The notes under the pieces are model-generated. The model did not search any database, was not told where the DNA came from, and was given only the letters and a program-made list of their open reading frames with translations. From an uncultured SAR86 cluster bacterium (GTDB taxonomy: Bacteria > Pseudomonadota > Gammaproteobacteria > Magnimaribacterales > AG-339-G14), in assembly GCA_902566955.1 (NCBI GenBank), contig CACFKX010000005.1, forward strand, positions 516 to 64,515: a stretch of DNA of 64,000 bases, given 5' to 3'. Shown in pieces: positions 1-64,000 of the stretch; positions within the stretch are counted from its first letter, which is position 1, and each line of letters starts with the position of its first letter. The translations under genes were made by a program, and so were the position numbers.

Positions 1-1
1 C

Positions 2-1123
2 AGAAATTTAGGTTTTAATGAGTTTCAAGTTGGTTTAATTTTCTCTATTTCTGCTGTTGCTTGGATGATTTCCAGTCCTTTTTGGGGTGATTTAAGCGAT
101 AAATTTGGCAGACACTGGATTTTCCTAATAGGAATGATTGGATTCGCAATCTCTCTTATATTGATCACGACATTAATTGAATCTGCGAGACAATTAATAA
201 TCCCGCTCTATCTTGTGCTTCCCTTATTAATTTTAACAAGATTAATAAATGGTCTTTTTGGGAGCGCCGTTCGACCAGCAGCAGGGGGCAGGATTGCAGA
301 TATCACAACACCTGAACTACGGACAGCTGGATTTGCCCGTTTTGATGCAGGTTGGCAATTTGGTGTGATTGTAGGTCCAATTTTTGTTGGATTAGTGCTT
401 TGGCTTAGTGAAGGAGATTTCTCGCTTCCATTCTTAATCATTGGTCTTGCTGGCTTGATTGCTGGATATATGAATTTTAAATTAATGAAGAACTCACATG
501 TTGATACAGAAGTCGATAAAACCGTTAAAAAAATAAATTATCTAGATGAAAGAATATGGCCGTCAATGTTCGTTGCTGCTTTTATGGGTATGTCGAATGC
601 AACCATGGTACTTACAGCATCTCTTTATTTTCAAGATTTAAGTCCTGAAATTGAGAATATATATCCTTACGTAGCATTTGGTTTTTCGTTGATAGCAATA
701 TCAGGTCTTTTAACTCAATTATTTTTAGTTGATAGGTTAAGACTTTCTCCTTATTTATTACTAAGAGCAGGACCTTTGATAATGCTAGTTTCATTTTTAG
801 GAATTGCGTTTGCGCCGAGTATTTATGTTTTGTTTGTGTATCTGACTTTACATGGAGTGGGCTCAGCTCTGACTCGTTCTGGAAATGTAGCGCATCTGTC
901 TTTATCGGTAAATAAAAATGAACAGGGTTTAATAAACGGGATGTTGGGAGGTGTAATGCCATTGGGTCATCTTCTGACGCCTATCATAACCATGCCTTTG
1001 TATATGATTGCGCCAAATTATCCTTTTATATTTATTGCCATTCTATCTGTACTCATTATCATGTTTATTAACTTGTCTAAAAAGTTTACTAATAAGCTTC
1101 ATACGGGAGAAATTAATGTTTGA
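2..1123 (+). CDS. MFS transporter (5' partial)
   Basis: Multiple TM segments and MFS motif A-like 'WGDLSDKFGR'; the frame is open from position 2, so the true start lies upstream of the window. Confidence 0.85.
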   Translation, partial: RNLGFNEFQVGLIFSISAVAWMISSPFWGDLSDKFGRHWIFLIGMIGFAISLILITTLIESARQLIIPLYLVLPLLILTRLINGLFGSAVRPAAGGRIADITTPELRTAGFARFDAGWQFGVIVGPIFVGLVLWLSEGDFSLPFLIIGLAGLIAGYMNFKLMKNSHVDTEVDKTVKKINYLDERIWPSMFVAAFMGMSNATMVLTASLYFQDLSPEIENIYPYVAFGFSLIAISGLLTQLFLVDRLRLSPYLLLRAGPLIMLVSFLGIAFAPSIYVLFVYLTLHGVGSALTRSGNVAHLSLSVNKNEQGLINGMLGGVMPLGHLLTPIITMPLYMIAPNYPFIFIAILSVLIIMFINLSKKFTNKLHTGEINV

Positions 1124-2009
1124 TAAAAATGTATTAAAAGGAAAAAGAATCTTAGTAACCGGAGGTGGATCGGGTCTAGGTAAAGAAATGACTAGGCACT
1201 TCGTCAAGCATGGGGCGGAAGTTTACATTTGTGGTAGAAGGGAAAACGTTCTAAAGGATGCTGCTGATGAAATTATGTCCGAGCATGGTGGAAAAGTTAA
1301 TTATTTTCCTCTTGATATTAGAGACGCAATGTCAATTGAAGAAAATATTGAAAATGTTTTTAATGAAGGACCGCTTGATGGGTTAGTAAACAACGCCGCT
1401 GGAAACTTTATTTCAAGAACTAAAGATTTATCTCCAAATGGTTTTAATGCAATTGCATCAATTGTTTTTCACGGTACTTTCTATATTACTAATGCTGTTG
1501 GTAAAAGATGGTTAGAACTTGGCCATAAAGGAAGTATTGTCTCTATTTTGGCGACATGGGTTTGGACTGGCTCGCCATTTGTTGTTCCATCTGCAATGTC
1601 AAAGTCAGGTATTAATGCCATGACAAAGTCATTAGCAGTTGAGTGGGGACCTCATGGTATAAGATTAAACTCTATCGCCCCAGGTCCATTTCCAACAGAA
1701 GGAGCGTGGGCAAGGTTGATGCCTCAAACAGGAGATAAAAAATCTGATATTTCTGAGGATGCTGAAAGAAGTAATGTTCCGTTAGGAAGAGTAGGAAAAA
1801 TGGATGAGCTTGGGAATTTAGCAACTTTCTTAATGGCAGATGGCTGTGAATACCTTACAGGTCAAACTATTGCTATTGATGGAGCACAATACATTACTGG
1901 CGGGGGTACTTTTTCGATGATGAGCTCTTTTAAGGATGAAGATTGGGAAGCCATCAAAAGCACAATAAAAGGCTCTAACGAGAAAGACAAAAAACAAAGA
2001 ACTGTTTAG
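1116..2009 (+). CDS. SDR oxidoreductase, 2,4-dienoyl-CoA reductase-like
   Basis: TGGGSGLG, NNAAGNF, SAMSK (no catalytic Tyr, as in DECR-type SDRs), SIAPGP; ATG at 1116 has GGAG upstream. Confidence 0.85.
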   Translation: MFDKNVLKGKRILVTGGGSGLGKEMTRHFVKHGAEVYICGRRENVLKDAADEIMSEHGGKVNYFPLDIRDAMSIEENIENVFNEGPLDGLVNNAAGNFISRTKDLSPNGFNAIASIVFHGTFYITNAVGKRWLELGHKGSIVSILATWVWTGSPFVVPSAMSKSGINAMTKSLAVEWGPHGIRLNSIAPGPFPTEGAWARLMPQTGDKKSDISEDAERSNVPLGRVGKMDELGNLATFLMADGCEYLTGQTIAIDGAQYITGGGTFSMMSSFKDEDWEAIKSTIKGSNEKDKKQRTV

Positions 2010-2032
2010 AATTAGATTTTACTGGAGGAATA

Positions 2033-3484
2033 ATGACTGACTCGGTTTTTGATGAAATGAAAGAGGTTTTAGCTTTACAAAAAAAAGCTCATATAGACGA
2101 CGGTCCAGCAAGCTATGAATTACGTTTAGATAGACTAAACAGACTATCTGAAATGTTAAAAAAATACTCAGATGAGATAATTAATACTATAAGTGAAGAC
2201 TATGGAACTAGAGATAAAAATGGAACTTTTTTGACGGAAGTGATGACTAGCTTAGGTAGCGTAAATTATTCAATCAAAAATCTGAAAAAGTGGATGAAAT
2301 CTGAAATACGTCAATCAAATTCAAGTCAACCATTCATGACAAGGTTAATAATGCGTTTACTCGGCGCAAAAACTGAAATCCAATATCAACCTCTTGGTAC
2401 AATTGGCATGATAAAGCCTTGGAACTTTCCTGTTAATTTGATTATCTCTCCTATTTCACAAGCTTTAGCTGCAGGAAATAGAGTAATGATTAAGCCCTCA
2501 GAAATAACACCCAAAACATCAGAGTTGATCAAAAAAATGTTTAACGAGTTTTATGATAAGGCAGAAGTAGAGGTTTTTCTCGGCGGACCTGATATTGCGG
2601 AAGCTTTTGGTAAATTAGATTTTGATCATTTACTTTTTACCGGATCTACTATCAATGGAAAAAAAGTTATGCAGTCTGCTGCAGGAAACCTTGTACCGGT
2701 CACTTTAGAATTAGGAGGTAAATCTCCAGTAATCATGGATGAAACAGCTGATGTTTCATTATCTGCAACAAGATTGATGCGTGGAAAAACAATGAATGCA
2801 GGCCAAATCTGCATAGCTCCAGATTATATGATGATGCCAAAGGGAAAAGTTGATGAATTCATAGATGAAAGCGCTAAAGCGGTTTCTGAAATGTATCCAG
2901 ATATTAAATACAATGAACATTACACATCAATTGTTAATCAAAAGCATTTTGAGAGGATAAATAGTCTTATCGAAGATGCAAAAGAGAAGGGTGCTGAAAT
3001 AAAAACAATTAATCCTGCAAATGAAGACTTTGATCAACAAGAAGGTCATAAAATTCCTCCAACTTTCGTATTGAACCCTACAGACGATATGAAAATCATG
3101 CAGGAGGAAATTTTTGGGCCTGTCATGCCTATTAAAGAATATGAAGATATTGATGAAACAATAAGCTATGTCAATTCAAAGCCAAGACCTTTAGCTCTCT
3201 ATTATTTTGGGAAAAATAAAGATACACAAAATAAAATTCTTAATAGAACCACATCAGGTGGAGCAACTATTAATGATGTTGTTTGGCATGTCGGCCAGGA
3301 TGATATGCCATTCGGTGGAGTAGGAGATAGTGGGACTGGTTCTTATCATGGTCATGAAGGGTTTAAACGATTCAGTCATCAAAAATCTATCCTGACTCAA
3401 TATAATTCAGATTTAGTAAAAAACATTATGCCTCCATACAAAGGTAAAATGTTTGAATCAACGAAAAAGAACGCTCTTAAATAA
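2033..3484 (+). CDS. Aldehyde dehydrogenase, coniferyl/fatty aldehyde (ALDH3-like) family
   Basis: PWNFP, FTGS, LELGGKSP, NAGQICIAPDY, EEIFGP, PFGGVG; GGAGG RBS. Confidence 0.9.
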   Translation: MTDSVFDEMKEVLALQKKAHIDDGPASYELRLDRLNRLSEMLKKYSDEIINTISEDYGTRDKNGTFLTEVMTSLGSVNYSIKNLKKWMKSEIRQSNSSQPFMTRLIMRLLGAKTEIQYQPLGTIGMIKPWNFPVNLIISPISQALAAGNRVMIKPSEITPKTSELIKKMFNEFYDKAEVEVFLGGPDIAEAFGKLDFDHLLFTGSTINGKKVMQSAAGNLVPVTLELGGKSPVIMDETADVSLSATRLMRGKTMNAGQICIAPDYMMMPKGKVDEFIDESAKAVSEMYPDIKYNEHYTSIVNQKHFERINSLIEDAKEKGAEIKTINPANEDFDQQEGHKIPPTFVLNPTDDMKIMQEEIFGPVMPIKEYEDIDETISYVNSKPRPLALYYFGKNKDTQNKILNRTTSGGATINDVVWHVGQDDMPFGGVGDSGTGSYHGHEGFKRFSHQKSILTQYNSDLVKNIMPPYKGKMFESTKKNALK

Positions 3485-3490
3485 AATCTA

Positions 3491-4723
3491 TTGAGACAAA
3501 ACCTTCCTTTTTTTATTGCTTTAAGATATTTCAATTCTAAAAAGGAAGGATTCCTATCTTTTGTTTCTAAATTATCCTTGGGATCAGTATCTCTAGGTGT
3601 AGCAGTTCTTATAATTGTTTCCTCGGTATTTAATGGATTTGAAAAAGAATTAAAGGAAAAAATATTAAACTCAATTCCTCATGGAAACATTTACGGTTAC
3701 TCATCAATTTCTAATCCAATCGAACTAATTGATTCGTTATCTGATATGGATAGACTTGAAGGAGTAGCGCCATATGTAGAGACTCAGTCACTTATTGGCT
3801 CTAAATCAAAATTAAAGGGAACTCTTATTTATGGAGTTGATCCTTCTTATGAATCAAATGTTTCTAATGTTCCAAACAATATGTTTGTTGGATCATTTGA
3901 TGATTTAAGAGAAGGTAGTTTTAACTTAATTTTAGGTGATTTATTAGCAAGACAGCTATCTGTTTCTATTGGAGATAAAGTAACTTTATTATTACCAAAT
4001 CCCAAAGTTTCTCTAACCGGAATTTATCCAAAAATGAAAGTTTTTTCTATTTCTGGAATTTATAGCATGGGATCTAATGATCTAGATTCAAATTATGCTT
4101 TCATAAATATCAATGATGCCTCAAAACTTCTTTCACTGTCAGGAAATGTGACAGGCATAAGACTTAAATTTGATGATCTTTTTGATGCTCCAGATTTAAC
4201 TTACGATGCTTTAATAAAAGCTCAGAATTATTCTCAACAACCTTTAAGAGTTAATGATTGGAGTTCTCAGTTTGGGACTCTTTGGAGAGCTGTTGGCATG
4301 GAAAGAAGTTTAGTTTTCCTGCTAACTAGTTTAATCATAGTTATCGCAGCCTTTAATGTAGTTGCAATGTTAATGATGATGCTTAATGAAAAAAAGGAAC
4401 AAATTGCAATCCTAAAAACAGTAGGCATGAGTGATATGAAAATTATTCAAATATTTTTATATCTTGGTTTGATAATCTCTTTTTGGGGAATATCTATTGG
4501 AACCCTTTTAGGTTTGTTTATGTCATTTTTTATAGCCTCATCGTATTTTGATGTCATTATTTCTGGTTATTTGCAGTGGTATTTCATAAGTTATCTTCCT
4601 ACAGACTTAAGAATTGAGTGGATTATTTCAATTATATTAGGATCATTATTGATAACATCTTTTGCAAGTATCTATCCCGCAAGATCAGCTTCAAAAATTA
4701 TTCCAGCTAAGATATTAAGATAA
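3491..4723 (+). CDS. lolE: Lipoprotein-releasing ABC permease LolC/E/F
   Basis: IALRY..K..F.SF, NGFEKEL, IAILKTVG, YPARSA; directly upstream of lolD; TTG start. Confidence 0.85.
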   Translation: MRQNLPFFIALRYFNSKKEGFLSFVSKLSLGSVSLGVAVLIIVSSVFNGFEKELKEKILNSIPHGNIYGYSSISNPIELIDSLSDMDRLEGVAPYVETQSLIGSKSKLKGTLIYGVDPSYESNVSNVPNNMFVGSFDDLREGSFNLILGDLLARQLSVSIGDKVTLLLPNPKVSLTGIYPKMKVFSISGIYSMGSNDLDSNYAFININDASKLLSLSGNVTGIRLKFDDLFDAPDLTYDALIKAQNYSQQPLRVNDWSSQFGTLWRAVGMERSLVFLLTSLIIVIAAFNVVAMLMMMLNEKKEQIAILKTVGMSDMKIIQIFLYLGLIISFWGISIGTLLGLFMSFFIASSYFDVIISGYLQWYFISYLPTDLRIEWIISIILGSLLITSFASIYPARSASKIIPAKILR

Positions 4724-5394
4724 TGAGCTTAGTTAAATTACAAGACATTGGAAAAGATCATCAAACTGGAGACAATGTCATTTCTCCACTTATTAACCTT
4801 AACCTTGAAATCAATGTTAACGACAGAATAATTATTTATGGAAAGTCAGGTTCTGGAAAAACTACTCTCTTAAATATTTTAAGTACTCTAGAGATTCCTT
4901 CTAATGGTTCAATGATTTTTGCAGACAAACTTATAGAATCTTTATCTGATAAAGAGCTCTCAAATTTAAGGCTAAATGATATTGGTGTAGTTTTTCAATC
5001 TCATCATCTCTTAGAAGAATTTTCTCTTCATGAGAACATCATTCTCCCAGGATCTATAGCTCATAATCTTGATAAAGATTTTGCAAATTTTCTTATTGAG
5101 AAATTAAAAATTTCTGACAGAAAAGATCACTTACCTGATCAACTATCTGGCGGAGAAAGACAGAGATGTGCAATTGCAAGAGCATTAATTAATAAACCGA
5201 AATTATTAGTCATGGATGAGCCGACAGGAGATTTAGATAGAAATACTTCTGATGAAGTCATGGAATTGATAGACGATGTATTTAATGAGATTGATATTTC
5301 TGTGGTTATTGCAACTCATGATGAAAATTTGAAATTTAAACCAAATTCAAAATATTTACTCGAACAAGGTAAGCTCAATTTAATACAGGGCTAA
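4723..5394 (+). CDS. lolD: Lipoprotein-releasing ABC ATPase
   Basis: GKSGSGKT, VFQSHHLL, LSGGERQR, DEPTGDLD. Confidence 0.88.
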   Translation: MSLVKLQDIGKDHQTGDNVISPLINLNLEINVNDRIIIYGKSGSGKTTLLNILSTLEIPSNGSMIFADKLIESLSDKELSNLRLNDIGVVFQSHHLLEEFSLHENIILPGSIAHNLDKDFANFLIEKLKISDRKDHLPDQLSGGERQRCAIARALINKPKLLVMDEPTGDLDRNTSDEVMELIDDVFNEIDISVVIATHDENLKFKPNSKYLLEQGKLNLIQG

Positions 5395-5438
5395 GAGATA
5401 AAATTCTTCTAAAAAGGTAAAATAACCTTTTTTTAGGC

Positions 5439-8210
5439 ATGAAAAGCAATACTTCATATCTTGCACGTCTTTTTGGTTATGTTTCTTCGAGCATTCCTTA
5501 TTTCTTGATCAGTTTTTTTGGATTTGTATTATTTGCTGCGGCTCAAGTAGGAGCAGCAGAATGGTTAAGAAGAATAGTAGATTTTATAGAAAATCCAAAT
5601 CAAACAGTTCAAACAATCTTACCTCTTGCACTTATAGCAATAGCCCTAATAAGAGGAATCGGTTTTTATCTTTCAAATTTTTTTATGGCCTTTATTTCGA
5701 ATAAATTAATTCACAATTTGAGAGTAGATTTATTCAAATCATTGATTTCAATGCCAGTGAGTTTTTATGATAAATCCTCCAGTGGACATTTATTATCCAG
5801 AATTACTTTTAATGTTATGCAGGTAAGTAGTGCAGTTACTGATGCAGTCAAAATTATTATAAGAGAAGGGTTGATAGTAATAGGACTATTAGGTTACTTA
5901 ATTTACTTAAATTGGAAATTAACCCTGGTATTAATTATTGCAGCACCCTTGATTGGCTTCATTGTTTCTATTGCTGGGAAAAGATTAAGACGTCTTAGTA
6001 AAAAAATCCAATCTGCTATGGGTGATGTTACTCATGTTAGTTCAGAATCTATAAACGCTCATAAAGAATTAAAAATTTTCGGTAATGAAAATCTTGAAAT
6101 TGATAAATTTAATGAAGCAAGCGATGCTAATAGAATTCAAAATTTGAAATTAGAATCAACAAACTCAATTGCTTCTCCGCTCATTCAATTAATAATATCT
6201 CTGGCATTAGCTCTAATCACTTGGTTTGCCTTAGATCCCTCTGTTATTACATCAATGTCATCAGGAACATTTATAGCTTTTTTTGGTAGCGCAGGAATGC
6301 TAGCAAAACCTATCAGACAATTATCTTCTACTAATGTTATGTTCCAGAAAGGTATTGCAGCAGCAGAAGATATTTTTAAGCAAATTGATGAAACTCCAGA
6401 AAAAGATGATGGCTCAAAAATTATTAAGAATTCTGAAGGAAAAATAAAATTTGATAATGTCTCTCTTAAATATCCAAGTTCAGAAGAATATTCCCTCAAG
6501 AATATAAATTTTGAGTTACAAAAAGGTTCTAATTTAGCTATTGTTGGAAGCTCAGGTGCAGGAAAAAGCAGCATCATTAATTTGATCCCTAGATTTTATG
6601 ATGCCACAGAGGGCGGAATTTCTATAGATGGAACAAGGATTGAAGAACTTTCTCTGGAATCATTGAGAGATCAAATTTCCTATGTAGGACAAGAGATAAC
6701 TCTATTCAATGACACAATTTTTAATAATATTTTTTATGGAGATATCGATACCAGTGAAGAAGATGTCTATGAAGCTGCAAAAAAAGCGAATGCTCATCAA
6801 TTCATAGAATCTTTTCCTGATGGTTATAAAACCGTTATTGGCGACAATGGAACATTATTATCCGGAGGGCAGAAACAGAGAATCGCTATTGCAAGAGCCA
6901 TCTTAAAAAATTCACCCTTTTTAATATTGGATGAAGCCACCTCTGCTTTAGATTCTGAATCTGAAAGATTGATAACAGATGCGATTGCTAACTTAAAAGA
7001 AGGTAAAACTACAATTACTATTGCTCATAGACTTTCAACGGTAGAGCAAGCAGATGAAATATTAGTTCTTCAAAGTGGAGAAATAGTTGAAAGAGGTAAG
7101 CATAGCCAATTAATATTATCTGAAGGTCCTTATTTTCAACTCTATAGAAATCAATTTGATTTTGATGATGGTGCAGTAAATATTGATGCTGAATCAAATT
7201 CTAACCTCCTCGTAAATATTGATGCATCAAAATCCTATGTTTCATACTTAGAACAAGCATGGTACGAAAATAGTCTCTGGCCTAAACTTCTTATTCCATT
7301 TTCATGGATATACCAATTTCTCTTTAATAGACAAAAAAGATATCAAATTTCTAATTCATGGAAACCTAATCTTCTTACGATAGTTGTTGGTAACCTGACA
7401 GTTGGCGGCACAGGAAAAACTCCTATAATTATTTACCTTGCTAAATTACTTAAAAAACAAGGTCTTAAACCAGGAATAATTTCAAGAGGTTACCTGAGTA
7501 AATCAAAAACCTATCCATTGCTACTAAACTCAGAAACCCCAATTGACGAATCTGGAGATGAACCGGCTATTATGTTTAAGAATTCTCAGTGTCCAGTGGT
7601 CATCGGACCCAATAGGATACAAGCTGCTAAACATCTTATGGAAAATACAGATAGCAATGTCATTTTAAGCGATGATGGTTTGCAGCACTTTTCTCTTGGA
7701 AGAGATATAGAAATATTAATGATTGACGGAAATAGGAAGTTTGGAAACGAGCTTCTGCTTCCAGCAGGACCACTTAGAGAGCCAAAATCTAGAATTAAAA
7801 CAGTCGATTTTACAATCAGCTCAAATAGAAAATGGCCTTCAGTTGCAAAATATGAAATGAAATATCGTCCTTTCAAATGGGTTCATATGAAAAGCCAGAA
7901 GGAATATGATATTTTCGACTGGCCCTTAAAAAAAGAAGTAAATGCAGTCGCAGGAATTGGAAACCCATCTAATTTTTTTAATTTATTAAAACAACTGGGT
8001 TTTGACATATCTGAATACGCTTTTCCTGATCATCATGACTTTCACAGTGTAGATTTTGAAATTATGGATAATCAACCTACTGTAATGACAGAAAAAGATG
8101 CAATAAAATGCTCATTTCTAGACCATACGAATTATTGGTATTTAAAGATAGAAGCTGAAGTTTCAGATAACTTTGAACAAGATTTTTTAGCCGAAATTAA
8201 ATCTAAATGA
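5439..8210 (+). CDS. msbA-lpxK: Fused lipid A flippase MsbA / lipid A 4'-kinase LpxK
   Basis: Residues ~1-575 form an ABC TMD+NBD (GSSGAGKS, LSGGQKQR); the C-terminal ~320 aa carry LpxK motifs VGNLTVGGTGKTP, SRGY, DDGLQH, LPAGPLRE, FPDHH, TEKDAIK; no internal stop. Confidence 0.92.
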   Translation: MKSNTSYLARLFGYVSSSIPYFLISFFGFVLFAAAQVGAAEWLRRIVDFIENPNQTVQTILPLALIAIALIRGIGFYLSNFFMAFISNKLIHNLRVDLFKSLISMPVSFYDKSSSGHLLSRITFNVMQVSSAVTDAVKIIIREGLIVIGLLGYLIYLNWKLTLVLIIAAPLIGFIVSIAGKRLRRLSKKIQSAMGDVTHVSSESINAHKELKIFGNENLEIDKFNEASDANRIQNLKLESTNSIASPLIQLIISLALALITWFALDPSVITSMSSGTFIAFFGSAGMLAKPIRQLSSTNVMFQKGIAAAEDIFKQIDETPEKDDGSKIIKNSEGKIKFDNVSLKYPSSEEYSLKNINFELQKGSNLAIVGSSGAGKSSIINLIPRFYDATEGGISIDGTRIEELSLESLRDQISYVGQEITLFNDTIFNNIFYGDIDTSEEDVYEAAKKANAHQFIESFPDGYKTVIGDNGTLLSGGQKQRIAIARAILKNSPFLILDEATSALDSESERLITDAIANLKEGKTTITIAHRLSTVEQADEILVLQSGEIVERGKHSQLILSEGPYFQLYRNQFDFDDGAVNIDAESNSNLLVNIDASKSYVSYLEQAWYENSLWPKLLIPFSWIYQFLFNRQKRYQISNSWKPNLLTIVVGNLTVGGTGKTPIIIYLAKLLKKQGLKPGIISRGYLSKSKTYPLLLNSETPIDESGDEPAIMFKNSQCPVVIGPNRIQAAKHLMENTDSNVILSDDGLQHFSLGRDIEILMIDGNRKFGNELLLPAGPLREPKSRIKTVDFTISSNRKWPSVAKYEMKYRPFKWVHMKSQKEYDIFDWPLKKEVNAVAGIGNPSNFFNLLKQLGFDISEYAFPDHHDFHSVDFEIMDNQPTVMTEKDAIKCSFLDHTNYWYLKIEAEVSDNFEQDFLAEIKSK

Positions 8211-8902
8211 ATTATGTAGCGATCCCTGCTAGATGGTCCTCATCTAGATTACCCGGTAAACCGTTAAAGAAAATTGGTAGCAAGCCAATGATTCAATGGG
8301 TGTATGAATCTTGTAGAAAATCTGATGCTGATTTTATATTTATTGCAACAGATTCTGAGGAGATAAGAGATCAAGTTCTAGAATTTAACGGACAAGTGAT
8401 TATGACTTCAGTAGATCATAAAACAGGCACAGATAGAATCCACGAAGCAATAACAAAAATAAATTGTTATGAAGAAGATTTAATAATTAACGTTCAAGGA
8501 GATGAACCATTTATATCTCATGATGATATCAATACTTTGATACACAATTACAACGATGATTTCGAAATGGCAACCTTATACAAAGAACTTAAAAAAGAAG
8601 ATATGGATGATACTAATACAGTGAAAATTAGTGTGACTGACAATATTGCAACCTCATTTTCAAGAAACTTTAAATCATCAGATTCTATTTATCATCATCT
8701 TGGAATATATGCTTATAGATGTGAATTTTTAAAAAAATTCGTTAATTATGAGCAATCTGAAAACGAGATTCGAGAAAGTTTAGAACAATTGAGAGCTCTA
8801 GATAACGGTCATCAGATTAAAGCATTTAAATCATCTTCTACGAGCAGCTTTGGAATAGATACAGAAGAAGATTTGATTAAAGCTAATGAAATTATCAAAT
8901 AA
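8207..8902 (+). CDS. kdsB: 3-deoxy-manno-octulosonate cytidylyltransferase
   Basis: IPARWSSSRLPGKPL, TGTDR, NVQGDEP, HLGIYAY, ESLEQLRAL. Confidence 0.95.
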   Translation: MNYVAIPARWSSSRLPGKPLKKIGSKPMIQWVYESCRKSDADFIFIATDSEEIRDQVLEFNGQVIMTSVDHKTGTDRIHEAITKINCYEEDLIINVQGDEPFISHDDINTLIHNYNDDFEMATLYKELKKEDMDDTNTVKISVTDNIATSFSRNFKSSDSIYHHLGIYAYRCEFLKKFVNYEQSENEIRESLEQLRALDNGHQIKAFKSSSTSSFGIDTEEDLIKANEIIK

Positions 8903-9878
8903 AATAAAAAAATCCTTTAGCTTAAAAGAAAATAATCTTTTAAAAATTGATTCTACTGCAAAGTTTTTTATAGAAATCTTTGATCTTGAAGACTTAAAAA
9001 ATATTCAAAATTTTACCTCAACAAAAAAAATTAATTTTTGTATCCTTGGAGAGGGATCCAACGTTGTTCTGCCTAATTTGCTTAACAAGTTTGTAATAAA
9101 AATTTCATTTAATGAAATATCAATCGAGGATAATTTAATTACAGTTGGAGCGGGTAAAAATTGGGATGATTTTGTGCTCTGGTCCTTAGAAAACGGTTAT
9201 TGCGGATTAGAGAATTTATCAGGTATACCTGGAAGCATTGGAGCTGCACCTATTCAGAATATTGGAGCTTATGGGAGCGAAGTATCTGATTTTATTGATG
9301 AAGTCATTTGTTTCGATATGGATTCAAACAGTTTGGTTAGCTTTACTAATAATGATTGCAAATTTTCATACAGACAAAGCATATTTCAAGATAAAGATTC
9401 TCTAATTGTCATAAAAGTTAAATTCAAATTAACCAAAGATTTTCAACCCAACTTAGAGTATGAAGATTTAAACTTTTTAAAAGCAGAAGAGATTACTCCG
9501 TTTATCATCAGAAAACATATCCTAAAAATAAGAAAAGCTAAAATATCAGACCCAAAAGAACATCCAAATGTTGGCAGCTTTTTTAAAAATCCTATTATCT
9601 CATTGGATGAATTGGAAAAAATAAAACAAATTCTTCCAAAGATTAAATTTTATTCATACATTGATAATAAAGTAAAAATATCAGCAGCTTTTTTAATTGA
9701 ATCATTAAGCCTAAAAGGTTTTGTATTGAATAATGCAAGAGTGTCTGAAAAACACTCGCTAGTGCTAGAAAATAAATCTGAGAAATCGGAGGATATTCTT
9801 GATCTTGCCTCGCACATCCAGGCCTCTGTGTTGGAGAATTACAACATTAATTTAGAATTAGAACCCCAAATATTTTGA
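8886..9878 (+). CDS. murB: UDP-N-acetylmuramate dehydrogenase
   Basis: LGEGSN, GLENLSGIPGSIGAAPIQNIGAYG, GSFFKNP, LELEP. Confidence 0.93.
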   Translation: MKLSNKIKKSFSLKENNLLKIDSTAKFFIEIFDLEDLKNIQNFTSTKKINFCILGEGSNVVLPNLLNKFVIKISFNEISIEDNLITVGAGKNWDDFVLWSLENGYCGLENLSGIPGSIGAAPIQNIGAYGSEVSDFIDEVICFDMDSNSLVSFTNNDCKFSYRQSIFQDKDSLIVIKVKFKLTKDFQPNLEYEDLNFLKAEEITPFIIRKHILKIRKAKISDPKEHPNVGSFFKNPIISLDELEKIKQILPKIKFYSYIDNKVKISAAFLIESLSLKGFVLNNARVSEKHSLVLENKSEKSEDILDLASHIQASVLENYNINLELEPQIF

Positions 9879-10465
9879 CTGAATTTCTTTTAATTGCTTC
9901 CATTCATCTTGTAGCGGTTATAAGTCCTGGACCTGATTTTGCTGTTGTACTGAGACAATCTCTATCATCTACAAGGAGAGCATCTATTTTTACTGCCTTA
10001 GGTATTGCTACCAGTGAATTTTTTCATTGTCTTTATTCTATTTTTGGAATGGAATTAATTATGAGATATCAAGAAAATATATTTCTTGTTCTCAAACCCA
10101 TAGCTATTTTATATTTAATGTATTTAGGAATTTCTTCTTTTTTTACTGACCGACCATCAGAAACAGTAACACGTTCAAGCTCTAAAAACTTTACCCTTGG
10201 ATTTATGACAAATCTTCTTAATCTTCAGGCAAGTACATTTACTGTTACCTTATTTTTTGCAATTGTGAGTATCGATACTCTTTTAAGTATCCTAATTCTT
10301 TATGCTGTGTTTATAGCAGTTAGCACTTTTATGTGGTTTGCATTTTTGTCTTTATTGCTCACAAGTAAAGGATTTTTATATAAATTTAATAATTTCATTC
10401 CATGGATATACAAATTTACTGGTATCGTTTTTATAATTAGTTCTTTTTATTTATTAACTTTGTAA
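9875..10465 (+). CDS. LysE/RhtB family exporter
   Basis: SPGPDFAVV motif; hydrophobic ~200 aa. Confidence 0.85.
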   Translation: MTEFLLIASIHLVAVISPGPDFAVVLRQSLSSTRRASIFTALGIATSEFFHCLYSIFGMELIMRYQENIFLVLKPIAILYLMYLGISSFFTDRPSETVTRSSSKNFTLGFMTNLLNLQASTFTVTLFFAIVSIDTLLSILILYAVFIAVSTFMWFAFLSLLLTSKGFLYKFNNFIPWIYKFTGIVFIISSFYLLTL

Positions 10466-11028
10466 TGGAATCTGGCCCAAAAACATCTGCTCAATTATTT
10501 AGTGATATCTTGAAGCTTCAAAATGAAGGTTCACTTCCTCCTGTCGATGATTGGAATCCTCCTTTATGTGAAAACGTTCAGATGAAAATATCCAGAGATG
10601 GAAAATGGTATTTTATGGATTCTCCTATAGGCCGCGAAAAGATGGTTAGTTTATTTAGTACGGTTCTTAGATTCGATGAGGATGGAAATTACTACCTTGT
10701 TACTCCAGTAGAAAAAATTAGGATTGAAGTTGAAGATAAGCCTTTCGTTATCGTTACCTACCAAAAAGAAATTAAAAACGATAAAGAAGTTTTTTTGTTC
10801 AAGACCAACGTTGGCGATATTGTACTTTTAGATACTCTGGATAAGTTAAGAGTTGAAATTGATAAAGATACACAAGAACCTTCACCATATTTAAAGGTAA
10901 GAAAAAACTTAGAAGGGCTGATCAGTAGAAATGTTTTTTATCAATTAGTAGACGAATCCTACGAGAGGGATAAAGAATTATTTATTAAAAGTAACAATAA
11001 AGAATTTTCGCTTGGAAAATTGGACTGA
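10465..11028 (+). CDS. DUF1285-like conserved protein
   Basis: LPPVDDWNPPLC, I.RDG.W...SPI.R, LVTPVEK..IEVED.PF. Confidence 0.8.
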   Translation: MESGPKTSAQLFSDILKLQNEGSLPPVDDWNPPLCENVQMKISRDGKWYFMDSPIGREKMVSLFSTVLRFDEDGNYYLVTPVEKIRIEVEDKPFVIVTYQKEIKNDKEVFLFKTNVGDIVLLDTLDKLRVEIDKDTQEPSPYLKVRKNLEGLISRNVFYQLVDESYERDKELFIKSNNKEFSLGKLD

Positions 11029-12684
11029 CTACATATTTGGATAGTTAGGACCACCCATACCTTCTGGGGTTATCCAAACTATATTTTGGCTAGGGTCTTT
11101 GATATCACAAGTTTTACAATGAACACAATTCTGAGCATTAATTTGAAATTTATGTTCTCCGTCTTTCTCTACAACCTCATAGACACCAGCTGGACAGTAT
11201 CTTTGAGCCGGCTCATCATAAGTCGGTAGATTTACATTTATCGGAATAGAAGAATCTTTAAGAGTTAAGTGACAAGGTTGATCTTCTTCATGATTGGTAT
11301 TTGAAAGAAAAACAGAAGATAGTTTATCAAAGCTAATTTTTCCATCGGGTTTTGGATAATCAATTTTTTCACACTCACTTGCTTTTTTCATACATGCATA
11401 GTCAGGTGTTTTATGAGTCAATGTGAATGGATAACGACCTCTAAATAAGAATTGCTCGATAGCCATTAAAATTCCTCCAATCCACGTTCCATATTTATGG
11501 AAAAGAGGCGTCATATTTCTTGATTTATACAAATCAGTTTGTATCCAAGATGAATCAAATTTTTCTTCATAGGACTCTAAATCAGCATCTAGATTATTAT
11601 TTTGAACTGCATCAAATACTGTTTCTGCAGCAAGCATTCCAGACTTCATTGCCGTGTGAGTTCCTTTAATCTTGGTGAAAACTAGTGTTCCAGCATTGTC
11701 ACCGACAATAAGCCCACCAGGAAAAGTCATTTTTGGTCTAGATTGATAACCTCCTTTGATGAGTGCTCTAGCTCCATAAGCTACTCTTGTTCCACTCTCT
11801 AGGATCTTTTTTATATCTTTATGTTGTTTCCATTGCTGGAATTCATCAAAAGGACTTAAATGTGGATTTGAATAATCCAGTGGAACAACTAGGCCTATGT
11901 AGACTTGATTATTCTCTCCATGGTAAAAATATGAACCAGCTTTTGATTTACTCGGCCAACCAAAAGTATGCATCACGGTACCTTCTGAATGTACTTCAGC
12001 TGGGACATCCCATACTTCTTTGAATCCAATACCATAATGTTGAGGATCTTTATCTTTATCTAGCTCATATTTTGCAATAAGTTTTTTCCCTAAGTGACCT
12101 CTACATCCTTCTGCAAATATTGTGTACTTAGCTCTTAATTCCATAGAGGGTTGGTAAGAAGCTTTTTTCTCACCGTCTTTGGATATTCCCATTTCACCGG
12201 TAAGAATTCCTTTAACAACATCGTTTTCTAAGATCACATCCGCAGCTGTAAATCCTGGAAATATCTCTACTCCTAAATTTTCTGCCTGAGTACCAAGCCA
12301 TCTACATAAGTTAGCCAGACTCATCACATAGTTGCCATGATTATTGAAATTAGGCATTAAAAAAGAGGGAAAAGGAATGTTGAATGATAAATTTTCGTTA
12401 ATCAGGAATTTCACAACATCTTTTGTTGCTGGAGAATTCAAAGGAGCTCCTTTTTCTTTCCAATCAGGAATAAGCTCATCAAGAGCTCTTGGCTCAAAAC
12501 AGTTCCCAGACAATATGTGTGCTCCTATTTCAGAGCCTTTTTCAATAAGACATACGCTTAATTCTGCATTTTTTTCAGCAGCTAATTGTTTTAACTTAAT
12601 TGCAGTGGATAGGCCAGATGGACCTCCACCTACGACAACGACATCATATTCCATGACGTCTCTTTTAACTTGATTTTCTTCCAT
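11029..12684 (-). CDS. ETF-ubiquinone oxidoreductase
   Basis: GGGPSGL, EKGSEIGAHILSG, YCPAGVYE, NCVHCKTCDIKDP; ATG at 12684 preferred as start; divergent from etfBA. Confidence 0.95.
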   Translation of the reverse strand: MEENQVKRDVMEYDVVVVGGGPSGLSTAIKLKQLAAEKNAELSVCLIEKGSEIGAHILSGNCFEPRALDELIPDWKEKGAPLNSPATKDVVKFLINENLSFNIPFPSFLMPNFNNHGNYVMSLANLCRWLGTQAENLGVEIFPGFTAADVILENDVVKGILTGEMGISKDGEKKASYQPSMELRAKYTIFAEGCRGHLGKKLIAKYELDKDKDPQHYGIGFKEVWDVPAEVHSEGTVMHTFGWPSKSKAGSYFYHGENNQVYIGLVVPLDYSNPHLSPFDEFQQWKQHKDIKKILESGTRVAYGARALIKGGYQSRPKMTFPGGLIVGDNAGTLVFTKIKGTHTAMKSGMLAAETVFDAVQNNNLDADLESYEEKFDSSWIQTDLYKSRNMTPLFHKYGTWIGGILMAIEQFLFRGRYPFTLTHKTPDYACMKKASECEKIDYPKPDGKISFDKLSSVFLSNTNHEEDQPCHLTLKDSSIPINVNLPTYDEPAQRYCPAGVYEVVEKDGEHKFQINAQNCVHCKTCDIKDPSQNIVWITPEGMGGPNYPNM

Positions 12685-12787
12685 ACCTACTAATCTATGA
12701 GAGTATTCTAAAGACTTACTTTCAAGTAGCAAATCCTTTAGAATATGTAGTTCTTGTAATATTCCGCCTTAACACTATATAAAAATT

Positions 12788-13540
12788 ATGAAAATTTTAG
12801 TTCCAATAAAGAGAGTTGTTGATTACAACATTAAAGTTAGGCCAAAAGCTGATGAATCGGGCGTTGACTTAAATAACGTAAAAATGGCTATTAATCCTTT
12901 TTGCGAGATTGCTGTAGAAGAAGCTGTCAGATTAAAAGAGGGAGGTACTGCTACTGAGATAATTGCTGTGACAGTAGGGTCTTCAGCTTCTCAAGAACAA
13001 TTAAGAACTGCCTTAGCCCTTGGTGCCGACAGAGCTATTTTAGTAGAAACTGACATTGAGGTTGAACCTTTAGCTATTGCAAAACTTTTAAAAGGAGTTG
13101 TTGAAAAAGAGTCTCCAGACTTAGTAATACTGGGTAAGCAAGCTATAGATGGTGATAATAACCAAACCTCTCAAATGTTGGCAGCTCTTACTGGGTATGC
13201 TCAAGCAACATTTGCCTCTGAATTAAAAATTGAAGGAGAAAAGGCTCTTGTAACGAGAGAAGTTGATGGTGGTTTGCAAACAATTTCTGTCAATCTTCCT
13301 TGTATAGTATCTACAGACTTAAGGTTGAACGAACCAAGATATGCTTCTTTACCGAATATTATGAAGGCAAAGCAAAAACCTCTCGATGTAATAGAGGCTG
13401 GATCTTTAGGAGTAGATATTGAGCCAAGGAATAAAACTTTAAAAGTTTCTCCTCCTCCAGTTAGAGAAGCTGGAATAATTGTAGAAACTGTGGATGATTT
13501 AGTAGATAAACTTAAAAATGAAGCAAAGGTAATAACATGA
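12788..13540 (+). CDS. etfB: Electron transfer flavoprotein beta subunit
   Basis: [40 protein letters not shown]. Confidence 0.96.
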
Positions 13541-14463
13541 GTATACTTGTAATAGCTGAACACGATAACGAAGAAATTAAAGCATCAACTAATAATGTTG
13601 TAACTGCTGCAACTAATCTGGAAGGCGATATTCACGTTCTTGTTGCCGGATCAAATTGTTCTGGAGCAAAAGATCAAGCTGCAAAGATATCCGGAGTAGC
13701 AAAAGTATTAGTAGCAGATTCACCAGAATACGAGCATTGTCTCGCTGAGAATATTGCAGACCTAATTGTTGCAATTTCTGCTGACTACAGTCATATTCTT
13801 TCCCCAGCAACAACTAATGGTAAAAATTACATGCCAAGAGTTTCCGCTCTTTTAGATGTCGCTCAAATTTCTGATATCACCGCAATTGAGTCTAGCGATA
13901 CCTTTGAGAGACCAATTTATGCTGGAAATTGTATTGCAACCGTTCAAAACAGCGACTCAAAAAAAGTCATCACTGTTAGAACGACTGCTTTTGATGCCGC
14001 ACAAAATGATGGAAGTGCTGAGGTTGTTGATCTTCAAGAAAGCCATAACCTTGGAATATCAGAGTTCATAAAAGAAGAAATTGCTGAGTCAGATAGACCT
14101 GAATTAACTTCTGCAGATGTAATTATTTCTGGTGGCAGAGGCATGCAAAATGGAGATAATTTTAAAATTCTGGAATCTGTAGCTGATAAATTAGGTGCTG
14201 CTATAGGTGCTTCAAGAGCAGCAGTAGATTCTGGTTTTGTTCCGAATGATTACCAAGTTGGACAAACAGGAAAAATTGTTGCACCAAACCTATACATAGC
14301 CGTTGGAATATCAGGAGCTATTCAACATTTAGCAGGAATGAAGGATAGTAAAGTTATCGTAGCGATTAATAAAGATGAGGACGCACCTATATTTCAAGTA
14401 GCAGATTATGGGCTGGTTGCTGACTTATTTACAGCTGTCCCTGAACTTGATGCAAAACTTTAA
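13537..14463 (+). CDS. etfA: Electron transfer flavoprotein alpha subunit
   Basis: [35 protein letters not shown]. Confidence 0.96.
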
Positions 14464-15053
14464 TGTCAAATATTGTTGAAATCACAGAGGGCGCAGAAGA
14501 ATATTTAGGTAATCTTCTAAAAGATTCTGAAGAAAAAGACACGAACATAAGAATCTTTGTTTCCGATCCTGGTTCAAATAGGGCAGAAACTTGCATAGTT
14601 TATTGCAAACCAGGCGAACAAGACCCAACTGATTTTTCTCAAACCTATAAATCATTTAATGTTTTTCTAGACGAGAAAAGTCTTCCATACCTAGAGGATG
14701 CTAAAGTTGATTACCATCCAGATAAATTTGGAGGTCAACTGACAATTAGAGCACCGAAATCAAAAACTCCATTTTTATCGGATGAAAGCTCCATTGAAGA
14801 CAAGATTAATTTTTATTTACATAGTGAAATTAATCCTGCATTAGCATCGCACGGAGGAGAGGTTAGTCTGGTTGAAGTTCTTGATGACAATAAAGCGGTT
14901 CTTCAATTCGGTGGTGGTTGTCAGGGTTGCAGCATGATTGACGTCACGTTAAAAGATGGCGTTGAAAAAACTCTTATAGAAAATGTACCTGAAATTACCG
15001 GAATCATAGATTCAACTGATCATTCACATACAGAAAACGCTTATTTTAAATAA
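14463..15053 (+). CDS. nfuA: Fe-S biogenesis protein NfuA
   Basis: Degenerate A-type N-domain plus NifU-C domain INPALASHGG...GGGCQGC. Confidence 0.93.
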   Translation: MSNIVEITEGAEEYLGNLLKDSEEKDTNIRIFVSDPGSNRAETCIVYCKPGEQDPTDFSQTYKSFNVFLDEKSLPYLEDAKVDYHPDKFGGQLTIRAPKSKTPFLSDESSIEDKINFYLHSEINPALASHGGEVSLVEVLDDNKAVLQFGGGCQGCSMIDVTLKDGVEKTLIENVPEITGIIDSTDHSHTENAYFK

Positions 15054-15055
15054 TC

Positions 15056-16462
15056 ATGCCTGAAAAGAATGTCTCATATGTTTTCAATGACACTGAGACA
15101 ACGGGTTTAAACATCAATTTTTCTCAAATTATCCAAATTGGGTCAATTTTGACGTCTGAAAATTTTGATCAAATTGATACTATTGATGATGAATGTCAAA
15201 TTTTGCCATGGATAGTTCCAGATCCGGGAGCTTATTTCACTCATAAAAAGATTTCTACTCTTAATTCAAATTGCAACAAGACTCATTACGATCTGATAAA
15301 AGAGATCCACTCAACTTGGATGCAATGGTCAGATTCTTCGAATTTGGTTCACATAACCTATAACGGTCACAAGTTTGATGAGGAATTGCTTAGACGACAA
15401 TTCTATTGGTATTTATTAGATCCATATATAACTAATACAAATAATAATGGTAGAGCAGATATGTATGTATTGTTTCAGTTATTAGCAAACTTTTATTCTG
15501 ATGAAATTAAAACAGGTAAAAATGAAAATGGTGATTTAAGCCTCAAACTGAGTGATTTAGCAGAAGCAAATGGTATTTCTGCTGAAGGAGCACATGATGC
15601 TTTAGAGGACTGTATCTTGATGGTTGAACTTGGAAAAATTATTAAGGACAAGGCTCCCGAAGCATGGAAAATTTTCATTCAAGGTTCATCTAAGAAAGGA
15701 AACTTAGATATATTAAGATCTGAAAAATTTTGCCTATTAGGTGAGGTGTTACGCAGAAATAAATACGTTTATCCTATCTACCCATGCGGACAAAATAATT
15801 CGAATCAAAATCAAATAATTGTTTGTGATTTATATTTCAATCCAGAAGAATTATTTAAACTTAAGGATCATGAACTTTTAGAACAATTAGGAACTCAAGG
15901 CGGAGCTTTCAAATTAGTTTCAATAAATAAAAGCATGCCAGTTACTCCGATAAGCAGTATCTCTAAACCTTCATCATATCTTGATTTATCAATCAAAGAA
16001 TTAACGAGAAGGGCAAACTTACTAAAAGAAAATTTCGAGTTTTCAGAAAGACTCTCCGAACTTTTAATAAAAAAACAAAAAAGTTATCCGCCTCCAAAAT
16101 ATGTAGATCAAGCAATATATGAAAGATTTCCTAGTGATTCAGATAGGCTTTGGATGGAAAAATTTCATATTTCAACTTGGCAAGATAAAACAAAATTAAA
16201 GGAAGGATTTGAAGACAGCAGATACAGAGAATTAGCATCTAGAATTATAGCTTTAGAGAAACCCGATTTATTATCTGACGATGAAAATGAAGATTTTTCT
16301 CAATTTATTAACGAACGATTATTCACAAAAGGACCTTGGCTAAATTTAAGTCAAGCTATACAAAAATTAGAAAAATACGATTCGGATGACTCAGATCATT
16401 TAAAGATCAAAAGCGCACTTAAAGAACATCTTCAGAACTTAGAAAAAACTAACTCGGCTTAG
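15056..16462 (+). CDS. sbcB: Exodeoxyribonuclease I
   Basis: DEDDh motifs DTETTG, YNGHKFDEE, AHDALED; VDQAIY..F; D.RY.EL. Confidence 0.8.
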   Translation: MPEKNVSYVFNDTETTGLNINFSQIIQIGSILTSENFDQIDTIDDECQILPWIVPDPGAYFTHKKISTLNSNCNKTHYDLIKEIHSTWMQWSDSSNLVHITYNGHKFDEELLRRQFYWYLLDPYITNTNNNGRADMYVLFQLLANFYSDEIKTGKNENGDLSLKLSDLAEANGISAEGAHDALEDCILMVELGKIIKDKAPEAWKIFIQGSSKKGNLDILRSEKFCLLGEVLRRNKYVYPIYPCGQNNSNQNQIIVCDLYFNPEELFKLKDHELLEQLGTQGGAFKLVSINKSMPVTPISSISKPSSYLDLSIKELTRRANLLKENFEFSERLSELLIKKQKSYPPPKYVDQAIYERFPSDSDRLWMEKFHISTWQDKTKLKEGFEDSRYRELASRIIALEKPDLLSDDENEDFSQFINERLFTKGPWLNLSQAIQKLEKYDSDDSDHLKIKSALKEHLQNLEKTNSA

Positions 16463-17285
16463 TTATTAAAAGAAGTAATCCAAATTTTGGATGATCAAAA
16501 TAATTAATTTCTCCTGATCTAAGTCTTCTAGATTCTTTTAATTGGAAAATAGGCATTAGCTCTTCTTCTTGTAAATTTGGCAGACTTTTCTTTTGTAATT
16601 CTAGGCCTGTATTATTGAATAAATAACCTTCTATATTTGGATTAGTATTATCTAATTCTTCGATACTTAAGATTTCATCTTCTTGGATTTTTTCTGCTAA
16701 AAAAATCTCGATATCAGTGTGCAAATATCTTCCTTTGTAAGGTCTTAAAAAACCATAAATCCTTGAACCTCTTTCAATACTTGAATCAATAAAGATTTCA
16801 AATGAATTATCTTTTGTTGGTATAGGTTGATACCAAGATTGTTCCCCAATGAATCTAAAGTATCTACTTCTCCTAATGAGATCCTTAAATTCTTTCATTA
16901 AATTATCATCTCTTTTGTCTATCTGAAATATTTTTCTAGGAAACTCTCTTTTTCGAGTGATTATATTTTTTTCTGTAGTCTTTTTTTTTGTTTCTTTCTT
17001 AATAAAAGGAATATCAATGGATTGGTTTTCTTTAGGAATTTCAAAATTTGTAGGGACGATATCTAAATTTGGATATTGGAATTCATTAAGAGCAACAAAA
17101 AATCTTTCAAAATTTACTTCTGGATTCTGAAAGTTTTCTTTTAAGTCCTCATCTTTTAAATACTTAATAAAAATTAAGTCAATTCTGTACTCATCATCGC
17201 TAAGAAAATCAACATCCAATTGATCTCGCTCAACCGAAATCAGATTAAAAGATAACAAAAGAATAAAAAAATTAGCTAGCTTCAT
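16449..17285 (-). CDS. CsiV-like (peptidoglycan-binding) exported protein
   Basis: Signal peptide; WYQP, GRYLHTD, ESRRLRSGEINYFDHPKFGLL; downstream of mfd as in other gammaproteobacteria. Confidence 0.75.
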   Translation of the reverse strand: MKLANFFILLLSFNLISVERDQLDVDFLSDDEYRIDLIFIKYLKDEDLKENFQNPEVNFERFFVALNEFQYPNLDIVPTNFEIPKENQSIDIPFIKKETKKKTTEKNIITRKREFPRKIFQIDKRDDNLMKEFKDLIRRSRYFRFIGEQSWYQPIPTKDNSFEIFIDSSIERGSRIYGFLRPYKGRYLHTDIEIFLAEKIQEDEILSIEELDNTNPNIEGYLFNNTGLELQKKSLPNLQEEELMPIFQLKESRRLRSGEINYFDHPKFGLLLLITKPS

Positions 17286-20184
17286 CTAATTTTAGGTTGG
17301 ATATTATGGTCGAGAATGTATCTTGTAAAAATAAAATTGAATTATCTTCTTGAGGATTAAAAACTAATACATTGTTAGTTTTATTATCAGCCAGGATCGG
17401 AGATTCGGAATCAAACGTACATTCAATTCTTTTATTTGTACCTATTATTCTTTTAATCATCAGCGGCATAGAAATAATCTTTAGTTTGGTCAGTTCTATA
17501 AGGTTTTGGAAAGTTGTTGAAAAAGGACCGAATCTGTCAACAATTTCATCTTTTAAAATTTCCAATTCATCCAGTGTTTTACATTCTGCTAATCTTTTAT
17601 ACATTTCTAGTCTAAGCTCAGCTTGAGGAAGATAGTCGTTCTCTATATAAGCTGGAACGTTCAAATTAATTGATGTATCTATGATTTTATCCTCAGGCAT
17701 ACCTTTCAATAAATGTTTAGCTTTTTTTATCATTTCACTAAAAAGATTTAAACCAACATCATGAACTAAACCGCTTTGCTTTTCTCCTAAGATTTCTCCT
17801 GCACCTCTTATTTCAAGATCCCTCATTGCTAAGGCTAGCCCAGCATTAAAGGAATCCGTTGATTGCAAAGCTGTGATTCTATCTTTTGCTTTACCTTTTA
17901 TATCTTTGAATTCATTGGTAAAAAAATATGCATATGCCTGTGTCGGAGATCTACCAACTCTTCCTCTTAATTGATGAAGTTGGGATAAGCCAAAATTATC
18001 TGCATCTTTCACTATAAGTGTATTTGCGTTGGGAATATCTATTCCGCTTTCTATAATAGTTGTACAGACAAGGACATCAATATTTCCTTCTTTAAAATTA
18101 CTTAATATTTCCTTTATCTTGAGTGGATCCATTTGACCATGAACAATATCAATATTTTTTTCAGGAAATATTTGAGTTAATTTATATTTTTCCTCTTCTA
18201 ATTTATAGATTCTATTGCAGACATAAAATGTTTGCCCACCTCTTAATGTTTCACGCCGTATTGCTTCTTTGATGAAAGACTTTGATTCTCTTGAAACAAT
18301 TGTTTCAACCGGTTTTCTTCCATGAGGGGGAGATGCAATGATAGAAAAATCTTTTAAGTCAGTTAAGGCTAGATTTAATGTACGTGGAATAGGCGTCGCT
18401 GATAAATACATGACATCTATTTGTGCCTTTAATGATTTAATTTTTTCCTTTTGTTTAACTCCAAATTTATGTTCCTCATCAATTATCAAAAGACCAACAT
18501 TATTAAAATCTAATTTATTGTTCATTAATGCATGAGTGCCAATCACAATTAGGTTAGGCTGATTTAAGATCTTTAAGTAAACATCTTTTTTTTCTTGAGT
18601 GGATAGATTTCTAGTTAATAAAACCACATCAACGTCGTATCCAGAAAATCTTTTTGTAAATGTTTCATAGTGTTGCTCTGCAAGAATTGTAGTGGGGACC
18701 ATCAAACAAACTTGAAAACCATTCATGTAAGAAATATACGAAGCTCTCAATGCCATCTCCGTCTTGCCGAAACCAACTTCACCGCAAATTAATCGATCCA
18801 TCATTTTGGGAGAATTGAAATCGTTTATCAGAGAGTGAGAACATTTAAGCTGATCTGGTGTGAGTTCATATGGAAAATTTTCAATAAATTTTTGAAAACC
18901 CTCTTTATTTATCTCCAATGGAGATCTTTTATAATTTGATCTTTTAGCTTCTGATTCTATTAATTCAGCAGCAAAATCATATGCTTTTTCAAACGTCTTT
19001 TGTTTTTTCTGATTCCATTTACTCTTTCTTATTGAGTCTAATTTTATCTCGTCCATTCCAATATAAGCCGAAAGCAAATTCATAGAGTGAACAGGCAAAT
19101 ATATTAAATCTCCTTGATCAAATTCAATGATCAAACATTCCGTATTGTTTAATTTTTTCAATCCTCTGTAAATTCCAATTCCATGATCTAAATGAACTAC
19201 TTTAGAATCAATTTCAAAAGCAATATTTTCTGTTATCGAGAATCTTTCATAGGAGTAATCGTCTTTTGTATCTATTTCATCTTTATTTTTCTGGATATTT
19301 AAAATTAAATTCTCAGAACTTAATGAAGAAATTTCATCCAATGAATTAAATAAAATTTCAGGGGGGAGGGGAGGCCTGTCTAGGTCTAATTTAAAGTCTT
19401 CATATCTCTCATTAATTAAGTCCCAGTATTCCGATAGATATTTTTTTGCCTCATTGATATAGATAAGTTTGTAATTTTTAAAATAATCTTTAAAAAATGT
19501 TCTTTCATAAAAAAACAAAGGTAAATAATGTTCTAGTCCCTCCAAATTTTTACCTTTCAAAATACTATCGAATACTGGCCCGTCTGACTGAAATGTATTT
19601 CTCCAGTTTTTTTTAAAGATATTAATCGATTCGTTTGTTAATTCGTATCCTTTAGCTGCAATACACTTATATGAATCAATTTCTTTGAATGTAATTTGAT
19701 CTTCATTTTTGAAATACTTTATTGATATGACCTCATCATCAAAAAGATCAATTCTAATTGGTAGTTTTGAATTACTTGGAAAGATATCTATTACAGAACC
19801 TCTAACTGCGTATTGCCCATTCTTTATGACTAAATCTGCTCTTTCGTATCCGGAGTTAATTAAAAATTTTATTAATCTTTTTAAGTCAATTTGTTGATTT
19901 TTTGATATTTCGAATGTTTTTTCAAAAATATACTTCTTATCAAACAAAGGTTGAATAATTGATGATGCAGTGCAGGCAAAACTAACTTCTTCTTCTATTA
20001 ATGATCTAAGAGTTTCTATACGCTTACCTAGAAGCGATGGATCAGGGGAAAAATTATCATATGGAAGAATTTCAAGATCTGGTAAAACATCTAAATCTTC
20101 AAAAAAAGACGGATCAGATGCTTTATACCTATCCAATTGGTATTTACTTTCAAAAATTATTATATTTTTTTGATCTAATTTCAT
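17272..20184 (-). CDS. mfd: Transcription-repair coupling factor (shortened, 970 aa)
   Basis: LPYDNFSP, VRGSVIDIFP, RID VVHLDHGIG, GEVGFGKT, DEEHKFG, SATPIPRTL, QLRGRVGRS, RDLEIRGAG, C-terminal TRCF domain. Confidence 0.93.
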   Translation of the reverse strand: MKLDQKNIIIFESKYQLDRYKASDPSFFEDLDVLPDLEILPYDNFSPDPSLLGKRIETLRSLIEEEVSFACTASSIIQPLFDKKYIFEKTFEISKNQQIDLKRLIKFLINSGYERADLVIKNGQYAVRGSVIDIFPSNSKLPIRIDLFDDEVISIKYFKNEDQITFKEIDSYKCIAAKGYELTNESINIFKKNWRNTFQSDGPVFDSILKGKNLEGLEHYLPLFFYERTFFKDYFKNYKLIYINEAKKYLSEYWDLINERYEDFKLDLDRPPLPPEILFNSLDEISSLSSENLILNIQKNKDEIDTKDDYSYERFSITENIAFEIDSKVVHLDHGIGIYRGLKKLNNTECLIIEFDQGDLIYLPVHSMNLLSAYIGMDEIKLDSIRKSKWNQKKQKTFEKAYDFAAELIESEAKRSNYKRSPLEINKEGFQKFIENFPYELTPDQLKCSHSLINDFNSPKMMDRLICGEVGFGKTEMALRASYISYMNGFQVCLMVPTTILAEQHYETFTKRFSGYDVDVVLLTRNLSTQEKKDVYLKILNQPNLIVIGTHALMNNKLDFNNVGLLIIDEEHKFGVKQKEKIKSLKAQIDVMYLSATPIPRTLNLALTDLKDFSIIASPPHGRKPVETIVSRESKSFIKEAIRRETLRGGQTFYVCNRIYKLEEEKYKLTQIFPEKNIDIVHGQMDPLKIKEILSNFKEGNIDVLVCTTIIESGIDIPNANTLIVKDADNFGLSQLHQLRGRVGRSPTQAYAYFFTNEFKDIKGKAKDRITALQSTDSFNAGLALAMRDLEIRGAGEILGEKQSGLVHDVGLNLFSEMIKKAKHLLKGMPEDKIIDTSINLNVPAYIENDYLPQAELRLEMYKRLAECKTLDELEILKDEIVDRFGPFSTTFQNLIELTKLKIISMPLMIKRIIGTNKRIECTFDSESPILADNKTNNVLVFNPQEDNSILFLQDTFSTIISNLKLDEAS

Positions 20185-20263
20185 TAGTTTCTACTTATTA
20201 AGATCCGACTACATTGTGTATAATGACGTCGTCTATTTTGCCCTAAACTACAGAGGTGTTTTA

Positions 20264-21457
20264 ATGAATTTATCATTTTCTAAAGAAGATCAAGAATTTC
20301 AACAAGAGGTTAGAACTTTTATTGAGCAGAATTATCCTTCTGAAATTAAAGAGAAGCAAGATCAAGGTATTCCTTTAAGTAAAGAAGATACTGTGAAATG
20401 GCACAAAATCTTAAACGATAAAGGTTGGCTAGCAGTAAATTGGCCTGAGGAACTTGGCGGAACTGGATGGACAATTACTCAAAAACATATATTTCAAAAT
20501 GAATTAGCTGCAGCTAATACACCTACGCTAATGCCTTTTGGTGTGAACATGTGTGGGCCAGTAATTTATACTTTTGGTTCCGATGAACAAAAGGAATTTC
20601 ATCTTCCAAAAATCCTTAATGGAGATATTTGGTGGTGTCAGGGTTACTCTGAGCCAGGATCGGGATCTGATTTAGCTTCCCTGAAGACAAAAGCAGAAAA
20701 AAAAGGTGACGTTTACGTAGTTAATGGCGCTAAAACCTGGACAACTTTAGCTCAACATGCTGACTGGATTTTTTGTTTAGTAAGAACAGATAGCAGTGGA
20801 AAAAAACAAGAAGGTATAAGTTTCTTGTTGATAGACATGAATACTCCTGGGGTAGAAGTTAAACCTATTATAACTATCGATGGAACTCATGAAGTAAACA
20901 TGGTCTATTTTGATAATGTTGAAGTTCCTGTAACCAATTTAGTTGGTGAAGAAGGCTTTGGCTGGAGCATTGCTAAATTCCTTTTAGCTCATGAAAGAAC
21001 TGGTATTGCTGGGATACCTTCTCTAAAAAGGGAACTAGATAGATTGAGAGACATCACTACTCAAATTCAAGTAGGTGAGGGATCTTTAAAAGATGATGCA
21101 ATGTTTATGTCTAAGCTTGATAGATTAGAAATCAAATTAACAGCGGCAGAATACACCGAATTAAGAACACTTGCTGCGATGTCAGCTGGTGGTCATCCTG
21201 GTCCAGAATCATCAATCCTAAAAATTCTAGGTACCGATCTTCAGCAAGAATTATCTGATTTATTCGTTGAAGCAGTAGGTTATTATGCTCATCCTTTTAT
21301 GACCGAAGAAGATCTAGCTTCAAATGAATCAAGAATTGGACCTGACTTTGCTGCACCAGTCATGCCTCATTACCTGAATTACAGAAAGGTATCTATATAT
21401 GGCGGAAGTAATGAAATTCAAAGGAATGTAATTGCTAAAATGTATTTAGGTTTATAA
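20264..21457 (+). CDS. Acyl-CoA dehydrogenase (PimC-like subunit)
   Basis: WCQGYSEPGSGSDLA, LAHER, SIYGGSNEIQR; ATG at 20264 with GAGG RBS. Confidence 0.9.
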   Translation: MNLSFSKEDQEFQQEVRTFIEQNYPSEIKEKQDQGIPLSKEDTVKWHKILNDKGWLAVNWPEELGGTGWTITQKHIFQNELAAANTPTLMPFGVNMCGPVIYTFGSDEQKEFHLPKILNGDIWWCQGYSEPGSGSDLASLKTKAEKKGDVYVVNGAKTWTTLAQHADWIFCLVRTDSSGKKQEGISFLLIDMNTPGVEVKPIITIDGTHEVNMVYFDNVEVPVTNLVGEEGFGWSIAKFLLAHERTGIAGIPSLKRELDRLRDITTQIQVGEGSLKDDAMFMSKLDRLEIKLTAAEYTELRTLAAMSAGGHPGPESSILKILGTDLQQELSDLFVEAVGYYAHPFMTEEDLASNESRIGPDFAAPVMPHYLNYRKVSIYGGSNEIQRNVIAKMYLGL

Positions 21458-21475
21458 GTAAATCAGGAAAGAGAT

Positions 21476-22603
21476 ATGGATTTTTCATTAACAGAAGAAC
21501 AACAGCTTCTTCAAGATAGTATCAATCAATTTATTGAAAGAGAATATACTTTTGACGACAGAAAAAAATTCTTAGATTCTGAAAAAGGTTTCAATGAAGA
21601 AAATTGGAAAACTTTTGGAAGTTTAGGCTGGTTAGGAATGCCATTCTCTGAAGATGACGGCGGTTATAACGGTGGACCAGTTGACGTGATGGTCATCATG
21701 GAGAATTTAGGTAAAGGTTTGATTGTAGAACCATATGTTCCTTCTATTCTCTTGTCTGGAAAAATTCTTGCAGATTTAGGTTCCGATGATCAAAAATCAA
21801 ACTATTTACACCCAATGATAAGCGGGGAAAAAATAATAACTTTTGCTTATATAGAACCTCAAAGTCGATTTAATTTATCGGATTGTTTAACCAAGGCTAC
21901 GGTATCTGATGATGGCTACGTCCTAGATGGCTATAAAGCATTGGTTCATAATGCATCTGCTTCAGATACTTTAATCGTTTCTGCTAGGACTTCGGGAAAT
22001 CAATGCGATGAAAAAGGTATTTCTCTTTTTCTGGTAGATTCAAATGCTAAAGGAGTTTCTCTTAGAAATTACTCAACCATTGATGGTGGTAAAGCATCTG
22101 AATTGACTCTTGAGAATGTGACAGTTTCTAAGGACTCATTGCTAGGGGAAATGGATGAAGGTCATTCTACAATTGATAATGCTATAGATCTTGCTACTTT
22201 AGGTATATGTGCTGAGGCTGTTGGTATCATGGCTAAAATGAACGAAATGACACTTGAATACACTAAAACCAGAGAGCAATTCGAACAAAAACTTAGTCAG
22301 TTTCAAGCCCTTCAGCATCGAATGGTTGATAATTTTATGCATTACGAACAATCTAAATCCTTGTTAGTAATGTGTGCTGCAAAAATGAATGACAATACTG
22401 AGGATAAAAAGAAAGCATTAGCGTCACTAAAATATCAAATTGGACTATCTGGCAAGCATATTGGAGAAGAATCAATTCAACTTCATGGGGGAATGGGAGT
22501 GACAGATGAGATGCATATTGGTCATTATTTTAAAAGACTAACCACAATAAGAACTTTATACGGAAATTCTGATTACCATTTAAGCAACTACGCATCTTTA
22601 TAG
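21476..22603 (+). CDS. Acyl-CoA dehydrogenase (PimD-like partner subunit)
   Basis: REQF....QFQALQHR, QLHGGMGVTDE, short C-terminus; tandem with the previous ACAD. Confidence 0.88.
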   Translation: MDFSLTEEQQLLQDSINQFIEREYTFDDRKKFLDSEKGFNEENWKTFGSLGWLGMPFSEDDGGYNGGPVDVMVIMENLGKGLIVEPYVPSILLSGKILADLGSDDQKSNYLHPMISGEKIITFAYIEPQSRFNLSDCLTKATVSDDGYVLDGYKALVHNASASDTLIVSARTSGNQCDEKGISLFLVDSNAKGVSLRNYSTIDGGKASELTLENVTVSKDSLLGEMDEGHSTIDNAIDLATLGICAEAVGIMAKMNEMTLEYTKTREQFEQKLSQFQALQHRMVDNFMHYEQSKSLLVMCAAKMNDNTEDKKKALASLKYQIGLSGKHIGEESIQLHGGMGVTDEMHIGHYFKRLTTIRTLYGNSDYHLSNYASL

Positions 22604-22614
22604 ATTCAACATAG

Positions 22615-24102
22615 ATGGCATCTACAAAATCTGATCAAAATCCAGATAAGAGAGATAGATCCAAACCAAAAGACTATCTTTCGGATTGGATAAAAAGACA
22701 ATCTCTAGTTGAGAAGATGATTCCTATGATTGGAAATCTCCATAGGGAACAAAACGTTAGAATTTTACTTTACGGCAATCCTTTAATTACCCTATCTGTA
22801 TCTCAAATTATGCAAGAACATAGATTGGTTAGGGAAACAGAAAAAAATGAACTTAGTGAATTTGAAACTTTTGAAGTTATAAACATACTCAAGGATCTTG
22901 ATCTGGGCCCATGCGAAATTGATGTAGGGATTATCGCAGCAGGTCACATGTTCGATTCTAAATCTTTATCTCTTAAAGAATTTGTCAAAGAACAAGTTGC
23001 TGATGCAATTGGTAACAAAAATCCGGTTCTTCAGAAACCTCAAGACTTAGTTCTTTTTGGATTTGGAAGAATTGGGAGATTAATTACTAGACTTTTACTT
23101 GAGGATACTGGATCAGGAGAAACTTTAACGCTGAAAGCTGTCGTTGTCAGGAAAAAAAGTGATGATGATCTCTTTAAAAGAGCCGAATTAATGAGAAGGG
23201 ACTCTGTTCATGGAAATTTCAAAGGAACTATTAGGGTAGATTTAGACGAATATGGATTAGTAATTAACGGAAATTTAATTAGATTTATTGATGGAGATCC
23301 ATCTAGCATCGATTATAAAAAGTATGGAATAGATAATGCTGTAATTATAGATAATTCTGGAGTCTGGAGAGACGAGAAAGGTTTATCTGTTCATTTAAAG
23401 TCTAAAGGAGCAAAGAAGGTTTTGTTGACCGCTCCAACCAAATCTCCACTCAAAAATATTGTTTATGGTGTTAATGAAAATGACCTAGATGATAAGGATA
23501 AGATTGTCGGTGCTGCTTCATGCACAACGAATGCAATAGTTCCTCTTTTAAAAGCTCTCGATGATGATTATGGAATCATAAACGGACATGTTGAAACAAT
23601 TCATTCATACACTAATGATCAAAACCTAATTGATAATTATCATTCAAAATCTAGAAGAGGAAGAAGTGCTGCTTTGAATATGGTAATTACAGAAACCGGA
23701 GCTGCCTCAGCTGTAAGTCAGATTCTTCCAAATTTAAAAGGAAAATTAACAGCAAACGCAATAAGAGTTCCCACTCCAAATGTTTCATTGGCAATTCTTA
23801 AACTTTCCTTGAATAAATCTTTGAACGATAAAGAGGCTGCTAATGAATATTTCAGACAATTAGCATTTCATTCAATATACAAAGACCAAATAGATTTTAC
23901 GAATTCTTCAGAGATTGTTTCTTCTGACTTAGTTGGAAGTAGGTACGCTTGTGTTATTGATTCTGAAGCAACTATTTGCGACGACAAACAAGTAGTAATT
24001 TACGCCTGGTATGACAATGAATTAGGTTACTGCGTCCAACTCCTGAGAGTTATTAAAAGTCTTGCAGGAATTAAATATAAACGCCTCCCTTACTTTTTGT
24101 AA
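22615..24102 (+). CDS. gap: Glyceraldehyde-3-phosphate dehydrogenase, long (N-extended) type
   Basis: GFGRIGR at ~aa150, ASCTTN, HSYTNDQN, RVPTPNVS, WYDNE. Confidence 0.92.
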   Translation: MASTKSDQNPDKRDRSKPKDYLSDWIKRQSLVEKMIPMIGNLHREQNVRILLYGNPLITLSVSQIMQEHRLVRETEKNELSEFETFEVINILKDLDLGPCEIDVGIIAAGHMFDSKSLSLKEFVKEQVADAIGNKNPVLQKPQDLVLFGFGRIGRLITRLLLEDTGSGETLTLKAVVVRKKSDDDLFKRAELMRRDSVHGNFKGTIRVDLDEYGLVINGNLIRFIDGDPSSIDYKKYGIDNAVIIDNSGVWRDEKGLSVHLKSKGAKKVLLTAPTKSPLKNIVYGVNENDLDDKDKIVGAASCTTNAIVPLLKALDDDYGIINGHVETIHSYTNDQNLIDNYHSKSRRGRSAALNMVITETGAASAVSQILPNLKGKLTANAIRVPTPNVSLAILKLSLNKSLNDKEAANEYFRQLAFHSIYKDQIDFTNSSEIVSSDLVGSRYACVIDSEATICDDKQVVIYAWYDNELGYCVQLLRVIKSLAGIKYKRLPYFL

Positions 24103-25454
24103 TGAGAAATATCACCATATCAAAAGGTTTAGATATTCCTATTTCCGGAGAAGTTACTGATTCAGAAATTACTAAACATGTCACTAAGAAGGTTGCTGTT
24201 TTAGGAAAGGACCATCATGACTTGAAGCCTACAATGTTAGTAAAGGTTGGTGACCAAGTAAAAAAAGGACAAAAATTATTAGAGGATAAAAAAATTCCAG
24301 GTTTATTTTTAGTTGCACCAATCTCTGGTGAGGTCATAGAAATAAATAGAGGAGAAAGAAGAGCCTTTGAATCGTTAGTAATTGAAAATAATAATAACGA
24401 TGATGAGATATTATTTATAGAAAGCCTTTCTAGCTTTGATGCGAATAAAGAGAATATAAGAGATATTTTAATTGAAAGTGGTTTGTGGGCTAATTTAAAG
24501 AAAAGACCTTTCTCTAAAGTTCCAAACATAGACGAAAACGTAGATGAGATATTCATATCTTGTCTGGATACGAGTCCTCTATCATTCGATCCAGAAATAT
24601 TTATTGAACAAAATCTAAATGACTTTAATAAAGGAATCGAAATCTTATCCTTAATAACATCTAAATATGTGCATATTTCTTCAAAAATAGGGTCTAATTT
24701 GTTCGTAGAAAGCGAGAAAGTAAGGCTTTATCAACTTAATAATTTACATCCCGCTGGAAACGTAGGTACTCAGATTCATTACATTTCACCTTTGGGAAGA
24801 AATAAATCTGTTTGGACAATAAATTATCAACATGTTTGTCAAATTGGGCATATGTTTAATTTCGGTAGGTTATCATTCAAGAAGCTTGTAAGTGTGGCAG
24901 GTCCTCAAGTGAAGACTCCTTTTCTCCTTGAAACTATAAGCGGCGTTGATTTAGTAGAAGTTTTGAAAGATAAACTTCTTGAAGGCACTAATAGAATAGT
25001 TTCTGGTTCAGTTTTGTCCGGTAGAAATGCTGCTCAAAACGAATCTTTTTTGGGCCATTTTCATAACCAAATATCAGTTTTAAGGGAAGTCGAAGATGTT
25101 GATAGAGAATTATTTAATTGGTTTAGACCTGATTTAAAGAAACATTCTTTTTTACCAGTTTTTTTTACAAAGTTTTTTGAAAAAATCAATCCCCTTAAGT
25201 TCACAACTTCTATGAATGGAGCAGATAGGGCCATCGTTCCAATAGGAGTATATGAAGATGTTTTGCCCTTTAATATTATGGCAACGCAATTGCTTAAAAG
25301 TATTGTTTTGAGAGATACAGAAGAGGCTCAAGATTTAGGTATTCTGGAACTAGATGAAGAGGATTTAAGTCTTGCTACTTATGTGTGTCCTTCTAAATAT
25401 GATTATGGATCTATTCTTAGAGAAAATTTAAAACTAATTGAGGACGAGGGTTAA
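24102..25454 (+). CDS. nqrA: Na+-translocating NADH:quinone reductase subunit A
   Basis: KGLDIPI.G, RGERR, HPAGNVG, LELDEEDL..YVCPSK. Confidence 0.95.
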   Translation: MRNITISKGLDIPISGEVTDSEITKHVTKKVAVLGKDHHDLKPTMLVKVGDQVKKGQKLLEDKKIPGLFLVAPISGEVIEINRGERRAFESLVIENNNNDDEILFIESLSSFDANKENIRDILIESGLWANLKKRPFSKVPNIDENVDEIFISCLDTSPLSFDPEIFIEQNLNDFNKGIEILSLITSKYVHISSKIGSNLFVESEKVRLYQLNNLHPAGNVGTQIHYISPLGRNKSVWTINYQHVCQIGHMFNFGRLSFKKLVSVAGPQVKTPFLLETISGVDLVEVLKDKLLEGTNRIVSGSVLSGRNAAQNESFLGHFHNQISVLREVEDVDRELFNWFRPDLKKHSFLPVFFTKFFEKINPLKFTTSMNGADRAIVPIGVYEDVLPFNIMATQLLKSIVLRDTEEAQDLGILELDEEDLSLATYVCPSKYDYGSILRENLKLIEDEG

Positions 25455-25458
25455 GTAA

Positions 25459-26685
25459 ATGTCTGATCCGTTAAGAAATTTTTTAGATAAAACCAAGCCA
25501 AATTTTCAAAAAGAGGGTGCATGGTCAAAATATTTTCCTTTATTTGATGTTTTTGAAAATCTATTTTATTCATCCTCAAGAAAAACCTCTGGAATGACTC
25601 ACGTAAGAGATGGTTCTGATATTCAAAGGGTTATGGCAATTGTTTGGATGGCAACCTTTCCCACAATGTTTTTTGGAATGTATAACCTGGGTTATCAATC
25701 ATTGATTGCTATAGAAGCTTTAAATGCTGCTGGTCAAGAATTTGCAAAAGATTGGCATTGGCCAATCATTGAGCTCGTTTCCGGTTTAAATCCAAATAAC
25801 ATTTTTGATTGTATCGCCTATGGCGCGGTCTTTTTCATGCCTATTTATATTGTTACCTTCATTGTTGGAATCTTTTGGGAAGCTGTTTTTGCAGTTGTGA
25901 GAGGTCATGAAATTAGTGAAGGTGCTTTCGTAACAACAGTATTATTTGCTTTATCATGCCCTCCAGATGCACCTCTTTGGCAAGTTGCCTTAGGTATATC
26001 GGTTGGTTTGGTTATAGGAAAAGAAATTTTTGGTGGTACAGGTAAGAATTTTCTGAATCCAGCCTTAACAGGGAGAGCTTTCTTGTATTTTGCTTATCCA
26101 GCATCTTGGTCTGGTGATCTATCATGGGTAGCTGTAGATGGTTATTCTGCTGCAACAATCTTAGGTCTTTCTGCTGAATCTGGTTACCAATTTCTTCCAG
26201 AATCCTATAGTTGGTCAAATGCATTTCTAGGTTTTATTCCAGGGTCAATTGGCGAAACTTCTACTCTTGCTATATTAATTGGATTAGCAATTCTCCTTTT
26301 CACTAGAGTAGCATCATGGAGAATAATCGCTGGAGTTTTATTAGGAACCATAGCTACTTCCTATCTTTTCAATATTATTGGAAGTGAAACCAACCCAATG
26401 TTTTCTATGCCATTTTGGTGGCACATGGTAGTGGGCGGGTATGCTTTTGGCATGGTATTTATGGCTACAGAACCCGTGTCCGGATCGCATACAAATAAAG
26501 GACGTTGGATTTATGGAATCGTAATAGGAGTTTTGGTTGTTCTAATTCGTGTTGTAAATCCAGCTTTTCCAGAGGGAATGATGTTGGCAATTTTATTTGC
26601 AAATTTAACCTCACCTTTAATTGACTATTTCGTTGTTAAGCAAAATATAAATCGAAGAAATAAGGTAATTTATGCAGAAAGATAG
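25459..26685 (+). CDS. nqrB: Na+-NQR subunit B
   Basis: HVRDG.D..R, KEIFGGTGKNFLNPAL, FMN site DGYSAAT, EGMMLAIL. Confidence 0.95.
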   Translation: MSDPLRNFLDKTKPNFQKEGAWSKYFPLFDVFENLFYSSSRKTSGMTHVRDGSDIQRVMAIVWMATFPTMFFGMYNLGYQSLIAIEALNAAGQEFAKDWHWPIIELVSGLNPNNIFDCIAYGAVFFMPIYIVTFIVGIFWEAVFAVVRGHEISEGAFVTTVLFALSCPPDAPLWQVALGISVGLVIGKEIFGGTGKNFLNPALTGRAFLYFAYPASWSGDLSWVAVDGYSAATILGLSAESGYQFLPESYSWSNAFLGFIPGSIGETSTLAILIGLAILLFTRVASWRIIAGVLLGTIATSYLFNIIGSETNPMFSMPFWWHMVVGGYAFGMVFMATEPVSGSHTNKGRWIYGIVIGVLVVLIRVVNPAFPEGMMLAILFANLTSPLIDYFVVKQNINRRNKVIYAER

Positions 26686-27454
26686 CATTCTCAATATCAT
26701 TCTGGTTGGAGTTGGTTTATGTATCGTTTGTGGAGCTGTTATATCCACTGTTGCTGTATCCTTGAGAGATCAACAAGAACAAAATGTAATTTTTGATCAG
26801 CAAAGCAAAATTATTGATGCAGCAAGATTACTTGAAGTTTATCCTTCATCTCAAGAAGCATTAGCTTCGATTGAGGAAGTGGTTGTTAATCTTAACGATG
26901 GACAACCCTCGAGCTTTCCTCCAGAACAGTATGATCTGGATTCTATATTGAGAGACTCTTCTCAACACACAGTTCTCAATGGTTCCGAAGATATTGCCAT
27001 GATAAGCGTCAGAGAAAATCTTTCAAAGGTCTATATTGAATATAGAAATAATGAATTGAAAACCTTAATTCTCCCAGTTAGAGGATATGGATTATGGGGT
27101 ACTTTGTATGGCTATCTTGCCCTTGATTCTGACTTAAATACGATAGTTGGCTTGGAGTTTTATAAACATAAAGAAACTCCTGGATTGGGAGCTGAAGTAG
27201 ACAATCCTAATTGGAAAAAACTTTGGAATGGAAAAAAAGTCTTTGATGAAAATGGTTTAGTTCAGATTTCAGTTATCAAGGGTTTTTCTAATCCACAAAG
27301 TACAGATTATTCTTATGAAGTTGATGGTTTGTCTGGAGCAACCATTACCAGTAAGGGGGTCTCTAATCTTCTTGCATTTTGGTTAGGTAATGAGGGATTT
27401 GGACCTTTCATCAATAATCTAAAGAACAAAGAAATTAAATTAAGTGATGTCTAA
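26672..27454 (+). CDS. nqrC: Na+-NQR subunit C
   Basis: GYGLWG, ETPGLG, FMN site [10 protein letters not shown]. Confidence 0.95.
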
Positions 27455-28118
27455 GTTTAAAGAAATATTATTAACACCTATCTTCAAGGATAATCCAATT
27501 GCCTTACAAATATTAGGCATTTGTTCAGCATTAGCGGTTACTAGTAAGCTTTATCCAACACTTATAATGTGTGTTGCTTTGACTATCACTGTTAGCCTAT
27601 CAAATTTCTTTATTTCTCTAATAAGAAACATAATCCCAACAAATATAAGGATTATTGTCCAAATGACAATTATTTCTTCTTTGGTTATTTTAGTGGATCA
27701 ATTCCTAAAAGCTTACGATTATGAAACAAGCAAAACGTTATCTGTCTTTGTTGGATTAATTATTACTAACTGTATTGTAATGGGAAGAGCAGAAGCATTT
27801 GCTATGCAAAATACTCCTGGAGTTAGTTTTTTAGATGGTTTAGGAAATGGTCTAGGATACAGTCTTATACTAATTGTTGTTGGAGCTATCAGAGAGTTAC
27901 TAGGTTCTGGTCAACTACTTGGAATTGATATTTTAACTACTACTCAAAATGGTGGATGGTATGTTGGTAATAACTTCTTTCTGCTGGCACCGAGTTCATT
28001 CCTAATAATTGGATTATTCATATGGGCACTTAGATCATGGAAGACCGAACAAATTGAAGAAAAAGAATTCCTGATGAGTAAAAATGCTCCTAAAGAGGTG
28101 GAAACACGTCATGCTTGA
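27447..28118 (+). CDS. nqrD: Na+-NQR subunit D
   Basis: [29 protein letters not shown]. Confidence 0.95.
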
Positions 28119-28722
28119 GCATTACCTGTCTATTTTTATATCTTCAATTTTCATAGAGAACCTAGCATTATCTGTTTTTCTTGGTATGTGTACATTTTTA
28201 GCCATTTCCAAAAAAATTGAAGCTGCAATTGGTCTTGGAATTGCTGTAATCGTTGTATTAGCCATAACTGTTCCTTTAAATAATATTATTTATAACTTTT
28301 TACTTAGAGATGGAGCTTTAACTTGGCTCGGCTTTCCAGATGTATCTCTGGAATTTGTCGGTTTAATCAGTTACATAGGGGTTATTGCTGCATGCGTACA
28401 AATTCTTGAGATGTTTTTAGATAAATACGTTCCCAAACTTTATACTGCCCTTGGAATATTTCTTCCTCTTATAACAGTAAATTGCGCAATTCTTGGCGCA
28501 TCTCTATTCATGGTAGAAAAGAATTTAGACTTTGGTGAGAGTGTTGTTTATGGCCTCGGAGGCGGGGTAGGCTGGGCTCTAGCTATTGTTCTTTTAGCAG
28601 GTATCAGAGAAAAATTAAAATACAGCGATATTCCAGATGGACTTGAAGGATTAGGTATTACCTTTATAACTGTTGGTTTGATGACCTTTGGTTTCATGTC
28701 ATTTGGAGGAATAATACTTTAA
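28111..28722 (+). CDS. nqrE: Na+-NQR subunit E
   Basis: [19 protein letters not shown]; ATG at 28111 with GAGG RBS. Confidence 0.95.
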
Positions 28723-29952
28723 ATGATTAATTTAGATCTTATATTTGGAATCGCTACTTTTGCATTAATAGTAAACCTGATGATATTCGTAATCTTGTTT
28801 GCTAGATCAAGATTGGTATCTACTGGTGATGTTACTATCGAAATTAATGGAGATCAGGATAAAGCAATAAAAGTTCCTGCAGGAGGAAAGTTATTACAGA
28901 CCTTAGCTTCAGAGAATTTATTTCTTTCCTCGGCATGCGGAGGAGGGGGCACTTGCTCTCAGTGCCGTTGCCAAGTATTTGAAGGCGGCGGCTCAATACT
29001 TTCTACTGAAGAAGCTCACTTTAATAATAAAGAAAAAAGAGAAGGCTGGAGGCTTTCTTGTCAGGTGCCTGTAAAGGCTGACATGAAAATTACAGTGCCG
29101 GATGAAGTTTTTGGCGTTAAAAAATGGGAAACAACCGTTATCTCAAATGATAATGTGGCAACTTTTATTAAAGAATTAGTTTTGAAATTACCTGAAGGAG
29201 AGAATGTTGGTTTCGAAGCTGGGGGCTATGTTCAAATGGAAATACCTCCTTATGAAGCAGATTATAAATCTTTTGATATTAAAGATATTTACAAAGGAGA
29301 TTGGGAAAAATTTAAAGTTTTTGAAAATGTAGCTACAGTTGGTGTTCCTGTTATAAGAGCATATTCAATGGCTAATTATCCTGAAGAAAAGGGGATAATG
29401 AAATTTAACATTAGAATTGCAAGTCCACCTCCTGGAACAAATTTTCCACCAGGTGAAGCTTCATCTTATTTATTTAATTTAAAACCAGGTGATAATTTAA
29501 CCATCTTCGGTCCATTTGGAGAATTCATGGCTAAAGATACCCCAAATGAAATGGTATTCATTGGTGGTGGTGCGGGTATGGCACCTATGCGATCTCATAT
29601 ATTTGATCAACTTTTGAGATTGGATTCTTCCAGAAAAATTACGTTTTGGTATGGAGCTAGGAGTTTAAAAGAAATGTTTTATATTGATGATTTCAATAAA
29701 TTGGAAGAAAAATACGAGAACTTTACCTGGCATGCAGCTCTATCAGATCCTTTACCTGAAGATGAATGGGACGGTATGACTGGATTCATACATCAAGTTT
29801 TACTTGATAATTATCTCAAAGATCATCCTGCTCCAGAGGATTGTGAATATTATATGTGCGGTCCTCCTCCAATGATGGATGCTTGTTTTACAATGCTTGA
29901 TAGCCTTGGAGTAGAACCTGAGAACATCATGTTTGATGACTTTGGCAGTTAG
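28723..29952 (+). CDS. nqrF: Na+-NQR subunit F
   Basis: [10 protein letters not shown] 2Fe-2[26 protein letters not shown]. Confidence 0.96.
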
Positions 29953-30904
29953 ATATCTCTTTATATCCTTATTTCTTTTAACTGGTTGCGTTTCCAATGA
30001 AAATCAATACCAAGGATATATATTTGGAACCTACTACAATATAAAAATTTCAGATTCTCCAAATTTGAATACTATCCAATCATCTATTGATTTAAAACTT
30101 CGTGAAATTGATATGCTTTTTTCAAATTATAAAAGTGAGTCTTACTTAATGAGATTTAATAGAAAAGAGATACAAGCTACCAATGATGATTTTACTAAAT
30201 TACTAAATCATTCGATTGAGATATGTAAGTTTGTAAATCAAAACTTCAACATTTTTGCAGGCAGCCTGGTAAATCTTTGGGGTTTTGGACCTCTAAAAAG
30301 AATGTCTGTGCCAGAGGAGGATGATATTGAGAATATTATTCCCAAGGGATGCGACTCAAGCGACAATGATCATTTAGAAATTGATTTTTCTGCAATCGCC
30401 AAAGGTTATGCAGTTGATGAGATTGCTAGATTATTGGATGATCAAAATCTAAATAATTATTTTATTGATATCGGTGGAGAAATAATTGTTAAAGGAAATA
30501 AAATAAAATCTCCTTGGATTATCTGCATAGAAAATCCTGATACTCAAAACAGCAAACCAATTGAGTGTTTATCGAAAAAAGACAACGAAAAGTATATGGC
30601 TGTGGCAACTTCAGGTGATTACAGAAATTTTTTTACTTTAGATAATAAGCGCTATTCTCATACAATTGATCCTAAAACAGGTTTTCCTATTTCAAATAAT
30701 TTAACATCCGTCTCTGTAGCCTTGCCTGGACAGTTTCGACATGCTGGTGATGCAGATGCTTTGGCAACTGCATTGAATGTCATGGGCTTAAAAGAAGGTT
30801 TTGAATTTGCAGTTAATAATTCAATTGCAGCTTTATTTATTTTTAGGTCAGAAGGTGAATTTTCTATTAGAATGACTCCATCTTTTGAAGATATAATTCA
30901 TTAA
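29936..30904 (+). CDS. apbE: FAD:protein FMN transferase (lipoprotein)
   Basis: LTGC lipobox, [29 protein letters not shown]. Confidence 0.92.
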
Positions 30905-30906
30905 AT

Positions 30907-31080
30907 ATGGCTACTTTTTTCTTTGCATCTATTGTTGTGATCTTATCAATCTTAGGATTGAGTCTTGGATTAATCTTGAACAACAAGCCTTTAGAAGGAT
31001 CTTGTGGAGGTATGAGCAATCTCGATAGTGATTTGGAATGCACTATATGTGGCGGTAATCCAAAAAAATGTCCTAAGTAA
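30907..31080 (+). CDS. nqrM: Na+-NQR maturation protein NqrM (57 aa, absent from the ORF track)
   Basis: Hand translation MATFFFASIVVILSILGLSLGLILNNKPLEGSCGGMSNLDSDLECTICGGNPKKCPK: one TM helix, GSCGG, CxxC..C; follows apbE. Confidence 0.9.
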   Translation: MATFFFASIVVILSILGLSLGLILNNKPLEGSCGGMSNLDSDLECTICGGNPKKCPK

Positions 31081-32685
31081 TTAGAACTGATTCATCGTAT
31101 TGTCTTTTCCACCTGCTTTGAGGGCTTTATCGCCTGAAAAATATTCTTTGTGAGTATCGCCAATTGTTGACCCAGCAAGATCTTGGTGTTTTACAGATGA
31201 CATATCTCTTCTTATTTCTTGTCTTTGAATACCTTTAACATAAGCTAGCATTCCTTCATCACCAAAATAACCTTCAGTTAATGTTGCAGTTCCCAAAGCT
31301 GTTTCGTGATAAGTGGGAAGAGTAATTAAATGATGAAAAATTCCTGCTTCTCTTGAAGCATCTTTCTGGAAAGTTTTTATGAGATTATCTGCTTCTAAGG
31401 CCAGCTCAGAATCGTCAAACTTAACATCCATTAAACCTTTAGGATCCGAGGAAGGATCAGGATATGCCGAAACATCTTTACCCGAATCAACCCATTCTTT
31501 GTAAACCTGTTCTCTAAATGACAAAGTCCAATTAAAAGATGGAGAATTGTTATAGACTAACTTAGCCTTGGGTTCCACTTTTCTGATTGCATTAACCATA
31601 TCAGCAATTTGCTGAACGTTTGGTTTTTCTGTCTCAATCCATAAGAGATCAGCTCCATTTTGTAAGCTTGTAATACAATCAAGGACGACTCTGTCAAAAC
31701 CTGTGCCTTCTTTAAATCTGTAAAGGCCATTAGGTAAACGAACAGGTTTTACTAATAAGCCGTTTTGATGGATAGTTATATCGTTTTCATCTAATTCGTC
31801 AAGGTTAGTTATTTCTTCAGTTTCAAGAAAAGAATTATATTGATCTGCCAAGTCGCCCTGTTCCTGCATTACTGGAACTTTCTGAGTAAGTCCTGCTCCT
31901 AAAGAATCTGTTCTAGCAACTATCAAACCATTTTCAACACCTAGTTCTAAAAAAGAATATCTTACTGCATTGATTTTATGTAAAAAGTCTTCGTGAGGGA
32001 CTGTAACCTTTCCATCTTGGTGCCCACATTGTTTTTCATCAGAAACCTGATTTTCAATCTGAATGCAACACGCTCCAGCTTGAATCATTTTCTTTGCTAG
32101 TAAATATGTTGCTTCCTCATTACCGAAGCCAGCATCGATATCTGCAATTATTGGCACAACATGAGTCTCAAAATTATCTATTTTGGATATCACTTCTGAT
32201 TCATCTCCACCATTTTCTCTTACTTCATCCAATTCATTGAATAGATGTTGTAACTCAACAGCATCGGCTCTTTTTAAAAATGTATATATCTCTTTAATTA
32301 AGTTTGGAACAGCTAATTTCTCATGCATGCTTTGATCTGGAAGAGGGCCAAAGTCAGATCTCAGAGCAGCGACCATCCATCCGCTTAAATAAACATATCT
32401 CTTGTTAGTAGTTTCTCTAGATTTTTTTATCTCCATCATCATTTGTTGAGCAGTAAATCCATGCCAACAACCTAAAGATTGAGTATAAACAGATGAATCT
32501 CCATCATATTCAGACATATCTTTATGCATTATGTCTGCAGTATATTTAGCTATATCCAAGCCTGTTTTGAATCTATTTTGTAAATCCATTCGAGCTGCGT
32601 TTTCAGCAGAAATATTTTTGTATAAATCTCCACCTTTAGCTATTAATTGCTCAAAATGTTCTACAGTCTTTTTATAATCAAGCAT
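31081..32685 (-). CDS. aceA: Isocitrate lyase (long, Pseudomonas-type)
   Basis: YLSGW, DIDAGFG, active-site KQCGHQDGK, WIET, YNNSPSFNW. Confidence 0.95.
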   Translation of the reverse strand: MLDYKKTVEHFEQLIAKGGDLYKNISAENAARMDLQNRFKTGLDIAKYTADIMHKDMSEYDGDSSVYTQSLGCWHGFTAQQMMMEIKKSRETTNKRYVYLSGWMVAALRSDFGPLPDQSMHEKLAVPNLIKEIYTFLKRADAVELQHLFNELDEVRENGGDESEVISKIDNFETHVVPIIADIDAGFGNEEATYLLAKKMIQAGACCIQIENQVSDEKQCGHQDGKVTVPHEDFLHKINAVRYSFLELGVENGLIVARTDSLGAGLTQKVPVMQEQGDLADQYNSFLETEEITNLDELDENDITIHQNGLLVKPVRLPNGLYRFKEGTGFDRVVLDCITSLQNGADLLWIETEKPNVQQIADMVNAIRKVEPKAKLVYNNSPSFNWTLSFREQVYKEWVDSGKDVSAYPDPSSDPKGLMDVKFDDSELALEADNLIKTFQKDASREAGIFHHLITLPTYHETALGTATLTEGYFGDEGMLAYVKGIQRQEIRRDMSSVKHQDLAGSTIGDTHKEYFSGDKALKAGGKDNTMNQF

Positions 32686-32710
32686 TTACGGTCCTCTTCT
32701 CAATGAATAC

Positions 32711-34075
32711 TTACTTTAATTTTGCTAGATAGCTAGCTAAGCCGGTGTATTGTATAGGAGTTAGCTTAAGAAGTTTAGTTTTATCTACTTCATTAATAGG
32801 GAGATTTTCTATTAAGTTTCGATAACTTTCTCCGCTTAATTCTTTTCCTCTAGTTAATTTTTTTATGATGTCATAACTATTAGAAATCTTATTTTTTCTC
32901 ATGACAATCTGTATTGCTTCTGCTAAAACTTCCCAACTTTCCTCTAATTCCTCATTAATTTTTTTCTTATTTGGTTCGAGTTTATTGAGCCCTTTATTCA
33001 GTGACTTAAGTGAAATTTCTAAATATGCAAAACACAGACCAATATTTCTGCTCACTGTTGAATCGGATAAGTCTCTTTGTAATCTAGAAATTTGTAATTT
33101 ATTTTTGAGAGCAGGAATTAAGCTGTTTGATAAAGTTAAATTTCCTTCAGCATTTTCGAAATCAATTGGATTGACTTTGTGCGGCATAGTTGATGAACCC
33201 ACCTCGGACGAAGAAATTTTTTGTTTCAGGTAATCTTTAGATACATAAAGCCAAATATCTTTTGATAGATCTATTAATACATTATTTAAATTTTCTATAT
33301 TAGATAGTAAGAAAACAAGATTGTCTTTAAATTCAATTTGAGATGAAATTAGAGAATATCCTAGATTAAATGAAGATATAAATTTCTTAGTTATATTTGG
33401 CCAATTGATTTCAGAGTCTAGTGCATGATGGGCATTAAAATTACCTACAGCTCCATTAAATTTTGCAGATTGTTTCGATTCATTAATTTTATTTTGATGA
33501 AAGGAAATTCTATGAAAAAAATTCTTAAATTCTTTCCCTAAAGAAGTAGGGCTAGCTTTTTGACCGTGTGTGAAAGAAAGCATAGAAATATTTGCCCATT
33601 TGATAGCCATTTTATTAATTTCTTTATTGAGAGATTTTAGATTTGGTAGTAAACATTCAGTTCTGTATCTTTCAACCATTAATGCATAAGACAGATTGTT
33701 GATATCTTCAGAAGTGCAACAGATATGCACAAATTCACTCAGTTTGGATAATCCCACTGAATCAAGCTCCTTTACTATGTAAACTTCTACAGCTTTTACA
33801 TCATGATTGGTAATTTTTTCTATAGACTTAACTTTTGACGCTTCTTTCAAATTAAAATTTAAAAAAATACTTTCAATTTTTTTCTTTTGGTTTTTACTAA
33901 TTAGAGGTAAAAAATTTAAACTTTTTATGTTTAATAAAAATAATAGCCATCTTATTTCTACTTCAACTCTTGTTTTGATCAGAGCAAATTCAGAAAAATA
34001 ATTTTCAAGATCTTTAACTTTATTTTTATATCTTCCATCAATAGGAGATATTGATAAAAGTGATTCTTTAGTCAT
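32711..34075 (-). CDS. purB: Adenylosuccinate lyase
   Basis: SPIDGRY, TNHDVKAVE, TSEDINN, GSSTMPHKVNPIDFEN. Confidence 0.96.
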   Translation of the reverse strand: MTKESLLSISPIDGRYKNKVKDLENYFSEFALIKTRVEVEIRWLLFLLNIKSLNFLPLISKNQKKKIESIFLNFNLKEASKVKSIEKITNHDVKAVEVYIVKELDSVGLSKLSEFVHICCTSEDINNLSYALMVERYRTECLLPNLKSLNKEINKMAIKWANISMLSFTHGQKASPTSLGKEFKNFFHRISFHQNKINESKQSAKFNGAVGNFNAHHALDSEINWPNITKKFISSFNLGYSLISSQIEFKDNLVFLLSNIENLNNVLIDLSKDIWLYVSKDYLKQKISSSEVGSSTMPHKVNPIDFENAEGNLTLSNSLIPALKNKLQISRLQRDLSDSTVSRNIGLCFAYLEISLKSLNKGLNKLEPNKKKINEELEESWEVLAEAIQIVMRKNKISNSYDIIKKLTRGKELSGESYRNLIENLPINEVDKTKLLKLTPIQYTGLASYLAKLK

Positions 34076-35142
34076 GACTTATAAATTTCTCCACCGCCTA
34101 AACAAATATTATCTTGATAAAAGACAATTGATTGACCTGGAGTTATGGCTCTCTGAGGCTTTTTAAATTCTACACTAAACGTTTTACCCTTTTTCGATAA
34201 GATGCATTCCTGATCATCTTGTCTGTATCTAATTTTGGCTTTCAGTTTTATAGGTTTGGTCAGATCTGGTTCACAGATCCAATTAATAGAATCAACAGAT
34301 AATTTGTTATTAAATAATTGTTGATTATCGTTTCCTTGAGCTACTACAAGAATATTTTCTGATAATTTTTTTTCTACTACATACCAAGGTCTTTCGTCGT
34401 AATCCTTCAATCCACCGATTCCTAACCCTTGTCTTTGACCTAAGGTATAAAAACAGAGGCCCCTGTGTAAACCAACCTCATTGCCCTTGTCACAAATAAT
34501 TTTTCCAGGTTTGTCGTTGATATAGTTCTCCAAAAAACTTGGGAAGGGCCTTTCTCCAATAAAACATATTCCAGTACTATCTTTTTTTTCAAAGGTAGAT
34601 AAATTCATTGATTTTGCAATATCCCTAACTTCTTTCTTTGTAAATTCAGAAAGTGGAAAGATAGTTTTATCTAAAACCTTTTGATTTATGTTACAAAGAA
34701 AATAGGTTTGATCTTTGTTTTTATCTTTTGCTTTTACTAAGTAATTAAGTCCAGAAATCTTTTTTATTCCTGCGTAATGACCCGTGGCAATACAATCAAA
34801 ATTATTTTCGATAGCATATTTATAAAATTCATTAAATTTAATATATTGATTGCATAAAACATCAGGGTTGGGAGTTTTACCTTTTTCTAGATCTATTAGA
34901 AATTTATCAAAAACCTTACTTTTGTATTCTTTTGAAAAATTTACATGATGTAATTTAATATTTAATTGATCTGCAACCTTAGCAGCGTCCATAAAATCTT
35001 CTTTTGCAGTACAAAGTGGGGTTCCATCATCATCTTCCCAATTCTTCATAAAAGCACCTTCTACATCATATCCTTCTTGCAGAAGAAGTGCTGCAGAAAC
35101 CGAAGAATCTACACCGCCTGACATGCCAACTAGTACTCTCAT
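34072..35142 (-). CDS. mnmA: tRNA 2-thiouridylase
   Basis: SGGVDSS, TPNPDVLCN, ATGHY, KDQTYFL, DSTGICFIG, TPGQ. Confidence 0.96.
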   Translation of the reverse strand: MRVLVGMSGGVDSSVSAALLLQEGYDVEGAFMKNWEDDDGTPLCTAKEDFMDAAKVADQLNIKLHHVNFSKEYKSKVFDKFLIDLEKGKTPNPDVLCNQYIKFNEFYKYAIENNFDCIATGHYAGIKKISGLNYLVKAKDKNKDQTYFLCNINQKVLDKTIFPLSEFTKKEVRDIAKSMNLSTFEKKDSTGICFIGERPFPSFLENYINDKPGKIICDKGNEVGLHRGLCFYTLGQRQGLGIGGLKDYDERPWYVVEKKLSENILVVAQGNDNQQLFNNKLSVDSINWICEPDLTKPIKLKAKIRYRQDDQECILSKKGKTFSVEFKKPQRAITPGQSIVFYQDNICLGGGEIYKS

Positions 35143-35190
35143 CAAGGTATTTTATTAAAAAAATGCAAAAGTCTTAAACCTTTATTTTAA

Positions 35191-35199
35191 TGGTACAAT
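35191..35199 (+). promoter_or_regulatory. Putative extended -10 promoter of icd (TG-G-TACAAT)
   Basis: TGnTACAAT 40 nt upstream of the icd ATG in the divergent mnmA/icd gap. Confidence 0.5.
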
Positions 35200-35239
35200 C
35201 TCCCCCTAAATTATCCCTACCTATAGATAAAGAAAAGTT

Positions 35240-36514
35240 ATGAGTTTTGAAAAAATAGTAATTCCGTCTGGTGGAGAACCTATCACAATTAATGAAGCAG
35301 GTAAGCTAAATGTACCTAATAATCCCATAATTCCTTTCATAGAGGGCGATGGTATTGGTACAGATATTACTCCTGCAATGATTAAAGTCATCGATAATGC
35401 TGTGGAAACAGCTTATGGCGATGAAAAAATGATCTCTTGGATGGAAATTTATTGTGGTGAAAAATCAGTAGAAACCTATGGGAATGATACTTGGCTTCCT
35501 GATGAAACGATTGATGCAATTAAAGAATATATTGTTGCAATAAAAGGCCCACTTACTACTCCTATTGGTGGAGGTATTAGGTCTTTAAATGTTGCCCTTA
35601 GACAAAAATTAGATCTTTATTCTTGTGAAAGGCCGATTACTTATTTTGAAGGAGTCCCTAGCCCAGTAATCTATCCTGAATCTACTGATATGGTTGTTTT
35701 TAGGGAAAATTCTGAAGATATCTATGCCGGTATAGAATTCAAGGCTGATTCTGACGAAGCAAAAAAGGTTATTAAATTTTTTCAGGAAGAAATGGGGGTT
35801 GGAAATATTAGGTTTGAAGAATTTTGCGGTATTGGTGTTAAACCTATCTCCAAGCCTGGAACTGAGAGATTGGTTCGAAAAGCAATTCAATATGCTGTTG
35901 ATAATGACAGATCCTCTGTCACTTTGGTGCATAAAGGCAACATAATGAAATTTACTGAAGGAGCATTTAAGGAATGGGGTTACGGAGTTGCTAAAACAGA
36001 ATACGGTGCGGTTTCTCTAGATGGTGGTGAATGGATGAGTTTTATAAATCCTAAAACTGGAAGGACTATTGTTATCAAAGACGTAATAGCCGATTCTTTT
36101 TTACAACAAATCCTGACAAGGCCCGCTGATTACGATGTTATAGCTACAATGAATTTAAACGGCGACTATATTTCTGATGCTTTAGCAGCCAAAGTAGGTG
36201 GGTTAGGCTTAGCTCCAGGAGCTAACGTTGGAGATCATATCGCTTTATTTGAAGCTACTCATGGAACAGCTCCAAAGTATGCTGGTGAAGACAAAGTAAA
36301 CCCATCATCTTTGATTCTTTCAGCCGGAATGATGCTTAATCATATTGGATGGAAAGAAGCTTCAGATAACGTAATCAAAGGAATTAGCTGGGCTATTAAA
36401 AATAAGCTTGTTACTTACGACTTAGCTAGATTAATGAAGAATGCTACAAAACTAAAGTGTTCAGAATTTGCAGATGAGGTTTGCAAAGGCATGAAGATGG
36501 GGTATCTCAAATAG
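35240..36514 (+). CDS. icd: NADP-dependent isocitrate dehydrogenase (dimeric)
   Basis: [48 protein letters not shown]. Confidence 0.96.
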
Positions 36515-36524
36515 CAAAGATTTA

Positions 36525-36884
36525 ATGTTTTTTGATTTTAAATTAGAGAGCAAGAATCCAGAAGAAGAATTTGAGGGCGACTTATCAGTCGCTATTAGAC
36601 CTTCTGATCCAATAGTAAAAAAACCTTCTTTATATAGAATTCTTTTGTTGAATGACGACTATACGCCCATGGAATTTGTAGTATATGTGTTACAAAAGTT
36701 TTTTAATTATGATCAGGAAAGAGCAACGCAAATTATGTTAGCAGTGCACACTCATGGAAAAGGAGTTTGTGGTATCTTTACAAAAGAAATAGCTGAAACA
36801 AAATCATCACAAATCAATGATTTTGCTCAACAAAATGAACATCCTTTATTAAGTGAAATTGAACCAGTGGATGACGAAGATTGA
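36525..36884 (+). CDS. clpS: ClpAP adaptor ClpS
   Basis: [29 protein letters not shown]. Confidence 0.95.
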
Positions 36885-39145
36885 TGTTAGAAAAGAATTT
36901 AGAAAATTGTCTTAATAACGCATTTAAGAAAGCTCATAGCTCTAACCATGAATTTGTTACAACAGAGCATTTATTATTTTGTCTTTTAGATAATAACGAA
37001 GCTCTTAAGTTACTGTCTGCTTGTAATGTTGATATTGAAAAATTAACTTTAGAGTTAGATAAATTTTTAAAGGACTCTATCCCTGAAAATAGAGATTCAA
37101 ATAAAGATGTTCAAGCTACTCTGAGCTTTCAAAGAGTAATTCAAAGAGCAGTCTTTCACGTTCAAAGCACAAAAGGGGCAGAAGTAACGGGTGCTAACAT
37201 AATTGTTGCTTTATTCAGTGAAAAAGAGTCTTACAGCGTTTATTTGTTAAAACAACAAGGCATGACAAGATTAGATGCTGTTTCCTACCTTAGTCACGGG
37301 GAGGAAGAGGAATCTGAAGATTTAGAAATAGACTATCAAAATGAAGATGGTGACGAATCTGAGCAAAATGCATTAATTAAATACGCTACTAATTTAAATC
37401 AAGAAGCAGCTGAAGGAAACATAGATCCGCTTATTGGCAGATCTAATGAATTAGAGAGAATCACTCAAATAATCTCAAGACGAAGTAAAAACAATCCGCT
37501 GTTAGTTGGAGAATCCGGTGTTGGAAAGACAGCTGTTGTAGAAGGTCTTGCAAAAAATATAGTAGAAGGAAATGTCCCTGATGTCTTAAAAAATCGTCAA
37601 ATTTTTTCTTTAGATATGGGAACTCTTCTTGCTGGAACAAAATACAGAGGAGACTTTGAAAAAAGATTAAAGTCAATTCTCAAAGAACTAAAAAAAATTG
37701 AAGGATCTATACTTTTCATAGATGAGATTCATACCGTAATTGGTGCAGGTGCAACGTCTGGAGGAGTAATGGATGCCTCAAATTTATTAAAACCTACCTT
37801 GGGAAAAGGTAGTTTCACTTTGGTTGGTTCTACAACTTATACTGAATACAGAAATATTTTTGAAAAGGATAGGGCATTATCAAGAAGATTTCAGAAAGTA
37901 GACATTGAAGAGCCATCTCAGGAAGAAACTTTAAAAATTCTTGAAGGTTTAAAATCAAAATTTGAAGAGCACCATGAACTAAAATATTCAAAAGAGGCAT
38001 TAAAATCAGCTGTAGAACTTTCATCAAAGCACATAAATGACAAATTTCTTCCAGATAAAGCCATTGATGTTGTTGATGAAGCTGGTGCAAGGTTAAGACT
38101 TCTAAAAAATAATAGAAGAAAAACTGTTTCTGAACTAGACATCCAAAAGGTTATTTCATTGATGGCTAGAATACCTGAAAAAAGTGTCTCTAAAGATGAC
38201 AAGGTTTCTTTAGGTAAACTCGAAGAAAACTTAAAAAGAGTTATTTTTGGTCAAGATGACGCTATTGAAAAATTAGTCAGCTCTATTGTTATGTCTAGAG
38301 CAGGCCTTGGTAACGAAGAAAAGCCAATTGGAAGTTTTCTATTTGCCGGACCAACTGGTGTCGGAAAAACAGAATTATCAAGACAATTATCATTGTCTAT
38401 GGGCGTAGAACTAATCAGATTTGATATGTCTGAATATATGGAGAGACATACTGTTTCTAGATTAATTGGAGCACCTCCTGGTTATGTTGGTTATGATCAA
38501 GGTGGATTATTGACAGAAGCAGCTGTAAAAAATCCTCACTCAGTAATTTTATTAGATGAAATTGAAAAGGCTCATCCCGAAGTTTTTAATGTCTTACTTC
38601 AAGTAATGGATCACGGTACGTTGACGGATAATAATGGCAGAGTAGCTAGTTTTAAAAACGTTGTCTTAATCATGACAACTAATTCAGGCGCACAAGAGAT
38701 GGCTAGGAATTCTATGGGATTCCAAAAACAAGATAATTCATCGGATGGTGCTGAAGTTATAAAAAAAGCTTTCTCTCCAGAATTTAGAAATAGACTTGAT
38801 GCAATAGTTCAATTTGATTCTTTACCTGAAGAAGTTATTCTTACAATAGTTGATAAATTTTTAACAGAAGTGCAAGCTCAACTTGATGAAAAGCAAGTTA
38901 CTTTAGAAGTTGATGACGTTGCAAGATCTTGGCTGTCAAAAGAAGGATACGATGAAAAAATGGGTGCAAGACCTATGTACAGGATAATTCAAGATAAAAT
39001 CAAGAAACCGTTAGCTGAGGAATTAATTTTCGGTGAACTTTCAAAAAATGGCGGTAGCGTTATGGTTTCAGTTGAAGATGATGAATTAAAAATCGATCTT
39101 AAATCTAGTCCAAGAAAAGAAGAGAAGAAAAAAGAAAAGGTTTAA
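36884..39145 (+). CDS. clpA: ATP-dependent Clp protease ATPase ClpA
   Basis: Two AAA modules ([16 protein letters not shown]), no M domain, follows clpS. Confidence 0.95.
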
Positions 39146-39364
39146 TTATTTACCCCTGTAAGTAATCCTACCTTTAGATAAATCATAAGGTGTCATTTCA
39201 ACTTTAACCTTATCTCCAGTGAGAATTCTGATGTAGTTTTTTCTCATTTTTCCCGAAATATGAGCCGTTATCACATGATCATTTTCAAGCTTAACTTTGA
39301 ATGTAGTGTTGGGCATGGTGTCGATAACTTCACCTTCCATTTCTATTAGATCTTCTTTTGCCAT
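39146..39364 (-). CDS. infA: Translation initiation factor IF-1
   Basis: [11 protein letters not shown]...[18 protein letters not shown]. Confidence 0.97.
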
Positions 39365-39395
39365 AAAATATGTTTGTATATGACTATTATGCCAG

Positions 39396-39503
39396 ATGAA
39401 AAAGGAAGATAAAAAGTTTCATCTTTGGACGTTACTTTCTTCGCTAGGTGTGATTATTATTATCCTAGCTATAGTTAGTTACTATATTGATCTAATTTAC
39501 TGA
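39396..39503 (+). CDS. Putative 35-aa single-pass membrane protein (absent from the ORF track)
   Basis: [35 protein letters not shown]; stop lies 1 nt before the next ATG; TATTAT 5 nt upstream. Confidence 0.55.
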
Positions 39504-39504
39504 A

Positions 39505-39759
39505 ATGAAAAATCTTAGTGACTCAGATATTTCACGGGTTATTGAAATGGCCTGGGAGGATAGAACACCCTTTGATGCAATCGAAGCTCAGTTTTCTTTA
39601 AAAGAACAGGAAGTAATAGAGATTATGAGGCGAGAAATGAAAGAAAGTAGTTTTAAGATGTGGAGAAAAAGAGTCAACGGTAAAAACACGAAGCATTTAT
39701 CAAAACGCTCTTTTTCTGTTGGAAGGCATAGAGCAAAAGTCCAAGGCAAGCTAAGGTAG
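39505..39759 (+). CDS. TIGR03643/DUF2805-like small protein
   Basis: RVIEMAWEDRTPFDAI..QF, SFKMWRKRV.G..TKH. Confidence 0.85.
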   Translation: MKNLSDSDISRVIEMAWEDRTPFDAIEAQFSLKEQEVIEIMRREMKESSFKMWRKRVNGKNTKHLSKRSFSVGRHRAKVQGKLR

Positions 39760-40329
39760 TTAAAAATAAGTTTTTAAATTTTTAAATAGAATACCCTTAA
39801 TTTCTTTATTTGTGCGTTTAGAAATTCCAACAAGTCTTTGCCAAAAAGGAAACGAGAGAGTATTCAAAATAAATTCTTTTTCTTCCCATTTTTGGTCTTT
39901 TATTTCGGGAAGAAATTCAAAAATATAGTTGCTGCTTCTTTTATTCCACTCAACGATATTCATCCTTACATCCTTTGAATACCATAAATTTTTAACTGTC
40001 CAATGATATACATACTGATATTTTTCATATGTATTGCATGTGAACTCAATGAGTAATTTCAACCTTGAATTTACATCAACATTCAAATCGATTTTTGGTT
40101 TAGATGATTCAAAGTCATTCAAAAGCTTATTATGCATACCGATAATTAAAGAATTCTTATCTTTAAAATGACGGAATATAGTACGAGTTCCGATTTTTGC
40201 TTCCTTGGCAATTAATTCATGAGTGATGTTTAAAATGCCTTCATTGAGAAGGGAAAATGCGGTGTCTATAATTAATTCAGATGTATCTTCGCTTCTTTTT
40301 TTTCTACCGTCTATAGATGTAATTTCCAT
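39760..40329 (-). CDS. TetR/AcrR family regulator
   Basis: DGRKKRS...IAKEAKIGTRTIFRHFKDK HTH; start at 40329 preferred (40347 is the alternative). Confidence 0.85.
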   Translation of the reverse strand: MEITSIDGRKKRSEDTSELIIDTAFSLLNEGILNITHELIAKEAKIGTRTIFRHFKDKNSLIIGMHNKLLNDFESSKPKIDLNVDVNSRLKLLIEFTCNTYEKYQYVYHWTVKNLWYSKDVRMNIVEWNKRSSNYIFEFLPEIKDQKWEEKEFILNTLSFPFWQRLVGISKRTNKEIKGILFKNLKTYF

Positions 40330-40340
40330 ATAATTATCTT

Positions 40341-40369
40341 TTGACATGTTTTATGTCATATTATATATT
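40341..40369 (+). promoter_or_regulatory. Sigma70 promoter TTGACA-17-TATATT overlapped by operator palindrome TGACAT-N5-ATGTCA
   Basis: -35 at 40341-40346, -10 at 40364-40369, inverted repeat at 40342-40358, between the divergent tetR and GST genes. Confidence 0.75.
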
Positions 40370-40388
40370 TTTGAAAAGATTAACTCAA

Positions 40389-41426
40389 ATGAACGAAACA
40401 CCCATTAAATTAATAGGTAATCCAGCATCACCTTATACAAGGAAGATGATTGCATATTTGCGATATAAAAGAATTCCACATCATGTTATTTGGGGAGATG
40501 TATCTGAGATCCTAAAACTAATGAATATTGATCCACCGAAACCAATTCTATTACCGGTTTTTCTTCTACCCAGAGATGGAAAATTAACTGCGGTAACTGA
40601 TTCAACGCCATTAATTGAAGAATTTGAAAATTCTTATCCAAATAGATCTGTTTATCCTGAAGATCAATCTTTAAGATTTATTAATTATGTTCTTGAAGAC
40701 TTTGGTGATGAATGGTGCACAAAATATATGTTTCATTATCGTTGGCATTTTACTGAAGATGCTGATAATGCCGGAACTCTTTTACCATTAGGAATTATGA
40801 ATAATATTTCTGATGATAAGCTAGCTTTTTTTAAAGGCCACTTTGCAAAAAGACAAATAGATAGATTATGGGTTGTTGGATCTAACGACGAAACTGCCCC
40901 TTTTATTGATCATAGTTATAAATCGTTTCTTGAGATTTTAGAAAATCATTTAAAAATCCAACCGTATTTACTTGGATCATCTCCATCCTCTTGTGATTTT
41001 GCTGTATACGGTCAGCTTACTCAACTTATAGGATTTGATCCTACGCCTCGTAAAATTACTCATGAATTAGCTCCAAGGGTAATTGGATGGGTTAGATCTC
41101 TTGAAGATAGAAGCGGACTTGAAGTTCAAGAAAATAATCTAACGCTCTCGGATCTTCCTCAAACAATTCATGATTTATTTAAAGAAATGAGCACTTCCTA
41201 TGTACCAACCATGATTGCAAATAAAAAAGCAATTGATGAAGGCAATGATGAGTGGGAAATTGACTTAGATAAAGGTAAATGGAAACAAAAATCTTTTCCG
41301 TATCAAGCAAAATGTTTAGCATGGATTAAAGAAGAATATGAGAAACTAGATACTGAAAAAAAAGATGAAGTTTTCTCTTTTTTACAATTAAATCATTGTG
41401 AATCATTGGTGACATCAAATGAATAG
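40389..41426 (+). CDS. Glutathione S-transferase family protein (long type)
   Basis: SPYTRK, LLP.F, DSTPLI, DFGDEW, YLLG..PS.CDFA.YGQL. Confidence 0.8.
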   Translation: MNETPIKLIGNPASPYTRKMIAYLRYKRIPHHVIWGDVSEILKLMNIDPPKPILLPVFLLPRDGKLTAVTDSTPLIEEFENSYPNRSVYPEDQSLRFINYVLEDFGDEWCTKYMFHYRWHFTEDADNAGTLLPLGIMNNISDDKLAFFKGHFAKRQIDRLWVVGSNDETAPFIDHSYKSFLEILENHLKIQPYLLGSSPSSCDFAVYGQLTQLIGFDPTPRKITHELAPRVIGWVRSLEDRSGLEVQENNLTLSDLPQTIHDLFKEMSTSYVPTMIANKKAIDEGNDEWEIDLDKGKWKQKSFPYQAKCLAWIKEEYEKLDTEKKDEVFSFLQLNHCESLVTSNE

Positions 41427-42342
41427 AATTACTGAAATGTTGGGTTGTAAATACCCAATAATACAAGCTCCTATGGGGTGGATAGCAAGAAGTAACCTTG
41501 CATCAGCTGTATCCAATGCTGGTGCATTCGGCATTATTGAAACCTCTTCTGGAGAGGTAGATCAATGCAAGGATGAAATTAAAAAAATGGCTACATTAAC
41601 CAACAGCCCCTTTGGAGTTAATTTGCCAATATTATTTTTATCTGACGAGAGCATGCTTGATGTTGTTATAGGTGAAAATGTTAAATTTGTTACAACCTCT
41701 GCAGGAGATCCAGCTAAATATATACATAAATTAAAGGAGGCCGATATCAAGGTATTTCATGCTGTACCGAACCTTGCTGGCGCCATGAAAGCAGTTGATG
41801 CAGGAGTTGATGGTTTGGTTGTAGAGGGGACAGAAGGGGGCGGTTTTAAAAATCCCGAGGAAGTTGGACTTCATGTATTAATTCAATCAATCAAGAAACA
41901 CACTGATCTTCCTATTGTTGCAGCTGGAGGCATCGTGGATGGCAGAGGAATGGCAGCTGCTTTTGCTGCTGGTGCAGAAGGCATTCAAATGGGTACAAGA
42001 TTTGTATCATCCTTAGAAAGTCCAGTTCATGATAATTTTAAAAATGCGATCGTAAATGGTAATGAGCAAGGTACATATATTCTCAACAAAAAAGCTAAAC
42101 CTTGCATAAGAGCATTGAAAACTGATTTTACAGATAAAATTTACGACGTTGGCCTCATGGATATGAGTGCGATGTCTGGAATTAAGAATCTATACTTTGA
42201 TGGCGATATGAATGCTGCACCTGCATTGGCAGGTCAATCAATAGGATTAATAGAAGAAATAAAACCAGTAGAAAGAATTATTAATGAGACGATTACTGAG
42301 TTTAATGAAATTTGTGATTCTATGGCTTCTATAAAGTTCTAA
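41419..42342 (+). CDS. Nitronate monooxygenase / FabK-like flavoenzyme
   Basis: YPIIQAPM, SAVSNAG, PFGVN, EGTEGGG, AAGGIVDGRG, GIQMGTRF. Confidence 0.88.
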   Translation: MNRITEMLGCKYPIIQAPMGWIARSNLASAVSNAGAFGIIETSSGEVDQCKDEIKKMATLTNSPFGVNLPILFLSDESMLDVVIGENVKFVTTSAGDPAKYIHKLKEADIKVFHAVPNLAGAMKAVDAGVDGLVVEGTEGGGFKNPEEVGLHVLIQSIKKHTDLPIVAAGGIVDGRGMAAAFAAGAEGIQMGTRFVSSLESPVHDNFKNAIVNGNEQGTYILNKKAKPCIRALKTDFTDKIYDVGLMDMSAMSGIKNLYFDGDMNAAPALAGQSIGLIEEIKPVERIINETITEFNEICDSMASIKF

Positions 42343-42345
42343 AGG

Positions 42346-43428
42346 ATGAAAATTTTAAGGACTCCGGATAGTAGATTTAAAAACATAAAAGACTTTCCGT
42401 ATGAACCTAATTACACCTTCATAAAGACTCATGACGATTCTGATTTGAGAATACATCATATAGATGAGGGTCCTAAGGATGGTCCAATTCTTTTAGTGAT
42501 GCATGGTCAGCCTGTTTGGAGTTATTTGTACTCAAGGATGATTCCTTATCTTACTGATGCTGGAATTAGAATTATTGCTCCTGATTTACCTGGCTATGGT
42601 AAATCCGATAAACCTGCATCAAGAGAAGACTATTCTTATCAACGACAAGTGGATTGGATGACCGATTGGATAAAAACTAATGATCTAAATAATCTCACTT
42701 TTTTTGGCCAGGATTGGGGAGGCCTTATCGGATTAAGGGTTGTTGCTAACCAACCAGATAGATTTCTTAAAGTAGCTATGGGGAATACAGGTTTACCGTA
42801 TAACCCTGATGTACCTCAAGACGTCATAGATAAAATCAAAGCTTTTAGAAATAGTAATATAAAACTTAATCCAATATCTATGCAAAGAGAAATAAGAAAA
42901 ATGGATGGCAAAAATATTTCGGGTAGCGATTCATCACATCATCCAGCTTTAAGTTTTATGTATTGGCAGAAACTATGCTGGGATACTGAAGATCTTCCTA
43001 TTGGATTTATGATGACGAGCATGATGGAAAGAAACTCACGCATCAAATTTTTAATTTATTTTATATTTCTTAGACTTGGCTTAAGGAAACTATTTCCTTT
43101 TAAATCAAATCTTGATAAAGCCTACGAAGCACCATTCCCTAATCCGTCCTATAAAATGGGTCCTAGAGCTATGCCCAGTCATGTACCGATGATTCCTGAT
43201 CAATCATTAGAAGCGCAAAAGAAAGCAAGAGAATTTTATAAAAGTTGGCAGAAACCTTTTTTAAGTGTCTTTGCGGGCGATGATCCAGTTACAAATGGAG
43301 CTGAAAAAGACGTGTTGAAAATCTGTCCTAATGCAAAAAGTGCACCGAATATTGGAGGAGGGCATTTTTTTCAGTGGACTAAGGCAAAAAAACTATCAAA
43401 TATACTTATTGATTTCATAAAAGAGTAA
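42346..43428 (+). CDS. Haloalkane dehalogenase, HLD-I (DhlA-like) subfamily
   Basis: LRTPD.RF, HGQPVWSYLY, PDLPGYGKSDKP, nucleophile QDWGG, AYEAPFP, GHFFQ. Confidence 0.82.
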   Translation: MKILRTPDSRFKNIKDFPYEPNYTFIKTHDDSDLRIHHIDEGPKDGPILLVMHGQPVWSYLYSRMIPYLTDAGIRIIAPDLPGYGKSDKPASREDYSYQRQVDWMTDWIKTNDLNNLTFFGQDWGGLIGLRVVANQPDRFLKVAMGNTGLPYNPDVPQDVIDKIKAFRNSNIKLNPISMQREIRKMDGKNISGSDSSHHPALSFMYWQKLCWDTEDLPIGFMMTSMMERNSRIKFLIYFIFLRLGLRKLFPFKSNLDKAYEAPFPNPSYKMGPRAMPSHVPMIPDQSLEAQKKAREFYKSWQKPFLSVFAGDDPVTNGAEKDVLKICPNAKSAPNIGGGHFFQWTKAKKLSNILIDFIKE

Positions 43429-43434
43429 TAACTC

Positions 43435-43896
43435 ATGTTTGCTATGTTGTTTCCTAAGATTGCTGATAATAATTATCTTGGTTCTAGATTGGTAGTTTAC
43501 ATTTTTATTCCTTTTCTTTTATTAATGACCTGGAGATCAATTATTCATCTCTTCTACGCAGAATTTGGTCTGCATGGTATAGCAAATATGATAGTGATAG
43601 ATGGCTCTCCTGATCCAATGCCAGTTATCTATGCATTTTTTTCGCTATGGGGATTAATTCAATTATTATTTTGTGCTTTTGCTTGGGTAATCCTTTTTAG
43701 ATACAAGTCTCTCTTACCTTTAACTATTTTAGTTTTTTTAATTGACTGGTCAGCTAGAGTTATAAATGCTTCAAATTCTCCTCTCAATTTTGCTGAATAT
43801 AAAACTGGCACAACTCCAGGAATTGAATCCGCTCCTTATGTCACTGTTTTCTTATTAATTTTATTTATTACTTCACTTTTAAATAGGAAATCCTGA
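43435..43896 (+). CDS. Hypothetical 4-TM membrane protein
   Basis: Hydrophobic ORF packed within the operon (RS..H, F.LWG..Q). Confidence 0.65.
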   Translation: MFAMLFPKIADNNYLGSRLVVYIFIPFLLLMTWRSIIHLFYAEFGLHGIANMIVIDGSPDPMPVIYAFFSLWGLIQLLFCAFAWVILFRYKSLLPLTILVFLIDWSARVINASNSPLNFAEYKTGTTPGIESAPYVTVFLLILFITSLLNRKS

Positions 43897-43897
43897 T

Positions 43898-44959
43898 ATG
43901 AAAAAAATTACTATCTATCTAATTTTGGTTATTTTTATAATCGCTGGAATATTATTTTTGCTGAGTAGAGTGCCAGCGGTACAAGATGCTTTGTTTCAAC
44001 GACTTGCTCAAAGTTTAATAAGCACCGCACCAGATATTTTTCCAGAAGACGATTCTTTAAGTGCTTTGGTGTGCGGTTCAAAATCTCCATTGCCACATCC
44101 AACTAGGGCAGAGACTTGCGTAATGATTAAAGCCGGAGATGAAACTTTCATTTTTGATGTTGGAAATAAAAGTATAGATAATTTAAGAAATTGGCGCGTT
44201 CCTTTAGATCAATTGAATAGTATCTTCATTTCACATCTTCACTCAGATCACATAGCTGAACTTCCTGAAATACATATGTGGAATTGGGTAGGAACAGGTC
44301 GACAGTCTAAATTAAAAGTGTACGGTCCAGAGGGGATAAATCAGGTTCTTAACGGATTCACAGAAGCCTATTCATTAGATTGGAAATATCGTAATGACCA
44401 TCATGGAGATCAATTTGCTCCTTTAAAAGCAGCAGGTTTTGATGGATACGAAATAACTGACTTTAGCAAACCAGTATACGAATCTAATGGAATTGTAATT
44501 ACAGCTTTTTTGGTTGACCACAAACCGATTGATCCTTCATTAGCCTTTAAGATTGAATATAAAGGAAGATCTATCGTTTTGAGTGGAGATACTGTTTACT
44601 CAGAAGCAATCTTAAATAATTCAAAGGATGTTGATGTCTTATTCCACGAGGCTTTTCATAAAGGAACTTTAGATATGATGTATAACGCCCTTCCAGAGAA
44701 CTCCTCTTCCAGGATTGGTATTGTAGATATACAAAATTACCATACCAACACTATTGAAGTTGCGAATCTAGCGAAAGAAGCAAACGTTGGCCATCTTGTT
44801 TATTACCATTTAATTCCTGCACCAAGAACTGATTTAGTTGCAGATATTTTTACTAGAGGAATAGATGATATTCTTTCAAATTGGACTTTATCTGACGACG
44901 GAACAATGGTTATATTACCTATAGATTCTAAAGAAATTATTATTACGTCAATTAACTAG
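43898..44959 (+). CDS. Metallo-beta-lactamase fold hydrolase, RNase Z/AtsA-like, with N-terminal anchor
   Basis: SHLHSDH, VDH, SGDT, HEA, YHT, YHL; hydrophobic N-terminus. Confidence 0.82.
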   Translation: MKKITIYLILVIFIIAGILFLLSRVPAVQDALFQRLAQSLISTAPDIFPEDDSLSALVCGSKSPLPHPTRAETCVMIKAGDETFIFDVGNKSIDNLRNWRVPLDQLNSIFISHLHSDHIAELPEIHMWNWVGTGRQSKLKVYGPEGINQVLNGFTEAYSLDWKYRNDHHGDQFAPLKAAGFDGYEITDFSKPVYESNGIVITAFLVDHKPIDPSLAFKIEYKGRSIVLSGDTVYSEAILNNSKDVDVLFHEAFHKGTLDMMYNALPENSSSRIGIVDIQNYHTNTIEVANLAKEANVGHLVYYHLIPAPRTDLVADIFTRGIDDILSNWTLSDDGTMVILPIDSKEIIITSIN

Positions 44960-44966
44960 GAGAGTT

Positions 44967-45938
44967 ATGAAAACAAAAATTACTGAACTTTTTGATATAG
45001 AGCATCCCATTATTCAAGGTGGAATGCACTATGTTGGATTTGCTGAGTTGGCAGCTGCTGTATCGAATGCTGGTGGCTTAGGAATAATCACTGGTCTTAC
45101 TCAAGGCACTCCAGAAAAGTTAGCAAATGAAATAGCAAAATGTAAGGATATGACAGATAAACCTTTTGGTGTGAATTTAACTTTTTTACCTTCGTTAACA
45201 CCACCTGACTACCCAGGCCTTATTAAAGTTATCATTGAAGGAGGAGTTAAAATAGTAGAAACAGCTGGAAGGAGTCCTGCTGAATATATGCCTGCCTTAA
45301 AAGATGCTGGAATTAAAGTTATTCATAAGTGCACATCTGTAAGACATTCTTTGAAAGCCCAAAGCGTTGGGTGCGATGCTATATCTGTTGATGGATTTGA
45401 ATGCGGAGGCCATCCAGGCGAGGATGATATTCCTAATTTTATTTTGTTGCCTAGAGCAGCAGATGAATTGGAAATTCCTTTTGTTGCTTCAGGAGGAATG
45501 GCTGATGCCCGAAGTTTAGTTGCTGCAATGGCTTTAGGGGCAGAAGGCATGAATATGGGTACAAGATTCATAGCAACTAAAGATGCTCCAGTTCATGAAA
45601 ACGTTAAAAAAGCTATCGTAAATGCATCTGAGTTAGATACAAGATTAATTATGCGATCACTTACCAACACTGAAAGGGTGCTAACAAATCCCGCAGTTGA
45701 TAGATTGATGGAAAAAGAAAAAGCACTTGGGGAAAAGTTAACTTTTTCCGATATTGTTGATGAAGTTGCAGGGGTTTATCCCACAATCATGATGGATGGT
45801 GATATGGATGCAGGAGCTTGGTCTTGCGGTATGGTTGCAGGCCTGGTTTATGATATCCCTAGCGTAAAAGAACTCATAGATAGGATAATGAGTGAAGCAG
45901 AAGAAATAATTCAATCCAAACTCAAAAAAGCTGTTTAA
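44967..45938 (+). CDS. Nitronate monooxygenase family flavoenzyme (second paralog)
   Basis: HPIIQGGM, AAVSNAGGLG, DGFECGGHPG, NMGTRF; GGAG RBS. Confidence 0.88.
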   Translation: MKTKITELFDIEHPIIQGGMHYVGFAELAAAVSNAGGLGIITGLTQGTPEKLANEIAKCKDMTDKPFGVNLTFLPSLTPPDYPGLIKVIIEGGVKIVETAGRSPAEYMPALKDAGIKVIHKCTSVRHSLKAQSVGCDAISVDGFECGGHPGEDDIPNFILLPRAADELEIPFVASGGMADARSLVAAMALGAEGMNMGTRFIATKDAPVHENVKKAIVNASELDTRLIMRSLTNTERVLTNPAVDRLMEKEKALGEKLTFSDIVDEVAGVYPTIMMDGDMDAGAWSCGMVAGLVYDIPSVKELIDRIMSEAEEIIQSKLKKAV

Positions 45939-46357
45939 TGAAGTTTGAAAATAAAGTAATGCCGAATGATGAACAAATGGCAGAATTTCTCGACCCCGGA
46001 AATGATGAACCAATTTATATGGTAAATCTTCTCAAGTTTAAAGATAAAGCCGAATATCCTGATAAAAGAGAGACAGATTTATCAGGAAGAGAAGCTTATG
46101 CTATCTATTCTGAGGAAGTGAAACATCATCTAGCTAAAGTTGGGGCAAAAGCTATATTTGGTGCTAACGTTAAGAGATTAATGTTAGGTGTAGTGGAAGA
46201 ACTTTGGGATTCTGTTGCGATAGCTTCTTATCCAAGCAGAAAAGCAATGTTAGATATGATCTCTGATCCAGAATATATAAAAAGCGCGCAACACAGAGTT
46301 GCTGGATTAAAGGGACAGTTAAACATTGAAACAGTAATTCCCTTAGAGAATGACTAA
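45938..46357 (+). CDS. DUF1330-like protein
   Basis: PIYMVNLLKFK, SGREAYA.Y, WD.VAI.SYPSR, HR.AGL. Confidence 0.75.
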   Translation: MKFENKVMPNDEQMAEFLDPGNDEPIYMVNLLKFKDKAEYPDKRETDLSGREAYAIYSEEVKHHLAKVGAKAIFGANVKRLMLGVVEELWDSVAIASYPSRKAMLDMISDPEYIKSAQHRVAGLKGQLNIETVIPLEND

Positions 46358-46411
46358 AATAAAAAAAGCCTACTTCAGATTTTTGCTTAGTTTATTTCCA
46401 AGATTTTAAAT

Positions 46412-46900
46412 TTGGAGATAATTGATTTAAAAATTAATCAAGACGAAGAAATATTTTCATCGTTCTACGAAATCAATCAACAACAAGTTCCTAAAGTTGG
46501 ATCTGTATCTCTAGAAGAATTTATTTATTTAATAAAAATATCAGATATTTCCTATGGATCTATAAAGAAGGGTATATGTTTGGGTTTTGTCATCTGTCTC
46601 AGAGAAAAAACCAATTATAAATCTATCAATTATAAATTTTTTCAAAATAGACATAATAAATTCTTCTATATTGATCGTATTGCAATAGCCAATAAATATC
46701 AGTCATCAGGTATCGGAAGTATTCTCTATAACAAATTATTATCAATTAAAGTCAAATTTAATATACCGATATGTGCAGAAGTAAATATTGATCCACCAAA
46801 TGAGTCATCTATTAATTTTCATAGAAAACATGGATTTTCTGAAATCACTGAAAGCACGTTAAAAGAAGGGTATTCAGTTGTTTATATGGAAGTTAGCTGA
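46412..46900 (+). CDS. GNAT family acetyltransferase
   Basis: YIDRIAI...QSSGIG..LY, CAEVN..PPN..S..FH...GF. Confidence 0.8.
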   Translation: MEIIDLKINQDEEIFSSFYEINQQQVPKVGSVSLEEFIYLIKISDISYGSIKKGICLGFVICLREKTNYKSINYKFFQNRHNKFFYIDRIAIANKYQSSGIGSILYNKLLSIKVKFNIPICAEVNIDPPNESSINFHRKHGFSEITESTLKEGYSVVYMEVS

Positions 46901-46908
46901 TATATATT

Positions 46909-46936
46909 ACTTTACATAATATATATTATACGAATG
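46909..46936 (-). other. dif: dif site (XerC/XerD chromosome dimer resolution site)
   Basis: Minus strand reads CATTCGTATAA-TATATA-TTATGTAAAGT, the 11-6-11 layout of E. coli dif (GGTGCGCATAA-TGTATA-TTATGTTAAAT); intergenic between convergent genes. Confidence 0.85.
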
Positions 46937-46944
46937 TAAAATAA

Positions 46945-47946
46945 TTAGTTAATTGCTACGTTTAATGAATTAACTACTTTTCCTCTATCTGAAGTAAGTT
47001 CCATAACAACTTGGTCTTCATATAAACGAAGAACACCAAAGTTGGCTTTTCTATAGGTTGAACCGATCCTCAATGGACCTTTCTCTTCAGTATTAAATGG
47101 TATTGGTAGATTCAATGAACTAGATGTGAATTCATAAATATTATTGTTACCAACTGTCTTAAATTGATAAAACCCACCTCTATGTCTATCTCCGGATAGA
47201 ATAAAAAGATTAGAAATATTGGATTCATCTATGAGTTTAAGGAATTTTTCTCTTTCTAAGGGAAATTTATCCCACGATTCCCATCCATGCCCTAAACTCA
47301 AAATCTGCAAACTAGATATGATGATTTTTATATCGCTTTCTACAATTAATTTATCTTTGAGCCATTTCCACTGATTTTTCCCTAACAATGTCTTTTCAGG
47401 ATTGAAATCTTCAATATATCTTTCTTTTCCTTTTTTATTGAATTCATCTGTTAATTTCCATTCAGATTTAAATGATCTGTTATCTAAAAAGATTAAATGT
47501 ATTTTAAGACCATTTTTGTTTATTATTTTGTCAAAATAGAGACCGTCTCTTAGTCTGCGTGGATCGTTAGCAGGAATTTGCCAAGTCTCTAAGAAAAGAG
47601 ATTTTGCTATATCTTTGTAACGATAATTAGAACCACCATCATTTAATCCAAAATCATGATCATCCCAAATAAACTCTGTACTTACATTCTGTAAAAAATT
47701 CTCTAAATTATTGAATTGCTGCTTATAAGTTCTTATGAGTTTATCTAATTCTCCATCTTCCTGATCTCCATAGACGTTGTCTCCAATAAACATAAATAGG
47801 TCCAATTCTTTCTTTTCTATGGTCTTAAGAATAGCCATGCTTCGGTCTTGATGAAGACAAGAGCCAAAACCTAAGGTTAGTATCTCTTGATTTGAATATG
47901 TATTAATTGAAACAAGAAAAAGGATAAGAAAATGAATAATTTTCAT
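46945..47946 (-). CDS. phoD: PhoD-like alkaline phosphatase/phosphodiesterase (short form)
   Basis: FGSC, GDNVYGD, WDDHD..NDG, LDNRSF, LSGDRH; signal peptide. Confidence 0.82.
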   Translation of the reverse strand: MKIIHFLILFLVSINTYSNQEILTLGFGSCLHQDRSMAILKTIEKKELDLFMFIGDNVYGDQEDGELDKLIRTYKQQFNNLENFLQNVSTEFIWDDHDFGLNDGGSNYRYKDIAKSLFLETWQIPANDPRRLRDGLYFDKIINKNGLKIHLIFLDNRSFKSEWKLTDEFNKKGKERYIEDFNPEKTLLGKNQWKWLKDKLIVESDIKIIISSLQILSLGHGWESWDKFPLEREKFLKLIDESNISNLFILSGDRHRGGFYQFKTVGNNNIYEFTSSSLNLPIPFNTEEKGPLRIGSTYRKANFGVLRLYEDQVVMELTSDRGKVVNSLNVAIN

Positions 47947-48044
47947 AAAATGATCATAGACGATAGAAACAAATAGTAAATTGAAAACTGCTTTAATTTA
48001 TTAAAAAAAATAACTTATACTTAATTCTTAAGAAGGAGAAAATT

Positions 48045-48416
48045 ATGGAAATGATAATAGGACTTACCTTACTGCTGGCCTTATTTCAAATTTGGCTTAT
48101 ACCAATGATGTTGAATTCAAAAAACGTAAATTGGCAAATTTCTAATAGAGATAATGAACCTGAACATCCGCCCTCTTTAATGCTTTCTAGGGCTACGAAG
48201 GCAAAAGATAATTTGAAAGAAACCCTTCCGATTTTTCTTGCCTTAGCAGTTTGGTCTATTGCTGCTGGAATAGATATTAGCGGTTTAGCAATGTGGTGGT
48301 TAATATTAAGAATAGCCCATGGAGCTTTATATATGGCTGGAATAGGCATTATAAGAACGCTAGTTTGGCTTCCTGCGACAATTATTCTTATTATGATGGC
48401 ACTAGCGTTAGTTTAA
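48045..48416 (+). CDS. MAPEG family membrane protein
   Basis: RA.KA..N..ETLP.F, LR..HG..Y..G; AAGGAG RBS. Confidence 0.8.
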   Translation: MEMIIGLTLLLALFQIWLIPMMLNSKNVNWQISNRDNEPEHPPSLMLSRATKAKDNLKETLPIFLALAVWSIAAGIDISGLAMWWLILRIAHGALYMAGIGIIRTLVWLPATIILIMMALALV

Positions 48417-48419
48417 AAA

Positions 48420-49280
48420 ATGTATCCTAAAAAATATATTAATATTAAAGGCAAAGAAATGGCCTATGTTGACCAAGGTCAAGGAGACCCAATAGTTTTT
48501 TTACATGGAAATCCTACATCTTCCTATTTGTGGAGAAATATAGCTCCGCATGTAGAAGGATTAGGAAGAATAGTAATACCCGATCTTATTGGTATGGGAG
48601 ACTCAGAAAAACTAAATAATATAGATGATCAAGGTTACAAATATCATGGGCAGTATGATTATTTGACTTCTTTATTGGAAGAATTAAACCTTGGAAATAA
48701 TATTAATTTAGTCATCCATGATTGGGGATCTGCTATGGGTTTTCAATTTGCAAGAGAAAATTCTGAGAGAATAAAATCCATAACCTTCATGGAAGCAATT
48801 GTAATGCCTATGGTCTGGGATCAATGGCCTGAAATGGCTAGAAAGATATTTGGTCTCTATAGATCTGAAGCTGGAGAAGAATTAATTCTTGAAAAGAATT
48901 ATTTTGTAGAAAAGATTTTATTTTTAGATGCCCCTAATCTGACTGATGAAGATAAAAATGAATATAGAAGACCTTTTGTTAATACAGGAGAAGATAGACG
49001 CCCTACTTTGACTTGGCCAAGACAAATTCCTTTAGAGGGAGAACCTCCTGAGGTTGTGGATGAAGTGCAAAAAAATGCAGATTTCCACAAAGACTCTGAT
49101 ATTCCTAAACTTTTTATTAATGCCGATCCAGGATCAATACTTATTGGCGATCAAAGAGAATTTGTAAGAAGTTGGAAAAATCTTACAGAAGTAACCGTAA
49201 AAGGAAATCACTTTATTCAGGAAACTTCTCCTGATCAAATAGGAAAGAATTTAGCTAACTTTTTAGAGTCAATTGGTTAA
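48420..49280 (+). CDS. Haloalkane dehalogenase, HLD-II (LinB/DhaA-like) subfamily
   Basis: FLHGNPTSSYLWRN, PDLIGMG.S.K, HDWGSA, FMEAIV, WPRQIP, HFIQE. Confidence 0.9.
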   Translation: MYPKKYINIKGKEMAYVDQGQGDPIVFLHGNPTSSYLWRNIAPHVEGLGRIVIPDLIGMGDSEKLNNIDDQGYKYHGQYDYLTSLLEELNLGNNINLVIHDWGSAMGFQFARENSERIKSITFMEAIVMPMVWDQWPEMARKIFGLYRSEAGEELILEKNYFVEKILFLDAPNLTDEDKNEYRRPFVNTGEDRRPTLTWPRQIPLEGEPPEVVDEVQKNADFHKDSDIPKLFINADPGSILIGDQREFVRSWKNLTEVTVKGNHFIQETSPDQIGKNLANFLESIG

Positions 49281-50844
49281 AAAATTAAGGTTCACACTTT
49301 TCTGTTTCCTTTTTTTTTCTAATTCTATTTTTCCATATGAAAAGCCAAATATTGTCATTATTGTTTCTGATGATTTGGGTTGGGGCGACGTTTCATACCA
49401 TGAAAGCATTATTCCAACTCCGAACATAGATAGGTTTGTGAATGAAGGTTTGGAGTTAAATCGATTTTATTCAAATCCAATATGTAGTCCTACAAGAGCG
49501 TCCTTAATGACAGGGCTAGAAGCATATTCTGTAGGTATTCTTAGACCAATTAGTAATCCTTCTACAAGTCCCATAGGGCTTCCACTTGAGTACAAAATAC
49601 TACCTGAGTATTTCAAAGAAGCGGGATACCAAACAGCTTTAGTTGGAAAATGGCACTTAGGAATGAACTCTAAAGAATATTTACCAGGTCAAAGAGGTTT
49701 TGATACAACCTATGGTTTTATGAATGGAGGGATCGATTATTTTAACCATACAATGTCAGGAAGACTTGATTGGCATAAGAATGGTGTGCCTTTAAGAGAA
49801 GAAGGTTATTCAACAGAACTAATTGCGAACGAAGCAATAAAAGTCATACAAAATAAACAAAATAACAAGCCTTTACTCTTATATGTAGCTTTCAATGCTC
49901 CTCACACCCCTATTCAAGCTCCATATGAGAGCATAGAAAAGTTTAGATATATTGATGATCCAAATGAAAGAATTTATGCAGCAAATATTAGTATTCTAGA
50001 TAAACAAATTGGGAGAATCATCGATAGCATAAAAGATGAAGAGCTTTCGTCAAATACCCTGATACTTTTTTTTAGTGACAATGGTCCTGTCTTTGACATT
50101 GATCCAATTGGAGCGGTAGTTGTTCCAGAATTATTGAATGCTAAAGGAAGCAGCGGAGGATTAAAAGGTAGTAAAGGGTCAGCATATGAAGGAGGTATAA
50201 GGGTTCCAGCATTCATGATGTGGGAAGGGAAATTTAAAAGTGAATCTTCTAATCAGTTTTTTTTCATACAGGATGTTTTACCAACTTTATTGAGTGCAGC
50301 TGAAATCGATTATGAAAACAGTTTTTTTGAAGGTACTAGTAGATGGGATTCTTTGCTTAAACGAACTGTTGATAAACCACAAAATTCAGTTTTAGCTGCC
50401 AGTGTAGCTTTTGAAGAAATTGCTTTATTCAATGAAGACTGGAAGCTTTACTTTAAGAAAGGTCCAGCTGGAAGTAACTCAATTAATTACTATGAATTAT
50501 TTAATATCATAGAGGATCCACTTGAAGAGTATGATTTATCAAAAGATTATCCTGATATTTTTGATCGAATGAAGGAAACTCTCAATAAAATTCCTAAACG
50601 AAATCTACAAGGATATCCTGATGCAAGTTATCTTTATCTTCACGGGGATAGGATGTTATCCGAAGAGAGTAGAACTCCTTGGTTAAATTACGATTTTGAA
50701 TTGGTAGAGAAGCCCTCCCCTATTATCGGAACTCTTATATTTATATGGATTTTATTGTTAGCAAATAAAACCTATGCAATTTTGTTTATCTTATTAGCGA
50801 TTCTCCTTATCTATTCAATTAGGAAAAAAATAAAACGTGGCTAG
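49273..50844 (+). CDS. Formylglycine-dependent arylsulfatase with C-terminal membrane anchor
   Basis: KPNIV..DDLG, CSPTRASLMTG, GKWHLG, APH.P, SDNG, EGGIRVP; signal peptide and hydrophobic C-terminus. Confidence 0.9.
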   Translation: MVKKLRFTLFCFLFFSNSIFPYEKPNIVIIVSDDLGWGDVSYHESIIPTPNIDRFVNEGLELNRFYSNPICSPTRASLMTGLEAYSVGILRPISNPSTSPIGLPLEYKILPEYFKEAGYQTALVGKWHLGMNSKEYLPGQRGFDTTYGFMNGGIDYFNHTMSGRLDWHKNGVPLREEGYSTELIANEAIKVIQNKQNNKPLLLYVAFNAPHTPIQAPYESIEKFRYIDDPNERIYAANISILDKQIGRIIDSIKDEELSSNTLILFFSDNGPVFDIDPIGAVVVPELLNAKGSSGGLKGSKGSAYEGGIRVPAFMMWEGKFKSESSNQFFFIQDVLPTLLSAAEIDYENSFFEGTSRWDSLLKRTVDKPQNSVLAASVAFEEIALFNEDWKLYFKKGPAGSNSINYYELFNIIEDPLEEYDLSKDYPDIFDRMKETLNKIPKRNLQGYPDASYLYLHGDRMLSEESRTPWLNYDFELVEKPSPIIGTLIFIWILLLANKTYAILFILLAILLIYSIRKKIKRG

Positions 50845-51754
50845 AGAAGGAAAACAAAGTTTTAAAGTTATTGATACAGATAAAAAATGGATTCTCTATC
50901 ATAATTGTTTTTCGCTTTGTTCTCGTAAAGTTCGATTATGCCTTGAAGAATTAGAAATAGTATATGATCAGGAACATATTGATTTAATAGAAACAGGTAA
51001 ATATCAAGTTGCCTCTAAAAAATTTTTAAAAATTAATCCTGGTGCGACTGTCCCAGTTTTACTTCATGAAGGTTATCCAATTTATGAATCGCACAAACAA
51101 ATTTACTATTTAACTAAAGAATCTTCTTCAAGTTCTCTTATTCCTGATAATGAAAAAGATAAAACTTCAATGAACTATTGGGTAAAAAAATCTTCTATGG
51201 TTGGAGATCCAATGGAAAATCAAGATATATATGCAGGAAACTGTATAGGCGCTTTGACTTTTCCACTTTTTGCTTCAATGATTAAGTATATAAATATCAA
51301 CAAAATACTTTTTGGTTTAATAAATCATCCGTTGAAAATAAGGGTTTTCCTTTTTATTATTCTTAAGATGTTTGGATATAAAGCTTTCTCGAGTAGTTCT
51401 CCTATCAGAAAATTAATTAAAAGATCATTAAAGAATATTAACAATCACCTACTTGAACTAAATAATCATTTAAAGACAAAAAAAGAAGATTGGATTGTCA
51501 ATAATTCATTTACATTAGCAGATATAAGTTGGGCGGTTATTCTTCATAGAATTGAAGAAGTAGGATGGGACGAAATATTATTTAGAGATAAACCGTTTCT
51601 TGAAGATTATTACAAAAAGGTGAAAGCTAAAAAAAGTTTTAACAGTTCTATCATCAACTATGATCATGAAATATTGGATAAAGGAAAAAAAATTTTAAAG
51701 TCAAAAATAAAAGAAGATAAAAACTTAAAATCACTTTTCAGTGAATCTTTCTAA
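50837..51754 (+). CDS. Glutathione S-transferase family protein
   Basis: SLCSRKVR, INP.ATVPVL, IYES, FTLADI. Confidence 0.82.
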   Translation: MAREGKQSFKVIDTDKKWILYHNCFSLCSRKVRLCLEELEIVYDQEHIDLIETGKYQVASKKFLKINPGATVPVLLHEGYPIYESHKQIYYLTKESSSSSLIPDNEKDKTSMNYWVKKSSMVGDPMENQDIYAGNCIGALTFPLFASMIKYININKILFGLINHPLKIRVFLFIILKMFGYKAFSSSSPIRKLIKRSLKNINNHLLELNNHLKTKKEDWIVNNSFTLADISWAVILHRIEEVGWDEILFRDKPFLEDYYKKVKAKKSFNSSIINYDHEILDKGKKILKSKIKEDKNLKSLFSESF

Positions 51755-51767
51755 TTTCTTTATATAA

Positions 51768-51798
51768 AAAAAATACCCGAATAAATCGGGTATTTTTT
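51768..51798. terminator. Bidirectional intrinsic terminator
   Basis: AAAAAATACCCGA-ATAAA-TCGGGTATTTTTT hairpin between convergent genes. Confidence 0.85.
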
Positions 51799-51811
51799 AA
51801 TAATACTGTTC

Positions 51812-52537
51812 TTATCTTTCGTTAGGATATGCTTTTACAAATTGTGCCATTCTTGTTTGAACATTCGTTCGAATATCTTCCACTTTATTTAGATAAGTTT
51901 GATAGTCTCTTGAACTAAATGCAGTTTTCATGGAATTTGTAAGTTCACTCAAGGAATTAGAACCTAAATAGATCATATGAGTGTAGTATTTATTTCCAAA
52001 GAGAATTCGGTTAATTCCAAAAGAACCGACACTTTCTTGAGATTCCATGAAATCTACCCAAGCTTTCAAATATTTAGCCTCTTCTCCTGATTCAACCTTT
52101 ATGTCAACATTTGCAAAAACTGTATCCGTTCTCCAATCGCCTGATTCAAGAGCCAATTCTGTTACAAAGTTGTAATACTTATCAGAATTAGAGTAATTAT
52201 CCATGCTTTTGATCATTTGAGCCGATTCTTGGCAAGATCCAAAAATAGATCTTCCGATCTGCATTTGATCAAAATCATCGTACACCACGAGTATAAGATG
52301 AGAATGAGCACCTCCACCAAGAGCATAAAGGCCAATATTTACCCCTGATTTTTCTCGCCAGTTTTGCGCACAGGAAGATACATCAAATTTATCAACTGTT
52401 GCTACAAAAGACATTGGATCGGTTACGTCAAAGTAGTGAAATTCAGCTACAACATTTCCAGATTTTATCCCATGATCATCTGAAAATATATTGACTGAAA
52501 AAATAGTTATCAATATTGAAAATAGAATTTTTCTCAT
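51812..52537 (-). CDS. Secreted two-repeat His/Cys protein (paralog 1)
   Basis: Signal peptide, AAGGAG RBS, clear similarity to the 58224 ORF (V.DP...DKF..S.C; DW..D..F; Y.KAW...MES; G.NR.L.GN...TH). Confidence 0.8.
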   Translation of the reverse strand: MRKILFSILITIFSVNIFSDDHGIKSGNVVAEFHYFDVTDPMSFVATVDKFDVSSCAQNWREKSGVNIGLYALGGGAHSHLILVVYDDFDQMQIGRSIFGSCQESAQMIKSMDNYSNSDKYYNFVTELALESGDWRTDTVFANVDIKVESGEEAKYLKAWVDFMESQESVGSFGINRILFGNKYYTHMIYLGSNSLSELTNSMKTAFSSRDYQTYLNKVEDIRTNVQTRMAQFVKAYPNER

Positions 52538-52595
52538 TTTTTTTCTCCTTTGTTAATTAAATTATGACGAAAAAAAAATTTATTTCTAATACTTT

Positions 52596-53507
52596 TTAAA
52601 AATAAGTATTGTGAATCTTAGAATCAATTTTAGACACATTTTTTTGGAGGTTATCTAAAAATAAATGTAGTCTTTTATCATCAAAGTTATGTAGTTTAGA
52701 TTTCTCAGAAATATTGATAATCCTATTTATCATTTGTAGTAACTTTGTATTTTTAGGAAGATTTTTCAAACATGCCTCAATAGTGATTAGACTTCGAAAT
52801 ACTGATCTGGGAAAACTGTCATTCTTAAGTAAAAAAGTTATAACTTCACCCCTGTTCGCTTCTCCTTTTGATTCCTTTCTAAATGCATCTTGAGCAGATA
52901 AAGTTGAGAGCATGCTAATCCATTCCATAGTAGAAAAATCATGAGTTTGTTTAGAACTTTTTGAAATACATAAGCAATCTATAATTCTGGATATCATATC
53001 TGTCCTCTCTATAAATCTACCTAGTCTGATAAATTCAAACTCATAACCTCTAGAGAGATTATCATTTATAGCTCCAAAAAAATTTTGAGTCATCGATACT
53101 ATATTTGTTATATGTTGCAGTTTCCTTCGTTGATGAACTTTAGAAATTTTCTGATCAAGAACATGATCATATAGATGATTCAGACTTACATTTGCAGTTT
53201 TGGGTAAATCATCTTTTATGGTTTCTATATTATATTTAGACATCTCTAAGCAATTATTAAGAGAACTTAGATTTTTTTTATCTTCAAACAAAAAATTTAA
53301 AACATTGTTTTCGTTATAATTTTTATATTTACCCTCAAATAATTCATTAATATCTAAAGTATCAATTAGAGGTTTCCAGTTTAAAGAATGATCGTCAGGA
53401 AAATCTAAAATTAGTTCGAGATTTACATCGATCATTCTTGCAATGTTTTCAACTCTTTCTACGTATCGGGCGAGCCAATACAAATGTTTTGCACTCCTAC
53501 TTAACAT
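52596..53507 (-). CDS. Alpha-E domain protein
   Basis: MLSR.A..LYWLARYVERVEN.AR, LGRFIERTD..SR, FPRS; ATG overlaps the stop of the ATP-grasp gene. Confidence 0.9.
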   Translation of the reverse strand: MLSRSAKHLYWLARYVERVENIARMIDVNLELILDFPDDHSLNWKPLIDTLDINELFEGKYKNYNENNVLNFLFEDKKNLSSLNNCLEMSKYNIETIKDDLPKTANVSLNHLYDHVLDQKISKVHQRRKLQHITNIVSMTQNFFGAINDNLSRGYEFEFIRLGRFIERTDMISRIIDCLCISKSSKQTHDFSTMEWISMLSTLSAQDAFRKESKGEANRGEVITFLLKNDSFPRSVFRSLITIEACLKNLPKNTKLLQMINRIINISEKSKLHNFDDKRLHLFLDNLQKNVSKIDSKIHNTYF

Positions 53508-54946
53508 TATGCATCCACTATCCAAGTATCTTTGCTTCCTCCGCCTTGAGAAGAATTTACAACTGTCGAGCCTCTTTTAAGTGCGACTCTAGTGAGACCT
53601 CCAACTGTCACATAGGTATGCTTACCAGAAAGAATAAATGGTCTCAAATCCAAATGCCTTGGAAATAACGAATCTCTTCTAAATGTTGGCGATGTTGATA
53701 AATCTATTAAAGGTTGAGCAACATAATTTTTAGGATCTTTCATTATTAATCTTTTTAACTTAAGTATTTCTCTTTCGTTTAAGTTTTTACCAATTGATAT
53801 TCCATATCCACCTGACTCTGCCACAGGTTTTGTAACCATTGTTTTAATATTTTCAAATACATAATCTCTTTCATTTTTATTCGCAAGCATGAAAGTTTTT
53901 ATACTTGGAAGTATAGGTTCTTCCTTTAAATAGAAATTAATCATTTCTGGAACATAAGAATAAACAGCTTTATCATCAGCAATACCGCATCCAGGTGCGT
54001 TAACAATAGCTACATTTTTACTCTTCCAGGCTCTTATTAATCCTTTTACCCCAATAACACTAAACGGATTACCTACTTCAGGATCAAGATAGTCATCATC
54101 AATTCTTCTATAAATAACGTCTACCTTTTGAAGTCCTTCGATTGTTTTTTTATAAACTATATTTTTCTTAACGATTAAATCTGAACCTTCGACTAGGTCT
54201 ATCCCCATTTGTTGCGCGAGATATGAATGTTCATAATAAGCCGAGTTATAAATTCCAGGTGTAAGTAGAACAATTTCAGGTCTTTTTAATTTGGATAATG
54301 ATGCTTCCTGTAAGCATTCATATAGTTTAGTGGGATATTCGTCTATCTTAGAAACGCCATAATGTGAAAATAAATCAGGAAAAACTCTTTTCATAACGTA
54401 TCTATTTTCTAGCATATAAGACACTCCAGACGGAACTCTCAAGTTGTCTTCAAGAACATGAAAGTCTCCTTTTATATCTTTTACGAGATCGCTGCCAGAA
54501 ATATGGGCCCAAGATTTATTAGGTAATTTAGTACCCTTACAAAATTTTATAAAATATTTAGATTTTATTATTAATGATTTATCGATGATTCCAGAATTAA
54601 GAAAACTTTGTTCGTTATAACAATCCTCAATAAAATAATTGAGTGCTTTAGTTCTTTGTTTCAGTCCCTTCTCGACAATGTTCCACTCACTTTTTTTTAT
54701 AATTCTAGGAATAAAATCTAAAGGCCATGTTCGTTCTTCAGAACCTTCATCAGAGTAAACTCGAAAATTGATACCCATTGATTTGATGGCAGATTTTGTT
54801 GCGCTATCAAGTTCTTGTAGATCGTTATGTGAAAGAGATTCAAAAAAATTTCCAATTTTTCTTAAGTGACCTCTAACAGTGCGCTTTGGTGTAATATACT
54901 CATCGTACGATTTAGATAGCTCATACTTAGACCATGAAAGTTTCAT
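53507..54946 (-). CDS. Circularly permuted type 2 ATP-grasp protein
   Basis: ER..PLD.IPR.I, LEDNLRVPSGVSY, LTPG.YNSAYYEH, VDVIYRRIDD, GGLTRVAL..GS.VVNSSQGGGSKDTW. Confidence 0.93.
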   Translation of the reverse strand: MKLSWSKYELSKSYDEYITPKRTVRGHLRKIGNFFESLSHNDLQELDSATKSAIKSMGINFRVYSDEGSEERTWPLDFIPRIIKKSEWNIVEKGLKQRTKALNYFIEDCYNEQSFLNSGIIDKSLIIKSKYFIKFCKGTKLPNKSWAHISGSDLVKDIKGDFHVLEDNLRVPSGVSYMLENRYVMKRVFPDLFSHYGVSKIDEYPTKLYECLQEASLSKLKRPEIVLLTPGIYNSAYYEHSYLAQQMGIDLVEGSDLIVKKNIVYKKTIEGLQKVDVIYRRIDDDYLDPEVGNPFSVIGVKGLIRAWKSKNVAIVNAPGCGIADDKAVYSYVPEMINFYLKEEPILPSIKTFMLANKNERDYVFENIKTMVTKPVAESGGYGISIGKNLNEREILKLKRLIMKDPKNYVAQPLIDLSTSPTFRRDSLFPRHLDLRPFILSGKHTYVTVGGLTRVALKRGSTVVNSSQGGGSKDTWIVDA

Positions 54947-55001
54947 TTTGTTATTTACTTATCTCCAATTTATCGAATATAACATCCATTTAGATTAAAA
55001 A

Positions 55002-55739
55002 ATGACCTATTGTTTAGCAATAAAAATAAATAATGGATTAGTATTTGCTTCAGATTCAAGAACTAATGCTGGACTTGATAACATAAGCACATACTCAAAA
55101 ATGTTTACATTTAATGTGGGAGACAGAGCTTTTGTAATTTTAACATCTGGAAATCTTTCTACCTCACAAGCTGTTTATCACAGAATTGAAAAAGATTTAG
55201 ATTCCAAAAACGCAGTAAGAAGCTTAAATACATGCGCAGACATAGAGGAGGTTGCTACTTATATTGGCGAACTAAACGTTGAATATCAATCTAAGACGCA
55301 AGAAAATTTGAATCAGGGATCTGCCATCCTTGGTTCTTATTTTATAGTTGGTGGCCAAATAAAAGGGCAAGATCCAAATCTATTGCTTGTATATCCTGAA
55401 GGAAATTTTATTTATATGTCTGATGATCAACCTTATCTGCAAATCGGAGAGATTAAATACGGTAAACCCATCCTTGATAGAATGATCTATCAAAATATTT
55501 CACTAGGTGATGCGGCTCGTGTCGCTTTACTTTCTTTAGACTCTACAATGAGATCAGATCTAACAGTAGGACCTCCTATTGATTTAGTTGTTTTTAAGAA
55601 AGATGAAATTAATTTGGATTTTCAAGAACAACTTAAACTTGATTCTCCTTTTTTTAAGGAATTATCAGATATTTGGGCTGAACAAATAGATAAAGGCGTT
55701 AGAAAATTGCCTAAGTTTCATTGGGAAAAATTCGATTAA
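55002..55739 (+). CDS. anbu: Proteasome-type NTN protease (Anbu)
   Basis: N-terminal (M)TYC nucleophile, SDSRTNAG.D, SGNL, YPEGN, QIGE.KYGKP.LDR, S.DSTMRS.L.VG.P.D. Confidence 0.9.
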   Translation: MTYCLAIKINNGLVFASDSRTNAGLDNISTYSKMFTFNVGDRAFVILTSGNLSTSQAVYHRIEKDLDSKNAVRSLNTCADIEEVATYIGELNVEYQSKTQENLNQGSAILGSYFIVGGQIKGQDPNLLLVYPEGNFIYMSDDQPYLQIGEIKYGKPILDRMIYQNISLGDAARVALLSLDSTMRSDLTVGPPIDLVVFKKDEINLDFQEQLKLDSPFFKELSDIWAEQIDKGVRKLPKFHWEKFD

Positions 55740-55780
55740 AAAAAGCCTTGCTATGAAGTAGTTATTCTTTTGATGAGAAA

Positions 55781-56587
55781 TTATTCTATATCTCTAAAAT
55801 TTGGTTTCCTTTTTTCGATAAATGCAGTTACACCCTCCTTGAAAACATCCCCATCACAAAGTATTCGTTGTGTATCTCTTTCATAATCGAGCTGCTCGTT
55901 AAGAGTATTTTTAAGAGCATTATCATGTGCTCTAACAATAGCTTTTAATCCGGTAATAGATCCATTAGCTAGTTTTATTGCATACTCTAATGCTTTTTCT
56001 TTTAATTCATCGTCAGGAATTACTTCCCATATCAATCCCCAATTTAATGCTTTACTTGAATCGACGTCTTCACCTAAGAGCGCCATTCCGTTTGCCCTTG
56101 CTCTACCAAGTAAATTTGGAATTAACCATGAAGCACCAACGTCAGAAATAATTCCTAGTTGTGGACCAAAAACGAGTTTGAATTTTGCAGACTCTGAAGC
56201 AACTATTAAATCACCGCAGAGAGCTAACCCAACTCCTCCCCCGGCAGAAATACCATTTATTGCGTTAACAACTGGTTTAGGGCAATCAACAATTTTTCTA
56301 ACTAAAGGATTAAAGCCAATCTCCATAGCATTAGCAGTTGACTCTCCTGGTGACCATTTAGGATCATGAGGCCAACCTCCCCCAGCTAGATCAGCGCCAC
56401 TACAAAAACCTCTACCTTCTCCAGTTATGATCACTGATCTTATAGAACTATCCTCATAGATTTCATTAAAAGCTTCTAATAAAGAATCAACAAGTTCTTT
56501 ATTCAAGCTATTTAAGACCTCAGGTCTGTTAAGTGTAAGTATTGTTACACCCTCCTTCAAATTTTCTACCTTCAATACCTCTGTCAT
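55781..56587 (-). CDS. Enoyl-CoA hydratase/isomerase (PaaG-like)
   Basis: LNRPE..N, GRGFCSGADL, AINGISAGGG, EGV.AF.EKR.P. Confidence 0.88.
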   Translation of the reverse strand: MTEVLKVENLKEGVTILTLNRPEVLNSLNKELVDSLLEAFNEIYEDSSIRSVIITGEGRGFCSGADLAGGGWPHDPKWSPGESTANAMEIGFNPLVRKIVDCPKPVVNAINGISAGGGVGLALCGDLIVASESAKFKLVFGPQLGIISDVGASWLIPNLLGRARANGMALLGEDVDSSKALNWGLIWEVIPDDELKEKALEYAIKLANGSITGLKAIVRAHDNALKNTLNEQLDYERDTQRILCDGDVFKEGVTAFIEKRKPNFRDIE

Positions 56588-56712
56588 ATTTTCTCCATTT
56601 AATGATCACCTAACTTATAAATAATAATATGTTACGTTTTTGTAAATTTATTATAATTTTAATTATCAACTAACCTAATGTTGTATATTAAGTTATCTAA
56701 TAAGGAGATTAT

Positions 56713-57414
56713 ATGAAAAAAATAAAGTTTATATTATTAAGTTTAATCCTCTCTTCCTTAACTTTTGCAAACAACGACGGCCCTGTTGTTGGATATTTTG
56801 GTATTTCTACTGAAGATCCATTAACAGTTCTAAATGCTGCGAATAAGTTAAACAGAGATTGTCCTGCTGCAGGAAGGTTTACTCTTTTAGCTAATACATT
56901 TGATGCAGACGATGAATCAACTCATTTATTTGTTGGCACTTTTGCAAATAATGAAGAATTTATGGATTATTGGAATAGCACAACCTCTTGTGATGGATGG
57001 TCAAAATACTTTTCCAAAACTAATCCTGTAGTGGATGTTACTTTTAATTCAATGGGGATTCCTCTCATGGGCGGAGGAGATCAATTGAAAGATTCAGTTT
57101 TTCAGGCATTTAACATATCTGTAACAGATCCAGCCAAATTTGCTGGAGCTTATGCAGAATTGATGCCTGCACTTGCTGCTGAAGGAATTTGTCCTAGCTC
57201 TTGGGGATTAGTCGCTATCGGAGCAGGTACAAATCCATCTTGGGGAACTCATTTAACATTCTGTGGATATCCTGACATGAAAACTTATCTTGAAGTTTCG
57301 CATAGAAATGCAAAGAGTCCTTCACCCGCATTCATAAACTTTCAATCTAAAGTGCAAGGTGTTGTAACAATTGAAAGGGTCTCTATGAGTACTGTTGTTG
57401 CAAGATTCGATTAA
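56713..57414 (+). CDS. Secreted two-repeat His/Cys protein (paralog 2)
   Basis: Signal peptide, AAGGAG RBS, close similarity to the 57434 ORF (DCP, STH, SC.GW.KYF, GGD.LKD.VF, CP.SWGL, GTH..FCGYPDM). Confidence 0.8.
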   Translation: MKKIKFILLSLILSSLTFANNDGPVVGYFGISTEDPLTVLNAANKLNRDCPAAGRFTLLANTFDADDESTHLFVGTFANNEEFMDYWNSTTSCDGWSKYFSKTNPVVDVTFNSMGIPLMGGGDQLKDSVFQAFNISVTDPAKFAGAYAELMPALAAEGICPSSWGLVAIGAGTNPSWGTHLTFCGYPDMKTYLEVSHRNAKSPSPAFINFQSKVQGVVTIERVSMSTVVARFD

Positions 57415-57433
57415 TTTAATTGGAGAATAAAAA

Positions 57434-58129
57434 ATGAAAAAAATATTATGTTTTGCACTTTTTTTTAGTTTGTCCAATGTTTGGGCAGCTGATGGTCCTT
57501 TCTTTGGTTTTTTTGGTATAGAAACAGATAATCCTTTAGGAGTTTTGTCAGCTACAGATAAACTCTCGCAAGATTGTCCTGGAGGATCAGCTGTAGTCAG
57601 ATTAATGGCCGAAAACTTTAATGCAGATGAAGTCACTACTCACTCTTATGCAGTATTATTTGAAAATAATGAGTCATATTTGCAGTGGAGTGGACAATGG
57701 GCTTCTTGTCCTGGCTGGACAAAATACTTTCAAACTATGTCTGAAATATCTAATTCGACATATGAAATGTTAGCCTTTCCGGTTGTTTCCGGCGGTGATA
57801 CATTAAAAGACAAAGTTTTTGTTTCTTGGATTATGGATGTATCTGATCCAGCTGCTTATGCAAAAGCTTATTCTGAACTTATGAATAGTGCGGATAGTCG
57901 CTGTCCAGGTTCATGGGGATTAGCAGCTTGGGGTCCGGGATCAAGAGTAGAAAGCTATGGAACTCATATGGCTTTCTGTGGTTATCCAGATATGGCTTCA
58001 GCTATGGAAGTATTTCAAGAAAGAATGCCTACAAAATCTATGCAGAAATTTTATTCTAAAGCTGGAAATGTCAGGCAACTTATTGGAACTAACTTAGTCA
58101 CGATAATAAAAGACTATATGCCAAACTAA
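57434..58129 (+). CDS. Secreted two-repeat His/Cys protein (paralog 3)
   Basis: Signal peptide (VWA-A), GGAG RBS, tandem paralog of the 56713 ORF. Confidence 0.8.
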   Translation: MKKILCFALFFSLSNVWAADGPFFGFFGIETDNPLGVLSATDKLSQDCPGGSAVVRLMAENFNADEVTTHSYAVLFENNESYLQWSGQWASCPGWTKYFQTMSEISNSTYEMLAFPVVSGGDTLKDKVFVSWIMDVSDPAAYAKAYSELMNSADSRCPGSWGLAAWGPGSRVESYGTHMAFCGYPDMASAMEVFQERMPTKSMQKFYSKAGNVRQLIGTNLVTIIKDYMPN

Positions 58130-58223
58130 AAAAATGAGCTATACGATTTAATCGTAATATTTTCTATTATTATTCAATTTAGTAAAAACATTGATGTATA
58201 TTGGTAATATTTAAGGAGAGAAT

Positions 58224-58931
58224 ATGAAAAAATTATTATTATTAATTTTTATATCTTCTGGATTTATCTATGCGCAAAGTGAAAGGCATGTAATGCATGT
58301 TTTCTATCATATGAATGTAACGAATCCAGCAGGTGTAATTTCAGCTTTGGATAAGTTTCATGCATCTGATTGCGGTAAGAAATTTCCAGGCGACTTAGGG
58401 TTAATGTCTGAAACACTTAATGGAGCAAGTGACTCTACGCATTTTATTATTGCCTCTTATATGACAAGAGAGGACTTTCAAAATGCAGGCGCATTAACAC
58501 AAAGCTGTCCAGAAGCTGCCACAATGCTTGGTTCTTTAATGAGTTCAGCGAGTCCAGTAACAGATCTTGCAATTATTCCTATCATTGAAGCCAATGATTG
58601 GACTATTGATGGTGCATTCACTAAATATGACATGAGAATGAATCTAGAAAATGAGGAAGAGTACGCCAAGGCATGGTCAGAACTAATGGAATCTAATGTT
58701 GAATCAGGATCTGTTACAAGCTCTTATGGATTAAACAGAGTTCTATATGGCAATGATGAATTTACACACTTTGTTTATATCGGAGCTTCTGATTTTGTAA
58801 CTTTGACAGATGGGGCTACAGAATTAACATCATCAAAGGCTTTTGAAAAATTTTCAAGGAAAGTAAAAGGGATGAGAGAAGTATTAAATACTTCTTTGGT
58901 AATTCCTGTCAAAGCCTGGCCGAGAAGATAA
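58224..58931 (+). CDS. Secreted two-repeat His/Cys protein (paralog 4)
   Basis: Signal peptide (IYA-Q), AAGGAG RBS, STH and FTH motifs, Cys pair. Confidence 0.8.
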   Translation: MKKLLLLIFISSGFIYAQSERHVMHVFYHMNVTNPAGVISALDKFHASDCGKKFPGDLGLMSETLNGASDSTHFIIASYMTREDFQNAGALTQSCPEAATMLGSLMSSASPVTDLAIIPIIEANDWTIDGAFTKYDMRMNLENEEEYAKAWSELMESNVESGSVTSSYGLNRVLYGNDEFTHFVYIGASDFVTLTDGATELTSSKAFEKFSRKVKGMREVLNTSLVIPVKAWPRR

Positions 58932-58938
58932 TTTCATT

Positions 58939-58972
58939 AAAAAAAAGAGAGGCTTAGACCTCTCTTTTTTTT
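58939..58972. terminator. Bidirectional intrinsic terminator
   Basis: Perfect 14-bp inverted repeat AAAAAAAAGAGAGG-CTTAGA-CCTCTCTTTTTTTT. Confidence 0.85.
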
Positions 58973-59895
58973 ATTTGTTCGGTTCTTAAAAATATAAAAA
59001 AGCTCAACGTAGCTAAGGAGCAAAGAATATGCCATATTCCATGGGGTTGGATTAAGGAATCTGGATTACATAGAGGTTGATTTGGATATCCTTGCAACCA
59101 AATTACAAAAGCTGAAATGTATAAAAACATTCCAATAAAAAACCAAGGGAAATGCTTTCGTTCGTATTCAGGTTTCTTATTACAAACGATCCCAGGAAGC
59201 CAGAAAAATAAAATCCACCAGTATTGATCCAGATTACTAAATATTTCTTGTGGATAGATCCCAAATATTGCAGCAACAAGAAAACCCATAAAACCGGAGA
59301 GAAATCTCATTCTTTGGCTCCAATATTTAAAAAGGAATTCAGAAACTATCCATACTCCTATAGAGACACCATAAACGCTGAAGCCAATGCCCATCCCATC
59401 TCCTAAAAACCATCGTCCTAATCCATACGCAACAATGATGCTGAAATAAACTTTAAAAAAGGTATTAGTACTCCATTTAGCCATAACTTTGAAGTTATAT
59501 AGCCAAGGGATAACTATATACATAACCATACTTAAGTTATCTGCCCAACCGCCCCATTCTGTGTGAGTTCCATGCATTAAAAACGATCCGGGTCCTAAAA
59601 AAATGGCTGCAGATGCATATAAAATTGCTATTGGAGTAAGAGTATGGAAAGTATTTACATTTTCTTCATCTCGATTAAGGACATGAAACATTATCAAGCC
59701 AGTTACCATAAAGGCTAAGTTTGTAATAGTATTTACAGGCTCTCTGAAAATACTATCACTAACTCTTTCACACCACCTTGATACCCCTCCAATCTCCATT
59801 CCTGGCTCAAGAGAAATACCTATACCAAGAAAAGCAAAAATTCCATAAAGAAAAAGAAATAAGAAACTGATTAGATAAGCAAGACGAATGGCCAT
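58954..59895 (-). CDS. Ceramidase-like (CREST superfamily) membrane hydrolase
   Basis: WCE...EPVNT.TNL, SFLMH..D (SxxxH), HGIWH (HxxxH), many TM helices. Confidence 0.75.
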   Translation of the reverse strand: MAIRLAYLISFLFLFLYGIFAFLGIGISLEPGMEIGGVSRWCERVSDSIFREPVNTITNLAFMVTGLIMFHVLNRDEENVNTFHTLTPIAILYASAAIFLGPGSFLMHGTHTEWGGWADNLSMVMYIVIPWLYNFKVMAKWSTNTFFKVYFSIIVAYGLGRWFLGDGMGIGFSVYGVSIGVWIVSEFLFKYWSQRMRFLSGFMGFLVAAIFGIYPQEIFSNLDQYWWILFFWLPGIVCNKKPEYERKHFPWFFIGMFLYISAFVIWLQGYPNQPLCNPDSLIQPHGIWHILCSLATLSFFIFLRTEQIKKREV

Positions 59896-59937
59896 AATTA
59901 ATTATATAGCCATAGAGTCCTGTAAATTAGAAAAGAT

Positions 59938-60414
59938 TTACGGAGTTCTCATTACCTCAGGTGGAGTACACTTGAGGATTGAAGTAGTGTTAAGTTCTTC
60001 TAACACTAATTTTAGTTTCCTGTATTCAGTAACTTCAGGATTTAAGCCTACAGAGCTGATTCCAATAAAACTAGTTCCAACCAAGGGATCATGCTTTGTT
60101 AATCCATATGTGGAGTAACTAGTACTTCTATTTGCGTTTTCTACTACTTTTTCAGATAAATTATTGATTAAATTAGAGATTCTTATTCTGTTAGCTTGCA
60201 TCTCAGAACATGACAAAGTTTGAATGTCTAAAGGATAATGCAACGTTTCATCATTAACTGCACCTTTACCGCCATTCTGTTCTATAAAGTCATCAAGCAT
60301 AATTGATGCAGATGAATAAGTTGTGACATTTGTTCCAGCACAGTTTGCTAAAACAAAGACTAACAAAGGAAGGATCAATACTTTGTTAAATTTTTTCATG
60401 TTTATTATCTTCAT
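59938..60414 (-). CDS. Hypothetical lipoprotein
   Basis: LANC lipobox after a hydrophobic stretch, GGAG RBS, two further Cys. Confidence 0.65.
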   Translation of the reverse strand: MKIINMKKFNKVLILPLLVFVLANCAGTNVTTYSSASIMLDDFIEQNGGKGAVNDETLHYPLDIQTLSCSEMQANRIRISNLINNLSEKVVENANRSTSYSTYGLTKHDPLVGTSFIGISSVGLNPEVTEYRKLKLVLEELNTTSILKCTPPEVMRTP

Positions 60415-60639
60415 AAACCCACTCCATGAAGTTTTCCTTTATTTTTCTCATTATTAAGAAAAAAGAATTTTATTGTCAAAATGACACTTAGTCAAACTAA
60501 CAAAAACATATTTCGTTCATAAATTTTACTATATTTGAGGTTAAAAAGCCTTAATTTATAAAACATATATAAGATTTTTAAAAAAACCAAAATCTATCAT
60601 GCTAATTAAAATAACTTAATGTAAAGTATCTTTTCTTTT

Positions 60640-62412
60640 ATGGATATCAATCAAATCATCCTTTCAGCCGTACTCTTGGTTATGGTTGTTATGTTTATCT
60701 GGGGCAGATTTCGATACGATGCAGTAGCATTAACAAGTCTTGCAGTTTTAGTGATTCTTGGTTTTGTTCCAGCTAAAGAAGCATTTGTAGGGTTTGGACA
60801 TCCCGCAGTAATAACAGTTGCGCTTGTTTTATTGATTAGTAAAGGCCTAGAAGCATCAGGATTGATAGGGAAAATTGGCAATCTATTACAGAAAATTGCT
60901 AATAGTGAATTTCAGTTCTTAGTCATATTGATGGGTATTGCAGTCATACTATCTTCTTTTATGAATAACATTGGTGCTATGGCGATGTTATTACCTGTAA
61001 CTTTGGGTATATGTCAGAAAATGGGCTGGTCCCCTTCTAAATTTTTAATGCCTCTTGCCTTCGCATCAATTCTTGGGGGTATGAATACAAAAATTGGAAC
61101 GCCTCCAAATATTATTATTTCCGAATTTAGGGACCAATATTCCGATCAAGGGTTCGAATTTTTTGATTTTGCCTATGCAGGGTTGCCTGTGAGTATCGGA
61201 GGCGTAATTTTTATCGCATTACTTGGTTTCATTCCTGTTAAAAATAGATCTGGTGACAGTGATTCATCTTCTTTAGTTGATATTAATGAATATTTAGTTG
61301 AACTTGTGATTGATAAAGATAGCGATCTTATAGGTAAAAAAACTCAAGAATTCAGGAAGGAACTAGGTTCTGACACAGTACTCATAGGTTCAGTAAATGA
61401 AACATCTGATGCCAGGGAAATTTTAAGTAATTTTGAGGAATTGAAAGAATCTCAAATTCTACTTTTGAAAATAAATCCAGAGGAAGTATCAGGACTACAA
61501 GATAAGTATGGTCTTTCTCTCAGAACCGAAATTAAAGATCTTGATTCAGGAAGCTTTGGTGAAATTGAAACCATGATTTCTCCAGGGTCAAGATTAATAG
61601 GTAGAACTATAAGCTATTTTTCAAATATGGTTGGGAGACAGATGGCTGTTCTTGGGTTGTGGAGGAAAGGTACAAATTTTCAAGGAAGCCTTTCAAACGA
61701 ACATTTCAAGGCTGGAGATGTGTTGTTGATTGCTACTAGAGAAGAACAAAAAGATACCAGTGATAAAATGCAAGATCTTGGTTTGATGCCTCTTTGGCAA
61801 AGAGAGTTAGATGTAATAAAGGATGATTCTAAAGTTTTACTTTCATTAGGGTTATTTTCTTTTAGTTTACTTTTGGTTATCACAAATTTTTTAAATGTCG
61901 TCATAGCATTTTTACTATGCGTTTTAGCATTTGTTGCGTCTAAACTACTAAAACCAAATATGCTTTATCGTCATATTGAATGGCCTGTTATTGTATTGCT
62001 TGGAGCTATGATTCCTATAGGCGATGCACTATATGACAGTGGTCTTACAAATATATTAGCAACCGTAATAGCGACTCAATCTATTCAATTTGGTCTAGTT
62101 GCAACCCTTGTTATTTTGATGGTAGCCACAATGTGTCTATCTGATGTCATTAATAATGCAGCGACTGCAGTTATTATGGGACCTATATCAGTCACAATTG
62201 CAAATCAGTTAGGTCATCCTTCTGAACCATTTTTGATGTGTGTTGCAATTGGTGCAAGCTGTGCTTTTTTATCTCCTATCGGACATCAATGTAACACTTT
62301 GGTAATGGGACCAGGTAATTATAAATTTGGAGATTATTGGAAATTAGGTCTACCATTAGAATTACTCATAATAGCCATTTCAACACCATTGCTCCTGATA
62401 TTTTGGTTTTAA
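60640..62412 (+). CDS. SLC13/DASS family permease with TrkA-C domains
   Basis: GFGHPAV, SSFMNN, GTPPN, two soluble RCK-C-like repeats, INNAA, SPIGHQCN..VMGPG.Y.F.DY. Confidence 0.88.
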   Translation: MDINQIILSAVLLVMVVMFIWGRFRYDAVALTSLAVLVILGFVPAKEAFVGFGHPAVITVALVLLISKGLEASGLIGKIGNLLQKIANSEFQFLVILMGIAVILSSFMNNIGAMAMLLPVTLGICQKMGWSPSKFLMPLAFASILGGMNTKIGTPPNIIISEFRDQYSDQGFEFFDFAYAGLPVSIGGVIFIALLGFIPVKNRSGDSDSSSLVDINEYLVELVIDKDSDLIGKKTQEFRKELGSDTVLIGSVNETSDAREILSNFEELKESQILLLKINPEEVSGLQDKYGLSLRTEIKDLDSGSFGEIETMISPGSRLIGRTISYFSNMVGRQMAVLGLWRKGTNFQGSLSNEHFKAGDVLLIATREEQKDTSDKMQDLGLMPLWQRELDVIKDDSKVLLSLGLFSFSLLLVITNFLNVVIAFLLCVLAFVASKLLKPNMLYRHIEWPVIVLLGAMIPIGDALYDSGLTNILATVIATQSIQFGLVATLVILMVATMCLSDVINNAATAVIMGPISVTIANQLGHPSEPFLMCVAIGASCAFLSPIGHQCNTLVMGPGNYKFGDYWKLGLPLELLIIAISTPLLLIFWF

Positions 62413-62651
62413 TTGCCCTGAATAATTGTCCCTCTCATAAAAAGTTCATAATAACGAGAACAATTATAATTTCTTAACTCTATGAGCATATTTAGATACT
62501 TCTGTTTATCGGAGTCTAGGACGGATTTATGATCTAAATAACATGCATCAAACTCATCTAAATCATACATAGAGTTCTTAATTACCTTTTGATAGGTGCA
62601 TGAAGATAAAGATAATAATAGAAAAAGGATCAGAAAATTATTGATTCTCAT
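62409..62651 (-). CDS. Small hypothetical lipoprotein
   Basis: LSSC lipobox; start overlaps the 3' end of the ion channel gene. Confidence 0.55.
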   Translation of the reverse strand: MRINNFLILFLLLSLSSCTYQKVIKNSMYDLDEFDACYLDHKSVLDSDKQKYLNMLIELRNYNCSRYYELFMRGTIIQGN

Positions 62652-63363
62652 CTGCACTTAATTGGCCGCTGCTAGATTTCTTAGACATAACATCAACAAT
62701 GATACCAATGACCATATTCAACATGATTACGGCATTAAGAAGAATGAAACTAATAAAGTAAATCCATACCCAAGGAAAAACTTCAATTATATCTTTCATA
62801 ACTGCAGCCCAGTCGTCGTATGTAGCAACTTGTGCAAGGGTAAGCATAGCAAGACCAATATTACCCCAATGTTCTGGATCTGTTGTTCCAAAAACTAAAG
62901 TTCCTATAGCAGCCCATATATATATGAAAATGAACATTAGAAGAGCCACAAAACCAACTCTTGGAAGCGTTTCAAACAACGCATCGACAATTTTCTTCAA
63001 TGCAGGCACTACGGTGATAATTCTTAATACCCTGACAATTCTGAGTAATCTTGCAACGAATGCTGTCTCTCCTCCAGTGATTGGAATTAAACTGACCGTA
63101 ACGATGATGAAATCAAAGACGTTCCAACCACCTTTAAAGAATTTTATCAGTGATCTTTCTGCAACTATTCTGATAATAATCTCTACTAGGAAGAAAACTG
63201 TTATTGCGGTATCAAGAAAATTTAGCAATCCAACGTATTCTTCCGAAAGGTCGTAGGAACTGACTCCGGCATAAATAGCAGAGCCAATTATTACAAAAAT
63301 TACTATTCCATTAAAAAAGCGACTATTTCTGATTTTTAGAAAAAATTGGACTATTTGATTCAT
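62638..63363 (-). CDS. BacNav-family voltage-gated cation channel (6TM)
   Basis: S2 E...R, S3 WNVFDF, S4 RLLRIVRVLR, pore filter TYDDW, S6 LNMVIGIIV. Confidence 0.92.
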   Translation of the reverse strand: MNQIVQFFLKIRNSRFFNGIVIFVIIGSAIYAGVSSYDLSEEYVGLLNFLDTAITVFFLVEIIIRIVAERSLIKFFKGGWNVFDFIIVTVSLIPITGGETAFVARLLRIVRVLRIITVVPALKKIVDALFETLPRVGFVALLMFIFIYIWAAIGTLVFGTTDPEHWGNIGLAMLTLAQVATYDDWAAVMKDIIEVFPWVWIYFISFILLNAVIMLNMVIGIIVDVMSKKSSSGQLSADENQ

Positions 63364-63395
63364 TTGCGGATTATATACTCAAGTAAATTTTAAGG

Positions 63396-63998
63396 TTAGT
63401 TATTTAAGCAAAGATAAGAAAGATTGACACCTACATCGGTGTTACTTCTTGAGAAAATATCAATGCTGCTTCTATTATCAAAAGGTTTAATAAAAATATT
63501 CATAGATAAACAATTTATATAAAGTCTTGAAAAGGTTAAATCTGATGATTCGTTAATATCTTTTCTTGTTCCAAGTGGTCCGTTAGGTGCAAGGTAATTT
63601 TTAGTAGAGAAATCATAATTAGCAGCCATAACCCATGCATCCGGAAGAGGCATTCTGTAATTAAAACCAAAACCCCATTGTCTAAAGGATTCAAATTTTT
63701 GGTTAGCCTCATATTTATCAGAGAAAATATTCATAGTCCAACTAGAGTTATTATTTGGCAAATTAAAAGTGTTATTGACAAAAGTTCCGTATCTGTAACC
63801 GCTTTTCGCATCTAACCCTATAAAATTCCTTTTATCTACGTTAAAGCCGTATTCAAAAACCAAACCATTTGTTAAGGATCCAGAATGACTTACACTGAAA
63901 GCATTAGATTCGAGCAGAGGCTCTCCGGATAAATAAACTTGAATTCTTGTGAAGCTTGGAGTGACCGTTGGATTCTTCAATATTCCAAATCTGCCCTC
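63396..63998 (-). CDS. Outer-membrane beta-barrel, possibly Slam/DUF560-like (5' partial)
   Basis: Frame open to the window end; alternating aromatic beta-strands; C-terminal R.D...NRSSIDIFS.....V...Y pattern. Confidence 0.5.
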   Translation of the reverse strand, partial: EGRFGILKNPTVTPSFTRIQVYLSGEPLLESNAFSVSHSGSLTNGLVFEYGFNVDKRNFIGLDAKSGYRYGTFVNNTFNLPNNNSSWTMNIFSDKYEANQKFESFRQWGFGFNYRMPLPDAWVMAANYDFSTKNYLAPNGPLGTRKDINESSDLTFSRLYINCLSMNIFIKPFDNRSSIDIFSRSNTDVGVNLSYLCLNN

Positions 63999-64000
63999 TT

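Follow-up and report, generated by a model that had tools for sequence, protein, structure and literature searches.

We found that an uncultured SAR86 cluster bacterium encodes a complete one-domain voltage-gated cation channel with the selectivity filter T-Y-D-D-W. Comparison with homologous genes established that this filter was already in place before the host order split into three of its families and has not changed since. The gene is, on sequence evidence, a real and conserved variant of a known channel family, and the selectivity of its pore is a prediction: our analysis indicates that the channel probably passes or is blocked by Ca2+ rather than selecting Na+.

Architecture and surroundings of the channel gene

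The window, meaning the whole stretch of 64,000 nucleotides that we analyzed, has a G+C content of 33% and belongs to a host assembly of 1.03 Mb that is 74% complete. Genomes in the host order range from 0.7 to 1.7 Mb. The channel and its parts lie on the minus strand of the window as follows.

62638..63363, minus strand: complete ORF of a one-domain voltage-gated cation channel (241 amino acids plus stop), with an Ion_trans match and a BacNav fold
63010..63321, minus strand: voltage-sensing domain, residues ~15-118 (S1 15-34, S2 41-68, S3 72-91, S4 101-118), helix limits taken from the AlphaFold2 model
63010..63063, minus strand: S4 helix, residues 101-118, with R105/R108/R111/R114; the clade retains the S4 string FVARLLRIVRVLRIIT
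62674..62970, minus strand: pore module, residues ~132-230 (S5, P1 169-180, filter, P2 185-193, S6 199-230), from the AlphaFold2 helices and a pore-only search
62803..62823, minus strand: selectivity filter T181-Y-D-D-W-A-A187, read from the ORF; YDDW occurs in 120 of the 120 homologs listed
62641..62673, minus strand: short cytoplasmic tail without coiled-coil, residues 231-241, placed by the alignment ends and the model and unconserved in the clade alignment

The ATG-initiated ORF is the sole long frame at its position on that strand. It matched the host genome at 100% with no internal stops, and the frame stays open for only 246 codons in that genome, so no longer form exists. Pfam Ion_trans (PF00520) aligned with residues 15-230 over profile positions 2-237 of 241 (E = 1e-42); the NCBIfam search returned a K-channel match only, at 22.9 bits, below the cut-off of 300. 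In a phmmer search against solved structures, NavRh (4DXW) was the top single-domain match (3.5e-62, 42% identity). T-type Ca2+ channels outranked it because the scores of their four domains add up.

The AlphaFold2 model of the channel, built from a 41-sequence alignment, reached a pLDDT of 80 and contained S1-S4, the linker, S5, P1, P2 and S6. Foldseek against the PDB gave CavAb 5klb (TMq 0.83), NavRh 4dxw (42% identity), NavAb and NaChBac 6vwx (41%) as the best matches, with TMq values of 0.8-0.85 to NavAb, CavAb and NaChBac. The pore alone matched NavRh at 9e-18, and also matched NavAb, NaChBac and Cav domains. The four S4 arginines are spaced every third position and, together with N81 and the acidic counter-charges E61 and D84, are invariant in the 41-sequence alignment, in which identity falls to 34%. 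T181 and W185 are near-invariant in the same alignment, in keeping with a T-x-x-x-W P-loop. The alignments to the NavAb and CavAb chains stop at query residue 228-229, and the confidence of the S6 helix drops after about residue 230, leaving 11-13 residues as a tail. The first-pass annotation had described an intact, natural BacNav-type channel at 62638-63363 with four S4 arginines, a TYDDW filter beginning at residue 181 (TYDDWAA at nt 62803-62823) and almost no cytoplasmic coiled-coil tail; this description was borne out by the Ion_trans match, the voltage sensor, the filter as read, the fold and the alignment ends.

We also modeled four copies of the channel together. The model passed its controls, scoring 0.70 compared with 0.00 for the best of the three. 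Among proteins solved as pairs, 20 of 30 attained the mark, as did 1 of 23 among those solved as single chains. Three runs agreed in at least 92% of contacts, with a partner pLDDT of at least 74, and the contacts between copies included T181-W185 and S4-S5 linker-S5, involving residues of the filter, S5 and S6. Because BacNav tetramers have already been solved, this result may reflect likeness to them only.

Two candidate partners of the channel were considered and rejected. An 82-amino acid lipoprotein-like ORF that overlaps the 3' end of the channel is present in all 11 host-genus loci with flanks, and was found in none of nine loci from other genera. A CitMHS/TrkA_C permease occurs independently of the channel (164 versus 90 of 266 genomes): it is found without the channel in groups g6 (10 of 11 genomes) and g7 (7 of 7), each with no channels, and is absent from groups g21 (0 of 25, 9 channels) and g22 (0 of 30, 3 channels). 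Permease and channel lie between 83 bp and 174 kb apart, and their strands are opposite in the window. No gene was a conserved neighbor of the channel among the order loci compared. Scans for promoters and terminators were uninformative: shuffled sequence predicted 7.2 promoter-like and 0.8 terminator-like sites, and the numbers observed were 4 and 1. A Na_Ca_ex gene was present in 13 of 16 host-genus genomes and also in 11 of 14 controls, and its occurrence is thus not specific. The host genome contains a rhodopsin gene, and flagellin was found in none of the 16 genomes of the host genus.

Conservation and distribution of the filter

We analyzed the filter in metagenomic relatives and in genomes of the host order. 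A word-based search found 2,992 homologs, and in the 120 listed, which are 59-99% identical to the query, YDDW was present without exception (119 TYDDW, 1 PYDDW). Across 130 channel sequences of the clade, conservation reaches 99% or more in 84 of the 241 columns. In this alignment, filter position 6 is A or G and position 7 is A (95 rows), N (19) or M (16). With the order genomes included, the residues seen at position 7 are A, N, M and T, none of them acidic. The missing third acidic residue, pointed out earlier for A187, is therefore a property of the whole clade.

A channel match was detected in 90 of 266 species-level genomes of the host order, exactly one per genome, including 18 of the 57 high-quality genomes and 12 of the 22 genera. 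All 15 other genomes of the host genus carry it, as do 14 of 17 in the sister genus; two further genera of the host family have it in 0 of 8 and 0 of 9 genomes. None of the 90 matches contains an internal stop. The filter could be read in 88 of them, the remaining two matches ending before it, and was TYDDW in 72, TFDDW in 2, TLSSW in 7, TMSSW in 2, TLEGW(PD) in 4 and TVSGW in 1. The first-pass annotation had suggested a survey of TxDDW homologs in marine genomes; the xDDW core is present in all 120 listed relatives and in 74 of the 88 order channel genes, corresponding to 74 of 266 species-level genomes. That annotation had also called the Tyr at filter position 2 unusual. It is less an oddity than a conservative replacement of the Phe seen in neighboring clades: Tyr182 is Phe plus a hydroxyl, and two clade genomes have the Phe counterpart, TFDDW.

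Both Asp residues are kept in all 74 clade genomes, while synonymous codons vary at every filter position. D183 is encoded by GAC in 17 genes and GAT in 57, D184 by GAT in 42 and GAC in 32, Y182 by TAC in 38 and TAT in 34, and T181 by ACC, ACT or ACA. By this codon evidence, the YDDW filter is a clade signature under purifying selection and not a one-off.

The gene is also common. Its 90%-identity cluster has 350 member sequences, and contigs from four metatranscriptome runs (four studies) span the greater part of the ORF with at least 90% identity; one such contig, of 378 nt, has a single difference to the channel ORF. A further measure came from 20 RNA-library runs of 16 studies, which contain 22-43% of the sampled ORF words. 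Since the RNA evidence consists of assembled contigs, DNA carry-over is possible, and these data speak to presence only, not to transcript ends or levels. Given how common the gene is, whatever the channel conducts belongs to the physiology of widespread ocean bacteria.

Phylogenetic placement and relation to named channels

We built two trees from brief searches; both were rooted at the midpoint and contain several long branches. The first, a quick IQ-TREE run of 116 rows, comprised 18 of the 120 metagenomic matches, 78 of 80 genome loci and 19 single-domain representatives, with three loci omitted as duplicates or too short. The representatives came from the best 150 of 13,820 homologs, which were mostly multi-domain and eukaryotic; 19 were single-domain and usable, and the representative of the clade itself was not among them. 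The 28 TYDDW rows formed a single clade (SH-aLRT 100, stem 0.67) within an 89-row set (support 99) that also held TFEDWTD, TFESW and TLSSW channels. The TLESW rows from Bacillus and SAR116 and the Bacteroidota TLEGW rows fell outside this set.

The second tree comprised the order's own genes in 104 rows, leaving aside ten nearly identical copies from the genus and three matches that were short. Support for the xDDW clade was again 100, with a stem of 0.85, and TFDDW was nested within it. Its sub-clades corresponded to host families f3 (12 rows, support 93), f1 (17 rows, 85) and f2 (32 rows, 95), a pattern that fits vertical descent with later losses. The TLEGWPD channels of the order were the sister group of the xDDW clade (support 90-91), and the TLSSWE group was a separate lineage (97).

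In these quick, midpoint-rooted trees, branches with an SH-aLRT of 98-99 split the xDDW clade from the Bacillus and SAR116 TLESW rows. The clade instead groups with Halomonadaceae TFEDWTD channels, in trees that were computed without the sequences of CavMr, NavPp and their H. elongata and T. turnerae relatives. Its tentative placement on the AnclNav side rests on the Halomonadaceae TFEDWTD rows, because a gene from Halomonas elongata whose filter resembles that of NavPp was part of the Shimomura set. As for the AnclNav filter itself, the channel has one extra acidic residue (D184) compared with canonical BacNavs, and the typical Asp-7 is absent.

Among named channels, NavRh shares the short format, with 229 amino acids in its PDB entry and no coiled-coil tail, and it has the same filter-to-P2 spacing, aligning with our channel without gaps. 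Its filter, TLSSWE, is unlike TYDDW in having no acidic residue at positions 3-4 and a Glu at position 6; the order that carries the TYDDW gene also has NavRh-type TLSSWE channels. NavRh comes from the marine alphaproteobacterium HIMB114. The nearest large clade consists of gammaproteobacterial TFEDWTD channels, which are 45-50% identical to our channel. These NavPp-type channels lie on the same side of the 98-99 split and share the Asp at position 4 and an aromatic residue at position 2, but the channel has Asp rather than Glu at position 3 and Ala-Ala rather than Thr-Asp at positions 6-7. With lengths of 260-294 compared with 241 amino acids, they also extend ~35-45 residues further at the C terminus. 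TYDDW, TFEDWTD, TLEGWTD and NavRh channels have no extra residue after the Trp, whereas the canonical filters TLESWASG and TFESWATA have one.

The Asp-Asp-Trp core is shared with the engineered channels CaChBac (TLDDWAD) and CavAb (TLDDWSD), the latter being the top structural match. However, these are built on NaChBac and NavAb backbones and have a third Asp at position 7 and a Leu at position 2, giving 12 filter charges per tetramer compared with 8 in our channel. CavMr (TLEGWVD), a native prokaryotic Ca2+ channel, is likewise one-domain, and its filter also carries 8 charges per tetramer by Shimomura's figure. CavMr-like TLEGWPD channels form the sister group within the same order, but CavMr selectivity depends on Gly-4, whereas our channel has Asp-4 and no Asp-7. 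NsvBa (TLDSWGS) and the diatom channel OsEukCatA1 (TLDAWAD) share Asp-3 but have a neutral position 4 and belong to different lineages.

Four assignments were rejected on these grounds. By filter and by tree placement, the channel falls outside the canonical Na+-selective BacNav group of NaChBac and NavAb: its filter is TYDDW rather than TLESW, and the quick trees place the clade elsewhere. Nor is it a CavMr-type channel, having Asp rather than Gly at filter position 4. The engineered Ca2+-filter class (Asp at 3, 4 and 7) fits at positions 3-4 but not at position 7, which is Ala, and any likeness is one of mechanism only. CatSper, a eukaryotic heterotetramer with auxiliary proteins, is at odds with the bacterial host and with one match per genome in 90 genomes.

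The motif TYDDW was not found in the literature searched, whose supplements may list such filters, and no prior characterization of TYDDW channels was found there. The available portions of the AnclNav literature do not describe a TYDDW filter. At the level of titles and abstracts, nothing relevant emerged on SAR86 voltage-gated channels or on BacNav filters in metagenomes.

Predicted ion selectivity and competing readings

Published selectivity data differ between backbones. In NaChBac, PCa/PNa is 0.15 for the wild-type filter LESWAS, 17 for LESWAD, 35 for LEDWAS, 73 for LEDWAD and 133 for LDDWAD (Yue 2002, PMC2229573, Table I). The position-4 mutant LEDWAS retains Glu at position 3, and LDDWAS is absent from the mutant set of that paper. 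The same work already flagged FEDWTD homologs as candidate native Ca2+ channels; the idea is therefore old, while the filter and clade described here are new. In NavAb, the change from TLESWSM to TLEDWSM raised PCa/PNa ~100-fold, as summarized by Spafford 2023, whose scheme treats one-domain channels with Asp at that position as Ca2+-selective and lists CatSper1 among those that carry it. The Asp-3 channels NsvBa and OsEukCatA1 are reported to be non-selective Na+/Ca2+ channels. For CavMr, the wild-type PCa/PNa of 218 (2021 review, PMC8677417) drops to 7.7 in CavMr-G4D (Shimomura 2020, PMC7041947). NavPp (TLEDWTD) has a PCa/PNa of 0.31 with Ca2+ block, NavPp-T6A (TLEDWAD) gave no inward current in divalent solutions, and NavPp-T6V reached 1.7, so that TLEDWVD filters on the ancestor-like backbone span 1.7-7.7; the H. 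elongata and T. turnerae relatives with NavPp-like filters gave no currents in Sf9 cells (PMC7041947).

The first-pass annotation had suggested a natural Ca2+-selective or non-selective channel, reasoning that Asp substitutions confer Ca2+ selectivity. The intact channel and the Asp residues at positions 3 and 4 stand, and the reasoning is valid for NaChBac, whose PCa/PNa of 0.15 becomes 35 with Asp-4 and 133 when there are three Asp. However, a step from DDW to Ca2+ selectivity presumes a backbone like that of NaChBac or NavAb, the clade lies elsewhere, and Asp-4 lowers selectivity in the CavMr/NavPp backbone. For channels with four-fold symmetry, two models of Ca2+ selectivity conflict, one based on the number of charges (CaChBac, CavAb) and the other on a backbone-specific Gly-4 (CavMr, NavPp). 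A naturally occurring Asp-Asp filter that lacks the outer Asp, on the ancestor-like side, is a case outside the tests of both models and could discriminate between them.

The reading that we favor, giving it about an even chance, is a Ca2+-permeable channel with PCa/PNa >1 that binds divalent cations. We propose a one-domain cation channel of the BacNav superfamily that opens on depolarization and assembles as a homotetramer. Its four subunits would contribute eight carboxylates (D183, D184), arranged as two rings, one upon the other, where the pore is narrowest and above the T181 and Y182 backbone carbonyls. Such rings would form a strong divalent-cation site and, for that reason, would let Ca2+ through. 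PCa/PNa would exceed 1, more likely moderately than extremely, with monovalent cations poorly discriminated and without selectivity for Na+. Extreme selectivity of the CavAb kind is made less likely by the missing Asp-7 and by the hydroxyl of the position-2 Tyr. By our analysis, "non-selective" is as likely as "Ca2+-selective". Seawater contains ~10 mM Ca2+ and ~50 mM Mg2+. Under such conditions, Ca2+ would carry most of the inward current on opening, and occupancy of the filter by Ca2+ and Mg2+ would shape it. In a non-flagellate host genus with a rhodopsin and a gene of the Na+/Ca2+-exchanger family (Na_Ca_ex), the likely role would be a voltage-to-Ca2+ signal or depolarization-triggered cation entry, and not motility control. 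Assuming 1 pA of Ca2+ current for 1 ms into an unbuffered volume of 0.05 cubic micrometers, the concentration would rise by ~100 micromolar. With these assumed values and such very small cells, a single channel opening would be a large event.

A Na+ current blocked by Ca2+ is a serious rival, although we consider it rather unlikely. According to this reading, the channel would behave like NavPp and conduct mainly Na+ (PCa/PNa <1), with the DD ring and the Tyr hydroxyl forming a divalent blocking site, and in seawater it would be a strongly damped Na+ entry path. That the 98-99 split puts the clade with the TFEDWTD channels is consistent with this, as are the Ca2+ block of NavPp and the behavior of NavPp-T6A, whose position 6 is as in our channel. 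Hydrophilic residues at position 2 of the NavAb filter (L176Q/N/T) also produce divalent block, as do L176A and L176G, but L176F does not, and Tyr lies outside the mutant set (Irie 2023). Against this reading, the NavPp filter is not reproduced here, with Asp instead of Glu at position 3 and a non-acidic position 7, and the TLEDWVD mutants of that backbone are Ca2+-permeable.

The favored reading, a Ca2+-permeable pore, includes as a subset a highly Ca2+-selective channel with a PCa/PNa of tens to hundreds, which would be a second native prokaryotic Cav, working through charge density instead of the Gly-4 mechanism of CavMr. We regard this stronger form as doubtful. The NaChBac filters LEDWAS and LDDWAD, the Spafford 2023 scheme and the 8 filter charges per tetramer, equal to CavMr, all point toward it. 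Against this, position 7 is acidic in 0 of 130 clade rows, whereas all strongly Ca2+-selective engineered filters carry a third acidic residue, and an added Asp lowers selectivity in the ancestor-like backbone (PMC7041947, PMC8677417). If it were true, xDDW channels would be native, strongly Ca2+-selective channels that use two Asp rings, without the outer Asp or the CavMr Gly, and they would be a fixed trait of several genera in an ocean order that is abundant, non-motile and rhodopsin-bearing. The filters TYDDWAA, TLEGWPD and TLSSWET, one per genome, would then amount to a natural mutagenesis series on related backbones, showing how the ion preference of homotetrameric channels switches between Na+ and Ca2+.

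An ordinary Na+-selective BacNav, in which the unusual filter would have no functional consequence, is improbable. Clade members carry the JGI label "voltage-gated sodium channel", and the closest solved relative, NavRh, is titled a sodium channel; however, the JGI name is an automatic family label, each Ser-4 to Asp replacement in the available published data altered selectivity, and the Asp-3 channels reported there are non-selective. Least probable by far is a remnant of a channel, decaying or non-conducting, in a streamlined genome, which the patchy distribution in the order and the absent C-terminal assembly domain would suit, but which is contradicted by the 90 matches free of internal stops, the conserved columns, the synonymous turnover at invariant residues, the retention of the channel in all 15 other genomes of the genus, and the similarly short NavRh, which was crystallized with four chains in its PDB entry.

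Three channel lineages in one order

Within the host order, one-domain channels fall into three distinct lineages, and every genome with a match carries exactly one of them (loci L095-L108). Channels with the xDDW filter (TYDDW or TFDDW) account for 74 genomes, CavMr-like channels (TLEGWPD) for 4 and NavRh-like channels (T[LMV]S[SG]WE) for 10. The three lineages of a single order could possibly serve as a natural series for selectivity studies.

A second natural Asp-Asp filter, TFDDWAK, was identified in P0230, a metagenomic protein of 250 aa with 36% identity to the query, whose very long branch falls outside the xDDW clade. Among the matches listed, P0143, P0145, P0156 and approximately 40 more are proteins of about 730-1260 aa, each containing three to four stretches that match query residues ~12-189 at 33-38% identity. 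They could be multi-domain channels of a compact kind, or channels of the two-pore type.

Genes flanking the channel

The following genes lie next to the channel:

62409-62657, minus strand: 82-aa ORF with a lipoprotein-like start (a hydrophobic stretch, then LSSC)
60640-62412, plus strand: CitMHS / Na_sulph_symp permease (590 aa) that carries a TrkA_C domain internally
63396 to beyond the window end (locus L001, 2256-3578), minus strand: 440-aa gene upstream of the channel, on the same strand

The 82-aa ORF overlaps the final codons of the channel by 14-20 nt. It was retained in the same relative position, at 78-100% identity, in all 11 genus loci with flanks, and was found in none of nine loci from other genera; Pfam and NCBIfam gave no match for it. 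The upstream gene, whose 3' end lies 32 nt ahead of the channel start codon, has a weak TPR match (TPR_19, 7e-06) as its sole domain match, and was not found next to the channel in other genera. The permease lies 0.1-20 kb from the channel in many genomes from three families. We rejected it as a channel partner because the two genes occur independently of each other (of the 266 genomes order-wide, 164 have the permease and 90 the channel).

A second ion channel and other gene groups

Further genes in and just beyond the window are as follows:

L083 1108-2121 (G000:C5:68568-69158 region), minus strand, ~5 kb past the window end: second ion channel gene, 337 aa
56713-58931, all plus strand: three consecutive ORFs of 233, 231 and 235 aa
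52596-53525, minus strand: Alpha-E domain gene
53507-54946, minus strand: circularly permuted ATP-grasp gene
55002-55739, plus strand: proteasome-subunit-like gene, adjoining the ATP-grasp/Alpha-E pair

The second channel, which matches Ion_trans_2 (4.7e-16), combines a K+-type filter, TTVGYGD, with a C-terminal cyclic-nucleotide-binding domain (cNMP_binding, 1.3e-14). The three consecutive ORFs, none of which has a Pfam match, may be paralogues. The ATP-grasp, Alpha-E and proteasome-like genes (52596-55739) form a group that presumably resembles the bacterial Anbu-type proteasome cluster.
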